Positions 1 through 64,000 of a stretch of 64,000 nt of DNA are shown here, piece after piece. Every line of letters starts with the position of its first letter. Within the stretch, counting starts at the first letter, position 1. Under the pieces are notes generated by a model that had not been told where the DNA came from, made no database searches, and was given only the letters and a program-made list of their open reading frames with translations. The DNA comes from Candidatus Bathyarchaeia archaeon (GTDB lineage: Archaea; Thermoproteota; Bathyarchaeia; Bathyarchaeales; Bathycorpusculaceae), in the NCBI GenBank assembly GCA_038883655.1, contig JAVZLQ010000001.1:327208-391207 (forward strand), given 5' to 3'. The translations under genes and the position numbers were made by a program.

Positions 1-1
1 G

Positions 2-664
2 CCGCATGTTCAATATAGGATAATAGCGATTAATGATGGAAGCCATGACAGAACGGGAGATGTTCTAAAAAACCTTTCAACAGAATACCCGATTAGGGTT
101 CTCGTGCACGATACAAACTTGGGTTTGGGCGCCGCTCTGAGAACAGGGCTTGTTGAAGCTGCAAATTTGGCGTGTAACGACGATTTTGTTGTTACCATGG
201 ACTCTGATAATACGCATAATCCTAAACATGTTCTTGACATGTTGAATTTCGCTTTTGATGCTGATGTAATTATTGGTTCCCGTTATGTTGATGGAGGAAA
301 ACAGCTTAATGTTCCTTTACATAGGGTGATTTTAAGCAAAGGAATTAACTTTTTAGTGAAAAGTCTGTTCCGTTTGCAGGTTAAGGACGCAACTAGCGGT
401 TTTAGGTGTTATAGGGCGCGTTTGCTTAAAGTTTTATGTGGCGTTTTTAGGGATAAGCTTATTGAGTCGAAGGGTTTTGTTGCTTCTCTTGAACTTTTGT
501 TGAAAGCTGTTAGTTTCGGCGGCGTTGTCAAAGAGGTTCCAATTTTGCTGGACTATGGGAGAAAGGGCGGTGTAAGTAAAATGCGGTTGCTCTCGACGGT
601 TTTTGGCTATTTATCCCTAATCGTAAGGTTTAGGTTTTTGAATGATTCGAAATGTTTGGGTTAG
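2..664 (+). CDS. GT2 polyprenol-phosphate glycosyltransferase (DPM1-like), 5'-truncated by window edge
   Basis: Frame is open from position 2 (PHVQYRIIAINDGSHDRT...). Motifs NDGS, N-x-G-x-G, MDSD, GSRY and DATSGFR are typical of dolichol-phosphate-sugar synthases. Confidence 0.85.
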   Translation, partial: PHVQYRIIAINDGSHDRTGDVLKNLSTEYPIRVLVHDTNLGLGAALRTGLVEAANLACNDDFVVTMDSDNTHNPKHVLDMLNFAFDADVIIGSRYVDGGKQLNVPLHRVILSKGINFLVKSLFRLQVKDATSGFRCYRARLLKVLCGVFRDKLIESKGFVASLELLLKAVSFGGVVKEVPILLDYGRKGGVSKMRLLSTVFGYLSLIVRFRFLNDSKCLG

Positions 665-706
665 TTTCGTTTTTTGTTTGAATAACTGTTTTGGTTTTTA
701 TTCTAA

Positions 707-740
707 GTCTGAGTCAGAACCACTAAAAAATTTTTAATAA
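707..740 (+). promoter_or_regulatory. Palindrome plus BRE/TATA promoter of the S-layer-like gene
   Basis: GTCTGAGTCAGAA-CCACTAAAAAA-TTTTTAATAA; a near-identical copy lies on the minus strand at 6414-6447. Confidence 0.6.
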
Positions 741-760
741 ATGTTGACACGCTTTCATAC

Positions 761-3760
761 ATGACCCATAAAAGAGGAATGAAAATGAAAAGAAGAAAGG
801 AAATACTATCAATTTTGCTAATAGCAACAATCGCAGCAACATTCCTAACAACAGCGATCTTCATAAAAACAACAGAAGCTACAGATCCATCAAGCTGGTA
901 CATGACAGTAAATGGTGTACTCGCCACAGACTATTATTCACTATATCCGTTTAAAACTGACAAAAGCCTAAAAATAGGATTTTCAAAGTTCGGCGAAATT
1001 ATAGATAGCAGCACAAACGTGGGTATAGAATACCGCGATAGGGACGCTTTTGCACCAGCAGCCGGAGCTAGTGTCCCATCAGAAATTGCAAAGCACAAGT
1101 GGATGAGCGGTTGGCTAATCAACATAACCTACATGTCAACAGCTGGCATAAGAAACATTTGGGCTATGGCTCAACACGCTGACCTTGTGGCTTATGGAAA
1201 CGACTGGATACGGGTTCACAGCGGATATGGCTATGAGGGCGCGTTAACCGAAGCTGATGAAGATCCCAAAGACCCTGGAAAACTGATCAGCACTGGTACA
1301 GGACCCTATAATGGTGGAAGAAAAACCAACGGCACGGCAACAACAGAAGATATTCGTGTTCTCTACAATGGTCCAAGAATGTTTGTTGCACGCACTGTTA
1401 CTCACATTTATGACTGGGATCCATCATGGACTGAGGATGAACCGCTTGTGGATGTTGTTTTCACGTTCATCTTCAACAAAGTTAAGAAAGAAGTTATCGT
1501 GATAAAGGACATTAAAGAAGTAACAACAAAATTTGTCTTCGGTCAACTAACAGTACCAGGAACCGCCCAGCAAAATGCAACCGTTAACGGCGCCATAATC
1601 CAATTTAGCAACAGAGGCGAATGGGATATTGGACCAGCAAACACCTACGACAGCTACGTGCACTTCTACAGGGCGGCAAATGCCACAGAGCTCACAATGG
1701 GTTTGTCAACAGTTTACAATGAAGATTATCACTTGAACCCAACACTATATGCGGCGCCGTGGCTTGGCATATCAAGTTATGGGCTCCAACCAAGTTCTAG
1801 CGGAACATATGATGTGGCGCAGATAGTTGCTAAGGATAGGGCTTACGTTGGTTGGGCTGCCTTCTGGCCTTCAGTTTCTAACTGGCATGTGGATGCCGGC
1901 TACCAGAATAAATGGTGGAAATCTTTGAGTTATGGTGAAGATGCTGCTGACACGGCAATAGAGCCTTTCATGTCGCCGTACATAATTGGTGAATGGGACT
2001 TCGTGTTAACCAAGACGCCAGTTGATTCTGGTGGACGACACTTTGACAGACAGTTTAGAGGCGTAACAGTTTATGGGTTAACTGACAATTGGAACGGAGA
2101 CGACGCTAACCGTTCAGGCGGAAGCAATGTTCTAGACCGTGAAATTTTGTATCAACTTGACGAAGTTTTCAATCCATGGGACTTGTACAGTGCAGTGCAC
2201 AAGGATACCAAGAGGTGGGTGGAATTCCATACGGTAACGGCGGCTGAATATCAAAATGCACAAACAAATCATGTTGACTTGAACATAACATTGACCTACA
2301 CGCCAGTGAAATACTCTGTAATATGGGAGGAATACTGCAGCTTTAGCGAAAGGGTTGAATGGGGAGGCGCCCGCAGAATACCCGTTAGAGCTGTTTGGAC
2401 CACCTATGACTATGAATTGTACGTTGACGAGGATGGCGTTGGCATAATAAACATTCCATGGAGTAAAGTTCCAGCAGCAGGCACGGTGATAAAAATCCTA
2501 TACTCGACAGACACTGATTGGGAAAGAACAGAGGAAATAGTCTTCGAATTCTTTGCAGAAGACAGCACTGAGTTGTCTGATTCTGATTATGAGAGTTGGA
2601 CCGACCCGTTAGGTGTCACCCACTTAGTAGACATAGACGATATTGACATCAGCGCATCCACGACCGCCCAAGAAGATTTTGAAGAAACCTTCACATTCAC
2701 CCTTTACGGATGGGAACATGACTTCAAAGTTTTCAAGAACAGCACCTACTTGTGCAGTTGGGACTACATTGAAGAAATGAAACAAGAGGGCACTAACGCG
2801 GATGTAACTCTCGAGTTTCTGGATATACACTGGCTAATCACAGCGCCTGAAACCGAAGATGTTCACGTTTGGGAATTGGGCTTTAAGGCAACAGTGGAAA
2901 TCACAATAAGTTACAACGCAACAGAAACAGAAATGAACATAACAGCCACCGTAACCCTCGCGCCACCAGGAGAGTATGTTCCATCAGACGTGTTATATAG
3001 TGAAAGTGTTCCAGGACGCTATGAGTGGGTTGTTGTTGGCAACCACTCCCGCGCCATAGACTCCATAGGCGCAGCAATGGTGGCTGCGGCCTTCAAGAAT
3101 AAGCAAGTGGAAATTGGTAACGGCGGCTTAGACATGATGGACATGTGGGGCACTAACGTGCCATATCTACTCGCTGACATGGGTTATGCCACATGGCGTG
3201 CTGGAGGACCAGCATGGACAGACATTTACGACAGCATTGGACGATTAGCCTACATAGACGACTGGTGCACGCGCTACCCAGTTTCAACATCAAACATAAT
3301 CACAGTAGCTGGTCCGTCCGCCAACCTGTTCAGCGAATACTTTAACGAGTTCTCGCAGGCAATACAGATTTACGGCATAACAAGCGGATACCTAATAGAC
3401 GTAATATTTGCGCCTACATGCTGGAACACGACAAAAGCCAGCAACTACCTTGGACAATGGTACTACAAGAACAGCTGGTGGGAAAGCGAAATTACTGGCT
3501 ACGGTATAGGCGTAATATCAACTTACAAGGACATTAACGGCACGGTTGGCTTCCTAATCCACGGCTGGAGTGGCGACGACACCTACTACACATGCAAGTG
3601 GTTCCACGAGTATGGCATATACTACATGCAAGAACTCAACCCTGGAGTAACAACACTTGTGCTACGAATAGACTACACGGAAGACCCGCATTATCCAACA
3701 GTGACGATACTCGAACACCTCGGAACAATAAGCGAGAAAATAGAGATACATGACCCATAA
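761..3760 (+). CDS. S-layer-like large surface glycoprotein (likely start 785)
   Basis: Signal peptide MKRRKEILSILLIATIAATFLTTA, many N-x-S/T sequons, and a C-terminal block (VVVG..A.DSIGAAMVAAA ... NIITVAGPSAN) resembling archaeal S-layer C-terminal domains; flanked by glycosyltransferases. Confidence 0.7.
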   Translation: MTHKRGMKMKRRKEILSILLIATIAATFLTTAIFIKTTEATDPSSWYMTVNGVLATDYYSLYPFKTDKSLKIGFSKFGEIIDSSTNVGIEYRDRDAFAPAAGASVPSEIAKHKWMSGWLINITYMSTAGIRNIWAMAQHADLVAYGNDWIRVHSGYGYEGALTEADEDPKDPGKLISTGTGPYNGGRKTNGTATTEDIRVLYNGPRMFVARTVTHIYDWDPSWTEDEPLVDVVFTFIFNKVKKEVIVIKDIKEVTTKFVFGQLTVPGTAQQNATVNGAIIQFSNRGEWDIGPANTYDSYVHFYRAANATELTMGLSTVYNEDYHLNPTLYAAPWLGISSYGLQPSSSGTYDVAQIVAKDRAYVGWAAFWPSVSNWHVDAGYQNKWWKSLSYGEDAADTAIEPFMSPYIIGEWDFVLTKTPVDSGGRHFDRQFRGVTVYGLTDNWNGDDANRSGGSNVLDREILYQLDEVFNPWDLYSAVHKDTKRWVEFHTVTAAEYQNAQTNHVDLNITLTYTPVKYSVIWEEYCSFSERVEWGGARRIPVRAVWTTYDYELYVDEDGVGIINIPWSKVPAAGTVIKILYSTDTDWERTEEIVFEFFAEDSTELSDSDYESWTDPLGVTHLVDIDDIDISASTTAQEDFEETFTFTLYGWEHDFKVFKNSTYLCSWDYIEEMKQEGTNADVTLEFLDIHWLITAPETEDVHVWELGFKATVEITISYNATETEMNITATVTLAPPGEYVPSDVLYSESVPGRYEWVVVGNHSRAIDSIGAAMVAAAFKNKQVEIGNGGLDMMDMWGTNVPYLLADMGYATWRAGGPAWTDIYDSIGRLAYIDDWCTRYPVSTSNIITVAGPSANLFSEYFNEFSQAIQIYGITSGYLIDVIFAPTCWNTTKASNYLGQWYYKNSWWESEITGYGIGVISTYKDINGTVGFLIHGWSGDDTYYTCKWFHEYGIYYMQELNPGVTTLVLRIDYTEDPHYPTVTILEHLGTISEKIEIHDP

Positions 3761-3802
3761 CACAAAATCCCCAATTTTCTTTCTCCCCTTTTTATAAAAC
3801 TT

Positions 3803-5095
3803 CTAACGCCGTACTGTGTACAACCACCATAGTATCTCCAAGTCTCTTGATGCAACCCTCTCCCAAGAAAAGCGCTTAACATAACTCCTTGACATAAAAC
3901 TCAAAACTTCGTATTCCAGCACATTTTTACCTAAAACTTCCAGAATCCGAGATGCTAAACCATCAATATCCTTAACTGGTACGAGAAAAACACTTTTACA
4001 CTTTCCAAAAACCTCTCTTAAGGCAGGAATATCGTAAGCCACAACTGGCAAACCACAAGCCAAGGCCTCAGCAACGGATATTCCCCAACCCTCAAAAAGA
4101 CTTGGAAAAGCGAACACTTTGCTTTGCTTCAAAAGCCGAAAAAGCTCCACATCCGCGCAGCGTCCCCTAACAAAAACGTTCTTTTCCAAACTAGAAAGCG
4201 CAACTGCACTCTTAAGCAGCTTAAGCTCCAAACCGCTACCAATAATCAAGAGCTTCGCGTCACTTTTCGCCTTGACAACCCTCTTCCAAGCCTCAAGTAG
4301 GTCGAAAACACCCTTCTCTTTGGAAATTCTGCCAACAAAAACAGCATCATAAATTTTCATGTCCTTTGAAGGCTTCACATTCTCGAGCAATTTAATGTCA
4401 ACAGCATTTCCACTAACGAAAACTTTTACATTTGACACTCCGCTTCGCCTTAAAGATCTGGCGGTAAAACGCGAAACTACAATTATCGCATTTGCCCTTC
4501 TTAGCAAGGAAATTGTAATATAGAAAGCAACAGCCTTAACTAGGGCAACGGTGCGGCCATAACCAACATTCCTATAACAACTGTAAAGCGAACACGCGCT
4601 TTTCTTGTCAACGTTCAAGGATGGCAAGTCGATGTGATGCACAACGACACATAATGGCAACCGTAAAATCCAACTTAAAGCACAGCCAGCAAGAAGATTT
4701 GGAAAAGTGTTGTTGGGAACAAATATGATCTGAGGCTTGGCTTCTCGTACAAACGCTAAACCCTCAAAAGAAGCTTTAACAGCCCACAAAACCCAACAAA
4801 AATAGTTAACAAGCCAACCAGTGCCCCTCAAATGTGAAGAAATCAGACGCCTATAACATTTAACTTCAGAGTTTGCCAACAGACTTGGCTGAGACTCCAA
4901 AACAGAAAACGCGAAAACGCGTTTTCCGCAGAGAAACTTCAAAGTTTCGACAAAGCGTTTTTCAGCTCCACCCATCGCCGTAACAGAAGCGCTTGGATGA
5001 AAAAACACGGCTAAAACACGGATGGCGCTTCCAACATTTCTATTTGGTTCTGGCGGCGCTGCATAACAAATTTGCCTTTGTTCCGCCTTTAACAC
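3803..5095 (-). CDS. GT4 family glycosyltransferase
   Basis: GGAE, FVGRISKEKG and PSLFEGWGISVAEALACG (E-x7-E) motifs. Confidence 0.9.
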   Translation of the reverse strand: MLKAEQRQICYAAPPEPNRNVGSAIRVLAVFFHPSASVTAMGGAEKRFVETLKFLCGKRVFAFSVLESQPSLLANSEVKCYRRLISSHLRGTGWLVNYFCWVLWAVKASFEGLAFVREAKPQIIFVPNNTFPNLLAGCALSWILRLPLCVVVHHIDLPSLNVDKKSACSLYSCYRNVGYGRTVALVKAVAFYITISLLRRANAIIVVSRFTARSLRRSGVSNVKVFVSGNAVDIKLLENVKPSKDMKIYDAVFVGRISKEKGVFDLLEAWKRVVKAKSDAKLLIIGSGLELKLLKSAVALSSLEKNVFVRGRCADVELFRLLKQSKVFAFPSLFEGWGISVAEALACGLPVVAYDIPALREVFGKCKSVFLVPVKDIDGLASRILEVLGKNVLEYEVLSFMSRSYVKRFSWERVASRDLEILWWLYTVRR

Positions 5096-6309
5096 GCTAG
5101 TTCCACATCATCCAATTTTTGAAGAGTTTCCTCGAGAATCTCAAAATGCCTATCACAGGAGAAGTTTCCTTCAACAAAACTTCTAGCCGCAGCGGAAAAC
5201 CTCTCCTTCCCAACATCAACTATCCTTAAAATTTTTTCAGCAAAATCCTCGACGTCGTAAGGCGTTGCCCTATAACCAGTCTTGCCATCAAAAACGGTTT
5301 CGCATGGTCCGCCGTGGTCGTCCCAAACGACGGCTGGTGTTCCACAGGCCATAGCTTCAACTGGTCCAAGTCCAAAATCCTCCCTTGGAACAGAATAAGC
5401 GTAAACATCAGCCGCATTATAAAGCTTGACAAGTTCATTTTGAGGTTTGAACCCCAAAAACTTCACGTTATTCTCTATACCTAGTTTTTTGGCGATTTTC
5501 AAAAGCTTTTCAACGTATTGGCTGTTCTCCTTTGAGATTTCACCTGTAACCGCCAGAGTCGCCGATGGAAAATCCTTAACAACATAACTCATTATTTCAA
5601 GAAGCCACTCCCAACGCTTAACAGCAACAATTCTTCCAGTAGAGAGAATAAGCGGCCAACAAAAACTGCCACGCACTTCTCTCACGAGCTTCTTGTCCAG
5701 TATTTCGAACGCTTCGACGTCAACTGGTGGATAGCAAACTTTGGCTTTTACTCCATAAATTGTTCTTATTCTCTTTGCCGTAAAGTGGCTGTTAGCCAAA
5801 ACAGCGTCAGAATTCACCACGCCCAAATAATCCAGTTCCCTCAGCAGTGGACCAGCAATCTTGCCAAGTCTATATATTATCTCTCTAATATCATTAAATC
5901 TCCATAGGACTCTCTCCTCCTTTTTTAAGTATAGAAAACGTGGCGGAGAATGAATGTAACTGACATACCTTTTGCCGTTTAGCCTCTTATTCAAATAGCC
6001 TATCCATGGGGCTGGGCCGTATCCGTGGCAGAGTAGAACATCCTCTTCTTTCAAGGCTGGTAAGGTTAATGGTGCCAGTGGAATCGACGATATTATCCTC
6101 ACTGCTGGGTTGTTTGGGATTAAACGCTTAAAGAAGCTTTTCGTGTAGCAGTGTGGGTTTTTGGTTTCTCTTCGTAGGTTTTTGTCGACATAAGCAAAAA
6201 GACACTCTGCGTCGTGTCCTCTTTTTCTAAAAAGTTCCACCTGTTTAAGGATTACCCTCTCCGCTCCCCCAAGTTCTTTTAGGTGGCTATAGAGTATGGC
6301 TATCTTCAA
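5089..6309 (-). CDS. GT4 family glycosyltransferase
   Basis: LGGAER, GRIVAVKR and EDFGLGPVEAMACG motifs; overlaps the downstream GT4, suggesting an operon. Confidence 0.9.
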   Translation of the reverse strand: MKIAILYSHLKELGGAERVILKQVELFRKRGHDAECLFAYVDKNLRRETKNPHCYTKSFFKRLIPNNPAVRIISSIPLAPLTLPALKEEDVLLCHGYGPAPWIGYLNKRLNGKRYVSYIHSPPRFLYLKKEERVLWRFNDIREIIYRLGKIAGPLLRELDYLGVVNSDAVLANSHFTAKRIRTIYGVKAKVCYPPVDVEAFEILDKKLVREVRGSFCWPLILSTGRIVAVKRWEWLLEIMSYVVKDFPSATLAVTGEISKENSQYVEKLLKIAKKLGIENNVKFLGFKPQNELVKLYNAADVYAYSVPREDFGLGPVEAMACGTPAVVWDDHGGPCETVFDGKTGYRATPYDVEDFAEKILRIVDVGKERFSAAARSFVEGNFSCDRHFEILEETLQKLDDVELAC

Positions 6310-6413
6310 CTATTTTCATCCTCGCTTTTCAGAGCCAACCAGTTTTAGTGGTTCATTCTATTTGCCATATTCATGTCTGTTTTGGCTTTGTGGAATGGTT
6401 CTTCTTTAAACGA

Positions 6414-6447
6414 TTATTAAAAAGTTTTTAGTGGTTCAGAATCCGAA
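6414..6447 (-). promoter_or_regulatory. Palindrome plus BRE/TATA promoter of the GT4 operon
   Basis: Reverse complement reads TTCGGATTCTGAA-CCACTAAAAAC-TTTTTAATAA; 23/24 identical to 717-740. Confidence 0.6.
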
Positions 6448-6528
6448 CAAGAAACACTCGAAAAGATACACTTAAATCCAACAGCCTTTTCTATACCACC
6501 AACACATCAAACAGAAGAAGCGAAGACG

Positions 6529-7647
6529 ATGAACGAAATACCACTCGAACCTGCAGACATAACAACACTCCAAGAAGAATTCGAAAGAATAACATCCTTG
6601 GTTTTAACGGAATTCCAAATAGAAGAATCTATGCTGGAACATGGTGTACCCACATACTACCTCAAGCAGCCACAAGAAACAAAACAGCCATTTCTAAACC
6701 TCCTCAAAAAATTAGATGAAATAAACTTTATCGCAGTGCTCCGCAAAATTGATGGCCGCATAGTCTTGAAAGTAATCAAAAAACCAGCCACAAAGAAAAG
6801 CAACATAATAATTAATTGGGTACTATTCCTCGCAACAATAGCAACAACATTCATAACAGGATATCTACTATCCGAAGGCCTAACAGACCCGGTAATTGGC
6901 GGAGCAACATTCACGATCTCATTAATGACCATATTAGGGCTGCATGAACTAGGACATAAGTTAATTGCAAACAAAAAGGGAATAGAAGCAACCCCTCCGT
7001 ACTTCATTCCAGGCCCACCTCCAATTGGCGAATTCCTTGGACTTGGAACTTTTGGCGCAGTTATATTGCAGAAATCCCTTCCTCCCAACAAAGATGCCTT
7101 ATTTGACATAGGCTCAAGCGGTCCAATTCTCAGCTTCATATTAGCCTCTTTAGCAGCATTCGTTGGTTTACTCTTGTCACCAATAATGTATAGTAATGAA
7201 CAGTTGCCATCGCTTCCTATTCCATTAATGTTTTTGTTGTTGGTTGAGCTTTTAATCAATGTTCCACCAGCTCCACCAGATAAGCCATACACGTATATAC
7301 TGTTGCATCCAGTTGCTGTGGCAGGATGGGCTGGTATTTTTGTTACAATGTTGAACTTGATGCCTGCGGCGGTGCTTGATGGTGGTCATATTGCACGGGC
7401 AATTTTCGGGAGAAAGGTACGCATTATGCTAACCATGTTTTCGGTTCTATCTCTAGCCTTTATCAGTCCCGTAATGGCGATTTTCGTTTTGTTTATGTCG
7501 ATGTACGGGCATCCTGGACCTTTAGATGACGTTTCAAGTTTGTCGAAGGGCAGAAAATTTTTGGCTGTGTTTCTTGTAATAATTTTTGTTTTATCTTCAT
7601 TTTTGCATTATCTGGTTTTTCTGTTATTTGATTTGTTTGGTTTTTGA
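6529..7647 (+). CDS. Site-2 protease (M50) intramembrane metalloprotease
   Basis: HELGH zinc motif, NLMPAAVLDGG (NxxPxxxLDG) and multiple TM helices. Confidence 0.92.
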   Translation: MNEIPLEPADITTLQEEFERITSLVLTEFQIEESMLEHGVPTYYLKQPQETKQPFLNLLKKLDEINFIAVLRKIDGRIVLKVIKKPATKKSNIIINWVLFLATIATTFITGYLLSEGLTDPVIGGATFTISLMTILGLHELGHKLIANKKGIEATPPYFIPGPPPIGEFLGLGTFGAVILQKSLPPNKDALFDIGSSGPILSFILASLAAFVGLLLSPIMYSNEQLPSLPIPLMFLLLVELLINVPPAPPDKPYTYILLHPVAVAGWAGIFVTMLNLMPAAVLDGGHIARAIFGRKVRIMLTMFSVLSLAFISPVMAIFVLFMSMYGHPGPLDDVSSLSKGRKFLAVFLVIIFVLSSFLHYLVFLLFDLFGF

Positions 7648-7778
7648 TTTTGCATATATTTTTTGTATACATTTGTATTTGTGTTGTGCTTGTGGACGGT
7701 AAGGTTTATTAAATATTACTATACTGGATAATCTTGATTAGACATGTCAAAAATAGAACATAACGAAGGGCGAAAAAT

Positions 7779-8003
7779 ATGAAAGGCGCAGCCATACTAC
7801 TAGCCTTCTTCCTACTGTTTGCATCAGCCTCTCTACTAATTCCTTCGCCAATGTTCCCGGGAAACTTTTTCTGCACCTTAATAGGAGAAGCCGTAAGCTC
7901 ATACGCCAATTATTTGAGCGCCTTCTTCAACGGAATATTTTACGGCGTGATTTTGTGGTTTGTCTTTTCAATAATAAGCAAAAAGCTTGTTGAAGAAAAA
8001 TAG
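7779..8003 (+). CDS. Small membrane protein
   Basis: Two hydrophobic segments, basic C-terminus, ATG start. Confidence 0.6.
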   Translation: MKGAAILLAFFLLFASASLLIPSPMFPGNFFCTLIGEAVSSYANYLSAFFNGIFYGVILWFVFSIISKKLVEEK

Positions 8004-8022
8004 CTTAGGCGTTCGTCTACTT

Positions 8023-8304
8023 TCATAGTTCTGGCTGCTGTAAAAACCCTATAAGCCTAATTGTACTGCCGCATTTATTGCACATCAAAATTAATTCTGC
8101 CAAATCGTTGCCCTTAACTCTTGTATCGACAATTTGGTAAACTTCTTCCGTTGTATCGTCTGGTGATATTATTACTCCACATTTCGGACATGGAAACGCT
8201 CCATCTCCATCAATTTTAGTTAAATCCACCGTGTATATCGCACTTTTTTTGGCAGATGTTTTCTTCATCATGTTTAGACACATCTTTCCAAGTTTTGTCT
8301 TCAT
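8023..8304 (-). CDS. Small zinc-ribbon protein
   Basis: CPKC ... CNKC pairs. Confidence 0.7.
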   Translation of the reverse strand: MKTKLGKMCLNMMKKTSAKKSAIYTVDLTKIDGDGAFPCPKCGVIISPDDTTEEVYQIVDTRVKGNDLAELILMCNKCGSTIRLIGFLQQPEL

Positions 8305-8408
8305 GGTTAAACTTGAATATAATTAACAATTATGAATTCAGAATACAAATTTTGGATTCATAACCCTAATTACGTGTTTAGCCTTCTAGGTGTAATGGGT
8401 GTAATAGT

Positions 8409-8726
8409 TTGCCTTTATGGCATGAAATTGAAGATTTGCAGAAGAAAAAGGCAGAATTAGAGTTTCAACTTCATTCAGTTGAAGAGAAAGAGAAAAATCT
8501 TGAAGAGAGAGCAAGACTGCTGGAGGAAAAATTAGCGATTCAACAGCTGGAAGAGAAGCTTAGGATTAAAATGGAAGCCGTGGAGAAGCTTGAGGCTCGA
8601 ATAAACGAGTTAGAGCAGAAACTTCAAAAGCGAGAAACAAGTCCTTCAACTGCAATAACGATGGAGCCACAAGTTCAACAGAATGCAAACGAATCACCAT
8701 TACGAAGGCTTTTTGGGGAGCAATAA
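8409..8726 (+). CDS. Small coiled-coil protein
   Basis: Continuous E/K/L heptads over residues ~5-75; C-terminal SPLRRLFG. Confidence 0.7.
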   Translation: MPLWHEIEDLQKKKAELEFQLHSVEEKEKNLEERARLLEEKLAIQQLEEKLRIKMEAVEKLEARINELEQKLQKRETSPSTAITMEPQVQQNANESPLRRLFGEQ

Positions 8727-8935
8727 CGTAGAACTGTACGACCGCGAAACATATTGTTCGTTATTCCACAAATGCGACTATGATAGCGGCTATGATAGCG
8801 GCTATCCTTCACATATGGGAAACTTTATAGCAATTTTAGAAACAAAAACTTACATTTTAAGGCAGAACATCACGCAATATTTCTAGTAAAAATGCAACCA
8901 ACAAACTTATATTTTCTACGCAATCAACTTATAGA

Positions 8936-9005
8936 TGGTGCAGGATAGCAGCGCAGCATACGGCAAGGCTAGTAGGGTTTTTCCTTTCACATCATTCCTG
9001 CACCA
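8936..9005. ncRNA. Candidate structured small RNA closed by a 10-bp stem
   Basis: TGGTGCAGGA (8936-8945) pairs with TCCTGCACCA (8996-9005); TATA-like CTTATATTTT ~25 nt upstream on the plus strand. Confidence 0.35.
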
Positions 9006-9058
9006 CTAATTTAATCATCTATCTTAGCTATTGAGATTAGCACAATCACAGAATTGGT

Positions 9059-9628
9059 TTACATAAAAATTTCTTGTGCTGCTTTTCGATATATTTCGAA
9101 ATCTTGTCTTGTAAATAAAACGAATATTATTTCGTCAAATTTGTTTTCTTTTTCAACAAACTCTTTTATGGTTGCCAATGCTACTTTACATGCTTTCTCG
9201 ATGGGATATCCATACGCGCCTGTACTTATTGACGGAAAGGCTATCGTCTTTAATCCCTTAGAAACCGCCAGCATCAAGGAGTTGCGGTAGGCTTCAGCCA
9301 AAAGTTCTGGCTCGCCTTGGTTTCCACCACGCCAGATAGGTCCAACAGTATGAATAACGTATTTGGCTTTTAGGTTTCCCCCAGAAGTTATGACAGCCCT
9401 GCCCGTTGGGAGCCCATTCGGCCATTCACTTGCCCTTATACGTTTGCATTCCTCTAGGATTTTTGGTCCGCCCTTGCAGTGGATTGCGCCGTCGACGCCT
9501 CCTCCTCCCATGAGGGTTGGGTTTGCCGCGTTTACTATTGCATCTGTGTCCATTTCTGTTATGTCACCTTGAACAAGGCAGATTTTTGTCTTACCAATTT
9601 TGAAAGATACAGACATTGTGTTATCCAC
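9059..9628 (-). CDS. Macro-domain ADP-ribose-binding / O-acetyl-ADP-ribose deacetylase (YmdB-like)
   Basis: GDIT, AIVNAAN, GGGGVDGAIH, VIHTVGP and FPSISTGAYG motifs. Confidence 0.93.
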   Translation of the reverse strand: MDNTMSVSFKIGKTKICLVQGDITEMDTDAIVNAANPTLMGGGGVDGAIHCKGGPKILEECKRIRASEWPNGLPTGRAVITSGGNLKAKYVIHTVGPIWRGGNQGEPELLAEAYRNSLMLAVSKGLKTIAFPSISTGAYGYPIEKACKVALATIKEFVEKENKFDEIIFVLFTRQDFEIYRKAAQEIFM

Positions 9629-9768
9629 AATATCTTTTCATCAAAATTTGCTTAAAATTTTAATCCTAAACCCAGAGAATAAGGGACTGTCATAAGACTC
9701 ATAAGACTTTGGTTTTTAAGTTTAAATATGCCTTTTACTGAAAACTACATAGGAGTGGTTATAGAATC

Positions 9769-10059
9769 TTGAAACGCGATCTGCTGGAAAGTTACTTCTG
9801 GGGATTTGTTACAGGTTCAGGAATTACAAGTTTGATTCTTCTTATATACTTAAGAGCTGTATTCCAAATCCAAATAATTGGACCCGCCCACTCCGATTAC
9901 GGTTGGGTAACTTTTATTCTTGGAACAGAGCATCCTAATGGTTACTGGTATAACAGTATGGTTGGGTATACAACTACCTTTATAGTTTTAGCAGTCTTTG
10001 TGATTTTCTTTAGCATACTCCTCAGCATAATAACATTTAAAGAGAGTAAGCCGCGGTAA
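9769..10059 (+). CDS. Small two-TM membrane protein
   Basis: Two hydrophobic helices; AGGAG upstream of a TTG start. Confidence 0.55.
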   Translation: MKRDLLESYFWGFVTGSGITSLILLIYLRAVFQIQIIGPAHSDYGWVTFILGTEHPNGYWYNSMVGYTTTFIVLAVFVIFFSILLSIITFKESKPR

Positions 10060-10128
10060 ATTAATTAAAAAAGTTGAGTAAACATCTATTCTGTGGTGGT
10101 TTTTAAAGATTGTTTGGGTTAAAAATTT

Positions 10129-10893
10129 TTAGTATGTATATTTGTCTCCTCCAGCGAGTATGCGCTCCAAAGCCATGTTAAAGTTTATCATCCCATCATT
10201 TGTTTTCGCTGAAATTGGAATTAGAAGAAATTTTAAGCCAAGCTGATGTATTGCGCGCATCATGTTTCTGCTCAACAGACGCTTTGTTCCCTCAAGCTTT
10301 TGTTCGATTGCATCTTCCAGTGCAGTTGGATTAGCGGACCAATCAACAATTTTGTCAACTTCGTCTTTTGGAAGTAGGTCACATTTGGATAGTAAATGGA
10401 CTTGTGGTAGTAGGAAGCGGTTGTAAACAGCTGCTGAAAGGAAGAGGTTGGACACGTAGTTAAGTGGGTTAGCACAGAAGGCGGCGTCAAAAAGATATAC
10501 TATGGCTTTTGGTTGTTCACGCAACAACTCATTGGCAATGTAAGGTCCACTTGCCCTAAAGGCGAAAAGCTCCATCTGTCCAGGCGTGTCAACGATGACT
10601 ATGTCGGATTTTAAGTCTTCGATTTCGCTTGAAATTTTTTCAATTTCATCCGCGATTAGATCTGCAGCCATTATTAAAGCTCCGTTTGGACCTAGCTCGT
10701 ACTGTTCCATTAGGCTTTCTATGCTGATGTAGTCGCGTACGTCAACATCAGGCGTATATGGAAGCGTTAACGCTCCCGGGTCAAGGTTAACTATTGCGAC
10801 ATCTTGTTTTGCCATTCTTAGCCATTCGCTGAATGATGCCGTGAGCATAGATTTTCCAGAGCCAGCTGTTCCAATAATGAAAACGGCAAACAT
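10129..10893 (-). CDS. GPN-loop GTPase
   Basis: GTAGSGKS, NLDP, LGPNG, DTPGQME and SKCD motifs. Confidence 0.93.
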   Translation of the reverse strand: MFAVFIIGTAGSGKSMLTASFSEWLRMAKQDVAIVNLDPGALTLPYTPDVDVRDYISIESLMEQYELGPNGALIMAADLIADEIEKISSEIEDLKSDIVIVDTPGQMELFAFRASGPYIANELLREQPKAIVYLFDAAFCANPLNYVSNLFLSAAVYNRFLLPQVHLLSKCDLLPKDEVDKIVDWSANPTALEDAIEQKLEGTKRLLSRNMMRAIHQLGLKFLLIPISAKTNDGMINFNMALERILAGGDKYTY

Positions 10894-10961
10894 AATGCTG
10901 TAATCCTTCTTTTAGTTTTTGTCGATTTAGATTTATCAGATTTGTTTGGGCTGTAAAAGTT

Positions 10962-12092
10962 TTATGCTGCAGCTTCCGGTGGCGGCAGTGTTGGCTCTTG
11001 AGGCATAGGTGTTGTTCGCCGTGATATCAGGAAAATTGCACAGCCGATGACCGTTAATGTTATTGTGAAAGCCAACAGTGCAAAGAAAAAGAGCGACAGA
11101 ACAGTAATGGCTATTGTTGGACTGTCTGCCCCACCATAATCGTTGTCTCCAAACCAGCTTGCGCGGACAAAACATATGCCTGTCATGTTAGCAGTCCATA
11201 CATATGAAAATTCGCCGTTAGCGTTTGTTGTGGCTGTTCCCAAAACAAACCATTGTAAGCCGCCAACCTTCAAGTAAACCATTACTGTTTTACCCGAAAG
11301 GCTCGGAGATAATTTCCCAGAAATGGTAACTGCACTTCCTTCTATGACCAATGGCGATGACACTGCTAATGAAAGGGTTGAAGAGGCTAGTGGCTTGTAA
11401 CTTGCCGAAACCTGCCCAAAACTTGTGCGATCACAATTTTCAAGCGTAATAACTTGCACCGTGTCCAATGCTGGAACAAGGTCTGAAGGGCATTCGCCGA
11501 CGCGCCAGCCGTCAATCGCGTAGCCCGTGCACTCGGCTATGTAATATCTTGTGCCGTTGAATGTAACGTAGTAAACTGTGCCCCTAGCGTCACGTGGTAA
11601 ATGGGACAGACTTACGCCAACGTTCATGTGACTGTAACTTTCGTAATAGAGTAGAACAACATCTAGTCCGCCAGCCATCATGATTGATGCCGCCATGTAA
11701 GAGAAGACGTCGCAGTCTCCAGTATTTTCAACTATTGTTTCTACCGGGTATTTTGCTTTGCTTTCGTTGTACGGTATTTGATGCACAATCATAAGCACGC
11801 CGTTAGCAAAATCTTCATCGTCATTGTAAATGTCCCAAAGGCGTTCGGCGATGGGTACCACTGGATATGGCGTTACAAATTTTGGAAAGTCACTTATGGA
11901 ATTGAGTTGGTGGCTCTGAGACTTATAAAAGTCATAGAGGGACTGCTGAACCGTGACTGTTAAAAGGTAACGTGTGGAACCGTTTGGGTGATTTAATATT
12001 TGATATGTTCTAATTGTTTGGGAGAAGGAATAAGGTGTTAAATAGGAAATTACGATTAGAACTGTAAGCGTGATTGTGGTGAGTTTTTTCAT
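10962..12092 (-). CDS. Secreted, membrane-anchored transglutaminase-like cysteine protease with Ig-like domain
   Basis: Signal peptide; GDCD...HMNVG...YYIAECT putative triad; beta-rich Ig-like domain; C-terminal TM followed by a Pro-rich tail. Confidence 0.7.
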   Translation of the reverse strand: MKKLTTITLTVLIVISYLTPYSFSQTIRTYQILNHPNGSTRYLLTVTVQQSLYDFYKSQSHQLNSISDFPKFVTPYPVVPIAERLWDIYNDDEDFANGVLMIVHQIPYNESKAKYPVETIVENTGDCDVFSYMAASIMMAGGLDVVLLYYESYSHMNVGVSLSHLPRDARGTVYYVTFNGTRYYIAECTGYAIDGWRVGECPSDLVPALDTVQVITLENCDRTSFGQVSASYKPLASSTLSLAVSSPLVIEGSAVTISGKLSPSLSGKTVMVYLKVGGLQWFVLGTATTNANGEFSYVWTANMTGICFVRASWFGDNDYGGADSPTIAITVLSLFFFALLAFTITLTVIGCAIFLISRRTTPMPQEPTLPPPEAAA

Positions 12093-12146
12093 AGGAGATT
12101 TTGTTGCAAAACAGATTTAAGGCATTTATGAACTGACAATCAACAA

Positions 12147-12932
12147 TTAAATCTCTACCAGTGTTTTCTTTCTTTGACTGAAAACACACGCGTAATTATA
12201 ACCAGTTTTCTTTGCAAGAACAAGTGCCTCTTTGAAGTTCTTACATAAATCTTCTGGATTATGTGCGTCCGAGCCGAAAACTATTGGCACATCATAAGCG
12301 TGAAGTATTTTCAGCATTTCCTCGCTTGGATAGATTTCTGCGCATGGTCTCCTTAATCCAGCAGTGTTAATTTCCACACATATTTTTGATTTTGCGATTG
12401 CCTCCGCCGTTTCCATTAAGACATCGGAGAAATCGCAGCTTGGTTTAAACCCGAAAATTTTAACAAGGTCCAGATGGGCTACGACATCAAAGAGACGAGA
12501 ATTGCACATCTCCCTAATTAGGCTGAAATATTCCATGTAGGTTTGAAGAATGTCCCTTTTCAAGTATTCATGTTTTTGGCGTGGATTGTCGATGCCCCAT
12601 TTACCAATAAAGTGAACTGCGCCGATAATGTAGTCGAAAGGGTGTTTTTGGATAAATTCTTTGATTCTGTTTTTATCTTCTAGGAAAAAATCAATTTCAG
12701 CACCAAGTTTTATTGGTACCTCGGCTTTTTGTTTTAGCGTTAGAAAATTTTTGATGTAGGCTGGCATTTGACGTTGATCCATATGTGGATAATTGCCTAT
12801 CGCATGTAGCGAGATGTGGTCTGAAAAGCCTATTTCACCTATTCCCTTCTCCACCGCTTTCTTAACATAATCCTTAATTGTGCCCACAGCATCTGGCGAA
12901 GCTTCTGTGTGAACATGATAGTCCATGATCAT
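12147..12932 (-). CDS. PHP-family histidinol-phosphatase (HisJ/HisK-like)
   Basis: DYHVHT, SDH, GAVH, AHLD, EINT and GSDAH motifs. Confidence 0.85.
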   Translation of the reverse strand: MIMDYHVHTEASPDAVGTIKDYVKKAVEKGIGEIGFSDHISLHAIGNYPHMDQRQMPAYIKNFLTLKQKAEVPIKLGAEIDFFLEDKNRIKEFIQKHPFDYIIGAVHFIGKWGIDNPRQKHEYLKRDILQTYMEYFSLIREMCNSRLFDVVAHLDLVKIFGFKPSCDFSDVLMETAEAIAKSKICVEINTAGLRRPCAEIYPSEEMLKILHAYDVPIVFGSDAHNPEDLCKNFKEALVLAKKTGYNYACVFSQRKKTLVEI

Positions 12933-13759
12933 TGTTTTGCCAGCTTTTGCGGTAAAACTACTTTTCCGCCTTCTTTCTTCACGAGTTCAGACAGTTGGAT
13001 TAATGCTTTTCCAACACGGTTTTTGGCTGTTTTGGAATCCTTTGCCGTTGTTGAAAAGTGAAGCTCAATGTGCGGTTTTTTCTCCTCGCCCTTTGGATGA
13101 GACTTAATGTAAACGTGTGGATTATCATGCATAGTCTTGTCGATTAAAGGCGCCAATGTTGATTCCATAATGCCACCAACATAAATGCTTGCTTCATAAA
13201 ACATAACGTTTCCAGCTCTTTCCCTCAGCAAAGACATAACAGAACCTTCAAAAATAGCTTCCATCTCAGAAGGAACCCCCGGCAACGCTACAAGAATTGT
13301 TTCATTAACCTCTAAGATTACGCCAGGAGCCGTCCCAACGGGGTTCGGCAGCGGCTTTGAATTTTCTGGTAGCTTAGCCATTTTAACCCTTGCCGGTGTA
13401 AGCTCCACCTTTTCGATTTTTCCGGTTTTCACGTAGGTCTCATACTTTTCCTTCACCATTTCCAAGGCTTTCTCGTTAATTTCCAACCTTCGATTCAACG
13501 CTTCAGCTATTCCTTCAAGAGTTTTGTCGTCAAACGTTGGTCCTAAACCACCAGTCGTTATTATGAACTTTGGTTTGCGCTGTAGGGCTTCACGTATGAC
13601 ACTTGCGATAGCCACCACATCGTCTTCAACAACTGTTATGCGTTTAACTGTGAATCCGGCTGTGGTTGCACGTTTGGCAAGCCATTGGGCGTTCGTGTTT
13701 AATGTTTTGCCGATAAGCAATTCATTGCCTATACATATTATCTCCATCTCATTGTCCAT
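12929..13759 (-). CDS. CinA-like molybdopterin-binding-domain protein
   Basis: IGNELLIG..LNTNA, TTGGLGPTFDD, NPVGTAPG and LPGVPSEM motifs. Confidence 0.88.
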   Translation of the reverse strand: MDNEMEIICIGNELLIGKTLNTNAQWLAKRATTAGFTVKRITVVEDDVVAIASVIREALQRKPKFIITTGGLGPTFDDKTLEGIAEALNRRLEINEKALEMVKEKYETYVKTGKIEKVELTPARVKMAKLPENSKPLPNPVGTAPGVILEVNETILVALPGVPSEMEAIFEGSVMSLLRERAGNVMFYEASIYVGGIMESTLAPLIDKTMHDNPHVYIKSHPKGEEKKPHIELHFSTTAKDSKTAKNRVGKALIQLSELVKKEGGKVVLPQKLAKQ

Positions 13760-13852
13760 TTTCCCACTTCTAAAAAACTAAAGTTGCTGGAAAATAAAAC
13801 TGTTCGCCATATTAACGGCTAACTTATCGCCCTAAAAGCCGCGAGTTTTAAG

Positions 13853-14062
13853 TCATTTCTTCTTGCTGCTAAGCCACCACTTCAAATATTCCTTTTTGCG
13901 CTTCTCCCGCTCTTCTTCCTTACTTTCAAAAGACGGCCTCAACTTTTCTCTGAGCTCGATTAGCTCTTGTTGCGTAACTGAAAGCCCGCAGCTTTTGCAA
14001 ACATAATGTTTTGTTGCTATTATGTATTGCATTTCGCCACCGCATTCCGGACAGTATGGCAT
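13853..14062 (-). CDS. Small zinc-ribbon protein (start corrected to MPYCPECGG)
   Basis: CPEC...CKSC pairs; C-terminal EYLKWWL; ATG at 14062. Confidence 0.75.
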   Translation of the reverse strand: MPYCPECGGEMQYIIATKHYVCKSCGLSVTQQELIELREKLRPSFESKEEEREKRKKEYLKWWLSSKKK

Positions 14063-14224
14063 TTCTACACCATTTTTAACATGTATATTAAGAATGGAAT
14101 GCGCGTTGCTAAATAAAAGGGTTTTTAAACCAAAAGAAAACGGCACGTTAAATCATGCTTGAATTCTATTAGTCTGCAAGATATGAGAATGCGATCAGTG
14201 CAATATTATCGAGTTGTAAATGTT

Positions 14225-15316
14225 TTATGTAATAAAGTTTACAAGTTTTGCTTCCTTAGCAAGATGCAACGCCTTGTCCATCTCTTCCCTTGTGAGTCGC
14301 CTGCGCAGTTCTGGAATTTCATAAGCCAGCCATTCTGGTCTATACTGGAACATCACGTTCACTCGGGTTTCAACGCCCAGATTTTCGGCTATCCAGTTAA
14401 TGATTGGTTTTGTGCAACATTCAAGATGCCCTGGTAAGACGAGTATGCGAATTATGAGCTCGCCGTATTTTTTCGCCTCTAAATGGTTGTATGTGCAGAC
14501 TTGCCAATAGTTTGGTGCATCTGAAATTCTTTTAGCGCATTCGCCTGGTCCATACTTGAAATCCAGTAGATAAACGTCTGCAAAGCCAGCCAGCAACCGT
14601 GCTGTTTCTGGACTGTAGTATGTATTTGAGTTCCAAACGACTGGTATGTTAGCGTTTACATGTTTGAATGTCTCAAGCCACTGTTCAATCCATGGTGTTG
14701 GTTCACCGCCAACAAGGTTTGCGTTTCTGCATCCGCTGTTTCGGAGCTGTTCAACCTCTCTTGCTAGTTCTTGTGGCGTGTAAACTTCGCCGTTTTCAAT
14801 CCACTGGGAAATTGTCCAGTTCTGGCAGTGTTTGCAGCGCATTGTGCAGCCCATCGTAAAGATTGTTCCAGATGGCACAAGCTCTGGTTCTTCGCCAACA
14901 TGTTCAAAAATGCTTGAAACGGTTATTTCTTTGCTGCACTTACAGTAGCCAAGCTCACCCTCCGCTCTGTTAACTCCGCATCTACGAGTGCAAAAGTGGC
15001 ATTCAAAGAGTATTTTCTTTGCAATTTCAATTTTTAGATCCAAATAAGATTTTTCAGGAGTCGGCATTTTCTGCAAAGAGATATGTCCCGCATCAATTTC
15101 CCTTTCCACTTTATAGAACTCTTGGGTAAGCTTTTCGTGTTCTCGCCAAAGTACCTCTAAAGGATCATCTTTACTGAATTCTGCTGGAACTTTTTTCGAG
15201 ATGAGGAATTTTGCTGGTTTCGCGTTCTGCATAACGGCAATGTATCTGCCTAGGCTTTTTCTAACGGTTTCTTCGCCAAGCACAAGTGCGGCGTCTGGAC
15301 GCAGAATCCTCCACAT
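14225..15316 (-). CDS. Radical SAM protein, PflX-like
   Basis: CHFCTRRCGVNR, GEEPELVPSGTIF, CTMRCKHC, GGEP and DFKYG motifs. Confidence 0.85.
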   Translation of the reverse strand: MWRILRPDAALVLGEETVRKSLGRYIAVMQNAKPAKFLISKKVPAEFSKDDPLEVLWREHEKLTQEFYKVEREIDAGHISLQKMPTPEKSYLDLKIEIAKKILFECHFCTRRCGVNRAEGELGYCKCSKEITVSSIFEHVGEEPELVPSGTIFTMGCTMRCKHCQNWTISQWIENGEVYTPQELAREVEQLRNSGCRNANLVGGEPTPWIEQWLETFKHVNANIPVVWNSNTYYSPETARLLAGFADVYLLDFKYGPGECAKRISDAPNYWQVCTYNHLEAKKYGELIIRILVLPGHLECCTKPIINWIAENLGVETRVNVMFQYRPEWLAYEIPELRRRLTREEMDKALHLAKEAKLVNFIT

Positions 15317-15333
15317 TTCATCTTCAACCGTGA

Positions 15334-16389
15334 TTAGAATAAGGCGTATGGATAAGCGTACCCGCTTGCATGCAACTTACCCTTAATCGGAATTTCTCTA
15401 CCGCAAACTGGACAACGCATGTCCTTCGTAAGGTTCCACCGGGTAATCTCGAAGCTGAACCGTTTTATTAAAAGCTCATTACAGTTTGGACAGTAAGTGT
15501 TTTCACTTGGGTGTCCAGGAACATTTCCAATGTACACGTAATTAAGCCCAGCGTCTTTAGCGGTTATGTAGGCTTTCTCTAAAGTTTCGATAGGCGTTGA
15601 GGGAATAGTCGTAAGCTGATAGTCCGGGTGGAAACGTAAGAGATGCAGTGGTGTGTCCCTTCCGAGATTATCCTTAATCCACGTGGCGAGTTCCCTAATT
15701 CTCTCAAGCGAATCACCAATTTTCGGAACAACCAAATTCGTTATTTCAATATGTATCCCATTTCTTCGCATTTCCTTCAAAGACTCAAAAATAGGCTCGA
15801 CGGAAGGCACCGACGAGAAGGACTTGTAAAAAGATGGGTCTCCGCCGCCCTTAAAATCCACGGTTGCAGCATCCAAGTATGGCGCTATAGTTTTTACGGC
15901 TTCTGGCGTCATATAACCATTTGTGACAAAAGTGTTGAAAAATCCAACTTGGCGGGCAAGTTTCGCAGTTTCATATGCATATTCAAAGAAGATTGTTGGT
16001 TCAGTGTAAGTGTAGCTTATACCCTGGCAACCATTATCTCTCGTAGCTTTTACAACCTCTTCTGGCGGAAAATGTTTACCCTCAATGTTTTTTTCTTGGC
16101 TTATCATCCAATTGTCGCAGAACTGGCACCTAAAATTGCAGCCAACAGTGGCAATTGACATAACTGAAGCGCCTGGATTAAAGTGGGCGAGGGGTTTTTT
16201 CCCGATGGGATCCACGCACGCAGATATGGCCTTCGCATAAACAAGCGAATAGAGCGTTCCGCCCTCATTTTTCCTTACAAGGCAGAATCCAGTTTTGCCA
16301 TCATTTATGGTGCACCTTCTTCCGCAAAGGTTACACCTAACTTTTTTGTCTCCAATTTTCTCGTAGAGCATTGCCTCGTGAAGTGGCAT
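15334..16389 (-). CDS. amrS: AmmeMemoRadiSam-type radical SAM enzyme
   Basis: CNLCGRRC...GFCLVR, DPIGKKPL.HF.PG, CNFRCQFC, YTYTEP, RFHP.Y and YVYIGN motifs. Confidence 0.85.
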   Translation of the reverse strand: MPLHEAMLYEKIGDKKVRCNLCGRRCTINDGKTGFCLVRKNEGGTLYSLVYAKAISACVDPIGKKPLAHFNPGASVMSIATVGCNFRCQFCDNWMISQEKNIEGKHFPPEEVVKATRDNGCQGISYTYTEPTIFFEYAYETAKLARQVGFFNTFVTNGYMTPEAVKTIAPYLDAATVDFKGGGDPSFYKSFSSVPSVEPIFESLKEMRRNGIHIEITNLVVPKIGDSLERIRELATWIKDNLGRDTPLHLLRFHPDYQLTTIPSTPIETLEKAYITAKDAGLNYVYIGNVPGHPSENTYCPNCNELLIKRFSFEITRWNLTKDMRCPVCGREIPIKGKLHASGYAYPYALF

Positions 16390-16442
16390 TTAATTCTCCT
16401 TAAATAATGAAAGGCGAAACCACGCTTGTAAACTTTTTTCCC

Positions 16443-17060
16443 TCACTTATCCTTTTTATAGAAGGCTTTTTCTGTGATTTCAAAGACGAGTGGCGGCGTC
16501 GAAGTTTTAGCATCCAACTTTACGTCTAAAAGTCCTTCAAGGAAACCAGCCCAGATTTCTGGTTCTGTTATAAAAGGAGTCTTAACGAGAATGTATTTAT
16601 CCTTCAAAAAGAAGTCGCCGAACCCTTGAACCCTTAAACGCTTAAAAATGTCAGACCACTTTTCGCTGTTTGATGCTTGTATGCCAAGCGTCGCCTCGAT
16701 GGAAACCTTCGTTGCTTCGCCCATCTTTCTGCCGATTTCCCGCCACTTATCCTTTGGGATCTCGTTTATGAGAATGTTAAGCAATTCAACATTTATGAAG
16801 GCTATTCGGCTTATTCCACAATAATACTCGCCTGGAAAACGCCAATCATAAATCATCATGCTCCTATAAACGTCAAGCATCTTAGAAATAAGCGGTTTAA
16901 TTCCAGGCTCCTTTCCCTCGCGAATAAGCGAGTCGATAAATTCCCGTTCTTCCTTTTCAAGTATAATGGTTGTTCTTTTAGCAGACTCCTCGTTTTTCCG
17001 CATTATTTCTTCGAGTTTTTTCCCCTTATCGTCCTGCATAACCGTTATATCTGCTAGCAT
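16443..17060 (-). CDS. Putative RHH + V4R-like ligand-binding regulator
   Basis: N-terminal RTTIIL strand followed by helices (ribbon-helix-helix-like); REIGRKMG, QGFGDF and GFLEGLL resemble V4R/HNOB folds. Confidence 0.5.
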   Translation of the reverse strand: MLADITVMQDDKGKKLEEIMRKNEESAKRTTIILEKEEREFIDSLIREGKEPGIKPLISKMLDVYRSMMIYDWRFPGEYYCGISRIAFINVELLNILINEIPKDKWREIGRKMGEATKVSIEATLGIQASNSEKWSDIFKRLRVQGFGDFFLKDKYILVKTPFITEPEIWAGFLEGLLDVKLDAKTSTPPLVFEITEKAFYKKDK

Positions 17061-17131
17061 ACCTTATATGCTTTGCTAACCCCACATCAACAAACCGAAC
17101 AATTTTTAACAAAGCATGAAAAATTAGTATT

Positions 17132-17188
17132 TGCCGATGAAGAATTTACCTGTCTGAAATGGTGATGCACCCTGGGGTATCTGAGGCA
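17132..17188 (+). ncRNA. Box C/D methylation guide sRNA
   Basis: TGCC stem - C box ATGAAGA - guide ATTTACCTGT - D' CTGA - C' GTGATGC - guide ACCCTGGGGTAT - D CTGA - GGCA stem; TTTTTAA ~25 nt upstream. Confidence 0.85.
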
Positions 17189-17199
17189 CAAAACAAGTT

Positions 17200-17457
17200 T
17201 CAAGAGACAATCTTATTTTTAATCAGGTACCAAAACAGAGTTAAACCAGCAATGAAAAGAACAAATCCGCACGCCACTGAAATAGCGAAGCTCATGTCAA
17301 GAATCCTCTGAAACAAGTAAACCACGTATGTTGGACCAGCAAATGTTAGGAAAGCAGCTAAAACAACAAGAAAGGTTTTCCAGAACTTCGAATTTAAACC
17401 GCCAACTTTTGTGGAAACCCTTTTTATCTTTCGTTCTTCTTCGGTCATGATGTTCAC
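17200..17457 (-). CDS. Small two-TM membrane protein
   Basis: Two hydrophobic helices; co-oriented downstream of the PAC2 gene. Confidence 0.65.
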   Translation of the reverse strand: MNIMTEEERKIKRVSTKVGGLNSKFWKTFLVVLAAFLTFAGPTYVVYLFQRILDMSFAISVACGFVLFIAGLTLFWYLIKNKIVS

Positions 17458-17493
17458 TTTTAATTGTTTGCACTAATCTTTTGGCGTTTTCGC

Positions 17494-18159
17494 TTATAAC
17501 CCTTCCTTCACCTCGTTTCCAAAGGCTCTCATGAGAAACTTGAAGACGGAGAAGGCCGCGCCTCTATCCGCCCTAAAACCAGTTGTCGCGCCCAATAGGC
17601 ATATGCCGTCTATGCCACGTTCCTTTGCAAGAGCAAGCGTCAAACCAGCAGCGCCAACAATTCTTCCCTTACTATAGATTACTGCACCTTTCTCCATAAA
17701 CTCCGCCGCAATCCTAGGCGAAGTTGCAGCCACATAAACTTGCGCCTTCTCCTCCGTGAGTGGTACACCACCTATGGTAACAACAAAGCTGCATCCAAGT
17801 TTCTCAGCGAAATCCACTATTTCATCGCATATTTCGTAATGCGCAACAACATCCTCGAAGGAAGGTTGTGTGTCTCCCGTCATTATAACGAAATCGTTCC
17901 TTTCCATGGGCGCGGCGTAAAACTCATACCTAGGTAAGCGGCAAGTTCCCTTCGCATTAACCGATACATAGTCGGGAAAGGAAGGCGAATAAAACTCGGC
18001 GAAAGGCTTAGCACCACAAAACTTTATCAGCAATTCAGCCGCAATCTTCCCAACATTACCCAAACCAGGAAGCCCTTGCACGAAAACAGGCTTATCCAGA
18101 GATGGAACAAATAAACAGTTAAAGTAAGGCTTATCCATGCACGCTTCACGCCAAACCAA
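17494..18159 (-). CDS. PAC2-family proteasome assembly chaperone
   Basis: GLPGLGNVGKIAA, GDTQP, TIGG, GRIVGAAG and CLLGAT motifs. Confidence 0.85.
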   Translation of the reverse strand: MVWREACMDKPYFNCLFVPSLDKPVFVQGLPGLGNVGKIAAELLIKFCGAKPFAEFYSPSFPDYVSVNAKGTCRLPRYEFYAAPMERNDFVIMTGDTQPSFEDVVAHYEICDEIVDFAEKLGCSFVVTIGGVPLTEEKAQVYVAATSPRIAAEFMEKGAVIYSKGRIVGAAGLTLALAKERGIDGICLLGATTGFRADRGAAFSVFKFLMRAFGNEVKEGL

Positions 18160-18238
18160 TAAACAGCAAGCAGACTAAAAAATATTTTCAACCACTGTCC
18201 CAAAAAGATTTAAGAAACCACACATTCAGCATACAATT

Positions 18239-18317
18239 AGCGGGGTGGGGTAGCCAGGATTAACCCGCTGGGCTCATAACCCAGAGATCGGTCGTTCAAA
18301 TCGACCCCCCGCTACCA
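18239..18317 (+). tRNA. tRNA-Met(CAT), initiator type, encoded CCA, no intron
   Basis: Acceptor stem AGCGGGG/CCCCGCT (A1-U72), anticodon arm CTGGG-CTCATAA-CCCAG with three G-C pairs, T-loop TTCAAAT. Confidence 0.97.
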
Positions 18318-18375
18318 AAACGGCATTGTAAATTAAACATGTGGTTTGTTAAGAAAGAGGGAGTTGTTTGGATTG

Positions 18376-18669
18376 TTAAAACTCGTTTAAGGTTAATCCC
18401 TCTAATTCCATGTTTTTCCACTGGATTGTTTCGCCATTTATCGTTATACTTTCCGCGTTTACGAAAGATTGCCAAAGTTTTGCCTCAACGGCCATTTGTC
18501 GAAGGTTTTGTTTAATTTCTCTTATCAGTCTTATTTTTTCTGTATCTGAAACTTCTAGTAGGTTAACCTTCCTTTGGGTTTTCTTGTTTTTTGTTCCCAT
18601 GTTTTGTTGTCCTCCTTTAAATGGGTTTATCGCGTTTCTTAATAAATCAGTTCTTTCGGTGCTTGACAT
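18376..18669 (-). CDS. Hypothetical small protein (likely start 18600, MGTKNKK)
   Basis: AGGAGG precedes the internal ATG at 18600; no recognisable motif. Confidence 0.5.
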   Translation of the reverse strand: MSSTERTDLLRNAINPFKGGQQNMGTKNKKTQRKVNLLEVSDTEKIRLIREIKQNLRQMAVEAKLWQSFVNAESITINGETIQWKNMELEGLTLNEF

Positions 18670-18746
18670 GTATCATCAATCGATACATATACGTATACGC
18701 TTAGGAAAAATTATAAGGAGCTGCAGCTTGGATACATAGTTTATAA

Positions 18747-20273
18747 GTGGTTAAAATGCAGCTTGACCCCGTAGAAAACGCGTTGTTTTCGGCGACGATA
18801 AACCCGTTGCTTAAGGGCTTAATCAGCCTATTCGATAGGGATTGCCCAGAAGATGGTAGTCTTCTCCTAAACTCTTTGAAGGATTTTATTGGCGAAAAGG
18901 TTTCCTTCTGCCCAACATGCAGCCACATAAGCCGTACAATAGCAAAGCCCGTTTATGAGCTTGGAAGCCGTTTTCTGCGTGTAGACAAGGGGTTCATGCG
19001 GAAACAATTCTTAGACAGTCAGTATGGTGAGGCTTGGTTTAGGGGTTTCGGGTTAATGATGAAGGGCATAGAAAAGTATGGTGTGCAAGTGCCATTCACT
19101 CCGGCTGGACCATTTGAAATTGTCTGGAATTTCACGAGTATATGTAATTTAAGGTGTAAGCACTGTTATGAGGATGCAGGTAAAAAACGCGCTGAACTTT
19201 CAACAGACGAAGCAAAAAAAGTTTTAGATATACTATCAAAAATTGCGGGTATAGGGTTGCCAGCGCTTTCCTTCAGCGGAGGCGAACCTCTCGCAAGAAG
19301 GGACTTCTTTGAACTTGCGGCTTACGCGAAGAAACGCGTAAGTTACGTAAGCATAGCCTCAAACGGAACATTAATCACCAAGGATGCTGCCAAAAAAATC
19401 AAAGATGCTGGAGTGGACTACGTGGAAATAAGCATAGACGGTGCAACCCCGCAGGTGCATGACGAGTTTAGGGGCATATCAGGTGCTTTCGAAAAAGCGA
19501 TGGAAGGTGTGAAAAATGCTATCGAGGAAGGAATAGACACGTGCATTGCAACGGTTCTGCACAGAGATAACTTCAAAGAACTTGACAAACTCATAAACCT
19601 AGCAAAGGAGTTAGATGTGCGTTTCATGCACTTCAACTACATACCAACTGGGAGGGCGAAAGCTTACGTTGAATTGGATTTAACACCAGAGGAGCGCCTT
19701 CACGTTTTAGAGGCAATAGGCAAAGAAATAATAAACCTGTACCTGCAAGCAAAAGAAGAAGAGCGCAAGTACGGAAAGTCAAGCGTTAAGGTTGACCGCT
19801 TCTTCAGCACATGCCCGCAATACGCAAGTGTAACAAAGGGGCTCTCGCAAAAGGCTGGCGAAAAATTCCTTGTTGAGGCACACTATGCAGCGAAAAAGGG
19901 TGTGGAAAACGTCGCAAACTTTTTGGGCGGTTGCGGTGCCGGACGATTATATTGTTGTTTGGAGCCTAACGGTGACGTTAAGCCATGCGTGTTCTTCCCA
20001 ACAAACAAAGAAACAGTTTTGGGCAATGTATTAAGGGATAACTTCGAAGAAATCTGGGATAAACACCCGCTTTTATGGGACTTACGTGTAAGAGAGAGGC
20101 TTGAAGATTACATGGTGAACGGAAAAAGAGTTGGATGCGGAAACTGTCCAGACAAGTATATTTGCGGAGGTTGCCGAGCAAGAGCCTACAGCTACTTCAA
20201 TGGAAACGTAAGGGCGCCAGATGTAGGGTGCATCCACAATAAGCCCTTATGGGAAAAAATAGTTAAGAGATAA
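18747..20273 (+). CDS. Radical SAM/SPASM protein, candidate GMGT synthase (Gms-like)
   Basis: CNLRCKHC, SGGEP, SPASM CGAG...PC...CGNC...CGGCRARA...GC; N-terminal CPTC extension. Confidence 0.8.
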   Translation: MVKMQLDPVENALFSATINPLLKGLISLFDRDCPEDGSLLLNSLKDFIGEKVSFCPTCSHISRTIAKPVYELGSRFLRVDKGFMRKQFLDSQYGEAWFRGFGLMMKGIEKYGVQVPFTPAGPFEIVWNFTSICNLRCKHCYEDAGKKRAELSTDEAKKVLDILSKIAGIGLPALSFSGGEPLARRDFFELAAYAKKRVSYVSIASNGTLITKDAAKKIKDAGVDYVEISIDGATPQVHDEFRGISGAFEKAMEGVKNAIEEGIDTCIATVLHRDNFKELDKLINLAKELDVRFMHFNYIPTGRAKAYVELDLTPEERLHVLEAIGKEIINLYLQAKEEERKYGKSSVKVDRFFSTCPQYASVTKGLSQKAGEKFLVEAHYAAKKGVENVANFLGGCGAGRLYCCLEPNGDVKPCVFFPTNKETVLGNVLRDNFEEIWDKHPLLWDLRVRERLEDYMVNGKRVGCGNCPDKYICGGCRARAYSYFNGNVRAPDVGCIHNKPLWEKIVKR

Positions 20274-20283
20274 ACGAATGCGC

Positions 20284-20481
20284 CTAGGCTTTTCCTTTCT
20301 CTTCCTTTCCAAAGTATGTTGTCCACTTAAGTTTTCGTGCATCTCTTTTAAGTTTAAGGGAGCTTTTTCTACACTTGCTCGAGCAGAACCAAAATATCGT
20401 CCCGTCGTTTTTAACGTACATTAACCCAGTGCCCGCTGGAAACTCGCCGCCGCAAAAAGAGCATTTCCTCGGTCTAGGCAA
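20284..20481 (-). CDS. rpl24e: 50S ribosomal protein L24e
   Basis: CSFCG..FPAGTG.MYV..DG....FCSSKC, LKWT. Confidence 0.97.
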   Translation of the reverse strand: MPRPRKCSFCGGEFPAGTGLMYVKNDGTIFWFCSSKCRKSSLKLKRDARKLKWTTYFGKEEKGKA

Positions 20482-20511
20482 CGTCGATCACTCCTTCAAT
20501 TCTAGCATTTT

Positions 20512-20742
20512 CTACCTTGTTATCTTCTTTGCCTCTCTTTCAGTTTCTCTAAGCATCAGTATATCTTGAACCCTCACTGGACCCTTAACATTACGTGTTA
20601 TGATTCGTCCCTTATCCTTCCCCTCTAGGATGCGCACCCTCACCTGTGTGATTTCGCCGGTAACGCCCGTACGTCCAATAACTTGAATTACCTCTGCTGG
20701 GGTAAGTTCTTCCTCAACAGTCTTCTTCTCTTCCTTGCTCAT
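20512..20742 (-). CDS. rps28e: 30S ribosomal protein S28e
   Basis: [20 protein letters not shown]...[18 protein letters not shown]. Confidence 0.97.
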
Positions 20743-21122
20743 TGTGTTGTTCCTCTTTTAAGCTGCTCCACCTTGGCAATTATTTCCTTGACAAGTCCGG
20801 CGGCGTCTCCTTCCCTTATGATGCAAGCAGAGGCAGCGGATACGTCGATGCCAACGGCATCGCCGAGCTTTTCTTTGCTTGGAACGTAGACATATGGAAT
20901 TTTTCTCTCCTCACATAGCAACGGCAAATGCGCCACAACCTCTGGCGGATCAACATCCTCAGCTATCACTACAAGTTTAGCTTGAGCCCTTTCTATCGCT
21001 TTTGTGGTTTCGTTTGTGCCTTTCCTAACAGCCCCTGTTTTTGCAGCTATTTGAAGGGCTTCATAGGCTGCATCTGCAAGTTCTTTTGGAACTTCGAACT
21101 TAACATAAAACGGTTTTGACAT
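20739..21122 (-). CDS. rpl7ae: 50S ribosomal protein L7Ae (start corrected to MSKPFYVKF)
   Basis: [33 protein letters not shown]. Confidence 0.97.
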
Positions 21123-21421
21123 GAGCCTCACCCAAATGCACAGTCTTATCAACAATTCTCATTTATTTAAGTTTCGTCTAATAAAGAGAAAACACACGTT
21201 AACTAGGTAAGTTGTGACCATAAGATGAATTTACAAAGGGCGGTTTTAACACAATTGTATAAAAGACGAAAAACGTTGAATGGCAGCAATCGTTTAAACT
21301 TGCTTATAAACTAGTTTCCACAAAATTGCATCTTGGAAAGTCATTCACAAAATAATGTAGAAATGTTTAAATAAAATGATTCGTTGAAACCTCTCACTTT
21401 TCGTGAGGGGAAAATGAAAGC

Positions 21422-21679
21422 TTGCAGAGATTAGGCAGAGTCCTCCACGCAACTCCAAGCCGTAACATCGTTGTAAAGGTTGAAAATGTTCCAAAAATTG
21501 GAGAAAAAGTTGTTGATGAAAATATGAAGCCAATAGGAAATGTTTTTGACATAATAGGGCCCATACGCGCGCCCTACGCAATAATAAAGCCAACTATTAA
21601 AGAAGTAAAAGACCTTGTAAGCAAAACGTTGTACACGCTTCCCCTCGAGAGGAGAAGGGAGAAGATGAAAAATGAGTGA
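21422..21679 (+). CDS. gar1: H/ACA RNP protein Gar1/Naf1
   Basis: RLGRVLH, PKIG..V.D, IG.VFDIIGP..PY motifs; conserved position upstream of tfb. Confidence 0.88.
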
Positions 21680-22646
21680 CGATTTAGAAGGATCTGTGGG
21701 GGCAGATTCTCCATCACCAACATCCGCACTTGAACATGCAAAAATTCAACGCTGCCCAGAATGCGGCAGCACAAGGCTCATGCGAGATTACGAGTGCGCA
21801 GAAATAGTTTGTATGGACTGCGGCGTGGTTATCGCCGCAAAAATAGCCGATAGGGGCCCAGAGTGGAGGGCATTTGACGACGAGCAGAGAAGCAAAAGAA
21901 CGAGGGTTGGCGCACCATTAACCTACACGATTCATGATAAGGGCCTTTCAACAATGATTGATTGGCATGACAGGGACATTTACGGAAAAAGTCTATCTCC
22001 TGGACAAAAAGCGCAGGTTTACCGCCTAAGAAAGTGGCAGCGCCGCATAAGAGTTTCAGATGCAACGGAGCGAAACCTTGCTTTTGCGTTGTCTGAAATA
22101 ACGAAAATTGCCAACAACTTAAGCTTGCCAAAAAACATTCTTGAAACGGCGTCTGTCATTTATAGAAAAGCCGTGAAAGAGAGGCTAATCCGCGGAAGAT
22201 CTATTCAAGGCGTAACAGCCGCGGCGATTTATTTGGCTTGTAGGCAGTGCGGATTAGCGAGAACGCTGGAGGAAATAGCTCAAGCTTCAAGCGTTAACAA
22301 GAAGGAGGTTGGACGCAGTTACCGCTTCTTAATAAAGGAATTGGAGTATTCTATTCCGCCCTTGAAGCCAAGCCAATACATCACTAAATTTTCAAATCAG
22401 CTGACAATGCAGGGAAAAGTTGAAGAAATTGCTCACAAAATATTAGCGGCGGCAAAAGAGCTTAAGCTAACTTCTGGGCGTGGTCCAACAGGAATAGCGG
22501 CTGCAGCCAGCTACATAGCTTCTGTCTTGACTGGTGAGAGGAAGACTCAAAGGGAAATTGCCGAAATTGCGCAGGTAACAGAGGTTACTATTCGAAATAG
22601 GTATAAAGAACTAGTTGAGAGACTAATGTTTCAAATAAGCATCTAA
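21672..22646 (+). CDS. tfb: Transcription initiation factor IIB
   Basis: Zn ribbon CPECG..CMDCG, GPEWRAF, two cyclin repeats, [13 protein letters not shown]. Confidence 0.98.
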
Positions 22647-22689
22647 TGTGAAGCATCACTTCCCCATTTATTTTTCTGTTTTGAAATTT

Positions 22690-23001
22690 CTATAGTAGTT
22701 CCTCTTCCTCGTCGCAGCTTTGACATTCTTCTTGTTTTTCTTCTTCAAGAAGGGTCGATGCCACTTCACGGAATTCTTGAAGAAACTCTCTTGGAATTTT
22801 ACTCTTCAAAGTTTTAACTTCTCCCTTCAACTTGTCAACTTCGCTTTCCAAACTCTTCGCCTTCTCACTTAGCTCCACGACCTCTTTGAGCTGTTTAACC
22901 TCCTCTAAAAGCATAGCCTTCTCCTTCTCGAGGGCTCTAATTTTTTCTTCAAGTTTACTTTTCATCTCGCCGACGTGCATAATTTCGCACACCCAAACCA
23001 T
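22690..23001 (-). CDS. Coiled-coil protein with acidic CxxC tail (likely start 22965)
   Basis: Heptad repeat LEEKIRALEKEKAMLLEEV...LESEV; tail EEEKQEECQSCDEEEELL. Confidence 0.75.
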   Translation of the reverse strand: MVWVCEIMHVGEMKSKLEEKIRALEKEKAMLLEEVKQLKEVVELSEKAKSLESEVDKLKGEVKTLKSKIPREFLQEFREVASTLLEEEKQEECQSCDEEEELL

Positions 23002-23101
23002 CTATCTTAGCTAGTGGAATTAATAATTTACCACACTGTAAAAGTTTCAAAACACATTTTAGACAAAAGCTAATTATTTTACTTAGGAGGAGGGAAGTTG
23101 C

Positions 23102-23533
23102 TTGGTTAAATGTTCAAAGTGCGGAGCAGAAGTACCGTACCCTGTTAAAACCTGGCCCATTCCTTCCAGAAAACCATCGGGAAAAGCTGGAGAATCAAAA
23201 ATTTCTGTAGGGATATTTGATTGCCCAAAATGTGGGGCTAGGTTTAGAGCAGCTTTAGAAGCTGAAACCAGGCTTGAAGAGACAGTAAGTATTAAAAACA
23301 TGGTGGAGAGAATTAAAGGGATAAGGGAAGAGCTTATGCAGACTCTGAAGAACCTGCGTGAGAAAATTAAGACTTTGGAAACTGAAAGGGCAAACTTGAT
23401 GATTGAAATTGAAAAGTTAAGGAAAGCTGCTGAGTCGAAGGCAAGCGCGTTGGAAAGCGAAGTGAACATGCTGCGAGAAGAGGTGCGCTCTTTAAGAGAA
23501 CTTCTGGGATACGTGGAAGAAAAAGAGAAATAA
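23102..23533 (+). CDS. Cren7-like zinc-ribbon domain fused to a long coiled coil
   Basis: KCSKCG...P.KTW.....VGIFDCPKCGARFR resembles the Cren7 pattern (P.K.W ... IGLF.DP..GKYFR); strong GGAGGAGGG SD. Confidence 0.7.
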   Translation: MVKCSKCGAEVPYPVKTWPIPSRKPSGKAGESKISVGIFDCPKCGARFRAALEAETRLEETVSIKNMVERIKGIREELMQTLKNLREKIKTLETERANLMIEIEKLRKAAESKASALESEVNMLREEVRSLRELLGYVEEKEK

Positions 23534-23540
23534 TGATAGA

Positions 23541-23927
23541 CTATTCCTTTAAAAATCTTTTATAATATTCTTGAGCTATTGCTACCGCTTTTTCTGGATT
23601 CTTCAATATTGGATAAGAAACTCCTGAGATCTTTTGGCATTCGCTAAAATATTCAACAACCTTTTTTACATTGCCTTCATAGATTGCTAAACCACCAGCA
23701 ATTCTATACCACAAATTAGCCTTAACGAGGTCTTTCTCTTTCTCAGCTTTCTTCGCGTTTTCAGCAGCCTCCTTCATCGTAACCCCGAGTTTTTTTGGGT
23801 TAAGGTACATCGTGTTCAGCAGGGCTTCATAAGCTTCTTTGTCATCTCCGCAAAGTTGTTCAAGCTCCGTTAACTGCCTCGGTTTCTCACTGCTCTTTTT
23901 CTTTCTGAACCTGTCGAGCAAACCCAA
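23541..23927 (-). CDS. Hypothetical helical protein with N-terminal amphipathic basic helix
   Basis: MGLLDRFRKKK N-terminus; AGGAGG SD; all-alpha composition. Confidence 0.7.
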   Translation of the reverse strand: MGLLDRFRKKKSSEKPRQLTELEQLCGDDKEAYEALLNTMYLNPKKLGVTMKEAAENAKKAEKEKDLVKANLWYRIAGGLAIYEGNVKKVVEYFSECQKISGVSYPILKNPEKAVAIAQEYYKRFLKE

Positions 23928-24005
23928 AGTTAAGCCTCCTTAGACAGCCTCGATTTGGATTAAGATAAAAGGTAGTTAACTTTAAAAGTTTGTCCCTTCT
24001 CTTCA

Positions 24006-24626
24006 TTGATTATGCCATATAAGTTCACGTTTGACCTTTCGACTATTCCACGCTTGTTTTTCAGCGAAATAGCTAAGATTAGTTATCGGAAAAGCTTACA
24101 TAAAAAAGTCGGGAAAACAATGCTTGAGATAATAGAGAAGTTTAAGCTTCAAGAGGCAACTGGTCTTAACCTGTCTGAAATTGTTGTTCTCCTACAGGAT
24201 ATTGTCGAGATTCAAGCGAGAAACCTTTCTGAAAGGGAGAAGTTTGTGCAAACGCGTAGGAGAGCCCTATTCTTGCCGCACTGCTCAAGGAAATACATGG
24301 ATGGTAGGTGCAAGGCAATCTTTAATCCAGACTTACCAACCTATGTTTGTGCGCGTTGTTCTCCGGACTGCCTAATAAACAAAACTGTAACCTTCGCCGA
24401 AAAAAAGGGCTACGACGTCTACATATTGCCCGGGGGCTCATGTGTCGCTAAAATTTTAGGCTCTAAACGTTATGATGGTGTTGTTGGAGTTGCATGCGGT
24501 GAGGAAATCAAAATTAGTGGCGAGGCATTGAAGAATTTGGGTATTGCTGGACAAGCTGTGCCTTTAATAAAGAATGGATGTGCAAACACGGTTTTCAACA
24601 TCGAAACTTTGTTTAAAATTCTTTAG
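24006..24626 (+). CDS. DUF116-domain protein
   Basis: LFLPHCSR, C..C...C, YI.PGGS, GVAC..E and PL...GC motifs. Confidence 0.8.
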   Translation: MIMPYKFTFDLSTIPRLFFSEIAKISYRKSLHKKVGKTMLEIIEKFKLQEATGLNLSEIVVLLQDIVEIQARNLSEREKFVQTRRRALFLPHCSRKYMDGRCKAIFNPDLPTYVCARCSPDCLINKTVTFAEKKGYDVYILPGGSCVAKILGSKRYDGVVGVACGEEIKISGEALKNLGIAGQAVPLIKNGCANTVFNIETLFKIL

Positions 24627-24637
24627 GGCGCCCTAAT

Positions 24638-24799
24638 TTACTTTATGATTTCTCTTTTCTTCCAACGTAGGTTTTTGCTTCGGCAACGTCTACACTTGAC
24701 AGCGCTTTCCGCGTTTCTTGCACCACATTCCCTGCATATCTTCATGTAAAGCCTATGCTTTTGGGCAAGTGTCTTTTTGAATGGATCCATTATCGGCAT
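24638..24799 (-). CDS. rpl40e: 50S ribosomal protein L40e (absent from ORF track)
   Basis: Manual translation MPIMDPFKKTLAQKHRLYMKICRECGARNAESAVKCRRCRSKNLRWKKREIIK (53 aa). Confidence 0.95.
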   Translation of the reverse strand: MPIMDPFKKTLAQKHRLYMKICRECGARNAESAVKCRRCRSKNLRWKKREIIK

Positions 24800-24864
24800 C
24801 TTATTTACCTCTCATGCAGCTATGACTCAGATGCCTAACAGTCAAATATACTTTACGCGTTGAG

Positions 24865-25728
24865 TTATTGGCTGATAAGTTTGGCTACGTCGCCTGGTTT
24901 TTCGGCAACTTTTATTCCCGCCATCTTAAGCGCTTCAATCTTGTTTTCTGCCGTTCCAGCTTTGCCCATTATTATCGCGCCAGCATGTCCCATGCGCTTT
25001 CCAGGTGGGGCGGAGCGTCCAGCTATGTACGCCACTATTGGTTTTGGATAGTTCGTCTTTGCCACGTAATCAGCCGCTAACTCTTCAAGGTTTCCGCCTA
25101 TCTCGCCTATCAAAACAACAGCCTTTGTCTGCTCATCCTTCTCGAACATCCTCAGAACTTCGATGAAGTTTAATCCCGTTATTGGGTCTCCGCCTATACC
25201 TAGGCATGTGGATTGCCCAAGATTCTTTGCGGTTAAGCCTGCCGCTATTTCATATGTAAGTGTTCCGCTTCTTGAGACTATTCCGATCTTCCCCGGCTTG
25301 AAAATATGCGATGGCATTATCCCAAGTTTGCTCTCTTCGGGGGTTATTATACCGGGCGTGTTTGGTCCAATTATTGTGGCGTTTAGCTGTCTTGCGCGTG
25401 CCATCATGTTGATTGCATCTTTTATTGGGATGTGCTCGGTTATTATCACCACTGTTCTTATTTCATTTTCTAGAGCTTCCAGAACAGCGTCCACCGCGAA
25501 TGGCGCTGGCACAAAGATTATGGCTGCGTTTGCATTATGTTTTTGCTGAGCTTCTTCTCCGCTGTCATATACAGGAACGCCGTGTACTGTTGCTCCGCCT
25601 TTACCCGGGGTAACTCCTGCAACGATTTTTGTTCCGTATTCTAGCATCAGTTTTGTGTGAAAGCTTCCTTGTGCTCCGGTTATTCCCCAAACAATTGCTC
25701 TTGTATTTTTTCCGATTATTATGCCCAT
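24865..25728 (-). CDS. sucD: Succinyl-CoA synthetase alpha subunit (start corrected to MGIIIG)
   Basis: [29 protein letters not shown] and RMGHAGA (phospho-His) motifs. Confidence 0.95.
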
Positions 25729-25729
25729 G

Positions 25730-26878
25730 TTATTTTCCTCCACCTTTGACGATTTCAACCGCCCTTTGTGCGGCTTTTTCCATGCTTTCAAGTACGTCTA
25801 TTCCTGCTTCTGTGAGGATTTTTCTGCCCTCTTCTTCGTTTGTGCCAACAAGCCTAATAACCATGGGTTTTGTAACGCCAACCCTTTCTTTTGCTTCTAG
25901 TATTCCCTTTGCAACGTCGTCGCAACGTGTGATCCCGCCGAGGATGTTTATGAAAAGTGCTTTGACATTTTTGTCTGATAAGACTATTTGTAGAGCCGCA
26001 GCGATTTTTTCTGGTGGTGCTCCGCCGCCAACGTCTAGAAAGTTTGCTGGTTTCCCTCCGTAGACTTGTATCGTGTCCAATGTTGCCATTACTAAGCCAG
26101 CGCCGTTTCCTATTACGCCTATATCGCCGTCCAGTTTAACGTATGCCAAATCGTTTTTCATAGCCTCGATTTCCTGTGGTGTTAGTTCGCCCTCGTCCTC
26201 CATAAGCCTCTTTTTGTATTCTGGGTGGCGGAACAACGCATTATCATCTATTATGATTCTTGCGTCTGCCGCAACAAATTTTCCATCAACAGTCTCGATA
26301 AGAGGGTTCATTTCGATTAGTTCTGCGTCGTAATCCATTCCTATGCGGTATAGTCTTTCGAAGATTCTGCCAAGTTCTGGAAGTGCACTGCCGCTGTAGC
26401 CTATCTTTTTTGCGATTTGGCGGGCTTGGAAGGGATAGAAGCCATGTATTGGGTCTATTGGAAATTTTATGACTTTTTCTGGTGATTTTTGGGCAACTTC
26501 TTCTATTTCCATTCCGCCGACGGCAGATGCTATTGCAACATAGCTTCGAGCAAAACGGTCTATTGTTATTCCGAAGTAAAGTTCCCTTTTCGTTTGGATT
26601 TTTTCCTCAATCCAAACGCTTCTGACTGGTATACCCTTTACCTGCATGCCTAAAAGTTTCTCCGCCGCCTTTTCCGCCTCTTCTATAGAAGAGGCGAATA
26701 ATATTCCGCCAGCTTTTCCTCTTCCAGCGATTAGAACTTGCGCTTTAATGGCGAGTGGTGGTTTTAGTTTGGATGCTACTTCGCGGGCTTGGTTTACGTT
26801 TGTTGCTAATCCGCCTTGCGGTGTTGGTATTCCATATTTTGCGAGTATGGTTTTTGCTTCATATTCGAAGAGTTTCAT
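25730..26878 (-). CDS. sucC: Succinyl-CoA synthetase beta subunit
   Basis: MKLFEYEAK, KAQV..GRGKAGG, GNGAGLVMATLD, ANFLDVGGG and NILGGITRCD motifs. Confidence 0.95.
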   Translation of the reverse strand: MKLFEYEAKTILAKYGIPTPQGGLATNVNQAREVASKLKPPLAIKAQVLIAGRGKAGGILFASSIEEAEKAAEKLLGMQVKGIPVRSVWIEEKIQTKRELYFGITIDRFARSYVAIASAVGGMEIEEVAQKSPEKVIKFPIDPIHGFYPFQARQIAKKIGYSGSALPELGRIFERLYRIGMDYDAELIEMNPLIETVDGKFVAADARIIIDDNALFRHPEYKKRLMEDEGELTPQEIEAMKNDLAYVKLDGDIGVIGNGAGLVMATLDTIQVYGGKPANFLDVGGGAPPEKIAAALQIVLSDKNVKALFINILGGITRCDDVAKGILEAKERVGVTKPMVIRLVGTNEEEGRKILTEAGIDVLESMEKAAQRAVEIVKGGGK

Positions 26879-26890
26879 TGCACTGAACCC

Positions 26891-27394
26891 TCACTTTATT
26901 ACTTCTATTGTAACGTATGATTTTGTGTCTTGTATGCCGTCGATGGCAGATAACTTTTTCAATACTTCGTCGAGTTTTTCTCCATCAACTATTAGAAGGG
27001 CGTCGACATCGCCAGCTATCCTGAAGGCTCTTTGAACAGCTAACTCCTTAACTTTCTCGTAGGCAAGTGTTCTTTTGTGAGGCAGCACTTTAAGGAATAC
27101 GAAGGCTGGGTTGACTGACAAGCCAAGCGCGTTTAGTCCCTTTTCTGTTATGTCTATGAAGCCTCTTCCAGTGCGAATATAGTTTAGGTCTCTTAGCTTT
27201 CTTAAATGTACGTTCAATGCTTGTCTGCTTATGCCTATCTGCTTTGCTAATGCTTCTTGTTTTACGGAAAGCGTATAAATGCTTGTGGCTCTACCCTTTT
27301 CATAAATTATCTTTAACAATTGTAGCGAGCGTCTTGTAAGCGTCTCCAATAACTTCCCTCTACCTTTGTTAATAAAACTTTTACAATAGTGCAC
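26891..27394 (-). CDS. wHTH + AsnC/Lrp-like ligand-binding regulator
   Basis: QEALAKQIGISRQALNVHLRKL HTH; C-terminal IAGDVD...GIQDTKSYV RAM-like domain; directly upstream of sucCD. Confidence 0.75.
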   Translation of the reverse strand: MHYCKSFINKGRGKLLETLTRRSLQLLKIIYEKGRATSIYTLSVKQEALAKQIGISRQALNVHLRKLRDLNYIRTGRGFIDITEKGLNALGLSVNPAFVFLKVLPHKRTLAYEKVKELAVQRAFRIAGDVDALLIVDGEKLDEVLKKLSAIDGIQDTKSYVTIEVIK

Positions 27395-27554
27395 TTATTT
27401 AAGAATTTAGCAAGAGCAAGAGCCAATTAAACGTTTACCTTTAAACCGTTAGTTCTATTTCAGATAGAAGATAGTACCGTAATGTATTTATTTAACGGTA
27501 AAAATGGTTATGAAGCCATAGAAAAAGTGAAAACTAGGAGTGAGGCGGTACAAA

Positions 27555-27833
27555 ATGTCAGAGAGCAACTCAGTACTCGTCGGGAATAAGCCAGTAATGA
27601 ACTATGTACTGGCTTGCATAACCCTCTTTCACGGCGGAGCGAAAGAAGTAAATGTGAAGGCAAGAGGGCGATCCATAAGCCGTGCAGTCGACGTCGTTGA
27701 AGTTGTGAGGCGCAGGTTCCTGCCAGATGTTAAGATCAAGAAAGTTGGCATTGGAACTCAGTCAATGGCACCCAGAGAAGAGGGTGGCACGCCAACAAAC
27801 GTCAGCACGATCGAGATAACTCTTGAGCGATAG
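27555..27833 (+). CDS. albA: Chromatin protein Alba
   Basis: [40 protein letters not shown]. Confidence 0.96.
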
Positions 27834-27883
27834 AACAGCGTATTTCGGTACGCTTTCAATGCTCCGCCGCCCCTCCTTTATTT

Positions 27884-28417
27884 GTGTGGAGGGCGCTTTT
27901 CAAGGTGAAAACAGCGTTATGTAGTTTCTGCCTTAAGAGTGGGATACTGTGTCCAAAGTGTTCAGCTAGGGTTAAGTCTGGAGAAGTAACCGAGCTTGAT
28001 TTGAAAGTTGCCCGTTTACTTTTACCCTTAGAAGAAAAGTATCCTTCCCTTCAAAACGTGTATTTTCACGGGGCAGTTGAAGCCGATAACACCTTAGCGA
28101 TTATTGTTGGACCCGGTGATGTTGCGCGCATTTTGGGTTATGGCGGCAAAATCATTAAGGCTTTAAGCGAGGAAACCGGCAAAAACATCCGCATTTTGGA
28201 GTATGGTGTTGATAATAGAAAGTTTTTGGAGGATTTATTTGCCCCATTAAGCATAGTTACCATCAACACTATTTGGTTGCCTGATGGCACAACTGAGACG
28301 CGTGTTATTCTGCGGAAACGGAGACGCGATTCACGCTTGCCATTTAATGTAAAGGCTTTAAAGGAAATTGCACGTAAAGTTCGCAATATAACATTGCGTG
28401 TTGAGTTTGCAGATTAA
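27884..28417 (+). CDS. NusA-like KH-domain protein with N-terminal Zn finger
   Basis: CSFCLKSGILCPKC; KH motif ILGYGGKIIKAL. Confidence 0.75.
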   Translation: MWRALFKVKTALCSFCLKSGILCPKCSARVKSGEVTELDLKVARLLLPLEEKYPSLQNVYFHGAVEADNTLAIIVGPGDVARILGYGGKIIKALSEETGKNIRILEYGVDNRKFLEDLFAPLSIVTINTIWLPDGTTETRVILRKRRRDSRLPFNVKALKEIARKVRNITLRVEFAD

Positions 28418-28435
28418 AGCGTATGGTGAGCAACT

Positions 28436-29755
28436 ATGAAGCTGGATTCTATTGGCGATTGGCGTAGGACGCATTATTCCGTGGAAGTTAAACCCGAATT
28501 GCACGGTTTAGACGTGACCCTTTTCGGTTGGGTTCAGGAAATTAGGGATTTGGGTGGAATCCGTTTTATAATATTGCAGGATAGAGAGGGCACCATTCAG
28601 ATCACGGTTCCCAAGAAAAGGGTCAACAGCGAAGTATTGTCGAAATGTCAAATGCTTCAGAAACGCTACAGCATAGGCGTTTTGGGAACAGTGCAGAAGA
28701 CGGAGGTCACGCCGCGAGGCGTCGAAGTGATACCGAAGGAAATTAGAATTTTCAGCACAGCCGTGCCCCAGCTGCCACTGGACATTACAGGTAAAACGCC
28801 AGCAAAGCTTGATGTGAGGCTTGACGCTAGAGCACTGGACTTGTGCAGCGAAGAGAACGTGGCTGTTTTTAAAATTCAACACACAGCCGTAGAGGCAATA
28901 CGTGATTTCTTGTTTGAAAGGGGTTTCATAGAAGTTCACACGCCAAGGATTATTGCTTCAGCCACAGAGGGCGGTGCGGCGCTATTCTCGGTTGATTATT
29001 TTGGTAGGAAAGCCTTTCTAGCCCAAAGCCCGCAGTTGTATAAGGAACAACTTGTCATGAGCCTAGAGAAAGTTTTCGAAGTAGGTCCATTCTTTAGGGC
29101 TGAGGAATCGCATACGCGGATGCACACAAGCGAGTTCGTTTCAATAGATATTGAACAAGCTTTTGCCGACGCTGAAGATGTTATGCAGCTGTTGGAGCAG
29201 TTGACTCAGCATGTCTGTAGGGTTGTAAACGAAAAGTGCAAGCGCGAATTAGCAACATTAAAACATAAGGTTCATGTTCCAGAAGTTCCGTTCAAACGCT
29301 TAACCTATAGCGATGTTCTTGAAGAGTTGAAAGGCGAAGGCATAGAAATTCCTTGGGGAGAGGACATACCGACACCAGCACTGCGAACGCTTGGCAAGAT
29401 TCACCCAACGTTCTACTTCATAACAGATTGGCCTACGCATTCTAAGGCATTTTACATAAAGCCGCGTGACGAAAACCCAGAAATATGTGAGGGATTTGAC
29501 TTGATGTGGCGGTGGTTGGAGCTTGTTTCTGGCGGAACAAGAATTGCGGATAAAGAATTGCTAATAAAACGTTTGAAAGAGAAAGGGTTGAACCCAGAGT
29601 CTTTCAAGTATCACTTGCAAGCTTTCGATTATGGTATGCCGCCGCATGCTGGTTGGGCAATTGGTTTGGAACGTCTAACAATGATGTTGACTGGAAAGAG
29701 AAACATTAGGGAAGTTACGCTTTATCCAAGAGACAAATTTAGAGTAACCCCATAA
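28436..29755 (+). CDS. aspS: Aspartate--tRNA ligase
   Basis: OB fold GWV.EIRDLGG, LAQSPQLYK, FRAE and YGMPPHAGWAIGLERL motifs. Confidence 0.96.
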   Translation: MKLDSIGDWRRTHYSVEVKPELHGLDVTLFGWVQEIRDLGGIRFIILQDREGTIQITVPKKRVNSEVLSKCQMLQKRYSIGVLGTVQKTEVTPRGVEVIPKEIRIFSTAVPQLPLDITGKTPAKLDVRLDARALDLCSEENVAVFKIQHTAVEAIRDFLFERGFIEVHTPRIIASATEGGAALFSVDYFGRKAFLAQSPQLYKEQLVMSLEKVFEVGPFFRAEESHTRMHTSEFVSIDIEQAFADAEDVMQLLEQLTQHVCRVVNEKCKRELATLKHKVHVPEVPFKRLTYSDVLEELKGEGIEIPWGEDIPTPALRTLGKIHPTFYFITDWPTHSKAFYIKPRDENPEICEGFDLMWRWLELVSGGTRIADKELLIKRLKEKGLNPESFKYHLQAFDYGMPPHAGWAIGLERLTMMLTGKRNIREVTLYPRDKFRVTP

Positions 29756-29874
29756 ATTTCTCATACTTTTGGAGCTTTTCCATTGTAATGGTGACCTCCC
29801 CCTCTAGGATTTTTCTGGTTTTATTTTATAGAGGGATGTTACAGAATGGATAAAGAGAAGTCCTCGAATTATTA

Positions 29875-30330
29875 TTGTGGAGGAAGGAGAGCCATATGAA
29901 AAGATATTATGCTCTATCCATTGCCATAGCCATTTCCCTTCTCACAATCAGCCTTTCAACTATACATTCTGAAGAAACGCAATGGCTTTGCTTCGCATGT
30001 GAAGGTGGCGGTGTTGTTGACAAAAAACCTTGTGAAACTTTCACAGTGCAAATAGCTTTCAAAAATACTGGAAATTGCGATAGTGCATGGTCTGTTAACA
30101 TAGCTTTTGAAGGCGAAACTTGGAGTTGGAGTGGAACATCGCAGATATTAACCCTTAAACCGTACAAGACAAAAACTTTAACATGGAGTGGTGCTGTTCC
30201 TCGCGACGCGCCAATAGACTCCGTAGCACGCCTAATAGTCTATTACAATGACTCTTTCACGCCTTTAAGCTGGTGGATTCACGTGGTTTCAGGTGCAGAG
30301 CTAACAATAACATCAAGTCAAGTGCGTTAG
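29875..30330 (+). CDS. Small secreted Ig/CARDB-like protein (likely start 29896)
   Basis: Signal peptide MKRYYALSIAIAISLL; F.NTG motif; beta-rich. Confidence 0.65.
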   Translation: MWRKESHMKRYYALSIAIAISLLTISLSTIHSEETQWLCFACEGGGVVDKKPCETFTVQIAFKNTGNCDSAWSVNIAFEGETWSWSGTSQILTLKPYKTKTLTWSGAVPRDAPIDSVARLIVYYNDSFTPLSWWIHVVSGAELTITSSQVR

Positions 30331-30440
30331 ACGTTGCTTAGCTTTTCGTTGTATCTTTGACTAAATTCCATCCTAACATTCAAAATGCGCAAATACTTAG
30401 TATTAAATCATAAATTTTAATTTGTCAATGCTATAAAAGC

Positions 30441-30989
30441 GTGGGAGTGGCTGTGGATATGGGAAAGGGCACTTTAGTAACGCCTTTGTATATTTCGGTT
30501 GCATGGATTTTACTTATCACTTATCAGTTGTTTACCCAAACAGCTGTTTCTACAGTTGTATCACATGTTAAGATGTTTTTGCCGCAGGTTGGCGAATGGT
30601 TGTCCTATAGGATGGATGTGATGGTTTTTGTTCACGCATTCGCGTGGATTTTCCTCTTGTCATCAGTTATTCCTTCGGTTCTACTTGGAAAGTATAGAAG
30701 CGTTCTTGTTCAGTTTGCGGTTTGCTTGACATTAACATTTTTGGCTTTCATAATACAGGATATTTTAAGGTTTTATAAGTTTGAGCCCTTAAGCCAAGTG
30801 TTCGGCCTATGCGTATTATTTGAGAATCCTTTCTTCGCTGTGCTTTATCTTTCAGTGCCGTACGTTTCAATGCTCGTTTTGGACTTGTACTTGCGGAGAA
30901 AACGTGTGGAAGACGAGGAATTTGAAAAGATTAAGGAAATCTACAAGAACCAAACAGCGACGACTTCTAAAAATAATCATAGAAGATAA
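30441..30989 (+). CDS. Multi-TM membrane protein
   Basis: Four hydrophobic helices and a charged tail. Confidence 0.7.
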   Translation: MGVAVDMGKGTLVTPLYISVAWILLITYQLFTQTAVSTVVSHVKMFLPQVGEWLSYRMDVMVFVHAFAWIFLLSSVIPSVLLGKYRSVLVQFAVCLTLTFLAFIIQDILRFYKFEPLSQVFGLCVLFENPFFAVLYLSVPYVSMLVLDLYLRRKRVEDEEFEKIKEIYKNQTATTSKNNHRR

Positions 30990-31040
30990 GGTTTAAATTT
31001 GCTATCTCAACCTATTCTTTTGACGTCTTAAACTGCTACG

Positions 31041-31118
31041 GCCCTGGTAGTATAGTCCGGTCTAGTATAAGCGGCTGTCGCCCGCTAGACCCGGGTTCAA
31101 ATCCCGGCCAGGGCGCCA
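31041..31118 (+). tRNA. tRNA-Asp(GTC), encoded CCA, no intron
   Basis: Acceptor stem GCCCTGG/CCAGGGC, anticodon arm AGCGG-CTGTCGC-CCGCT, T arm CCGGG-TTCAAAT-CCCGG. Confidence 0.97.
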
Positions 31119-31119
31119 T

Positions 31120-32985
31120 TTAATGTAGACTTTTATTGGCTGGTGTTTTTGACGGTTTTCTTTTGTGGTGGGTTATAGTGAGCGCTGATGTTGTTGTGGC
31201 GATTAGTAGTGTTAGCATGAGTACTGCTGGAAATTCTGGGATGACCGTGTATGGGTAGTAGCTTCCTGCACCATTTTGTTCCGCACCGTTTCCAGCGTAA
31301 TCGTATGCCAATATCTTGTATTTTATTAGCGTGTTTTCGGGATATCCTGGGATTTCCGTTTCGTACAATCCTATTGATTCGTTGAAGTGCATTTCGCATG
31401 GTATCCATGTGCCATTTTCGTTTACTTCGTAATATAGGGTGGCGTTTTTTATTCCTGTTCCAACATCGCTCATCAGAGCGAAGACTCGTACGGGCTGGTT
31501 TGGAAATACGTTGTCATGTGATGGACTTTGGATTGGTTGATAAATTGTTGGACTTATGTCGTCGAAGGTTATGTAAATTGTTTCCATTGAAGATGGATTG
31601 TTGAAGGAGTCGAAAGCTTGCGCTTGTACAATGTTTGAACCGAAGGTTAATGTGATGTTCTTGCTCCATGATGTTGTACCGACGGCGATACTCCACGAAC
31701 CATAGTTTACTCTAACTTTGACGCTTTTCACCTGCACATTGTCATATGCCGTTCCAGAGACTGTTACCATTGAATTGTTGGTAAACGTCATGTTTTCTGG
31801 GTAGGTTATCGTTACATACGGAGGGATGTTTTCGCTTCCAAAACAGTATAGATAACCGTCATCTGAGCCCACAAATATTTTTCCATCCGCTATTGCTGGT
31901 GATGAATCCACCCAGTCTTCGGTGGGTTGCTCCCATATCGTGTTCCCGTTTAGTAAGCTGCAACAGTAAACACTAAAGTGGGAACCTACGATGACTTTTG
32001 AATCTGCTGTGAGGCTTAACACTGGCGAGGTGAATATGGGCTGATAGAAGCCACGCCACCATAACATTTCACCGTTGTCAGCCCGCAGACAGTACAAATA
32101 TGCGCCAAAGGCTACGACCACTTTCCAGAAGCCAACGGCTGGAGGAAATAACGATGGACTTTGCACATTGCTTGTGAAGTTCCAAATATAGCCTCCAGTG
32201 GTCTGGTTTAGGCAGCGCAAAACTCCTGTTTGATTCGTGTAAGACACCATATCGCCTATGAAGATTCTTCCTTCATAAGCCACCGGCATCGTCCATGTCA
32301 TATAGTTTAAATGAGTATACCATAACAAGGCTCCAGTGGTCGCGTTCATGCAGTCAACTTCGTAACGTGCTGCGAAGATTCTGTCTCCGTCAAGAGAAAC
32401 GCCATAATACGCATCACAAGCAGCGTACCATATTTGGCTGCCAGTCGCGGCGTTTAAACACCATATTCCGCCTTCGTTACCCACATACACCTTGTCACCA
32501 GCCACGATCGGAGCAGAGTTAAGCCATGTGAAATTCCGTGATGTGGCAAACTTCCAAATATAACTTCCAGTGTAGGCGTCTAAACAGTAGACATTTGTGC
32601 CATTACATACGTAGACTTTACCGCTTGAAACTGCTGGAGCAAACGCGTTTATTCCCACAGTAAGATTATACCATAACGGAAGACCAGTTGTGGCGTTTAT
32701 ACATTGCAGGTAAGGCACTGTGATGTAGACTCGCCCATCTACGACAACAGGCGAAAAATAATAATATCCGTGCTCAGTTGAGAATTGGTAACGCCAAAGC
32801 GTCAAGTTGGAGATTGGTACTTCTGAGCCTGAACTGCCAGTTCTACAAGGGTCACATTGGAACATGTACCACCAATTGTCCGATGGGTTGCCATGGATTT
32901 TTATGCTTGTCGGAAGAAGAGAAGCCGCAAGCGTCAATATGAGCAGTGTAAGTGTGATTCTTTTAATTGCAATTTTCTTGTACAT
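31120..32985 (-). CDS. Secreted PQQ-like beta-propeller protein with Ig domains and PEF-CTERM sorting signal (start corrected)
   Basis: Repeated SP.V..G.VY....YCL.A.TG..IW blades; C-terminal VIPEFP followed by a TM and basic tail. Confidence 0.85.
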   Translation of the reverse strand: MYKKIAIKRITLTLLILTLAASLLPTSIKIHGNPSDNWWYMFQCDPCRTGSSGSEVPISNLTLWRYQFSTEHGYYYFSPVVVDGRVYITVPYLQCINATTGLPLWYNLTVGINAFAPAVSSGKVYVCNGTNVYCLDAYTGSYIWKFATSRNFTWLNSAPIVAGDKVYVGNEGGIWCLNAATGSQIWYAACDAYYGVSLDGDRIFAARYEVDCMNATTGALLWYTHLNYMTWTMPVAYEGRIFIGDMVSYTNQTGVLRCLNQTTGGYIWNFTSNVQSPSLFPPAVGFWKVVVAFGAYLYCLRADNGEMLWWRGFYQPIFTSPVLSLTADSKVIVGSHFSVYCCSLLNGNTIWEQPTEDWVDSSPAIADGKIFVGSDDGYLYCFGSENIPPYVTITYPENMTFTNNSMVTVSGTAYDNVQVKSVKVRVNYGSWSIAVGTTSWSKNITLTFGSNIVQAQAFDSFNNPSSMETIYITFDDISPTIYQPIQSPSHDNVFPNQPVRVFALMSDVGTGIKNATLYYEVNENGTWIPCEMHFNESIGLYETEIPGYPENTLIKYKILAYDYAGNGAEQNGAGSYYPYTVIPEFPAVLMLTLLIATTTSALTITHHKRKPSKTPANKSLH

Positions 32986-33080
32986 GTATTTCAAAGCCTT
33001 TTCCCAGTATGCCCATTTTGGTATTTTAAATTTTCTAGAAAGTTTATGAGCACGTTCAAAAAAGGTTATGGTGATAAGAG

Positions 33081-34469
33081 TTGAGGCTTTCTCATAGAAA
33101 AGCGGATGGCAGTTCTCCAAATGTCTGGCTACTTGACATACTGAAAGAGTCTGGCGCTGTTTCTGAAATTAATTACGACGAAAGCCAGATAATCACTAAG
33201 GCTTCGAGAAACGGTTTGTGCGTGATCTGCAAGGGTTCACGTTTTCTTTGCGGCAAAACTCGCTGTCCAATAATAGTGAAGGCTAACTATTTCCTGAAGA
33301 GTATACCGCTTATGCAAAGCGAAGAAATCACGGGGGCTTCGCCTCCAAGCGTCTTTGTTGGAAGAATTGGCTACCCATACGTCTATGCTGGACCACTTGT
33401 CCCACCAATTAGGGAAGACACAAGCCTATACGATTTGCCGGAATTCTGGTTTGGAAAGCCCATAGACGACATTGTTGGTTTTCGTTCTTTGCTGATAAGG
33501 GGCAAATATCGCGTTCACGTGCAGAAATTTGAGGCTGGAGGCAAGATTATTGAGAAGACACGTGAACTAGCTTTGGCTGTTAACCCAGTTGACGTCGAGT
33601 TAATGCTGAAGAAAAAGCCTAGAGGCTTCATCCTTCTAGATGATGAGGTTCAGCCCTTTGGTCCATCAGCACCAATAAAAAACATGCTTGTTGGCAACGC
33701 TAGATGGGACCACCAAATTGAAAAGGCATATTACGATACAGACTTGAGGGCAGCAGAGGCTGTGACAGAATTATACAGCAAAGGTGTGCTCGTAACAAAA
33801 ATTCAGAGAGCTTTCAGCGTCGGCGCTTTTGGCTTAAAAAGGAATAGGCGGCTTGTGCCAACGCGCTGGAGCATAACTGCTGTTGACAGTATAATCTCAA
33901 AACAGTTAATGGACAAAGTGAAGACTTTTCCAGAAATAAGCGAATACCGCGTTTATGAATCACGCTACCTAGACAACATCTTTGAAGTGCTCATGATTCC
34001 TGGCAAATGGAGCTACGAGGCTATTGAGGCATGGTATCCGGGAACCGTTTGGAACCCGAGCGGAAAAAGCGTTGTCATGTATTCGGATTGGGAAGGATAT
34101 GATGGAAGAACAACCTATGCGGAAATTGGCGGATGCTACTACGCGGCGCGACTAGCAGTTTGCGAGCAACTCGTCAAAGAGCAGAGACAAGCAACGGTTA
34201 TCGTTTTGCGTGAGGCTCATCCAGGCTACATAATGCCGGTTGGCGTCTGGCAAGTGCGAGAAAACGTCAGAAATGCCATGCGCCAAAAGCCTTATGCCTT
34301 TAATAGTTTGGACGAAGCCTTAAAATTCATTGCGAATAGGTTTCAAATTCCAATCAAACGATGGGTAATGCGCAGCGAACTTTTGAAGAATGCCCTTTTC
34401 CAAAAGAAGATAACAGACTTTTTAACAAGAAACCCCCACTGCACAGTCAAACGCCTAGCAAAAGATTAA
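33081..34469 (+). CDS. nreA: Nre-family DNA repair protein
   Basis: CVICKG...CG...CP, SPPSVFVGR.GYP, RRLVPTRWSITAVD, GGCYYAAR, PVGVWQVRE; C-terminal PIP box QKKITDFL. Confidence 0.93.
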   Translation: MRLSHRKADGSSPNVWLLDILKESGAVSEINYDESQIITKASRNGLCVICKGSRFLCGKTRCPIIVKANYFLKSIPLMQSEEITGASPPSVFVGRIGYPYVYAGPLVPPIREDTSLYDLPEFWFGKPIDDIVGFRSLLIRGKYRVHVQKFEAGGKIIEKTRELALAVNPVDVELMLKKKPRGFILLDDEVQPFGPSAPIKNMLVGNARWDHQIEKAYYDTDLRAAEAVTELYSKGVLVTKIQRAFSVGAFGLKRNRRLVPTRWSITAVDSIISKQLMDKVKTFPEISEYRVYESRYLDNIFEVLMIPGKWSYEAIEAWYPGTVWNPSGKSVVMYSDWEGYDGRTTYAEIGGCYYAARLAVCEQLVKEQRQATVIVLREAHPGYIMPVGVWQVRENVRNAMRQKPYAFNSLDEALKFIANRFQIPIKRWVMRSELLKNALFQKKITDFLTRNPHCTVKRLAKD

Positions 34470-34485
34470 AGTTAGACGGCGTTTA

Positions 34486-35136
34486 ATGGGCGGTTGGCGA
34501 TGGACCACGCGTAAAAAGAAGGGCGGAGTTTCAAAAGCTATCCGTGATTTTTTGAGAGGGTTATACACTGCCATTTACGGTTTTGTACTGCACTCTTTTA
34601 AGAGTATAAACCGCAAAGTGAAGTCTAAGTTTCCAGTCTGGCGCATGAAAGAAGAAACAACCGAGCATGTGCATGCTGCTGTTAAAGTTTTCAAATTTTT
34701 GATTTTGCCAGCAAGCCTAATCTTTGTATTTGCGAATTTCTACTTTTTCGGCGAAAATTCCATAGCCCCCATGCTGTGGGGTATACTCGTATTCTTCTAT
34801 AGCAATTTTCTTCCAGACTTGCCATCAATTTACAGAAAAAGGGGAAACAGTTCTGCCTACGAAGATCCGCCATGGTATAAAAAATATTTTATTCTGCTGT
34901 TTGCACCCATCATAATTTGGGTTTTATTTTCTGGAGTGCGCCTAAAATGGAAAACCATTGAAACCTTCCATAACTTCAGATCACTCACGATTTATGGCGC
35001 ATTTCTTCTCTTGATTGGATTTTTTGCGTTTGTTGAAAAACCTATTTCAATAGGAAACATTGTAGAGATTTCTTCTTTTCCGCTGTATGGTATGACTGGA
35101 TACTTAACGCATTTAAAGGTGGACAAAGTCTGGTAA
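34486..35136 (+). CDS. Membrane protein, possible metal-dependent hydrolase (YdjM-like)
   Basis: TM helices carrying LPD, FH and terminal THLKVD motifs. Confidence 0.5.
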   Translation: MGGWRWTTRKKKGGVSKAIRDFLRGLYTAIYGFVLHSFKSINRKVKSKFPVWRMKEETTEHVHAAVKVFKFLILPASLIFVFANFYFFGENSIAPMLWGILVFFYSNFLPDLPSIYRKRGNSSAYEDPPWYKKYFILLFAPIIIWVLFSGVRLKWKTIETFHNFRSLTIYGAFLLLIGFFAFVEKPISIGNIVEISSFPLYGMTGYLTHLKVDKVW

Positions 35137-35149
35137 AAAATGTATTTCT

Positions 35150-36115
35150 CTATGCCGTCACAACAGCTTGGAATACAACATAAACAATTATTAATGCCAA
35201 TCCGCCAAACTGAGAAACTCCACCTTTTGTAAGGTAACGCCAAAGAATGAGAGTCGTTATTAAAACAAATGGAACAATTTCTGCAAGTATTGAAAAATTG
35301 ATCAACTCAGGCGAAGAAAATAGCAGAACAATCCCCAAAATAAGGGTGATATTCGTCAGGTTTGAGCCAATTAAATCTCCAAGGGCAAGGTTAACTCGTC
35401 CCCTTCGAATAGCCGTTAAGTCAAGGGCAAGTTCCGGCATTGACGTACCTATGGCTATGATTTTTGCGCCTATTAGCACAGGCGCAGCTCCAAGTATTAT
35501 TGAGATGTTGGATGCTGACATAATTATAAGCTCGGCTGACAAAATAACCACGGCAATTCCAACAACTATCTTAAAAATGACGTTTTTCTTGCTAATCACT
35601 TCTTTATTGTTGGCTGTTTTATCATCAAGCGGTGCTTGCTTCCTCTTTTTTGTCATCTCACGAATGCTAAATATGAAGATGCATATGAGCGCCAATCCAA
35701 CTAAGGAGTGGGCTGCTCCAAAAACAACAAGTATTAGAGGAATTATGGATGAAAGGAACAGTATGTCAACAAGCTCTGTCAATAGTTCTGAGGAATTCTT
35801 CTTAAGAAAGCCCATGGTCGCCAAGATTCCAACAACAATTCCTATGTTAAAAACATTAGATCCCAATATATCGCCTACAGAGAATGCTGGTTTACCATGC
35901 AGAACAGAAGAGATAGCAACAAAAATTTCAGGAATACTTGTCATCACAGACATTAAAGCAAAACCAATAGAAGCCTCGCTGAGTCGCGTTAGCTCAACTA
36001 ACCGTTCAATCGATTTTATAGTGAACTGACTAGCCATGGCTAAAATGATTAGCGAAAGGGCTAATGCCAAAACATTAACTGCAAGATCAAACATTTCTAA
36101 ACCCGCGCGAATCAT
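35150..36115 (-). CDS. Na+/Ca2+ exchanger-family antiporter
   Basis: Alpha repeats TSIPE...GDILGSN and GTSMPE...GDLIGSN. Confidence 0.9.
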   Translation of the reverse strand: MIRAGLEMFDLAVNVLALALSLIILAMASQFTIKSIERLVELTRLSEASIGFALMSVMTSIPEIFVAISSVLHGKPAFSVGDILGSNVFNIGIVVGILATMGFLKKNSSELLTELVDILFLSSIIPLILVVFGAAHSLVGLALICIFIFSIREMTKKRKQAPLDDKTANNKEVISKKNVIFKIVVGIAVVILSAELIIMSASNISIILGAAPVLIGAKIIAIGTSMPELALDLTAIRRGRVNLALGDLIGSNLTNITLILGIVLLFSSPELINFSILAEIVPFVLITTLILWRYLTKGGVSQFGGLALIIVYVVFQAVVTA

Positions 36116-36216
36116 ATGAGCATATCAACGATCATATTTTTATTTTTCGCTTTCAAAGGTTTACGAAAATTCTTTAAGCGTTTCTGCCAAATTATGGGGA
36201 GGAAAGGTTTTGCGTC

Positions 36217-37455
36217 ATGGACCCCGTCACGCTTGCGTTGATACTGAGCGGTGCAATAATCGTTATCGGTTTTTTAGGCAATTACGTTTTTGAGCGAACA
36301 GGCTTTCCAGACATGCTGATACTAATAATCCTAGGAATACTTCTAGGACCGATTACAAATGTTGTTAATGCTGGGTCAATAATGGGTTTAGCGCCATATC
36401 TTGCTGCGTTAGCGCTTGTCTTCATTTTGTTTGACGGCGGGATGGCGATGAACATTTACCGTGTTTTTTCAGAAAGCCCGAGAGCAGTTGTTCTCGCAGT
36501 AGCTGGTTTTACATTTAGCGTCTTTGCAATAACTTTGGTCTTAATTGTTGCTCGCCCAGACATTCCGTTGCTCTATTGTGTGCTCTTTGGAACGATGTTC
36601 GGTGGCAGTAGCAGCATAATTGTATTTTCCATGGCTTCAAAGATTGGCTTAAATGAGAAATGTTCGACGGTGTTAAGCCTCGAATCTGCGATCACAGACA
36701 TTTTCTGCATAGTCTTTTCGCTAGTTGTTATTGAGATAATATTAAAGGGAACAGTTGACTTAATGTCGGTTAGTCAGTCCATAGCAAGCAGATTCTCAAC
36801 TGGAATCGTTTTAGGCTTCGTTTTCGGGTTGATATGGCTCACCATACTTCGGAAAGTTGCCATCGCATCTTACGCTTACATGCTAACATTAGCGGTAGTG
36901 CTCTTGGCCTACGCTTTCACAGAATTTTTAGGCGGAAGCGGTGCGCTTTGTTCGCTCCTTTTTGGCATAGTTCTTGGTAATGAAAAGGAGATTTATCGCA
37001 TATTAAAAATGGAGAGAACCCAAAGCGTGGTTGTTGATGCTGGACTAAAAAAGTTCGAGTCTGAAATTGCCTTTCTCTTGAGGACATTCTTCTTCGTTTA
37101 CATTGGTTTAATAGTAACAATAAGTGACTTCACAACAATCATAATTGGGATAATCCTATCTTTAGCACTACTCTTAACTAGATTCGGCGCAGTAACAATA
37201 GCAACAAAAGGCTCCAGCGAGCTAGCATGCGAACGCCCAATAATGAGCGTACTATTGACAAGAGGCTTGGCTGCAGCCGTTTTAGCAACACTACCAATGC
37301 AATACGCGGATACAACATCGTATCCAGAGGCTGGTCCAATCTTTCAAGCCTTGGGACCGCTTTACATAAACCTTGCAGTCATAATAATTCTCACCACTGC
37401 AATAATAGCTACTGTAGGGATTCCATTATTTAGACAAAAGAAAGGGTTACAATAG
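36217..37455 (+). CDS. Cation:proton antiporter (CPA1/NhaP-like)
   Basis: ILFDGG, LESAITD, FFFVYIG and RGLAAAVLA motifs; 12-13 TM helices. Confidence 0.9.
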   Translation: MDPVTLALILSGAIIVIGFLGNYVFERTGFPDMLILIILGILLGPITNVVNAGSIMGLAPYLAALALVFILFDGGMAMNIYRVFSESPRAVVLAVAGFTFSVFAITLVLIVARPDIPLLYCVLFGTMFGGSSSIIVFSMASKIGLNEKCSTVLSLESAITDIFCIVFSLVVIEIILKGTVDLMSVSQSIASRFSTGIVLGFVFGLIWLTILRKVAIASYAYMLTLAVVLLAYAFTEFLGGSGALCSLLFGIVLGNEKEIYRILKMERTQSVVVDAGLKKFESEIAFLLRTFFFVYIGLIVTISDFTTIIIGIILSLALLLTRFGAVTIATKGSSELACERPIMSVLLTRGLAAAVLATLPMQYADTTSYPEAGPIFQALGPLYINLAVIIILTTAIIATVGIPLFRQKKGLQ

Positions 37456-37525
37456 GCTCGTTTTAGGTCTGCTTGGACAAAATTTTTATACAAATAATCG
37501 CAATTATAAATCCGAGGTCACTACA

Positions 37526-37579
37526 GTGGCCAAATCGAAGGCAAAGAAGAAAAAGGGAAAGGAAAAGAAAACCAAATAG
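37526..37579 (+). CDS. Candidate 17-aa lysine-rich micro-peptide (MAKSKAKKKKGKEKKTK)
   Basis: TTTTTATA ~35-40 nt upstream, SD-like GAGGT 7 nt before GTG, clean TAG, downstream T-rich tract. Confidence 0.45.
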   Translation: MAKSKAKKKKGKEKKTK

Positions 37580-37754
37580 AATGCTAGCAGTAGCTGCCTA
37601 AAACTCCCCATTTTTCTATTGCCCCAAAAAATTAAAGGCAAATAAGCTTTGAGACCTTTACAATGAGCGCTGTAAATGGCGAAAACGCACTCTCAAAAGT
37701 CTTCGCAAAGCATTTAAGTTATTGATGTCTTCTAAAATCTAGAATGGTGAACAA

Positions 37755-39380
37755 TTGTCTCAAGAAATTAGGCAGCTGTTGTTTCCATTTTCCATGCCTT
37801 CTGAAAGCCGCGAAGAACCATTCACCGAGGATATGGAAAGGGCTGCAATTTTTTGTTTTGCCGAACTGGAAAGGGCAAAAGGTAGAGGGTTAATTTTAAA
37901 ACAGCCAGAGGAAAAACTAGCCTTCATTGTTGAGGGCATTTATCCATTTTGGATTGTTCCATGGAAGAAGAGAAATCTCGTCTTTGATGGACTAGGCAAA
38001 GCAAGCCACAATTTTACATATACCGTTTTGCCAGATGCAAAAAGCTTCATAGAAGGCGCTGAAAGAAGCTCCAAAGATTTAGAAACATTCATCTCCTTTC
38101 TCTCTGAAAACGTGAACTATTTCCAGCAACCCTTAGCCAGGAAGGAGTTGACGCTGAACTGTTTAATTGCGGATGCTGACGTTCTCAGCGAACTTTCGTC
38201 GCATTTTTCTGAAGCGAGGGAACTTGAAAAACCATTAACGGACATGCTAAAATTACCGTTAACAATAGACGAATCGAGCATATCTTCAGTTGTTCAGGAA
38301 ATTGAAAACATAAAGGCATCATTTACGGAAGAAGTCGATGTTCTTTATGAAAGTCTAAAGTTTCTCAACAAGCAAACGCAAACTTTCACTAGGGAACTTC
38401 ATAGGCAAATAAAGGACACGAAGGATGAGTTTGGCAAGAAAATAAGGGAGCAGGAAGCCATAACAAAGTCGAAAATTAAGGGCATAAACGAAGAGTTCGA
38501 TGAAAAGATAAAGAAGATAGCCAAGGACTTCGAGAAAAAACTTCTCCCACTGCAAAAGGAGAAAATAAAACTTGAAAAGGCAAAGGAGCAGTTGCAAAAC
38601 AGAATTGAACGTTATAAGGTTGACGCAAAAACATGCGCTGCAAAAAAAGACGTCGTGGGCGAGAGAAAGTGGAAAGAGAAAATTGCCCAAAGCAAGAGGG
38701 AAATTTCCGAATTAGAAAAGCAGATAAAAAGTGTTAAAGCGGAAATTGGAAAGCTTGAAGGGAGCAAGTCTGAAGAAACTTTTAAGCTAAAGTCAGAGTG
38801 GGAAAACAAGGTTAACGAAGCGAGAAAGGATTTACTTGAACTTGAGGCAACAAGAGACGCAAAAATTGAGCTTCTTAAACAAAAGGTAGAGAGCATAGAA
38901 AACTTGACATCGGCGATAACTGAAAAGGTTGATAAAACAGTAAAGTTGAGGATGGCAAACCTTAATGAAATTGAAAACTTGGGAATGGAGCAAAAACAAA
39001 GGACAATGACATTAGTTTATGTGCCATTCTATATGGCTTGCTACCAGTTTGAACTAAAAAATCGCTATGTTATATTCCCGCCTTCATTTGCAAACAGCAT
39101 AGGCCTAACAGCAAAAATCAAGGGCGCATTGGGCATGGCAAAAATAAAACAGCTTCTTACGCCACGCTTCGACGCTTTGGCGCAGTTTTTGGGCAAGCTT
39201 CCGGCGGTGATTGAGCAGAATGCTGCCTTTGAAAGAGAAGTATTTGAGGAAGGGGGCAAACTTAACATTTTAAGGCGAAGCACAATCCGAGAAAAAATTG
39301 TTGCTACATTAAAGCAGTTCAAAGATGAGGGTTGGTTTTCAGAAAAGGAATTTGAAGGCTTCAGCCAGAAGCTTGTCTGA
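37755..39380 (+). CDS. Large coiled-coil protein of unknown function
   Basis: Globular ends (YPFWIVPW; VYVPFY) flank a ~220-aa K/E-rich coiled coil; no Walker A motif. Confidence 0.75.
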   Translation: MSQEIRQLLFPFSMPSESREEPFTEDMERAAIFCFAELERAKGRGLILKQPEEKLAFIVEGIYPFWIVPWKKRNLVFDGLGKASHNFTYTVLPDAKSFIEGAERSSKDLETFISFLSENVNYFQQPLARKELTLNCLIADADVLSELSSHFSEARELEKPLTDMLKLPLTIDESSISSVVQEIENIKASFTEEVDVLYESLKFLNKQTQTFTRELHRQIKDTKDEFGKKIREQEAITKSKIKGINEEFDEKIKKIAKDFEKKLLPLQKEKIKLEKAKEQLQNRIERYKVDAKTCAAKKDVVGERKWKEKIAQSKREISELEKQIKSVKAEIGKLEGSKSEETFKLKSEWENKVNEARKDLLELEATRDAKIELLKQKVESIENLTSAITEKVDKTVKLRMANLNEIENLGMEQKQRTMTLVYVPFYMACYQFELKNRYVIFPPSFANSIGLTAKIKGALGMAKIKQLLTPRFDALAQFLGKLPAVIEQNAAFEREVFEEGGKLNILRRSTIREKIVATLKQFKDEGWFSEKEFEGFSQKLV

Positions 39381-39383
39381 TGG

Positions 39384-39929
39384 CTACTTTATGTTTAGTT
39401 CCCTGAATTTCTTGATGGCGTAATTCACGATTTCCATGGCTTGTTTGGCGTTTTTCCACTCTTTGAATTTAACCCACTTGTGCGGCTCAAGCCTCTTATA
39501 CGTTTCGAAAAACTCTTGAATTTCAACAAGCTGGTGTTTGTGGACGTCGCTTATGTCCATGTATCCGTCGAATCTGGCATCATTAACAAGCACAGACAAT
39601 ATTTTGGGGTCTTCGCCTTTCTCATCCTCAATTATTAATGCGCCGATGACGCGCACTTTAACTATACATCCAACTTCTAGCGGTTCATAACTTAAAACCA
39701 TAATGTCAAGCGGGTCATCATCGTCAAACCACGTTTGTGGAACAAAACCATAATCCACTGGGAAAACAACTGAAGAGGGTATTATGCGGTCTAAGACGAA
39801 TGTTTCCCATTGAAGATGATACTCATACTTGTCTCTTGAGCCGCTGATAACCTCGATAACCATGTTAAGCAGTTGAGGCGGCTTATCGCCTGGCGGAATA
39901 TCCTTCCAAATGTTCATATGCAAACCCAA
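39384..39929 (-). CDS. ppa: Inorganic pyrophosphatase (family I)
   Basis: KYEY, LDR, YGFVPQT, DDDPLD, D.K and FFETYK motifs. Confidence 0.95.
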   Translation of the reverse strand: MGLHMNIWKDIPPGDKPPQLLNMVIEVISGSRDKYEYHLQWETFVLDRIIPSSVVFPVDYGFVPQTWFDDDDPLDIMVLSYEPLEVGCIVKVRVIGALIIEDEKGEDPKILSVLVNDARFDGYMDISDVHKHQLVEIQEFFETYKRLEPHKWVKFKEWKNAKQAMEIVNYAIKKFRELNIK

Positions 39930-39974
39930 AACCAGATGATTGAACCTACTAATTACCCTTTTCCTCGAAAGGCT

Positions 39975-40886
39975 CTAGTCGCTTTTCAACGCGCGCCTTT
40001 CAAATTTAAACTCTTCTTTGGCATATTTTGCGTACAATTCCTTCCTTAAAGCCTCAAGCATCTCAATTTTTCTTCCACAAAACTCCGCGGCAGTTAACAC
40101 TTTCACGCCACGCTTTTCTGCCTCTTCGTAAACTGGCTTAATCCTCAACTTGTAATTCAAATCCCTCAGAAAATGATGGTCCAAAACAAGCGTTTGCACA
40201 CCTGTTTGTTTTATGGCTTTAACAAGGTTGCTGTTTGAAATTTCAAGGCTTTTAAAGGAATAACGATAACCAAGCATGTAAGTCATTGGGCCATCAACAA
40301 ATAAGATGTCAGGATTCTCCTCAAGGATAAAGCCTATCTGCTCGTCAAGCGATGGGCCCTCAACATCAGAAGTGAACAGAAAACTTTCGTCGTTACATTT
40401 GATGCTTACTTCCGTTACATACCCAAGACGTGGGTTCGTCCCGTGACAAACAGCCTTTGAAAATCTTATTGCTGTTTTTCCAAATTGAAAGCTTCTGCCA
40501 TCAGCGATTTCAAGTTTTTTGGGCATACCTCTTATCGATTCAAGGAAAAATGCTGCGCGTTCTTTTTGGCTTCGGTTGATGTTTTCTCTTGGATGTTTTA
40601 TGAACACAGTCTTGTTTCTGTAAATTTCTGGATAGTCAGGGTCATGATGGTCATAATGATAATGCGTAACCACCAACACATCAGCAGACTCTGCAAAGCG
40701 TCTTATAGTTCCCCAAGCCTCGTCAAGCCTTTGCCACTCAAGCGGATGCGGCTCTAAACCATAACGCAGAGGTGCAAGGGAAGCGCCAGGGTCTATGAGC
40801 ACCCTTAAGTCGTCGGTTTCAACAAATGTCGCCATCGAGCGTACGCCCAAACTGTCAAAGGCTAATGGAACGATTTTGCAAATCAT
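39975..40886 (-). CDS. MBL-fold metallo-hydrolase (UPF0282-like)
   Basis: DSLGVRSMAT, THYHYDHH, HG, SDVEGP and DHHFLRD motifs. Confidence 0.85.
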   Translation of the reverse strand: MICKIVPLAFDSLGVRSMATFVETDDLRVLIDPGASLAPLRYGLEPHPLEWQRLDEAWGTIRRFAESADVLVVTHYHYDHHDPDYPEIYRNKTVFIKHPRENINRSQKERAAFFLESIRGMPKKLEIADGRSFQFGKTAIRFSKAVCHGTNPRLGYVTEVSIKCNDESFLFTSDVEGPSLDEQIGFILEENPDILFVDGPMTYMLGYRYSFKSLEISNSNLVKAIKQTGVQTLVLDHHFLRDLNYKLRIKPVYEEAEKRGVKVLTAAEFCGRKIEMLEALRKELYAKYAKEEFKFERRALKSD

Positions 40887-41674
40887 TATGTTTCCTCCGT
40901 AAAGAACGACTCAAGCTTTCTTGCCTCCGCCCTTTTCAAGATTTCGGCGCATTTCTTTGGATCTAGAGCCTTAAACTCTAACCCAAGAGCGAACAACAAC
41001 TTCTGAACATCTCTCGCAATGTTCGGTGCAACAAGAATCCCGCGGATCTCCCTGTGCGATTTAGCTCTAATCGCCTCTATGTATTTGGCGAGTTGTAGCA
41101 CAGCTTCTTTGCCAGCTGTTTTGCGTTTAATTTCAACAACAACAAGTTTTCCATCCCTGTCAATACCATAAACATCAACAAAGCCAGGCTCAACCTTTTT
41201 CTCATAACTTATCGGTTTGAATCCCTCCTCCAAAATTGAAGGTTCGAATAGTATGGCCTTATGCATGTCCTCCTCGCTTGCATATAGTGCAAATTCGCCA
41301 GAATCAACTAGACTTATGGCTGAAACCAGCTTGATTTCGTCGAAAAACACTTTGACAGATTCTGACGGCTTTTGTCTAAAAGCGTGAATCTCTAAAACAC
41401 CTTTCTGCGTTTGAGTGTGGAATATGCATCCTGGCGGTTGCCAATTAACTGGTTCATAGCCGACTGAACGGTGAACAAGCAGTGAGCCATCCTCCTTTAT
41501 GATTAGTATGCGTTCGCCTGGTTCAAGTTTGGATTTCGCCCTTCCACTGTAGTGTACCCAGCATCTGCCAATCAAAAGCAATGTTTTGCGGTGTGAAACA
41601 GCCTCTCTAACAATCTCTTCTGCTTCTGCAATGTTTGGGTTTATCAGAACGGTTAGTGGTTTTTGTTCAGTCAA
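40886..41674 (-). CDS. nucS: Mismatch-specific endonuclease NucS/EndoMS
   Basis: Y.GRA.S.L..GER..I.K.DGS..VH, PVNWQP, GFVD, EIKR, QL.KY; C-terminal PIP-like LESFF. Confidence 0.95.
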   Translation of the reverse strand: MTEQKPLTVLINPNIAEAEEIVREAVSHRKTLLLIGRCWVHYSGRAKSKLEPGERILIIKEDGSLLVHRSVGYEPVNWQPPGCIFHTQTQKGVLEIHAFRQKPSESVKVFFDEIKLVSAISLVDSGEFALYASEEDMHKAILFEPSILEEGFKPISYEKKVEPGFVDVYGIDRDGKLVVVEIKRKTAGKEAVLQLAKYIEAIRAKSHREIRGILVAPNIARDVQKLLFALGLEFKALDPKKCAEILKRAEARKLESFFTEET

Positions 41675-41734
41675 CGTCCACCCAATAAATTTACAAGAAC
41701 ATTAACTACATAAGACTTCTGAGAAGAGGCGCTT

Positions 41735-42289
41735 ATGAGCGAGTGGGACAAAAAACGTGAGATAATGCAGTGCTATGATGTAACGGCGCACTTGTATGAT
41801 ACGCGTTATGCTGGGGAGCAAAAACAAAAGATTGAGGCTGCACTTGAGGAGATAAAGATTAAGAAGCTTTGTTCAGTTCTAGATGTAGGATGCGGAACTG
41901 GAATTCTGTTCAACTACTTTGCCAGCAAAGCAAAAAGTATTGTGGGATTAGATATTTCAAGGAGAACTTTGCAAGAGGCAAAGAAAAGGGCTAACAACAT
42001 TGGAAATACGCATTTGGTTTTGGCTGATGCTGATAACATGCCACTTCGAGAAAACCTTTTTGACTATGTTTTTGGCATCACAATTCTTCAGAACATGCCA
42101 GAACCAGCCAAAACCTTAATGGAGATCCGGCGTGTTGCAAAGAGAAAAGCCAAAATTATTGTTACGGGCATGAAGAAGGCTTTCACGCGGGAGCAATTTC
42201 AAAAGTTATTGTCGGAAGCAAATTTGAAAAGCATTGCATTTAAGACTGAAAATTTGAAGTGCTATGTGGCTATCTGCGTTAAACTTTGA
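41735..42289 (+). CDS. Class I SAM-dependent methyltransferase
   Basis: VLDVGCGTG, GLDIS and DADNMPL motifs. Confidence 0.88.
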   Translation: MSEWDKKREIMQCYDVTAHLYDTRYAGEQKQKIEAALEEIKIKKLCSVLDVGCGTGILFNYFASKAKSIVGLDISRRTLQEAKKRANNIGNTHLVLADADNMPLRENLFDYVFGITILQNMPEPAKTLMEIRRVAKRKAKIIVTGMKKAFTREQFQKLLSEANLKSIAFKTENLKCYVAICVKL

Positions 42290-42392
42290 TGTGAAAATTT
42301 TACAAAGTTAAAACTAAACTATATATGAAGGTTCAACATAGGCTATATTTCCATCATAAGTGGCATATCGACAAAAGGTTGGCTGCGTCAAG

Positions 42393-43325
42393 ATGCCGTT
42401 AAAAACAGCAAAAACCGAAACGGCGAAAGCCCTAACACTAGAATGGATTTTACACGTAAAAAATTACAAACTTAATCTTGAAAAAAGCTTGTGTGTTGGC
42501 TGTCAAATCTGCGCCTTGGCATGCCCAAAAGAGGCAATAAAAATTGAAAAGCAGCCAAAAGTTCAAGGGGAAAAGGCGAAAAGGGCAAAGGTTGACATAG
42601 ATCTAAAAAAGTGCAATTTCTGCGGAATATGCGACATACTCTGCCCATATGGGGCAATAAAAGTAACTGTGAACGGTGAACACGTGCTGTCAGTTGTTGA
42701 GAAGGAAAGTTTCCCACAATTGATACGTGAAATAAAGGTGGACGCGAGTAAATGCCCGGTGGACTGCGTTGAATGTGAGAAGGCATGTCCGCTAAACTTA
42801 ATCAGGATTACGAGGTTAACCCCAGACGGAAAAGTTGTTGAAGACTTAGAGTCCTTGACTAAAAAACAGAAGAAAGAACTTAAAGTACAAGTTGATGTAG
42901 ACGTGGAGCATTGCCCATGTTGTAGAGTATGCGAAATTAAATGTCCAGAAGGTGTCATGCAAGTGCGCAAGTTCCTCCAAGGAAAAATCGTAATTTACCA
43001 AGAGAAGTGTCCAGAAGGCTGCACAGACTGTCTAGACGTCTGCCCAATAACCGGGGCACTGTATCTTTCAGAAGAGGACAAGAAAGTGCATGTAAATGAA
43101 CTGTTTTGCATTTATTGTGGAGCGTGTAAAGTCGTCTGCCCAGTTGAAGAGGCATTGGAGCTTAAGCGAACCAGAGTTTTCCACACACCAATTCGTTCTG
43201 GAACTTGGAACAAAGTTTTGGAGAGAATAGCCTCTCTAATTGAGATGAGTAAGGAGTTGAAGGCAAAAAGTTCACAAAAGGTTTTGGAATCTGTGGAAAA
43301 AAGGCTTGGATGGAGGAGCACGTAA
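42393..43325 (+). CDS. Polyferredoxin, FwdF-like
   Basis: Six CxxCxxCxxxCP-type 4Fe-4S motifs; C-terminal TPIRSGTW reminiscent of FwdF. Confidence 0.8.
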   Translation: MPLKTAKTETAKALTLEWILHVKNYKLNLEKSLCVGCQICALACPKEAIKIEKQPKVQGEKAKRAKVDIDLKKCNFCGICDILCPYGAIKVTVNGEHVLSVVEKESFPQLIREIKVDASKCPVDCVECEKACPLNLIRITRLTPDGKVVEDLESLTKKQKKELKVQVDVDVEHCPCCRVCEIKCPEGVMQVRKFLQGKIVIYQEKCPEGCTDCLDVCPITGALYLSEEDKKVHVNELFCIYCGACKVVCPVEEALELKRTRVFHTPIRSGTWNKVLERIASLIEMSKELKAKSSQKVLESVEKRLGWRST

Positions 43326-43326
43326 A

Positions 43327-45753
43327 ATGGCTGAAGAACCAAGAATTGGGGTTTTCATATGTCACTGTGGGCTAAACATAGCTGGAGTACTAGACATAAA
43401 GGAACTAGTTGAATACGCAAAAACACTGCCAAATGTTGTTTACGTGAAGGACAACCGCTACACATGTGCAGACCCAGGGCAAGAGGAGATTAGGAAGGCC
43501 ATAAAGGAGCACAAGCTCAACCGCGTTGTTGTTGCGGCTTGCTCTCCACGAATGCACGAACCAACCTTCAGAAGAACAGTTTCAGATGTTGACTTGAACC
43601 CGTTCCTTTTTGAAATGGCTAACATCCGCGAATTCTCTTCTTGGTGCCATCCAAGCACGCCTAAAGAGGCAACAGAAAAAGCCAAAGACCTAATTAAGAT
43701 GGCAGTAGCCAAGGTAAGACTGCTTCAGTCTTTGCAAACAATAGAGGTTCCAGTCACCAACAAAGCGCTTGTTATTGGCGGCGGAATCGCTGGAATGAAC
43801 GCTGCCTTGGACTTGGCGGAAATGGGCTTCAAGGTTTACTTGCTTGAAAAAAGCGAAAGCATAGGCGGGCACATGGCGCAGTTGGATAAGACATTTCCAA
43901 CATTGGACTGTTCAATATGCATTGAAGGACCAAAGATGGTTGATGTTGGAAGGCACCCGAACATAGAAATTATTGCTTATGCCGATTTGCTAAGCGTAAG
44001 CGGCTACATTGGCAACTTCAAGGTTAAGATTAGGAAGAACCCGCGTTACGTTATTGCTGAAAACTGCACTGGATGTGGTGAATGTAGAGACGCTTGTCCA
44101 ATAGAGTACCCAAACGAGTGGGACATGAATCTGGGCGTGAGAAAAGCTATATCGGTTCCATTCGACCAAGCTGTTCCGCTAGTTTACACGATAAACAAGG
44201 ATTACTGCATCGAATGCTACAAGTGTGTAGACGCTTGCGGGGCTAGGCAAGCCATAAACTTTGAACAGCAACCAGAAGAAATAGAATTGGATGTGGGCGC
44301 CATAATTGTTTCAACAGGCTATGACATTTACTTACCATACGATATGCCGCTTTACGGTTATGGAAAATACACAAACGTGATAACCTCACTAGAGTTTGAA
44401 AGGCTTATACTCGCCGCTGGGCCAACAGGCGGAAAGGTTGTTAGGGCTTCAGACGGACAAAAGCCGCATAGCGTGGCTTTCATTCAATGTGTAGGCTCGA
44501 GGGACGCAAACAAGTACCCGTATTGTTCGAACTTCTGCTGCATGTACACTCTAAAACATGTGGTTCAGCTTAAGGAGAAGTACAAGGAAGACGTGGAAGT
44601 CTACGTTTTCTACATGGACATGCGAACCAACTTCAAGGGTTTCGAAGAATTCTATCAGCGTGCGCGCGAATTAGGTGTAAACTTCATCCGAGGGAGGGTA
44701 AGCCGCATTTTGGAAATTCCCGAAACAAAGAATTTGCTTATCCACGCCGAGGACATGACGCTTGGACAGCCGATAGAAATTGAAGCGGAAATGGTTGTTT
44801 TGGCAACAGCAGCCATACCCAAGAAGGGCTCAGAAGAAATAGCCAGAATCCTAAACCTAACCCGCGGCACAGACGGTTTCTTCATGGAAAGTCACCCGAA
44901 ACTTAAGCCTCTGGACGCCCCAACAGACGGCATATTCCTAGCCGGAGCATGCCAAGCGCCTAAGGACATACCCTACAGCGTTTCGCAAGGATGCGGAGCA
45001 GCCTCAAGAGCAGCAACCGTCCTTTCTAAGCCAAAGTGGAAGATTGAGCCAATAGTAGCTGTTGTTGACGCGACGAAATGCAGAAACGTCACAACAAAGT
45101 GTGGGATTTGCGCTGAAAGATGCCCGTATGGAGCAATAAGGGCAGAGGAAAAACAACCAGCCCAGGTGATAACTGCCATGTGCCATGGCTGCGGAACATG
45201 CGTGGCAGAGTGTCCTGTAGACGCCATACAACAGATGCACTTCACAGACGCGCAAATCTTTGCCCAAATAAGAGCAGCCCTAGAAACAAATCCAGAAGAT
45301 AAGATTTTGGCTTTCCTTTGCAACTGGTGCAGTTACGCAGGCGCGGACTTGGCTGGAACAAGCAGGTTTGAGTATCCGCCGACAATACGCCCGATAAGGG
45401 TTATGTGTTCTGGAAGGGTTGACCGCGACTTTATCCTAGAAGCCTTAAGGCTTGGCGCTGGAATGGTCCTTGTTGCTGCTTGCCACCTGCCATATGACTG
45501 CCACTACATAAGTGGAAACTGGAAGATGAAGGCTAGGATGGACGCGTTAGCGCCTATGCTTCACAAGCTTGGGCTAAGCCCAGAAAGGTTCCGTGTTGAA
45601 TATGTCTCGGCGGCTGAGGGCGTCAAATTCGCAGAAATTGTTAGGGAGATGACGGCGCAGATGCATGCGCTTGGCAAGGAGCGTATTAAAGCCGAAAATG
45701 AGAAACTACGTCCAGTGCTTGAGAATATGCTGAAGCGTAAGGAAAAGAGGTAG
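43327..45753 (+). CDS. hdrA: HdrA fused to a C-terminal MvhD domain
   Basis: RIGVFICHCG, AACSP..HE..FR, GGGIAG, LDKTFPTLDC, IQCVGSRD; C-terminal FLCNWCSYAGAD...RVMCSGRV...DCHY (MvhD). Confidence 0.93.
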   Translation: MAEEPRIGVFICHCGLNIAGVLDIKELVEYAKTLPNVVYVKDNRYTCADPGQEEIRKAIKEHKLNRVVVAACSPRMHEPTFRRTVSDVDLNPFLFEMANIREFSSWCHPSTPKEATEKAKDLIKMAVAKVRLLQSLQTIEVPVTNKALVIGGGIAGMNAALDLAEMGFKVYLLEKSESIGGHMAQLDKTFPTLDCSICIEGPKMVDVGRHPNIEIIAYADLLSVSGYIGNFKVKIRKNPRYVIAENCTGCGECRDACPIEYPNEWDMNLGVRKAISVPFDQAVPLVYTINKDYCIECYKCVDACGARQAINFEQQPEEIELDVGAIIVSTGYDIYLPYDMPLYGYGKYTNVITSLEFERLILAAGPTGGKVVRASDGQKPHSVAFIQCVGSRDANKYPYCSNFCCMYTLKHVVQLKEKYKEDVEVYVFYMDMRTNFKGFEEFYQRARELGVNFIRGRVSRILEIPETKNLLIHAEDMTLGQPIEIEAEMVVLATAAIPKKGSEEIARILNLTRGTDGFFMESHPKLKPLDAPTDGIFLAGACQAPKDIPYSVSQGCGAASRAATVLSKPKWKIEPIVAVVDATKCRNVTTKCGICAERCPYGAIRAEEKQPAQVITAMCHGCGTCVAECPVDAIQQMHFTDAQIFAQIRAALETNPEDKILAFLCNWCSYAGADLAGTSRFEYPPTIRPIRVMCSGRVDRDFILEALRLGAGMVLVAACHLPYDCHYISGNWKMKARMDALAPMLHKLGLSPERFRVEYVSAAEGVKFAEIVREMTAQMHALGKERIKAENEKLRPVLENMLKRKEKR

Positions 45754-45755
45754 TT

Positions 45756-47033
45756 TTAGCTTAATCCCTTTCTAACAAAATAATAAACAATACCAGCCAC
45801 CAGTCCAGCAGCGCCAACAACCCAAGCTTGCGGTGAAACGAATAGAATAAAAACCGCTAATGCGATGCAAGTAAATGCGCCTAAAACTGGAATGACACGC
45901 GGGTACAATCTGCCTTGAATATTCAATTTTAATGCGGAAACGTTAGCCATTGTATAATAGAAAAGCAAAGCAAATGTGCTTATGGCTACAACGCTTGAAA
46001 GGTCAACAAACAAGGCAAGAAGAGCCATCAAAATGCCGACAACCCATATGGAAAGGTGTGGCGTATTATATTTTGGATGAAGTTTGCCTAAGACTTGTGG
46101 AATATCATTTCTTCTCGCCATTGCGTAAGCCATGCGGGAAACGCCTAAAATTGCAGTCAATAACACGCTTGCTGTTGCGAGCAAGCCGCCAGCAGAAACT
46201 ATGTAAACCGCGGCTGTGTTTCCTGTTGTGCGAATCGCTTCAGTTAAAGGGGAATTTGAACTAGAAAGGCTAGTTGCGCCCACAAGCCCTACGGCTACTA
46301 AGCCAACAAGTATGTAAATGATTGCTGATATAATAAGTGAAAGCAGTATTGCCCTCGGAACGTTTCGCCTAGCGTCTCTAACCTCCTCAGCGATAACAGC
46401 AACTCTTGCGAAGCCAGCATATGCAAAGAAGATGTAGCATGTGCCATAAAGCATTCCAACGTCTAAGGGTGTAAATGGCACGTAATTTTCAGGTTTGACG
46501 TAAGCCAAGCCAAGGACAACAAATAATGTCAGTACAAGAATTTTTGCGGCAACCAAGAAGTTGTTGAGAAGTGCTGATTGGCGAACTCCAAAAAAGTTCA
46601 GCAGAGTGAAAAATATGCAGAGGATAGCTGCAATCCAGTTGGCTGGCAAGGTTGGAAATATAGCCGTAAAGTAGCTTGCGAATCCAAGAGATACGGCGGC
46701 GCCGACAAAAGTGTTTGAGAGTATCCACATCCACCCAACCAGAAAGCCAGCGAACGGCGAAATTAGCTGGTAGGCGTACTCGTAAATGCTTCCTTCCAGC
46801 GGTTGCCAAGCAGCAAGTTCGGCAAAGCTTAACGCCGTAAATAATGCAATCACAGCTGCCAAAAGCATGGAAACAATGACAGCCGAACCAGCTAAACCCG
46901 CCGCAATACCAGTGACAACAAATATGCCCGCGCCCACGATTGCGCCTACACTTATGGCTGTTGCGTCAAACAATCCTAAGGTAGGCTTAAGCTTTGATTG
47001 CTTAGCCTTCTCTTTTCTATTCATACCGAACAC
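45756..47033 (-). CDS. APC-family amino acid permease
   Basis: GAIVGAGIF, FAELA, FFAYAGF and AEEVRD motifs; 12 TM helices. Confidence 0.92.
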   Translation of the reverse strand: MFGMNRKEKAKQSKLKPTLGLFDATAISVGAIVGAGIFVVTGIAAGLAGSAVIVSMLLAAVIALFTALSFAELAAWQPLEGSIYEYAYQLISPFAGFLVGWMWILSNTFVGAAVSLGFASYFTAIFPTLPANWIAAILCIFFTLLNFFGVRQSALLNNFLVAAKILVLTLFVVLGLAYVKPENYVPFTPLDVGMLYGTCYIFFAYAGFARVAVIAEEVRDARRNVPRAILLSLIISAIIYILVGLVAVGLVGATSLSSSNSPLTEAIRTTGNTAAVYIVSAGGLLATASVLLTAILGVSRMAYAMARRNDIPQVLGKLHPKYNTPHLSIWVVGILMALLALFVDLSSVVAISTFALLFYYTMANVSALKLNIQGRLYPRVIPVLGAFTCIALAVFILFVSPQAWVVGAAGLVAGIVYYFVRKGLS

Positions 47034-47103
47034 GCGTTAAGAGAACAGTTCTCAATGGTCAGCTATTAAAACTTTAAGGGCACACCTGCTTATTGATAGA
47101 GAC

Positions 47104-47877
47104 ATGCATACACTAATATTGCGCAGAAGAAAAGCAAAGCGAGTTAGGGAAAGGTTTCTACGCGAAATATATGAAAACATTGTTTTGCCGTATGAGTTGA
47201 GTGAAGGTTATGAGGAAGAGGTTGTCGGCGGGTTCGAAAACAAGCTTGAAGAAGAATATTTTCACAATTTTATTTCACTTCTAAAACCTAAAGCCAAAAT
47301 CTTGGATTTAGCATGCGGAGATGGAAGGCACACCTTAAAACTTTCTGATAGTGTAGAGTATGTGGTAGCATTTGATATTTCATCTAAAAACTTGAAGAAA
47401 GCCAAAAGAAAATGTGCGGAGGAAAATGTTAGCTACATGAAAGGCTCAATGCTCAAGCTGCCTTTCCGTCGGCAAACATTTGATGGTGTTTGGTTCTCTC
47501 AAGCTTTCGAATATGTCCCTCCAGACTTGCGGGAGACGTTCTTGCAACAGCTAAATCTTGCTTTGAAAACTAATGGCATTTTGTTCATGAGCGTTGAAAC
47601 GTGGATGGATACAAATATTTTTGCATCCATTAGTGGGTTGTTGTCAGATTTCAAACTCTTTTGTTATTGGAAATTTCTTAAGCGCAAGCCGTTAATTTGG
47701 GGAGAATTCCTTTACTATTGCACCCCTAGAGGAACTGGAGAGAGATTCTCGGGATGGCATTATCACGTGCACACAGACAAGTGCACATTACGAAAACTTT
47801 TGGATAAATGTGGCTTTATTGCTAAGAAAATGGATATTAAATGTGGTTACATTTACCTACTTGCTGTCAAAAGTTGA
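47104..47877 (+). CDS. Class I SAM-dependent methyltransferase
   Basis: ILDLACGDGR, AFDIS and GSMLKLPF...FD motifs. Confidence 0.85.
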   Translation: MHTLILRRRKAKRVRERFLREIYENIVLPYELSEGYEEEVVGGFENKLEEEYFHNFISLLKPKAKILDLACGDGRHTLKLSDSVEYVVAFDISSKNLKKAKRKCAEENVSYMKGSMLKLPFRRQTFDGVWFSQAFEYVPPDLRETFLQQLNLALKTNGILFMSVETWMDTNIFASISGLLSDFKLFCYWKFLKRKPLIWGEFLYYCTPRGTGERFSGWHYHVHTDKCTLRKLLDKCGFIAKKMDIKCGYIYLLAVKS

Positions 47878-47879
47878 AG

Positions 47880-50813
47880 TTAGAAGCCCTTTATGCGTTT
47901 TTCCCTGTCTTCCCAGAATTCTCTTGTTTTTAGAAATTGTATCTTCGCCTTTAGGAGGTCCATGTAAAACTCTTCTTCTTTAGGATGCATCTTCCCGAGA
48001 ATTCTCGAGGCTGTTTCTGGTCCTACACCTTTTACTTCTAGGGCTATCACAGCCCTTTTACCATAACTCAAAACCAAATCTGCTTTACGCCTTGCATGGG
48101 TTAATTCTCTTAACTCATCTTCTGTCAGCGTTTTACCTTCGCGCCTTTTCTTCAAGATTTCGCGTATTTGCCTCGCATCTTGATTCCGATAAAGAAGCGC
48201 CAAAAGTTTTGACTGGCATTTTTCGCATGTGGGACTTTCTGGCAAGTCCCTAACTTTCTTTTCAGTTGTCCATTCACCACACGCCATACACAAAAGCGTT
48301 ATTGTTCTGGCTTCTATTGCACGTCTCATCCTTTCGATGTTGCTTAATAAAACCTTCTCTGGCGCCATAAGCTCTGAAACATCCGCATACTTTGCGAGAA
48401 TGTGATATGCCACTGGCGTTGGCTTTTCACTGCGGTATAAAACGCTGACCTTAATTTTTCCGTCTCTAATTCCATGCATGATTTCCTTAACCTTTTCGAC
48501 ATCCACCTTTTCCAGCATAGCCTCACGCAAGGTTTCATCATAAATTGGCGTTCCAGCAAATCTTGATGGTAGTTGGCTTTGCCTTTCAGGACCCATGGTT
48601 TTTCCTCGCGGCAAAGCTCCAAATCTTTCGGCTACAAACTTCATTTTGTAGGCGAACGGGAACTTGGATTCCAAGTATTCGTTAAAGGCTTTGTTCACAT
48701 CCTCATCTGATAACGCAAAAAGCGTATGAGGCATTTTTTCAAGTTCCCGCTGGTTTAGTTCCCTAGGCATTTCTATCAGTATACGATAGCCATCATTCCA
48801 CCATCCAGTTATTAATTCCATGTCCGAAAGTATGGCGTCGAAGATTCCGCCCAGAGTGCTGTTAACAACTTCGCCAAAGCACGCGTGAACTATTAAATAT
48901 TTGTTGAAAGTTTCAATTAGAATGTGACTATCAGTTGGTAGCGGTGCTCCATCTTTTAAATGCTGTTCAACCTCACGAACAGCGCCAAGCAAAACGTCTT
49001 TATCCATTCCAAACTTTTCCGCAAGCCTTTCTGCCACAACTCCTGCATCACCCACTTCTTCAAGCAATCGTTTAATTTCTTCTCGAAGCTTACCAGTTTC
49101 CTGAGCAAGGTTAAATGGCACTGGAAGAAGTTCACCGTCCCATCCTGGAATTGCAGCCAAGGGGTCTTCTGATGGAACAACATAAACGGTTCCGGTTTCT
49201 TCTTCTATTTGGACTATGCGCCAAACTTTTCCTCTACAGATGAAGTTTAAGCCAACTCGGGCTCTTAGCGCCATGAACTCATCGCCTAAAGTGCCAATTT
49301 TTCTGTCAGTTATTATGTTAATTATTGGGTAGCGCCTTTCGTCCGGAATCATTGACAGATTCTCATAATAGTAACGCCTAGTCTTTCGCGTTCTCCTCAA
49401 AATCTTTCCTTCTTCCTCAAATCTTAATTCGCCCAAGCTTTCTAAAAAGCGTATCACATCCAAAAGGGTATTTTCCCTCAGATTACGGTAGGGATAAGCC
49501 CTGCGCACGATCTCTAAAACCTCTTTTACGGTCGCGGTTCCCTTATCCATCAGCAAGCCAGCAACCTGATGCGCCAAAACATCCAATGCGCATTCATGAA
49601 TCATAACTGGCTCAACTTTCCCCTCATAAGCGCTTTTAACGGCGGCAATCGACTCTAAAGTGTCGTCTGGAAAAGCCGTAATTATTGTGCCCTTTGAAAG
49701 CATGTCTAGGCGGTGTCCGCTGCGTCCAACTCTTTGGATTAGACTGCTTACTTGTCTGGGTGAAAGGTACTGTATGACTATGTCAACTGTGCCGATGTCT
49801 ATGCCTAACTCTAATGTGCTTGTGCAGATTATTGCCTTCAAAACTCCATTCTTAAAGTCATCCTCCATCTGAGTGCGCTCCTCCTTGGATAAAGAACCGT
49901 GATGAACGGCGATGTCAGCCCTTCCAAGCTGGCTAAACTTGTGCCCAAGCATCTCGGCATTCGTCCTGCTATTAACAAAGATTAGCGTTGACTTGTGGGT
50001 GTCAATAAGCTCGGCTAAACGTCTTATCCTCGCTGCTGCTTCGGGTGAAGTCCCAAGCTTCTCAGCCAAATCGTAGTCAGCGACTGCCGGCTCAGGCTTT
50101 TCTACATTATACTTGTAGCCTTTGGGCAGAACGGATTGAATAATCTTTATTTTCCTATTTGTTCCAGCTATGAAGCTTGCAACTTCGCTTGGATTGCCCA
50201 CAGTTGCAGACAAGCCTATCCTTTGGAAATCTTTTTCAACAATCTCGCGGAGTCGCTCTAAAGCCATAGTAAGCTGCACTCCGCGTTTGCTAGAAGCCAA
50301 ATCATGAACTTCATCAATAATGACGTATTGAACATTGCTTAGGTGTCGCCTCATCCTTGAGCCTGGAAGAATTGCTTGAAGTGTTTCGGGCGTTGTAACG
50401 AGCATCTGTGGTGGAAAGACAGCTTGCTTCCTTCGGAGTTTCAGTTCGGTGTCGCCGTGTCTAACCTCAACTGTTATGCTCAAACGGTCAGCCCAAAATC
50501 TTAGGCGCTTGAGCAAGTCGCGGTTTAAAGCCCTCAATGGCGTAACGTAAATTATCCTTATACCGTCTTTCGATTCGCCTTGAATAAGTTTCGAGAAGAT
50601 GGGCAGAAGAACAGCCTCGGTCTTGCCAGTTCCAGTTGGCGCAATCAGAAGCATGTTATCTCCTGCTAAAACTGGCGGAATAGCCAAAACCTGAGGCAAA
50701 GTGGGCTTAAAAAACCCAAGCTCAGCCAACCCGTCACGGACTGGTTCAGCAAGAAGACTGAAAACATTAAGTTCTAATGCATTTTTCATTGTTGGGCGTC
50801 GCCAGATGTTCAA
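47880..50813 (-). CDS. lhr: Lhr-like SF2 helicase
   Basis: APTGTGKTEA, TTPE, DEVH, GLSATVG, HHGSLS, STLELGID and QRVGRSGH motifs; C-terminal CxxC..CxxC and HhH. Confidence 0.92.
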   Translation of the reverse strand: MNIWRRPTMKNALELNVFSLLAEPVRDGLAELGFFKPTLPQVLAIPPVLAGDNMLLIAPTGTGKTEAVLLPIFSKLIQGESKDGIRIIYVTPLRALNRDLLKRLRFWADRLSITVEVRHGDTELKLRRKQAVFPPQMLVTTPETLQAILPGSRMRRHLSNVQYVIIDEVHDLASSKRGVQLTMALERLREIVEKDFQRIGLSATVGNPSEVASFIAGTNRKIKIIQSVLPKGYKYNVEKPEPAVADYDLAEKLGTSPEAAARIRRLAELIDTHKSTLIFVNSRTNAEMLGHKFSQLGRADIAVHHGSLSKEERTQMEDDFKNGVLKAIICTSTLELGIDIGTVDIVIQYLSPRQVSSLIQRVGRSGHRLDMLSKGTIITAFPDDTLESIAAVKSAYEGKVEPVMIHECALDVLAHQVAGLLMDKGTATVKEVLEIVRRAYPYRNLRENTLLDVIRFLESLGELRFEEEGKILRRTRKTRRYYYENLSMIPDERRYPIINIITDRKIGTLGDEFMALRARVGLNFICRGKVWRIVQIEEETGTVYVVPSEDPLAAIPGWDGELLPVPFNLAQETGKLREEIKRLLEEVGDAGVVAERLAEKFGMDKDVLLGAVREVEQHLKDGAPLPTDSHILIETFNKYLIVHACFGEVVNSTLGGIFDAILSDMELITGWWNDGYRILIEMPRELNQRELEKMPHTLFALSDEDVNKAFNEYLESKFPFAYKMKFVAERFGALPRGKTMGPERQSQLPSRFAGTPIYDETLREAMLEKVDVEKVKEIMHGIRDGKIKVSVLYRSEKPTPVAYHILAKYADVSELMAPEKVLLSNIERMRRAIEARTITLLCMACGEWTTEKKVRDLPESPTCEKCQSKLLALLYRNQDARQIREILKKRREGKTLTEDELRELTHARRKADLVLSYGKRAVIALEVKGVGPETASRILGKMHPKEEEFYMDLLKAKIQFLKTREFWEDREKRIKGF

Positions 50814-50902
50814 ATGATGAGAACTGCACTTATCTTTTACTAAATTCGAGAGAAATAATAAATTAGATGTACGCTTATTAACTTTAGTTTAGGAAATAAT
50901 TC

Positions 50903-51536
50903 ATGAGCGAATGGAATAGAATATTACTTCTTGAAGAGTACAGTTCAGAACAACCAGCCGAAATAGTTGCAAATATCGTTAAGCTGCTAAAAAAGCGGGA
51001 AAATGCAAAGGTTCTTGATTTAGGCTGCGGTGCTGGAAGAAACATGCTATACGTGGCTGCTCAAGGATTCGAAACTTATGGTTTAGATATATCAGAAACT
51101 GGGCTAAAAGAGACTAGGGAGCGGCTTGAAAAACGGCGTTTAGAAGGCTTTTCTAGTAAAAGGTGACATGAAAATGTTACCTTTCATTGACTCTTGTTTT
51201 AATGCCATAATATGCCTAAACACTATTTATCATCAAAGGCTAAGGGAAATTAAACAAACAATCCTAGAAGTTCATAGAACTCTTAATAAAAAGGGCCTTT
51301 TTCTTGTTAACTTTCACACTAAAAGAAGCCATAGATACGGTATGGGTATCAAAGTTGAAGAAAACACGTTTATGAACGAGAATGGACCAGAGAAGGGCGT
51401 TCTCCACCATTTCACAGATGAAAACGAACTTACGCGAATTCTACAAAACTTTAAAATAATTAAAAGGCGCCTGAACGAGCGAAAAAAGAAAGATTATTTG
51501 ATGAGTCGCTTGGAAATTTTGGCAGAAAAGCCCTAG
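50903..51536 (+). pseudogene. SAM-dependent methyltransferase split by a single-base frameshift
   Basis: The first ORF has LDLGCGAGR; removing one T from TTTT at 51149-51152 gives ...GFLVKGDMKMLPF..., joining the second ORF. Confidence 0.75.
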
Positions 51537-52111
51537 ACACTTTCCTGAAGGGCGCCCGCCCTCCTTATGGCCTCTTGTAGTATCTTTTGAACCTCATATG
51601 GGTTTCTTACAGCCTTAAAAGCTGGGCGCACTATTGGGTTGTATGGGCTTGGAGCGCCGACTGGAACGTAACCAGCAGTCACAGCAATTATTGAGCCTGT
51701 ACCGTAAATTTTGTCCAACCAGCTAACCGTCACGTACACTTCTTGAATTTTGTTAAGCTCAACGAATCGCGTATCTATTCCTATAGCACCTGTCTGCGTT
51801 ATTATGCGTTGGTCGGTGATCATGTACTCCGTGTTGCCGTATCTCAAATATTCGACGAACAGTGGAATCATGATTATGAAGAAAACTATCAAAATAAAGA
51901 AGCTAAAGAACAAAAATGGAAATGGTCCTGCACCAGCTGAAAGAGCGGATATGATGAAGAACATTGCAAAAATCATCCATACGACTGCGATAACCGGAAT
52001 CATGATGAGTCCAGACAATATGAACGGCATCAGAACTGGTCTTTCGCTCCACAAAACCTTTTCATCTGGATACAAATGTCTGCTTAACCGCGACATGGTT
52101 GAATTCTCCAA
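51533..52111 (-). CDS. Membrane protein with bacterial PH (bPH_2) domain
   Basis: L.PDE.VLW, two TM helices, EYMITDQRII...G and G.GSI motifs. Confidence 0.8.
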   Translation of the reverse strand: MENSTMSRLSRHLYPDEKVLWSERPVLMPFILSGLIMIPVIAVVWMIFAMFFIISALSAGAGPFPFLFFSFFILIVFFIIMIPLFVEYLRYGNTEYMITDQRIITQTGAIGIDTRFVELNKIQEVYVTVSWLDKIYGTGSIIAVTAGYVPVGAPSPYNPIVRPAFKAVRNPYEVQKILQEAIRRAGALQESV

Positions 52112-52136
52112 AACTATTAAACATCGATATCCCTAT

Positions 52137-52931
52137 TTAGAATTTACATCGCTGTTTGAAAGACAAAGTCGTTTTCAAGCTTCCTTCCTCGCCATATAGA
52201 ATTGAGGCATACTCTTTAAACTTTCCCTCATCGAGGATGTCATTAAACTCTTCTATTAGGGGTTCTTTCCTAGAGCAGAAGACGAGTTCTCCAACATGAT
52301 TTTGCCATATTGTTAGACCCCTTGTCTTTCCTTTGTGGATAAAGTGCAGCAGTAAAAGGTTCTTTTCAATTTGCAAGATACTAACAGTGTTTGGTCCTTC
52401 TAACAGTTGGAAGAGTGTTTCAACTGCCGTGTTCGGGTCATGTTTCTCTGCCAAGAGCTCTTCAAATAGATGCGGGATGACCTCAGAGTCAATTAGCTCT
52501 ATTTTTTCTGATTCAAAGATATGTCTTGTGCCGATCTTCTTCCTTAAGGCTCTATAATTTGTCACATTTCCGTTATGGGCTGAAATTAATGTTAAACCAT
52601 TAAAACATCGTGTAACGTAGGGCTGTGCTGTTTCCCTAAACTTAGCAGTTTCCATAAATTGTGGGCTTGGCATGCGCACATGCCCAACCAAAACACGCGC
52701 CGCGTCAACCCTAAAAATTTGGGACAAACGCTCAACCGGAGAACCATCAACATCTCCAATTTTCTCTAGCAAAACATTACCATTACTGCTTACAATAGCT
52801 ATACCCGCGCCAAAGCCACCTAAAGGTTTTGGTTCATGCGGATACTGATGAACCTCCAGTTTCGCGAGAACCCTAAAAATTTTAACAATTGGAACCGACT
52901 TATTCAGTGCAAATCCAAATATGCCACACAT
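52137..52931 (-). CDS. Class II glutamine amidotransferase / Ntn hydrolase (start corrected to MCGIFG)
   Basis: N-terminal Cys nucleophile; GHVR, AQP, AHNG and DSE motifs. Confidence 0.85.
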   Translation of the reverse strand: MCGIFGFALNKSVPIVKIFRVLAKLEVHQYPHEPKPLGGFGAGIAIVSSNGNVLLEKIGDVDGSPVERLSQIFRVDAARVLVGHVRMPSPQFMETAKFRETAQPYVTRCFNGLTLISAHNGNVTNYRALRKKIGTRHIFESEKIELIDSEVIPHLFEELLAEKHDPNTAVETLFQLLEGPNTVSILQIEKNLLLLHFIHKGKTRGLTIWQNHVGELVFCSRKEPLIEEFNDILDEGKFKEYASILYGEEGSLKTTLSFKQRCKF

Positions 52932-52983
52932 TTCTAACAAATTCACTGTAAATGTAATATTTTAGAGTTAACTAGTTTAGATA

Positions 52984-53054
52984 TTGGACAATGAGGAAAT
53001 CGAGGTACGCTGACGCTGGTGGCGGGTGATTGCTTTTTCCGCTCCTGAGTCCAA
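52984..53054 (+). ncRNA. Box C/D methylation guide sRNA
   Basis: TTGGAC stem - C box ATGAGGA - guide AATCGAGGTACG - D' CTGA - spacer - C' GTGATTG - guide CTTTTTCCGCTC - D CTGA - GTCCAA stem. Confidence 0.85.
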
Positions 53055-53103
53055 AACAGAGCCAAAACTAAATTTTGCACGAGAGAAAGGGGAAGGAGAA
53101 AGT

Positions 53104-53322
53104 TTACCTCTCTGAAGGCCCCGTTATGTAGGCCCAAACACTGACGAGCACAAGCGTTAAAACCGCGCCTGCAAGTCCTGATAGAAGGTATCTTGCATTG
53201 AGGAATGCTGGCAGTATGGCTGTGAGTGCTGGTATAACGTATGTTGCCGTTAGATCCGCGATCACTCCAGCGATGAAGCCTAAGACTGCTACTAACCCGA
53301 ATACCTTAAGTCTTTCACCCAT
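53104..53322 (-). CDS. Small two-TM membrane protein divergent from the cdv operon
   Basis: AGGTGA SD; two Gly/Ala-rich helices. Confidence 0.7.
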   Translation of the reverse strand: MGERLKVFGLVAVLGFIAGVIADLTATYVIPALTAILPAFLNARYLLSGLAGAVLTLVLVSVWAYITGPSER

Positions 53323-53548
53323 TCGTCTTCACCTTTGCTTAAAATCAATTTAAGCCTCTTTTTAGTTTAACTTACACATTTTTGTCTATTACCGGAAAAC
53401 AGTCAACATATCCTTTAATCTGGAAAATTAAAGCCTAAAAACGATTTTGCTTTGACATATAGCTCTACGTATATACATGCATGTTTCCACCATATTAAAA
53501 ATGTATAAGACATCTACACGCACCCTCTCTCTTTTCGGAGGAATAAGC

Positions 53549-54211
53549 TTGTCTGAACGGTTTAGTAGAAAATGGGAAAGCAGGAAAGACGACCAGCCAC
53601 TCGCAAATCGCATCAAAGAAGCCGTAAGACCGCCAGGTCCATTAAAGCCACGCTTGGACTTCGCTGTTAGGCGTATTGAACTCCAAATTCAGAAGCTTGA
53701 TCAGGCAACAGAGAGGTTTAGCCAGAGGGACAAGGCAATATTCGCAAGGATAGTTGACGCTTATACTAAGCATGACACTGCACGCGCAAACGTGTTCGCA
53801 AATGAACTGGCAGAAATACGTAAAATGGAAAGGCTCATTATGAATGCGAGACTTGCACTTGAACAAATAGTGTTAAGATTACGAACAGTATCAGAACTTG
53901 GAGATGTCGTATCAACACTTGGACCAGCAATAGGTGTTTTAAGATCTGTAAGAACTGGACTTGCAAGCGTTTTCCCAGAGGCAGAGAATGAGCTGGGCGA
54001 AATAGGAAACTTGCTAAGTGGCATAATGATAGAGGCTGGACAAAGTTCAGGGATGACACTTAACTTTGACGCTGTGAACGAGGATGCACAGAAAATCCTC
54101 ACAGAAGCTGCAACAGTTGCAGAGCAGAGAATCAAGGAGAAGTTCCCAGAGCTGCCGCCTGGAATACCCACAGTTCCATTAGGAGAAAAGCAGCCTACAG
54201 AGACATCTTAA
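53549..54211 (+). CDS. ESCRT-III/Snf7-family CdvB paralog (start corrected to TTG 53549)
   Basis: RA...ANELAEIRK, LEQIVLRLRTV.ELGD, Pro-rich tail; GGAGG SD before the TTG. Confidence 0.88.
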   Translation: MSERFSRKWESRKDDQPLANRIKEAVRPPGPLKPRLDFAVRRIELQIQKLDQATERFSQRDKAIFARIVDAYTKHDTARANVFANELAEIRKMERLIMNARLALEQIVLRLRTVSELGDVVSTLGPAIGVLRSVRTGLASVFPEAENELGEIGNLLSGIMIEAGQSSGMTLNFDAVNEDAQKILTEAATVAEQRIKEKFPELPPGIPTVPLGEKQPTETS

Positions 54212-54222
54212 AACAGGGAGGG

Positions 54223-54945
54223 TTGAACATGTCACAAAACCCCAATTTCTTTCTTTCAATTGGAAAGCCGGTCAAGGATGAATATGGGCGTGTAGTTGGC
54301 AAAGTAGCTTCTTTTGCCTTAACTCCGAGTGGAAAGTTTGACGCTGTCTACATTGAACTTGGCGATGGCAAATTCTTGAAAAATTCCGTTGAATATTTGA
54401 GGTTTGACGGCGATAACGTTACATTGATATCCAAAATTAAATTGAGAACGAATGTTCTCTGCGATCAGATTCCATTAATATGGCGCAAGGACCAAGCGCT
54501 TAAAGAGTTATCTGAAAAAAAGAAAATTTCAGAGGAGCTCTATCAAGAACTTCACAGCAACTTCGATGGCGCATTAAACCAACTTAAGGGTGAAGCACAA
54601 TCATTGATAAATGAAATTGACAGAGAAATTGCCAAGTGCATCAACGCGACGAGAGAGCTAAATTATGCGCTTGTAAATCTTGAAATTGAACATGAAATAG
54701 GACAAATTGACGATCAATCCTATAGCACAGCGTTCTCGCTGATACAGGAGAATTTGCGGAGAGTAAACACTGAAAAAAGCGATTTGGAGCAGATGAAAAA
54801 TAAGCTTTCAAATATTGTGCTCGGAGAAAACCTAAATCCAAAACTCGAAGAGCCCGCGAAGCCTAGCGTAACGGAAACCTCACCCGAGCTGCCAGAGCCG
54901 CCAGTTGTTGTTTACGTGAAGGAAATTGGAAAAGTGGGGATGTAA
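54223..54945 (+). CDS. cdvA: Cell division protein CdvA
   Basis: N-terminal PRC barrel (IGKPVKDEYGR.VG), coiled coil, C-terminal PPVVVYV strand; lies between ESCRT-III genes. Confidence 0.85.
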   Translation: MNMSQNPNFFLSIGKPVKDEYGRVVGKVASFALTPSGKFDAVYIELGDGKFLKNSVEYLRFDGDNVTLISKIKLRTNVLCDQIPLIWRKDQALKELSEKKKISEELYQELHSNFDGALNQLKGEAQSLINEIDREIAKCINATRELNYALVNLEIEHEIGQIDDQSYSTAFSLIQENLRRVNTEKSDLEQMKNKLSNIVLGENLNPKLEEPAKPSVTETSPELPEPPVVVYVKEIGKVGM

Positions 54946-54991
54946 ATAATTAGAGGGAAGGCGGGCGGAGGGAAAAGCGATTAGAGGATTT

Positions 54992-55867
54992 ATGCGTCCA
55001 AGCCCTCCACTCCGCGAAGTAATCGTTAAGTCAATACAAACTCTTAAAGTTCAACATGGAAAACTTCAACATGCAAGTTTTAGACTTAAAGAGCGGGACA
55101 GAATACTTTTCCAGACATGCGTTAATGCCTTAAACAATAATAATAGGGAAAGAGCTGCAATCTGTGCTAACGAGATTGCTGAGGTTCGAAAGCTTCTGAG
55201 GTTCCTTTATAATGTGGAATTGGCTATTGAACGTGTCATCCTTAGACTTGAAACTATAAGGGAGTTAAGCGACATAGTTATCGATTTAAAACCAGCTTTA
55301 AAAATTCTCCAAAGTGTTTCGCAGCAGCTTTTTGAGTTACTGCCCGACGTTAGCGCTGAGTTGAATAGGGTCAGCGAAGAAATAAACGAAACGCTCCATT
55401 CAACACGCATAACTGCAGACGAATCTATAATACCAGTAAACATAAAGACGCCTGAAGGCGAAGAGGTGCTGAAAGAAGTTGCTGGTTTCTTAGAGAGGAA
55501 GATTGCGGAGAAGCTCCCTGAACCGCCCGCAACCCTTGAAATCCCGCAAAAAGAGGAAACTGCATTAAAACAGCTTGTCGCTTTGTCAGCTAGTTGCTCG
55601 CAAGCTTTAAGCCAAGAGAATGTTGAAGAGGCGAATAAGAACTCTTCTACCCTCCTTTCTTTTAGAAAAGCTGAGATTCAAGAAATTTCCCTTAAAGTTG
55701 AGAACTCGTCCTTGGAAGATTTGCTTCTTGAATATATTAAGAAGTGTAATGGTGAAATCGATATGAGAAGATGCTCTGTTGACTTGAAGGCTTCACGCGA
55801 AGAAATTGAGAAGGCTCTTGAAAGTTTGGGTTCAAAGGGTAAGATCAAGATTGAGTTGAAGGCTTAG
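54992..55867 (+). CDS. cdvB: ESCRT-III CdvB with C-terminal winged helix
   Basis: Snf7 core, MIM2-like LPEPP, and C-terminal LLEYIKKCNGEID...IEKALESL..KG.I winged helix. Confidence 0.85.
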   Translation: MRPSPPLREVIVKSIQTLKVQHGKLQHASFRLKERDRILFQTCVNALNNNNRERAAICANEIAEVRKLLRFLYNVELAIERVILRLETIRELSDIVIDLKPALKILQSVSQQLFELLPDVSAELNRVSEEINETLHSTRITADESIIPVNIKTPEGEEVLKEVAGFLERKIAEKLPEPPATLEIPQKEETALKQLVALSASCSQALSQENVEEANKNSSTLLSFRKAEIQEISLKVENSSLEDLLLEYIKKCNGEIDMRRCSVDLKASREEIEKALESLGSKGKIKIELKA

Positions 55868-55884
55868 AGGTTGAGGGGAGAATT

Positions 55885-57045
55885 ATGAGCGCCTCTCAGG
55901 AACTTGAGAAGAACGCAACCGCGTATGCGTTGGAAGCGGTTAGGCTTGACAAGCAAGGTTCAAAGGGTATGGCAATAACAATGTATCAGAAGGCAATTGA
56001 AAGCCTTCTAAAGCTTGTTCAGCTTTACCCCGAATACAGCCTAAACAAGATTTACATACAAAGGGCAATAGCCTACCAGGAAAGGATAAAAGCGCTTCAA
56101 GGCGCAGTTGCACCAATTCAACCGCAAGAAGAGAAAGGTGCCGAAGGCGCAAAAACAATAGAAGAGGGGAAATCAAGTTACGAAGAGCTTGTCATCACAG
56201 AAAAGCCAAACGTGAAATGGGATGAAGTTGTTGGACTTGAAAGCGCAAAGAAAGCAGTAAAAGAGGCAATAGTCTATCCAGTTCAGAGGCCAGACTTGTT
56301 CCCGCTTGGATGGCCTAGGGGAATCCTGCTATTTGGTCCTCCTGGTTGTGGGAAAACTTTGTTGGCTGCGGCTGTTGCCACGGAGATAGATGCAACTTTC
56401 ATCTCTATTGATGCTGCTTCTATAATGTCGAAATGGCTTGGCGAGGCTGAGCAGAACGTTGCCAAGCTTTTTAATTCCGCTAGGAGGTCAGCTAACAACG
56501 GGAAGCCAGCAATAGTCTTTATTGACGAGTTAGATTCTTTGATGGGCAAGCACTCGAACGAAGTTGGGGGAGAGGTCCGCGTCAGAAATCAATTCCTAAA
56601 GGAGATGGATGGCATCGTTGACAAAGGCAAGAAACTTCATGTTTACGTTATCGGCGCAACAAACAAGCCTTGGGATCTGGACTGGGCTTTCATAAGAAGA
56701 TTTCAGAAAAGAATCCTCGTGCCTCTTCCGGACCACCACACACGCTTAATGATGTTTAAGCTTTACACAAACAATCTGAGGCTAGCAGAAGATGTTGACT
56801 TGCATGAGTTGGCTAGGCTTTCTGAAGGTTTTTCTGGAAGTGACATAAGGGACGTTTGCCAAGCAGCCCAGCTGAAAGTTATAGGAGAATTTTTCGAGTC
56901 TGGTCAAGCAATTAACAAACAAGCAAAGCCTAGACTTTTAACGATGGATGATTTTAGGCAAATATTGGAGGATAGAAAGCCAAGCGTATCCCTCGAAATG
57001 CTGGGCTTATATAACAGGTGGTTTGAGGCTTTCAAGGCGCTTTAA
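55885..57045 (+). CDS. cdvC: Vps4-like AAA ATPase CdvC
   Basis: N-terminal MIT domain; GPPGCGKT, SKWLGE, FIDELD and ATNKPW.LD motifs. Confidence 0.93.
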   Translation: MSASQELEKNATAYALEAVRLDKQGSKGMAITMYQKAIESLLKLVQLYPEYSLNKIYIQRAIAYQERIKALQGAVAPIQPQEEKGAEGAKTIEEGKSSYEELVITEKPNVKWDEVVGLESAKKAVKEAIVYPVQRPDLFPLGWPRGILLFGPPGCGKTLLAAAVATEIDATFISIDAASIMSKWLGEAEQNVAKLFNSARRSANNGKPAIVFIDELDSLMGKHSNEVGGEVRVRNQFLKEMDGIVDKGKKLHVYVIGATNKPWDLDWAFIRRFQKRILVPLPDHHTRLMMFKLYTNNLRLAEDVDLHELARLSEGFSGSDIRDVCQAAQLKVIGEFFESGQAINKQAKPRLLTMDDFRQILEDRKPSVSLEMLGLYNRWFEAFKAL

Positions 57046-57048
57046 TGG

Positions 57049-57181
57049 GAGGGCTTTGTAAATTGGATGTTGGGTGGAAAGGTTTAGAGTTTTTTGTTCT
57101 TATTTTTATTGCAACTCTCCTTTCTCCCCTCCAACAAAATCTCTAAACCTCCACAAACCAACACACTTTCGCAAAGCCCTC
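57049..57181. repeat. ~50-bp imperfect inverted repeat (foldback) between convergent cdvC and mobB
   Basis: Left arm GAGGGCTTTG..TGTTGG.GTGGA.AGGTTTAGAG.TTTTGTT (57049-57098) matches the reverse complement of 57133-57181. Confidence 0.75.
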
Positions 57182-57707
57182 AAAAACACTTTTTTGCTGC
57201 GGCCTCTGCAATATCTGCAATTTTTTCTGGATTTTTAAACACGTCAATATATGGGCTTTCCAGTTGTAGGTTTTGGGGAGAGTAAGGTCCAGTAAAAGCG
57301 ATTATTGGGCTAAAAATCTTTTGAGCCGCTAAAACTTCTTCCATCGATTTGACGGTTACAATTTTTGGTATAGCCCTATTTTTGCCTACAAGTTTTCTGA
57401 AACCCTCTATTAGGACAAAGTCGTGGTCTTTGCACTTTTGTAAAAGCTCATCTAACGTGAAATTTTCATTCTTTTCAATTGTTGCTATTTCATTTGAGGC
57501 AACGCTAATTATTGTCTTTGCCCCCGCTTTTGCAAATCGCCAAGTGTCTTTTCCAGCGGCGTCTATTGTGAAGTTTGGTTCTGGAATGTGCTTTATAGCC
57601 GCTACCTTGTAGCCTCTTTTCGCGAGTTCTCTTGTCAAGGCTTCTATTGTCGTTGTTTTCCCTGAGCTTTTGCTTCCAACGACCGCAATGACTACTGGCT
57701 TCTTCAT
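57180..57707 (-). CDS. mobB: Molybdopterin-guanine dinucleotide biosynthesis protein B
   Basis: VVGSKSSGKTT, IKH, GKDTWRF..AGA and LIEGF motifs. Confidence 0.9.
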   Translation of the reverse strand: MKKPVVIAVVGSKSSGKTTTIEALTRELAKRGYKVAAIKHIPEPNFTIDAAGKDTWRFAKAGAKTIISVASNEIATIEKNENFTLDELLQKCKDHDFVLIEGFRKLVGKNRAIPKIVTVKSMEEVLAAQKIFSPIIAFTGPYSPQNLQLESPYIDVFKNPEKIADIAEAAAKKCF

Positions 57708-57721
57708 TCTGTTTTCTTCAC

Positions 57722-58216
57722 CTATTGTATTTCTTCCAAGAAGATTCTCGTTAGGGCGTCCTTATCAACGTTCAGTTTTTCGGACAGATCTTTCACCCAT
57801 TTCACGTATGTCCTGAATATTGTTTGGAGTATATCCGCCTTTTCCTTTTGAGACAAATCTTTTTCTTCTGCGATTAGAAGCGCAAACCACCTTCCAACGG
57901 CTGAAAGTCTATAGGTTTTAACCCAGATAGTCCGCCCCTCTTTCTCTGTTTTCTTCATGCTTTCTTCGACAACTCCGAGGTTTGTTAGCGTTTTTAAGTT
58001 TTCAATTATTGTTTTATTTGAGTATGGCAGTTTTTGCACAAGGTCTTTCTGATAGATTTCCTTTGAAGTTCCTTGTTTCAATGAGAATTTTAGTATGTCA
58101 AATGCTGCTTTTGAGCCGAATATTGCGTGTAGGATTTTTTCTTTTTCTTGTGATGGAAGAAAAACTACATAGGGATGGAAATCTTCTTTCATAGCATCAT
58201 CTAAAACTGCATCCAC
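57722..58216 (-). CDS. Winged-helix DNA-binding protein
   Basis: YQKDLVQKLPYSNKTIIENLKTLTNLGVV...YRLSAVG. Confidence 0.7.
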   Translation of the reverse strand: MDAVLDDAMKEDFHPYVVFLPSQEKEKILHAIFGSKAAFDILKFSLKQGTSKEIYQKDLVQKLPYSNKTIIENLKTLTNLGVVEESMKKTEKEGRTIWVKTYRLSAVGRWFALLIAEEKDLSQKEKADILQTIFRTYVKWVKDLSEKLNVDKDALTRIFLEEIQ

Positions 58217-58343
58217 ATGAACTTATTTTAAAGATTTTCGTCCAAGCAGAAAACGCCCTTAATAAAGTATTATATGAAAATTTATTTAATTAATTTATTT
58301 AAATTAAAAGCTGGTATGCAAGGCTATTTCGGAGGGGAGATGT

Positions 58344-58727
58344 TTGACATCACATTATATTAGGTGCACTGTTAAAGGATCATTTGAAAATGTTTTTGAG
58401 ACTTTGAACAGGGTTTTTGGCAATATATATGCCAAAAAATTTGATGGGTTTCGTGAACTTTCCAGAGGCGTAATTTTGGGTGAGGAATACTTTTTCAGAG
58501 TTAACAGTGACGTTGCTGTTTTAATTATTTTGGAAGAACGTTCCACGGAAGAAACGGAGGTTGAAATCATTTCCTGTGCTGGTGGCGCTGGACTTATTGG
58601 AATTTCGAAGGGCGCTCATTCCGCTTATGCCAATAAAGTGAAAGATTTTTTGGCGGAGTCTGGCTTCAAAATTGATGTTAAGGAAGAAATTCCCTATTTC
58701 AGCGATTACCGCGCAAGAACCACATGA
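58344..58727 (+). CDS. Hypothetical protein (DUF6054-like)
   Basis: EEYFFRVNS...IISCAGGAG pattern; GGAGGGG SD. Confidence 0.55.
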   Translation: MTSHYIRCTVKGSFENVFETLNRVFGNIYAKKFDGFRELSRGVILGEEYFFRVNSDVAVLIILEERSTEETEVEIISCAGGAGLIGISKGAHSAYANKVKDFLAESGFKIDVKEEIPYFSDYRARTT

Positions 58728-58732
58728 AAACG

Positions 58733-58981
58733 TTATTTCTCGCTTTTGTCTTTTGGGATTAAAGCCAAAATTTGAGTTGCATCCGCCTTTTCCTTTTTCT
58801 CCTTGCCTTTAAGGTATTCTTGGACCTTTGCTCTTAGTGACGGAAATTCGTCAAGCATGGCTTTTACTACTTGCCACCTTATTTCTTCGTTTTTGTCTTT
58901 TTGTCTCATTTGATGGTGAGTCTCCTTGTAGCCAATTATTGTATAGCAATACTCAATATAAACTTTTATTCCCAAAAACAC
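58733..58981 (-). CDS. Small hypothetical protein (likely start near 58909)
   Basis: AGGAG precedes the internal ATG (MRQKDK); short helical body. Confidence 0.4.
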   Translation of the reverse strand: MFLGIKVYIEYCYTIIGYKETHHQMRQKDKNEEIRWQVVKAMLDEFPSLRAKVQEYLKGKEKKEKADATQILALIPKDKSEK

Positions 58982-59006
58982 AACAACAAAAGAAAAAAGG
59001 AGGGCG

Positions 59007-60359
59007 CTATTGAATATTAATGACGTTTATAGTCTTCTTATGCAACTTAACAGCGGTCACGATTACGGCGATGGCTATGGTAGCGCCTAATAATGTTAGC
59101 ATAAGTGGAACTGGCAGCCATGGAACGACTTCTTCAACGCCTATTGACGGGTCATGTTCTAGTATGTTGTCTCCAAAGTACGGGTATCCAATGAATAGGC
59201 GCATGTGATTTCCAGCAAGTTTGTAAGCAGCCGTTACATCAACTACTTTTTTATCCTGCAGATCTGTGGCATTTATAACTACGGCGGCATTTACAAAGTC
59301 AAAGAACCCCGCCAATGTTTGGCTTTCGTTGGCGAAGCGAAGTCTGAAGCGCTCACGCAGACGAGCTCTAACGTTTAGAGGCACCGTGTCGCTGGTTATC
59401 CTGTTACGTACTTGAACTCTCTGTCCTCCAGCAATTATGTCGGATAGGGTGGAGATGCCTTCAACTGGCTCTATTGGAGCTAATGTGCTGTTTTCGGGCA
59501 CGGGCATTGTTGTGTTGGTGGCATCCTGCTCGGCTATTGGGATATCTTCTATTTCTATTGATGCGAGGTCAACCCATAATGCTAATCCAGCGCGCAGTTT
59601 TGGCACAGTTATATTGTAGTTGCTTGAAAGGAATTCAAATAAGTCATTAAGTTTGTCGATGTTCCACTCCCAGTTTTGTATCACCAAGTCCATCTTGAGC
59701 TCTCCAGCCTTTACTGTATAAGTGTATAGTCCATACACGCTTTCTGTGGCGTCTGTCTCGTAGAAGCGGCAGCGAATCACCACGTTGCCATCAGCAAAAT
59801 CAAACACTCCAGGCGCATTCACAAGCGTAAAGTTGAAGGAGATGTACGAAACACCATCATCTCTTGTAACCTCAACTGGACCAGACAAATTCCAACTACA
59901 AGCACTGAAAGGCAGAAACGACGGATGAAGACCTAAAAGTGATGCTATAGTTGCCCTAATTCTATTTCGTATATGCGTCCTATGTGGCTCAGGCATGGGT
60001 GTAGAATACTTCGCCTCTAATCTTTCTTGTATCGTTAGGCTATTTGCCTCATACATTGTTCGATAATATTCATAGTCGAGTGTCATGTATTCGATCAGGC
60101 CCTTGTACTTTACGACATAGATGTTGTTTGTGTCATTTGTGTACCACCACAGGAACATCGGCTTTCCGCTGGCAGGGAATAATATTGTTATTAGGTCAGT
60201 TTGGATTCTCCACCATTCGCGATACGGTCCATAGGTAGCTTGTATACTATTTGCTGCTGCGGCGTCGCTTATCAAGAACGTTGAAGCTATTGTTGATATT
60301 AGTAGAAACGCCAGCGAAATTGTTGTTATTGTTTTTTTCGCGTTTTTCATTCTTTTCAC
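59007..60359 (-). CDS. Secreted surface glycoprotein with C-terminal membrane anchor
   Basis: Signal peptide, several N-x-S/T sequons, HDPSIG followed by VVPWLP, a TM and KLHKK. Confidence 0.8.
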   Translation of the reverse strand: MKRMKNAKKTITTISLAFLLISTIASTFLISDAAAANSIQATYGPYREWWRIQTDLITILFPASGKPMFLWWYTNDTNNIYVVKYKGLIEYMTLDYEYYRTMYEANSLTIQERLEAKYSTPMPEPHRTHIRNRIRATIASLLGLHPSFLPFSACSWNLSGPVEVTRDDGVSYISFNFTLVNAPGVFDFADGNVVIRCRFYETDATESVYGLYTYTVKAGELKMDLVIQNWEWNIDKLNDLFEFLSSNYNITVPKLRAGLALWVDLASIEIEDIPIAEQDATNTTMPVPENSTLAPIEPVEGISTLSDIIAGGQRVQVRNRITSDTVPLNVRARLRERFRLRFANESQTLAGFFDFVNAAVVINATDLQDKKVVDVTAAYKLAGNHMRLFIGYPYFGDNILEHDPSIGVEEVVPWLPVPLMLTLLGATIAIAVIVTAVKLHKKTINVINIQ

Positions 60360-60399
60360 CGAAAAATAACTTTGATAAATGGCTTATTAAGAAAATCGT

Positions 60400-60447
60400 T
60401 TCGAAAAAACTCGAATACTGCCTTTTGGAAGTTCTAGAAAACTCGAA
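60400..60447. promoter_or_regulatory. Two palindromic TTCNA-N6-TCGAA operators upstream of the surface protein gene
   Basis: TTCGA-AAAAAC-TCGAA (60400-60415) and TTCTA-GAAAAC-TCGAA (60432-60447), 32 bp apart, just upstream of the minus-strand TATA (TTAATAA, 60384-60390). Confidence 0.5.
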
Positions 60448-60461
60448 TTTTATGTAGAATT

Positions 60462-61298
60462 TTATGTAAAGCGCCCAGTGAAAAAGAGCATCGCCATGTT
60501 TATGTATATCGCGGTTAGGCTTATGACTATGGCTTTATCAAGCCTTAAGCCCTTTCCGAAGCATAGGGCAGCGGATACCAGCAGCAACGTCCAAATCTGC
60601 AATATAAACAAGATTATCGTGGAAACTGATATTTTTAGTCCAACAATTATCAAAAATATTTCAGAAGTAAAGGGATAAACGTATGGGAAAATTGCAAGAG
60701 GGAGAGAAGCTAAAAGAAGGCATGTTAAAAGTTGAAGATCATTTCCAACCCTTCTGTAAATGAGTAAAGCGAGCATTTCTGTGAACAAGAATAAGCCTAT
60801 CCAGTTAAAGATATACAGGGCGATTAGGCTTGTAAAGTCATAAGCAGAATAGGGAAAGTAAAAGAACAGCGCAGAATCAAGTCCCGCAGAAGCAGCGCCA
60901 AAACCACCTAACAAAAGGATAGCTAACGCAAGTGGCAAAAATACGAGTGGTTTAACGGTTTTGGCGAAAACGGGCGATAAGAAAATCCACTTGGCAAAAC
61001 GGTGGCTTAAGGCTTCGCCAATTTCTAGGGATGCTGGAACGTTGCCTTCCTTTAGAACTTTGTATAGTGCTTGTCCGCGGTCGTTAAGCCTATACTTGCG
61101 CTGCTTGTCTTGCGTTATGAAGTCTGACAGCATGTCCAGATGGTAGTAAACTGTGCCCACGCCTAGTCCGAGCGCTTCTCGAAGTTCTTTGAATCCAATT
61201 TTTTCCTGTGTGCCGAGGATTTCAATTATTTTTCTTCTTGCTGGATCTCGCAGCAGCGTGTAGTACCTTGATAGGTCTTCTGTCAAGCGTCTTTTCAC
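60462..61298 (-). CDS. Membrane-anchored ArsR-like wHTH regulator with five TM helices
   Basis: DPARRKIIEIL...FKELREALG...GTVYYHL...YRL HTH, followed by a hydrophobic Yip1-like region. Confidence 0.8.
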   Translation of the reverse strand: MKRRLTEDLSRYYTLLRDPARRKIIEILGTQEKIGFKELREALGLGVGTVYYHLDMLSDFITQDKQRKYRLNDRGQALYKVLKEGNVPASLEIGEALSHRFAKWIFLSPVFAKTVKPLVFLPLALAILLLGGFGAASAGLDSALFFYFPYSAYDFTSLIALYIFNWIGLFLFTEMLALLIYRRVGNDLQLLTCLLLASLPLAIFPYVYPFTSEIFLIIVGLKISVSTIILFILQIWTLLLVSAALCFGKGLRLDKAIVISLTAIYINMAMLFFTGRFT

Positions 61299-61494
61299 CG
61301 TAAATTGAGCTTATGATTCGGTGATGGGTATTTATGCGTTTTTAAACACTCATATAGAATTTGGATAATGAACAGGTTTTCTCGTTTTGAAATATTGTCA
61401 TGGTGGGAATACATGCTTTATCCCATGCGAGACATTTTCCTTTTGAGGAAGGAGAAGACCCGCCCTTAAAAACCGTGTTTAGAGGACAAGCCAA

Positions 61495-62892
61495 ATGAAG
61501 TTAAGGCTGCCAGAAAACCGTGCGCTTTTCTATTTGACGCTTTGCCTACCATTTGTTCTGGCTTATGCCTCATGGCGCTTATTTCCAATTCTCGCCAACT
61601 GGCTGACAATGCAAGTCTTTAACTACCCAGCGTCCCAGCAGCCTCCAAGTCCACTCTGGCTTGCCATTACAAGCTTCCTCTATGCGTGGTACACGTTCTT
61701 GGCTATTGGCGTTGCTGGAGCTTGGGCTTTAATTGCCACATACACGCGAATCAAGCAAAGCAAAATAAAAAAGCCAAGTTATCCAATGGTTTCCTTCATT
61801 GTTCCAGCCTACAACGAGGAGCAGAATGTTTCACGTTGCATAAACAGCCTATTCAAATGTGCGGAGAAATACGATGGCTTATGCGAAATCATAGTTGTGG
61901 ATGACGGAAGCACAGACTACACATATGAGGTTGCCTGGGCAACAATAGAGCTTAACCGCAAAAGGCATCCAGCAACACGCGCAAAAGTTGTTAGGCACAC
62001 ATCAAACCTTGGCAAAGTTGAAGCCGTGAAAACTGGAGTTGGCAAGGCTCTTGGAAGCCTAATAGCCATAGTTGATGCCGATTCATGCTGGGCGTCAAAC
62101 ACGCTTGTAAAGCTTGTCAATTACATGCTGCTGAATGGGAAAAAGGCTGTAACTGGCTATGCGCACCCAACAGATGGCAGTGAAGAAACAAGCCCCTACA
62201 TAATTCTCCAACAGCTCGAATACAGCCAAGGTTTAGGCATAGCGCGCTGCGCCCAATCTCTAGGCGACAAAGTTCTCGTTGTTTCTGGAGCAATCGGCTT
62301 GTACGATGCAGAAGCTCTGCGCAAAATCTTCGCCGAAAAAAGCTTGCGCTCAGTCACTGATGATTTGGAAATAACTTTGGAAATGCATAAGAGAGGCGCA
62401 AATGTTGGCTATGTAAGCACAGCCAAAAGCATAACAATAGCTCCAACAACACTAAGCGTTTTATGGAGCCAAAGGCTTAGATGGTTCACTGGATGGCTCC
62501 ACAACACCCTTGAAATCCATAAGGACCTACTCCTAAAAAAGTCTTGGCTAACGCTGCTCTTGTGGTACTGTTACATATTCGAGTATGGAGGAGCCATCAT
62601 AGACATAGCTGCAATAACGGCGTTCCCACTCATCTTCTGGTTCGCCCCCGACCGCATATACTTCATCCTAAACCTCCTAATCTTCGCGCCATACGGCTTA
62701 ATTATAGGCGTTGTAAACCAAGCAATAGCCCTAAAATACGCCTACAACAACTACAATTATAGGGCTTTGCTCTTCTACACGCCATTCTACCCAATAATAA
62801 GATTCATCAACATAACAGCCCGCCTAACAAGCATAGCCCACTACGCAATAGGCGATAAAGGAAACTGGCACATAAAACAAAAGACATTCTGA
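61495..62892 (+). CDS. Processive GT2 polysaccharide synthase (PgaC/cellulose-synthase-like)
   Basis: VPAYNEE, VDDGSTD, DAD, TDD and QRLRW motifs; N- and C-terminal TM helices. Confidence 0.88.
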   Translation: MKLRLPENRALFYLTLCLPFVLAYASWRLFPILANWLTMQVFNYPASQQPPSPLWLAITSFLYAWYTFLAIGVAGAWALIATYTRIKQSKIKKPSYPMVSFIVPAYNEEQNVSRCINSLFKCAEKYDGLCEIIVVDDGSTDYTYEVAWATIELNRKRHPATRAKVVRHTSNLGKVEAVKTGVGKALGSLIAIVDADSCWASNTLVKLVNYMLLNGKKAVTGYAHPTDGSEETSPYIILQQLEYSQGLGIARCAQSLGDKVLVVSGAIGLYDAEALRKIFAEKSLRSVTDDLEITLEMHKRGANVGYVSTAKSITIAPTTLSVLWSQRLRWFTGWLHNTLEIHKDLLLKKSWLTLLLWYCYIFEYGGAIIDIAAITAFPLIFWFAPDRIYFILNLLIFAPYGLIIGVVNQAIALKYAYNNYNYRALLFYTPFYPIIRFINITARLTSIAHYAIGDKGNWHIKQKTF

Positions 62893-62953
62893 ACAAACTT
62901 CCATCAAAACTCAAAATTGTTAATACAGAGATAACAACCTATAATAGAGGGAA

Positions 62954-62968
62954 AAGAAACGTTTATAT
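62954..62968 (+). promoter_or_regulatory. BRE/TATA promoter of the rRNA operon
   Basis: AAGAAACG-TTTATAT ~270 nt upstream of the 16S, followed by a GC-rich structured leader. Confidence 0.6.
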
Positions 62969-63238
62969 TGCCTTTGACGCCTTCAAATTCATTTTGGCGA
63001 AAGAAGGTAGCCCCGCAATTTTACGGCGGCGGCTCAACCCCAACTAAAAAGGCGCATCGACGCCCTAAAGGATGAGGATGGTTGGCCTCCAATTGCGGGG
63101 ACAAAAATGTAGACCTGACATGCTTACATGCGTTAGGTCTGAAATGGGCTTCAGCGTCAAAAAGGAGCAGGCAGTTCCCCTCCAAATCCAGTCGGCTTTG
63201 CGGCTGTACAAGCCAAAAAGCGTAAACGGCAGCGCATC

Positions 63239-64000
<762 letters not shown>

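Follow-up and report, generated by a model that had tools for sequence, protein, structure and literature searches.

Cren7, known from Crenarchaeota, is a small protein that bends DNA as a monomer; its Lys24, Trp26 and Arg51 are DNA-contact residues. The classical protein is a monomer of about 60 amino acids and its Leu28 has been identified as the intercalating residue (PMC5042384). According to the main text of Kaur, Iyer, Subramanian and Aravind 2018 (PMC5906684), Cren7 derived from a zinc ribbon, four-Cys versions of which are found in bathyarchaea, and the classical proteins lost the cysteines and are without zinc; the same text describes fusions of the ribbon with coiled coils and proposes a functional diversification past bulk packaging.

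A DNA-binding domain borne on a coiled-coil oligomerisation module is found in H-NS, and in the H-NS/StpA/H-NST system, as set out in the text of PMC5647153, paralogues without the DNA-binding part have been proposed to form heteromers and to inhibit bridging. In the dominant-negative pairs of the bZIP and HLH/Id type the partners associate by zipper-type pairing and one of them is without the DNA-binding part. The zinc hook of Rad50 is an intermolecular zinc site made from CxxC pairs, each CxxC lying at the apex of an antiparallel coiled coil.

The window considered here, that is, the whole stretch of 64,000 nt that was analysed, comes from a hot-spring Candidatus Bathyarchaeia archaeon and contains two divergent genes, encoding ZnCC on the plus strand and acidCC on the minus strand; a third paralogue, basicCC, is encoded elsewhere in the genome. 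The modelled head of ZnCC has the fold of Cren7 (Sso6901 and relatives, PF11520, Crenarchaeota), which supplies its best structural matches, and keeps the Lys, the Trp, the hydrophobic wedge, the Gly-x-Phe and the Phe-Arg of that protein (positions 24, 26, 28, 39-41 and 50-51), while free-standing bathyarchaeal relatives of the head are themselves Pfam Cren7 members. Unlike Cren7, ZnCC has kept all four cysteines, has a longer loop between the equivalents of β3 and β4 and continues into a coiled-coil stalk; instead of a free-standing monomer of about 60 amino acids, it is a protein of 143 with a helix of 72 residues. In layout it is nearer to H-NS than to monomeric Cren7, although the two share no homology and have opposite domain orders, and inhibition by H-NST is experimentally supported, whereas an interaction of ZnCC with acidCC is putative. 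As in the bZIP and HLH/Id pairs, a predicted zipper is present in both partners and one is without the DNA-binding part; unlike in bZIP, ZnCC would contact DNA through a zinc ribbon attached by a flexible linker. Finally, acidCC resembles Rad50 in having a single conserved CxxC on a coiled coil, where a four-Cys site would be possible only between two chains, but its CxxC lies 8 residues before the C-terminus, within an acidic tail.

In the literature on zinc-ribbon or bathyarchaeal coiled-coil Cren7, only Kaur et al. and the preprint of that paper were found to be relevant. Compared with the fusions in the main text of the former (PMC5906684), the ribbon of ZnCC is N-terminal and its stalk is of no known family; section 7 of that paper, on Cren7, describes neither the ZnCC architecture and the paralogue pair nor the stalk-only copies and the linkage to tfb, and Figure 2B or the supplements may list the architecture. 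New here are the commoner, Lys-tailed paralogue basicCC and the existence, in some lineages, of headless tfb-linked orthologues.

The tfb-ZnCC locus

The features of the locus are collected in Table 1. Both reading frames are arranged head-to-head, as the earlier note had described at a distance of about 100-140 bp: 100 bp separate the ends of the listed frames, and the spacer measures 121 bp because the start of acidCC is placed at the inner ATG at 22980, the true start according to an alignment of 47 family members. The same note had placed the pair next to tfb, which indeed adjoins it; the genome contains two TFB paralogues, the one beside ZnCC being 47% identical to the other copy. The surroundings of ZnCC are of a housekeeping character (S28e, L7Ae, Gar1, TFB and L40e), and the downstream neighbour p128 gave no match in Pfam and NCBIfam searches.

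Table 1. Features of the locus, in window positions
Feature	Position	Strand	Basis or remark
tfb (transcription factor B)	21672..22646	+	open reading frame; conserved upstream neighbour on the same strand as ZnCC
acidCC, headless coiled-coil paralogue, 96 aa	22690..22980	-	frame open up to 23001 (103 aa)
CxxC in acidic tail of acidCC (C93 and C96 of the 103-aa frame)	22714..22725	-	both Cys in at least 90% of 47 members
ATTAATAATTT, putative TATA-like promoter element of acidCC	23019..23029	-	locus comparison
CAAAACACATTTTAG, putative BRE/TATA-like promoter element of ZnCC, possibly operator too	23048..23062	+	locus comparison
GGAGGAGGG, Shine-Dalgarno-like run before conserved TTG start	23086..23094	+	sequence
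ZnCC, 143 aa, TTG start	23102..23533	+	open reading frame
ZnCC head, residues 1-55, four-Cys zinc ribbon of Cren7 type	23102..23266	+	orthologues, profile, model
Head knuckle C4/C7	23111-23122	+	invariant Cys
Head knuckle C41/C44	23222-23233	+	invariant Cys
Linker, residues 56-63	23267..23290	+	low-confidence model, pLDDT <50 at residues 55-60
ZnCC stalk, single helix, residues 64-135	23291..23506	+	AF2, block pLDDT 95-98
p128, neighbour downstream of ZnCC	23541..23927	-	beside ZnCC in most loci
DUF116 protein, conserved downstream neighbour	24006..24626	+	PF01976, 97.1 bits; synteny

ZnCC is a Bathyarchaeia-wide gene fixed directly downstream of tfb: of 41 related genomes, 27 contain a full-length match, and a TFB gene of the same strand precedes ZnCC in 28 of 29 orthologous loci and in 57 of 60 close loci. 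The genome studied also encodes one histone and three Alba proteins, and ZnCC therefore need not be a bulk packaging protein. Among the sequencing runs listed for the locus none was of RNA. Contigs matching the locus exactly were found in two runs labelled metatranscriptomic and flagged as probably DNA (22696-23033, 22683-22979 in acidCC and 23065-23244 at the 5' end of ZnCC); these contigs are uninformative on expression, strand and transcript ends.

The zinc-ribbon head of ZnCC and its link to Cren7

The N-terminus of ZnCC contains the pattern CxxC...KTW...GIF.CxxC..FR. Across 34 orthologues, C4, C7, C41, C44 and F48 are invariant, and at least 90% of 80 head relatives share K16, W18, C41, C44 and F48. 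In the model of the head (pLDDT 75.9) strands run through residues 16-20, 33-40 and 47-54, and both CxxC knuckles lie at hairpin turns, as in a zinc ribbon; many sub-threshold matches to zinc-ribbon models were also obtained. The model comprises the two hairpins and the three-stranded sheet of the Cren7 fold and can be superposed on it. In a Foldseek search, ranks 1-6 were all occupied by Cren7 (probability 0.91-0.99, TM 0.44-0.64, 28-31% identity), with E-values of 0.07-0.25 that are weak in absolute terms, and VIA-align superposed the head on the Cren7 chain 4r55_A with a Z of 4.5 and an rmsd of 2.0 Å over 44 residues, a Z equalled by the NrdR zinc ribbon.

Profile comparisons point in the same direction. 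A profile built from the head relatives matches Cren7 chains with E-values from 3e-4 to 4e-3 (5wwc_A at 3.1e-4, 3kxt_A and 2jtm_A at about 3e-3), and in the alignment the K-W-hydrophobic and G-F...F-R columns line up, so that K16, W18, I20 and R49 of ZnCC fall at the columns of Lys24, Trp26, Leu28 and Arg51, residues through which Cren7 contacts DNA. Moreover, 16 of the 80 head relatives match Pfam Cren7 (PF11520) at E <= 0.01, the best at 3.8e-14, and among ten small free-standing relatives four score 29.5-52.8 bits against the cut-off of 25, these four being 44-57% identical to the head of ZnCC. ZnCC itself remains below that cut-off: the complete sequence scores 14.0 bits and the isolated head 16.4, and the genome scan gave 14.7. 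Precomputed labels of PF11520 and PF27636 are borne by 3 and 9, respectively, of the 120 orthologue clusters listed. With ZnCC as a single query, phmmer against the PDB gave only weak matches to the ribbons of Elf1 and eL43 besides coiled-coil matches. A candidate Cren7 relative on contig 3 of the same genome was rejected, the weak match being TFS/RpoM.

The name Cren7-type is used because the profile, the fold and the transitive links combine, no one of them supplying a single strong hit; on this basis the relationship to Cren7 suggested in the earlier note for the N-terminal module holds, and the head of ZnCC is a zinc ribbon whose closest solved fold and profile match is Cren7. The four-Cys head agrees with the zinc-ribbon origin of Cren7 given in the main text of Kaur et al. 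(PMC5906684).

The stalk and its headless paralogues

In the heptads of the ZnCC stalk position a is taken by I, V or R and position d by L, and the register stutters around residues 110-114. In BLASTP, ZnCC and acidCC share 23 identities over 51 positions (45%, 2 gaps, E 2e-9, residues 84-132 against 16-66), very close to the 23-24 in about 50 that the earlier note had counted by eye. The Smith-Waterman score of both coiled coils is 104, against a mean of 40.3 for plain shuffles, of 50.3 (sd 6.9) for shuffles keeping the heptad register and of 58.3 for permutations of whole heptads; 104 was reached by 0 of 5000 register-keeping shuffles and by 1 of 5000 permutations. Because these controls hardly ever reach 104, the likeness of the zippers is homology and not generic heptad bias, and the paralogy asserted in the note stands. 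The alignment covers ZnCC residues 84-132 only and acidCC has no ribbon, the putative oligomerisation module having been kept and the predicted DNA-binding domain being missing.

Neither protein gave anything above the cut-off in Pfam and NCBIfam, where Filament, YabA, ASRP and others appeared as generic coiled-coil matches, and in the same databases the ZnCC stalk matched no curated family, CdvA included. The neighbours of acidCC in an atlas search were generic coiled coils without exception, all <0.9. Membership of acidCC in the bZIP family was also rejected, since bZIP_1 (PF00170) reached 21.1 bits against a cut-off of 27.6 and bZIP_2 (PF07716) 18.4 against 22.3, in both cases over the zipper only; a basic region ahead of the zipper is absent from ZnCC and acidCC alike. 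The pair, likened in the earlier note to a bZIP/Id switch, belongs to neither the bZIP nor the HLH/Id family.

As regards pairing, the a/d/e/g pattern is conserved across the three paralogues; the g-e' charge pairs are attractive throughout and give scores of 4 for every homo pair and 4-5 for hetero pairs, with no discrimination. Compared with ZnCC and basicCC, acidCC carries two additional residues, a conserved insertion exactly at the stutter, where the a-to-a spacing is 6 and not 4; a zipper of ZnCC with acidCC therefore cannot keep both its halves in register without a bulge. Judged from sequence, core and salt-bridge positions would permit mixed pairing, but the indel argues against a continuous heterodimer. 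A complex prediction run without controls on ZnCC 58-143 and acidCC 8-103 scored 0.02 (mark 0.32) and is counted neither for nor against pairing.

In acidCC the zipper is followed by a conserved I-P-R-E-F-L segment and then by the acidic tail, in which residues 63-96 of the 96 contain 13 D+E and 3 K+R (net charge -10); the acidic C-terminus with its C..C, as described in the earlier note, is seen in the sequence. The CxxC is near-invariant and a metal or redox site is therefore plausible, in line with the Zn- or redox-sensitive tail proposed in the note. The I-P-R-E-F-L and CxxC segments, as well as an invariant central segment (V42, L44 and S45), are specific to acidCC and absent from ZnCC. 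Furthermore, dN/dS of acidCC is 0.06-0.08 in the three pairs with unsaturated dS.

The co-occurrence of the pair in other genomes, which the note had expected, is found within limits. A full-length acidCC match is present in 5 of 41 related genomes, always adjoining ZnCC, and in 31 of 60 close loci, always on the opposite strand between tfb and ZnCC, no copy elsewhere having been found in the genomes searched. Along a TFB tree of 77 rows, presence of acidCC changes state 14 times, at least 4 of these changes being forced by well-supported branches; broken remnants were recognised in 5 of 18 loci examined, and acidCC was not found in a genome of the same genus of 98% completeness. acidCC is a lineage-restricted headless copy of the stalk, younger than ZnCC, which has been repeatedly lost or pseudogenised and is dispensable in many lineages, an aspect absent from the earlier note. 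Only two columns of ZnCC differ in frequency by at least 0.4 with the presence of acidCC; with just 4 independent pairs on supported branches (median p 0.25-0.5) this comparison is underpowered, and it gives no signal.

basicCC, of 72 residues, consists of the stalk only and has a Lys-rich tail. It is about 60-62% identical to the stalk of ZnCC without any indel, and is found in 16 of the 41 related genomes and in 1143 clusters of the protein collection; its stalk is nearer to that of ZnCC than the stalk of acidCC is, and it is the commoner of both. This nearer and far more widespread paralogue had not been recorded in the earlier note. In addition, some tfb-linked orthologues of ZnCC (L034/L130, L132 and L035) have lost or degraded the head and kept the stalk, and in the orthologue alignment the stalk is more conserved than the head, surface positions included. 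From both observations it follows that the stalk may act beyond dimerising the heads.

Promoter-like motifs in the spacer and possible roles of the pair

The earlier note had assumed one bidirectional promoter for both genes; two separate conserved A/T-rich motifs, 18 bp apart, are found in its place. ATTAATAATTT, which occurs once in the window, is present with at most one mismatch in 18 of 22 loci having acidCC and in 3 of 23 without it, one of these three (L088) showing an acidCC remnant and the others being L105 and L125. CAAAACACATTTTAG, 15 nt long and 45-57 nt upstream of the ZnCC start codon, is found in 21 of the 22 loci with acidCC and in 18 of the 23 without. One motif tracks ZnCC regardless of acidCC and the other tracks acidCC, and both probably function as promoters. 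At least 90% of 23 aligned loci share the G-rich block and the start context TTG GTT AA. TG. Transcription is predicted to begin near 23084 on the plus strand and near 22998 on the minus strand. A role of CAAAACACATTTTAG as a regulon signal was ruled out by its single exact copy in the 1.42-Mb genome, with 11 near matches against 13 for a control pattern.

The reading proposed here is that ZnCC forms a two-headed zinc-ribbon dimer and that acidCC is an accessory modulator, and as a whole it is given a slightly better than even chance of being right. ZnCC would be a Bathyarchaeia-specific housekeeping protein, probably transcribed from its own conserved promoter directly downstream of tfb, with a zinc-chelating head of Cren7 type, a short flexible linker and a helix of about 72 residues. 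If it acts as Cren7 does, the head would bind DNA in the minor groove. Ile/Val at a and Leu at d of the helix are the pattern of a coiled coil of two parallel strands, which would make a two-headed dimer the working unit, one that might bind two DNA sites or bridge two duplexes. acidCC would have originated within Bathyarchaeia when the stalk was copied into the space between tfb and ZnCC, head-to-head with the latter and under a separate promoter; it would have kept the zipper core, lost the head and acquired a strongly acidic tail ending in the CxxC. Its most probable role is that of an accessory modulator, acting on ZnCC or on the stalk family: by entering mixed zippers it could lower the number of DNA-binding heads or, alternatively, its acidic tail could mask basic heads. 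basicCC would be the older and commoner stalk-only member of the same set.

Stricter pairing was supposed in the earlier note, with a bZIP/Id-like switch in which ZnCC is a dimerising factor and acidCC, transcribed from the shared bidirectional promoter, its dedicated heterodimerising antagonist with a DNA-mimic tail. Such a switch would suit the homologous zippers, with a/d cores identical in type and g-e' pairs equally attractive in homo and hetero combinations, the strict adjacency and divergence of both genes wherever acidCC exists, the acidic tail with its conserved CxxC and the precedent of H-NS and H-NST, in which, according to the text of PMC5647153, a truncated paralogue inhibits a DNA-bridging protein. 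It is nevertheless unlikely in view of the two separate promoter-like motifs, that of ZnCC being found also at loci without acidCC, of the indel at the stutter, which disfavours a continuous heterodimer, of the greater closeness of the ZnCC stalk to basicCC (about 60%) than to acidCC (45%), of the dispensability of acidCC in many lineages, and of the sub-threshold bZIP_1 score together with the missing basic region. Several of the features specific to acidCC would be accommodated if it were independent of ZnCC, associating with itself as a homodimer or tetramer, with one zinc ion clasped by C-terminal CxxC pairs and with a tail that binds histone, Alba, TFB or another basic partner, the adjacency being a relic of local duplication: its own conserved V42, L44, S45, I-P-R-E-F-L and CxxC, its own promoter motif, strong purifying selection on acidCC itself, and a lone CxxC that completes a four-Cys site only with another chain, ZnCC having no spare Cys. 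This independence is considered rather doubtful, as acidCC has never moved from ZnCC (5 of 5 relatives and 31 of 31 close loci) despite much sequence divergence, has no copy elsewhere in the genomes searched and has kept zipper faces compatible with ZnCC.

ZnCC could also be chiefly a factor of the transcription apparatus, the stalk and ribbon acting on TFB or RNA polymerase and the headless paralogues tuning the contact. The near-universal linkage to tfb would then find an explanation, as would the conservation of the stalk above that of the head, the headless tfb-linked orthologues, the RPB9/TFS and NrdR zinc ribbons among the next-best matches of the head, and the gene-specific, highly conserved 15-nt CAAAACACATTTTAG, as expected of a tightly controlled gene; but the head aligns best with Cren7 and keeps the equivalents of its DNA-contact residues, this ribosomal/RNP cluster may have a conserved order without functional coupling, and ZnCC seems to have its own promoter and not to form an operon with tfb, for which reasons this role is held to be improbable. 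A role of ZnCC in tethering DNA to a filament, for cell division or for the segregation of chromosomes, would recall the Cren7 fusions with CdvA-like coiled coils and with FtsZ for which the main text of PMC5906684 suggests DNA anchoring, ZnCC being also a ribbon with a long coiled coil. The reversed domain order, a stalk without a match to CdvA or any other curated family and the finding of no division genes near ZnCC make it very improbable.

A wider arrangement can also be envisaged, to which only a low probability is attached: a combinatorial zipper network of head-bearing, basic-tailed and acidic CxxC-tailed stalks, whose mixed dimers would set the number of heads and the charge. If this were true, the make-up of the mixed dimers would decide whether a tfb-linked architectural protein is in a bridging, a coating or an off state; sensitivity to zinc or redox conditions would be contributed by acidCC wherever a lineage has kept it, and the logic of H-NS/StpA/H-NST or bZIP/Id would have an archaeal equivalent made from unrelated parts. 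The stalk on which the network rests is as well conserved as an enzyme.

ZnCC is the first sequence-level candidate for a two-headed, possibly DNA-bridging protein of Cren7 type: in place of the small monomeric bender, the widespread bathyarchaeal version is predicted to bind zinc and is carried on a long, highly conserved coiled coil, so that a working gene preserves the stage at which Cren7 was still a zinc ribbon. The three proteins are small and soluble-looking (143, 96 and 72 residues for ZnCC, acidCC and basicCC, respectively), and the two headless copies with oppositely charged tails constitute, together with the lineages that have lost the head, a natural genetic series on the role of the stalk. 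acidCC may modulate an archaeal chromatin protein, and the series allows one to ask whether dominant-negative paralogues regulate the chromatin proteins of archaea, as they do H-NS in bacteria.

The Cren7-type head and the stalk of ZnCC

The two head-to-head genes encode ZnCC, with a four-Cys zinc-ribbon head, a linker and a coiled-coil stalk, and acidCC, a headless paralogue of the stalk with an acidic CxxC tail. Neither protein matched the curated families at cut-off, ZnCC scoring 14 bits on Pfam Cren7 (cut-off 25). The head itself (residues 1-59) retrieved 89 proteins at E <= 1e-3 from 1.8 billion representatives; 80 of these were aligned, and C4, C7, G8, K16, W18, C41, C44 and F48 are each kept in 90% or more of the aligned sequences. 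Pfam Cren7 recognises 16 of the 80 at E <= 0.01, the best at 3.8e-14. Moreover, when ten small free-standing relatives were compared with Cren7 one by one, four reached 29.5-52.8 bits; these are 44-57% identical to the ZnCC head. Against the PDB, the profile of the 80 relatives matched Cren7 chains (5wwc_A, 3.1e-4; 3kxt_A and 2jtm_A, about 3e-3), the sole other non-coiled-coil match of similar strength being RPB9 (4.5e-3), and it aligned K16, W18, I20, G37, F39, F48 and R49 of ZnCC with K24, W26, residue 28, G39, F41, F50 and R51 of Cren7.

When the head was modelled by itself (pLDDT 75.9), the six best Foldseek matches were all Cren7 structures (probability 0.91-0.99, TM 0.44-0.64, identity 28-31%, E 0.07-0.25). 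Exhaustive VIA-align superposed it on Cren7 4r55_A with Z 4.5 and rmsd 2.0 Å over 44 residues; an NrdR ribbon equals this Z score, but with an rmsd of 3.9 Å. The Cren7-like character that an earlier note had read in the head thus stands on both profile and structure comparison. In the available text of Kaur et al. 2018 (PMC5906684), Cren7 is a derivative of the zinc ribbon, with two- to four-Cys versions in crenarchaea and bathyarchaea, and the ZnCC head agrees with that account. These comparisons support a predicted zinc-binding, ancestral-type Cren7 form in a protein below the Pfam threshold; the Cren7 link is likewise supported, the superfamily being already in print in the same text. A free-standing Cren7-type gene (about 56 aa) is present in all three same-genus genomes (e.g. 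G001:C11:20773-20937) and was not found in the 93%-complete assembly of the window's genome, where it is either unassembled or lost.

AlphaFold2 modelling of ZnCC with 34 orthologues (mean pLDDT 84.4) gave a single helix at residues 64-135 (block pLDDT 95-98), preceded by a low-confidence linker (55-60). Position a of the heptads is Ile/Val, with one Arg, and position d is Leu; a stutter lies near residues 110-114. By the usual coiled-coil rules, Ile/Val at a and Leu at d favour a parallel dimer, the arrangement which the ZnCC pattern would accordingly favour.

Gene layout and the divergent spacer

The pair belongs to a cluster of core information-processing genes (S28e, L7Ae, Gar1, tfb, L40e; window 20512-21679 and 24638-24799), the S28e, L7Ae, Gar1 and L40e genes surrounding the tfb-ZnCC locus. 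The order tfb, ZnCC, p128 (opposite strand) and DUF116 is widely kept, with TFB upstream of ZnCC on the same strand in 28/29 loci of one set and 57/60 of another; p128 has no Pfam or NCBIfam match. The genome holds a second TFB, 47% identical to that of this locus, as well as one histone and three Alba genes. Since the family start of acidCC, in an alignment of 47 relatives, is the inner Met, the shorter of its two frames is the gene and the divergent spacer measures 121 bp.

Coordinates of the features (window positions unless a contig is named)
Feature	Position	Strand	Remark
tfb	21672-22646	+	ORF
acidCC open frame	22690-23001	-	103 aa, between tfb and ZnCC
acidCC gene	22690-22980	-	96 aa, start from alignment of relatives
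ATTAATAATTT	23019-23029		block of acidCC/ZnCC spacer, from spacer alignment
CAAAACACATTTTAG	23048-23062		45-57 nt upstream of ZnCC start, from spacer alignment
ZnCC	23102-23533	+	143-aa ORF, TTG start
p128	23541-23927	-	128 aa, conserved beside ZnCC in most loci
DUF116 protein	24006-24626		next after p128
Succinyl-CoA synthetase genes	24865-26878		downstream of information-processing cluster
Alba	27567-27755	+	one of three; about 4 kb downstream of the pair
Histone	G000:C1:114090-114275		single gene, away from the pair
basicCC	G000:C2:85903-86118 (locus L002 1465-1683)	-	72-aa stalk-only protein, outside the window

Alignment of 23 loci revealed two conserved blocks in the divergent spacer. 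CAAAACACATTTTAG, which occurs once in the window's genome, is found in 21/22 loci having acidCC and in 18/23 without it, whereas ATTAATAATTT is found in 18/22 and 3/23, respectively, one of these three holding an acidCC remnant. Their position and A/T content suggest back-to-back predicted TATA/BRE-like elements, one per gene. Further, at least 90% of the 23 loci have TTG as the ZnCC start (23102-23104), and a G-rich run ahead of it is also conserved; such a conserved weak start codon on a housekeeping gene may reflect translational control.

Two headless paralogues and their possible pairing

The zipper similarity claimed in the earlier note was confirmed by BLASTP (23/51 identities, E 2e-9), and the head and acidic-tail motifs it listed are present. 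The Smith-Waterman score of the two coiled coils, 104, was attained by none of 5000 register-preserving shuffles (mean 50.3, sd 6.9) and by one of 5000 whole-heptad permutations, so the likeness reflects homology rather than coiled-coil composition.

Full-length acidCC matches occur in only 5/41 related genomes, every time head-to-head with ZnCC, and an acidCC-like ORF lies between tfb and ZnCC, always on the opposite strand, in 31 of 60 close loci, a set biased toward near relatives. On a TFB tree of 77 rows, in which some genomes appear twice because two sets overlap, acidCC is present in 33 and absent from 44, including the six deepest; 14 state changes are needed, at least four of them forced by starred branches. 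Broken copies or remnants were seen in 5 of 18 loci examined (L084, L088, L099, L103, L108). Intact acidCC is under strong purifying selection (dN/dS 0.06-0.08 in three unsaturated pairs, versus 0.055-0.13 for ZnCC); besides the zipper, its conserved parts are an I-P-R-E-F-L segment, a central V-E-L-S segment that is invariant, and a near-invariant CxxC that closes a tail of net charge -10. The gene was probably gained once, by local duplication of the stalk, then kept in some lineages and decayed in others. Its nearest predicted structure belongs to an 87-aa Nitrososphaerota cluster with bZIP_2 on 22% of members, and small zipper-only proteins may be more widely spread in TACK archaea.

The third paralogue, basicCC, divergent from the Nop5 gene, is about 60-62% identical to the ZnCC stalk without indel and ends in a Lys run, the Lys-rich end being retained in 15/16 orthologues. 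It occurs in 16/41 relatives, all of one family, and its clusters in the protein collection number 1143, those of acidCC 88.

Whether acidCC could act as a ZnCC antagonist is a hypothesis with evidence on both sides. The three paralogues agree in residue type at a, d, e and g throughout both zipper halves, and every g-e' pair is attractive, whether in homo- or hetero-combinations; mixed pairing is not barred in either half. However, a conserved insertion of two residues falls in acidCC precisely at the stutter (a-to-a step of 6, versus 4 in ZnCC and basicCC), so a continuous in-register ZnCC-acidCC zipper would need a bulge, an obstacle that predicted ZnCC-basicCC pairing would not meet. Moreover, to complete a zinc site a lone CxxC must pair across chains, a hint that acidCC may self-associate. 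By analogy, the ZnCC/acidCC pair may be likened to H-NS/H-NST, as presented in the available text of PMC5647153.

The stalk across the family

At E <= 1e-3, 788 clusters resemble ZnCC; identities run from 70 to 100% for the 120 listed, the named ones being Bathyarchaeia hypothetical proteins, and the newer Pfam entry PF27636, a precomputed label on nine of these 120, probably covers the main family. Full-length matches occur in 27/41 related genomes. Among 70 loci from species-level genomes, labels are bathyarchaeal or generic 'uncultured archaeon', with one exception: the contig L098 (2138 bp), assigned to Baldrarchaeota, on which tfb and acidCC accompany a ZnCC 74% identical to the window's; this is most likely a binning error, not a second phylum. 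The available literature text describes neither the head-stalk architecture nor the ZnCC-tfb linkage, the promoter motifs or the two headless paralogues.

Among orthologues, the stalk is more conserved than the head. In some Bathyarchaeia, at least in L034/L130 (2489-2761) and L132 (2489-2770), the tfb-linked gene is stalk-only (90-93 aa), and the tfb-linked orthologue of L035 (1414-1854) retains a single CxxC knuckle in a degraded head; therefore, the head has been lost at the ancestral locus and the stalk retained. Together with basicCC, these stalk-only genes make the stalk the constant element of the family, a constancy which cautions against viewing it as a mere dimeriser.
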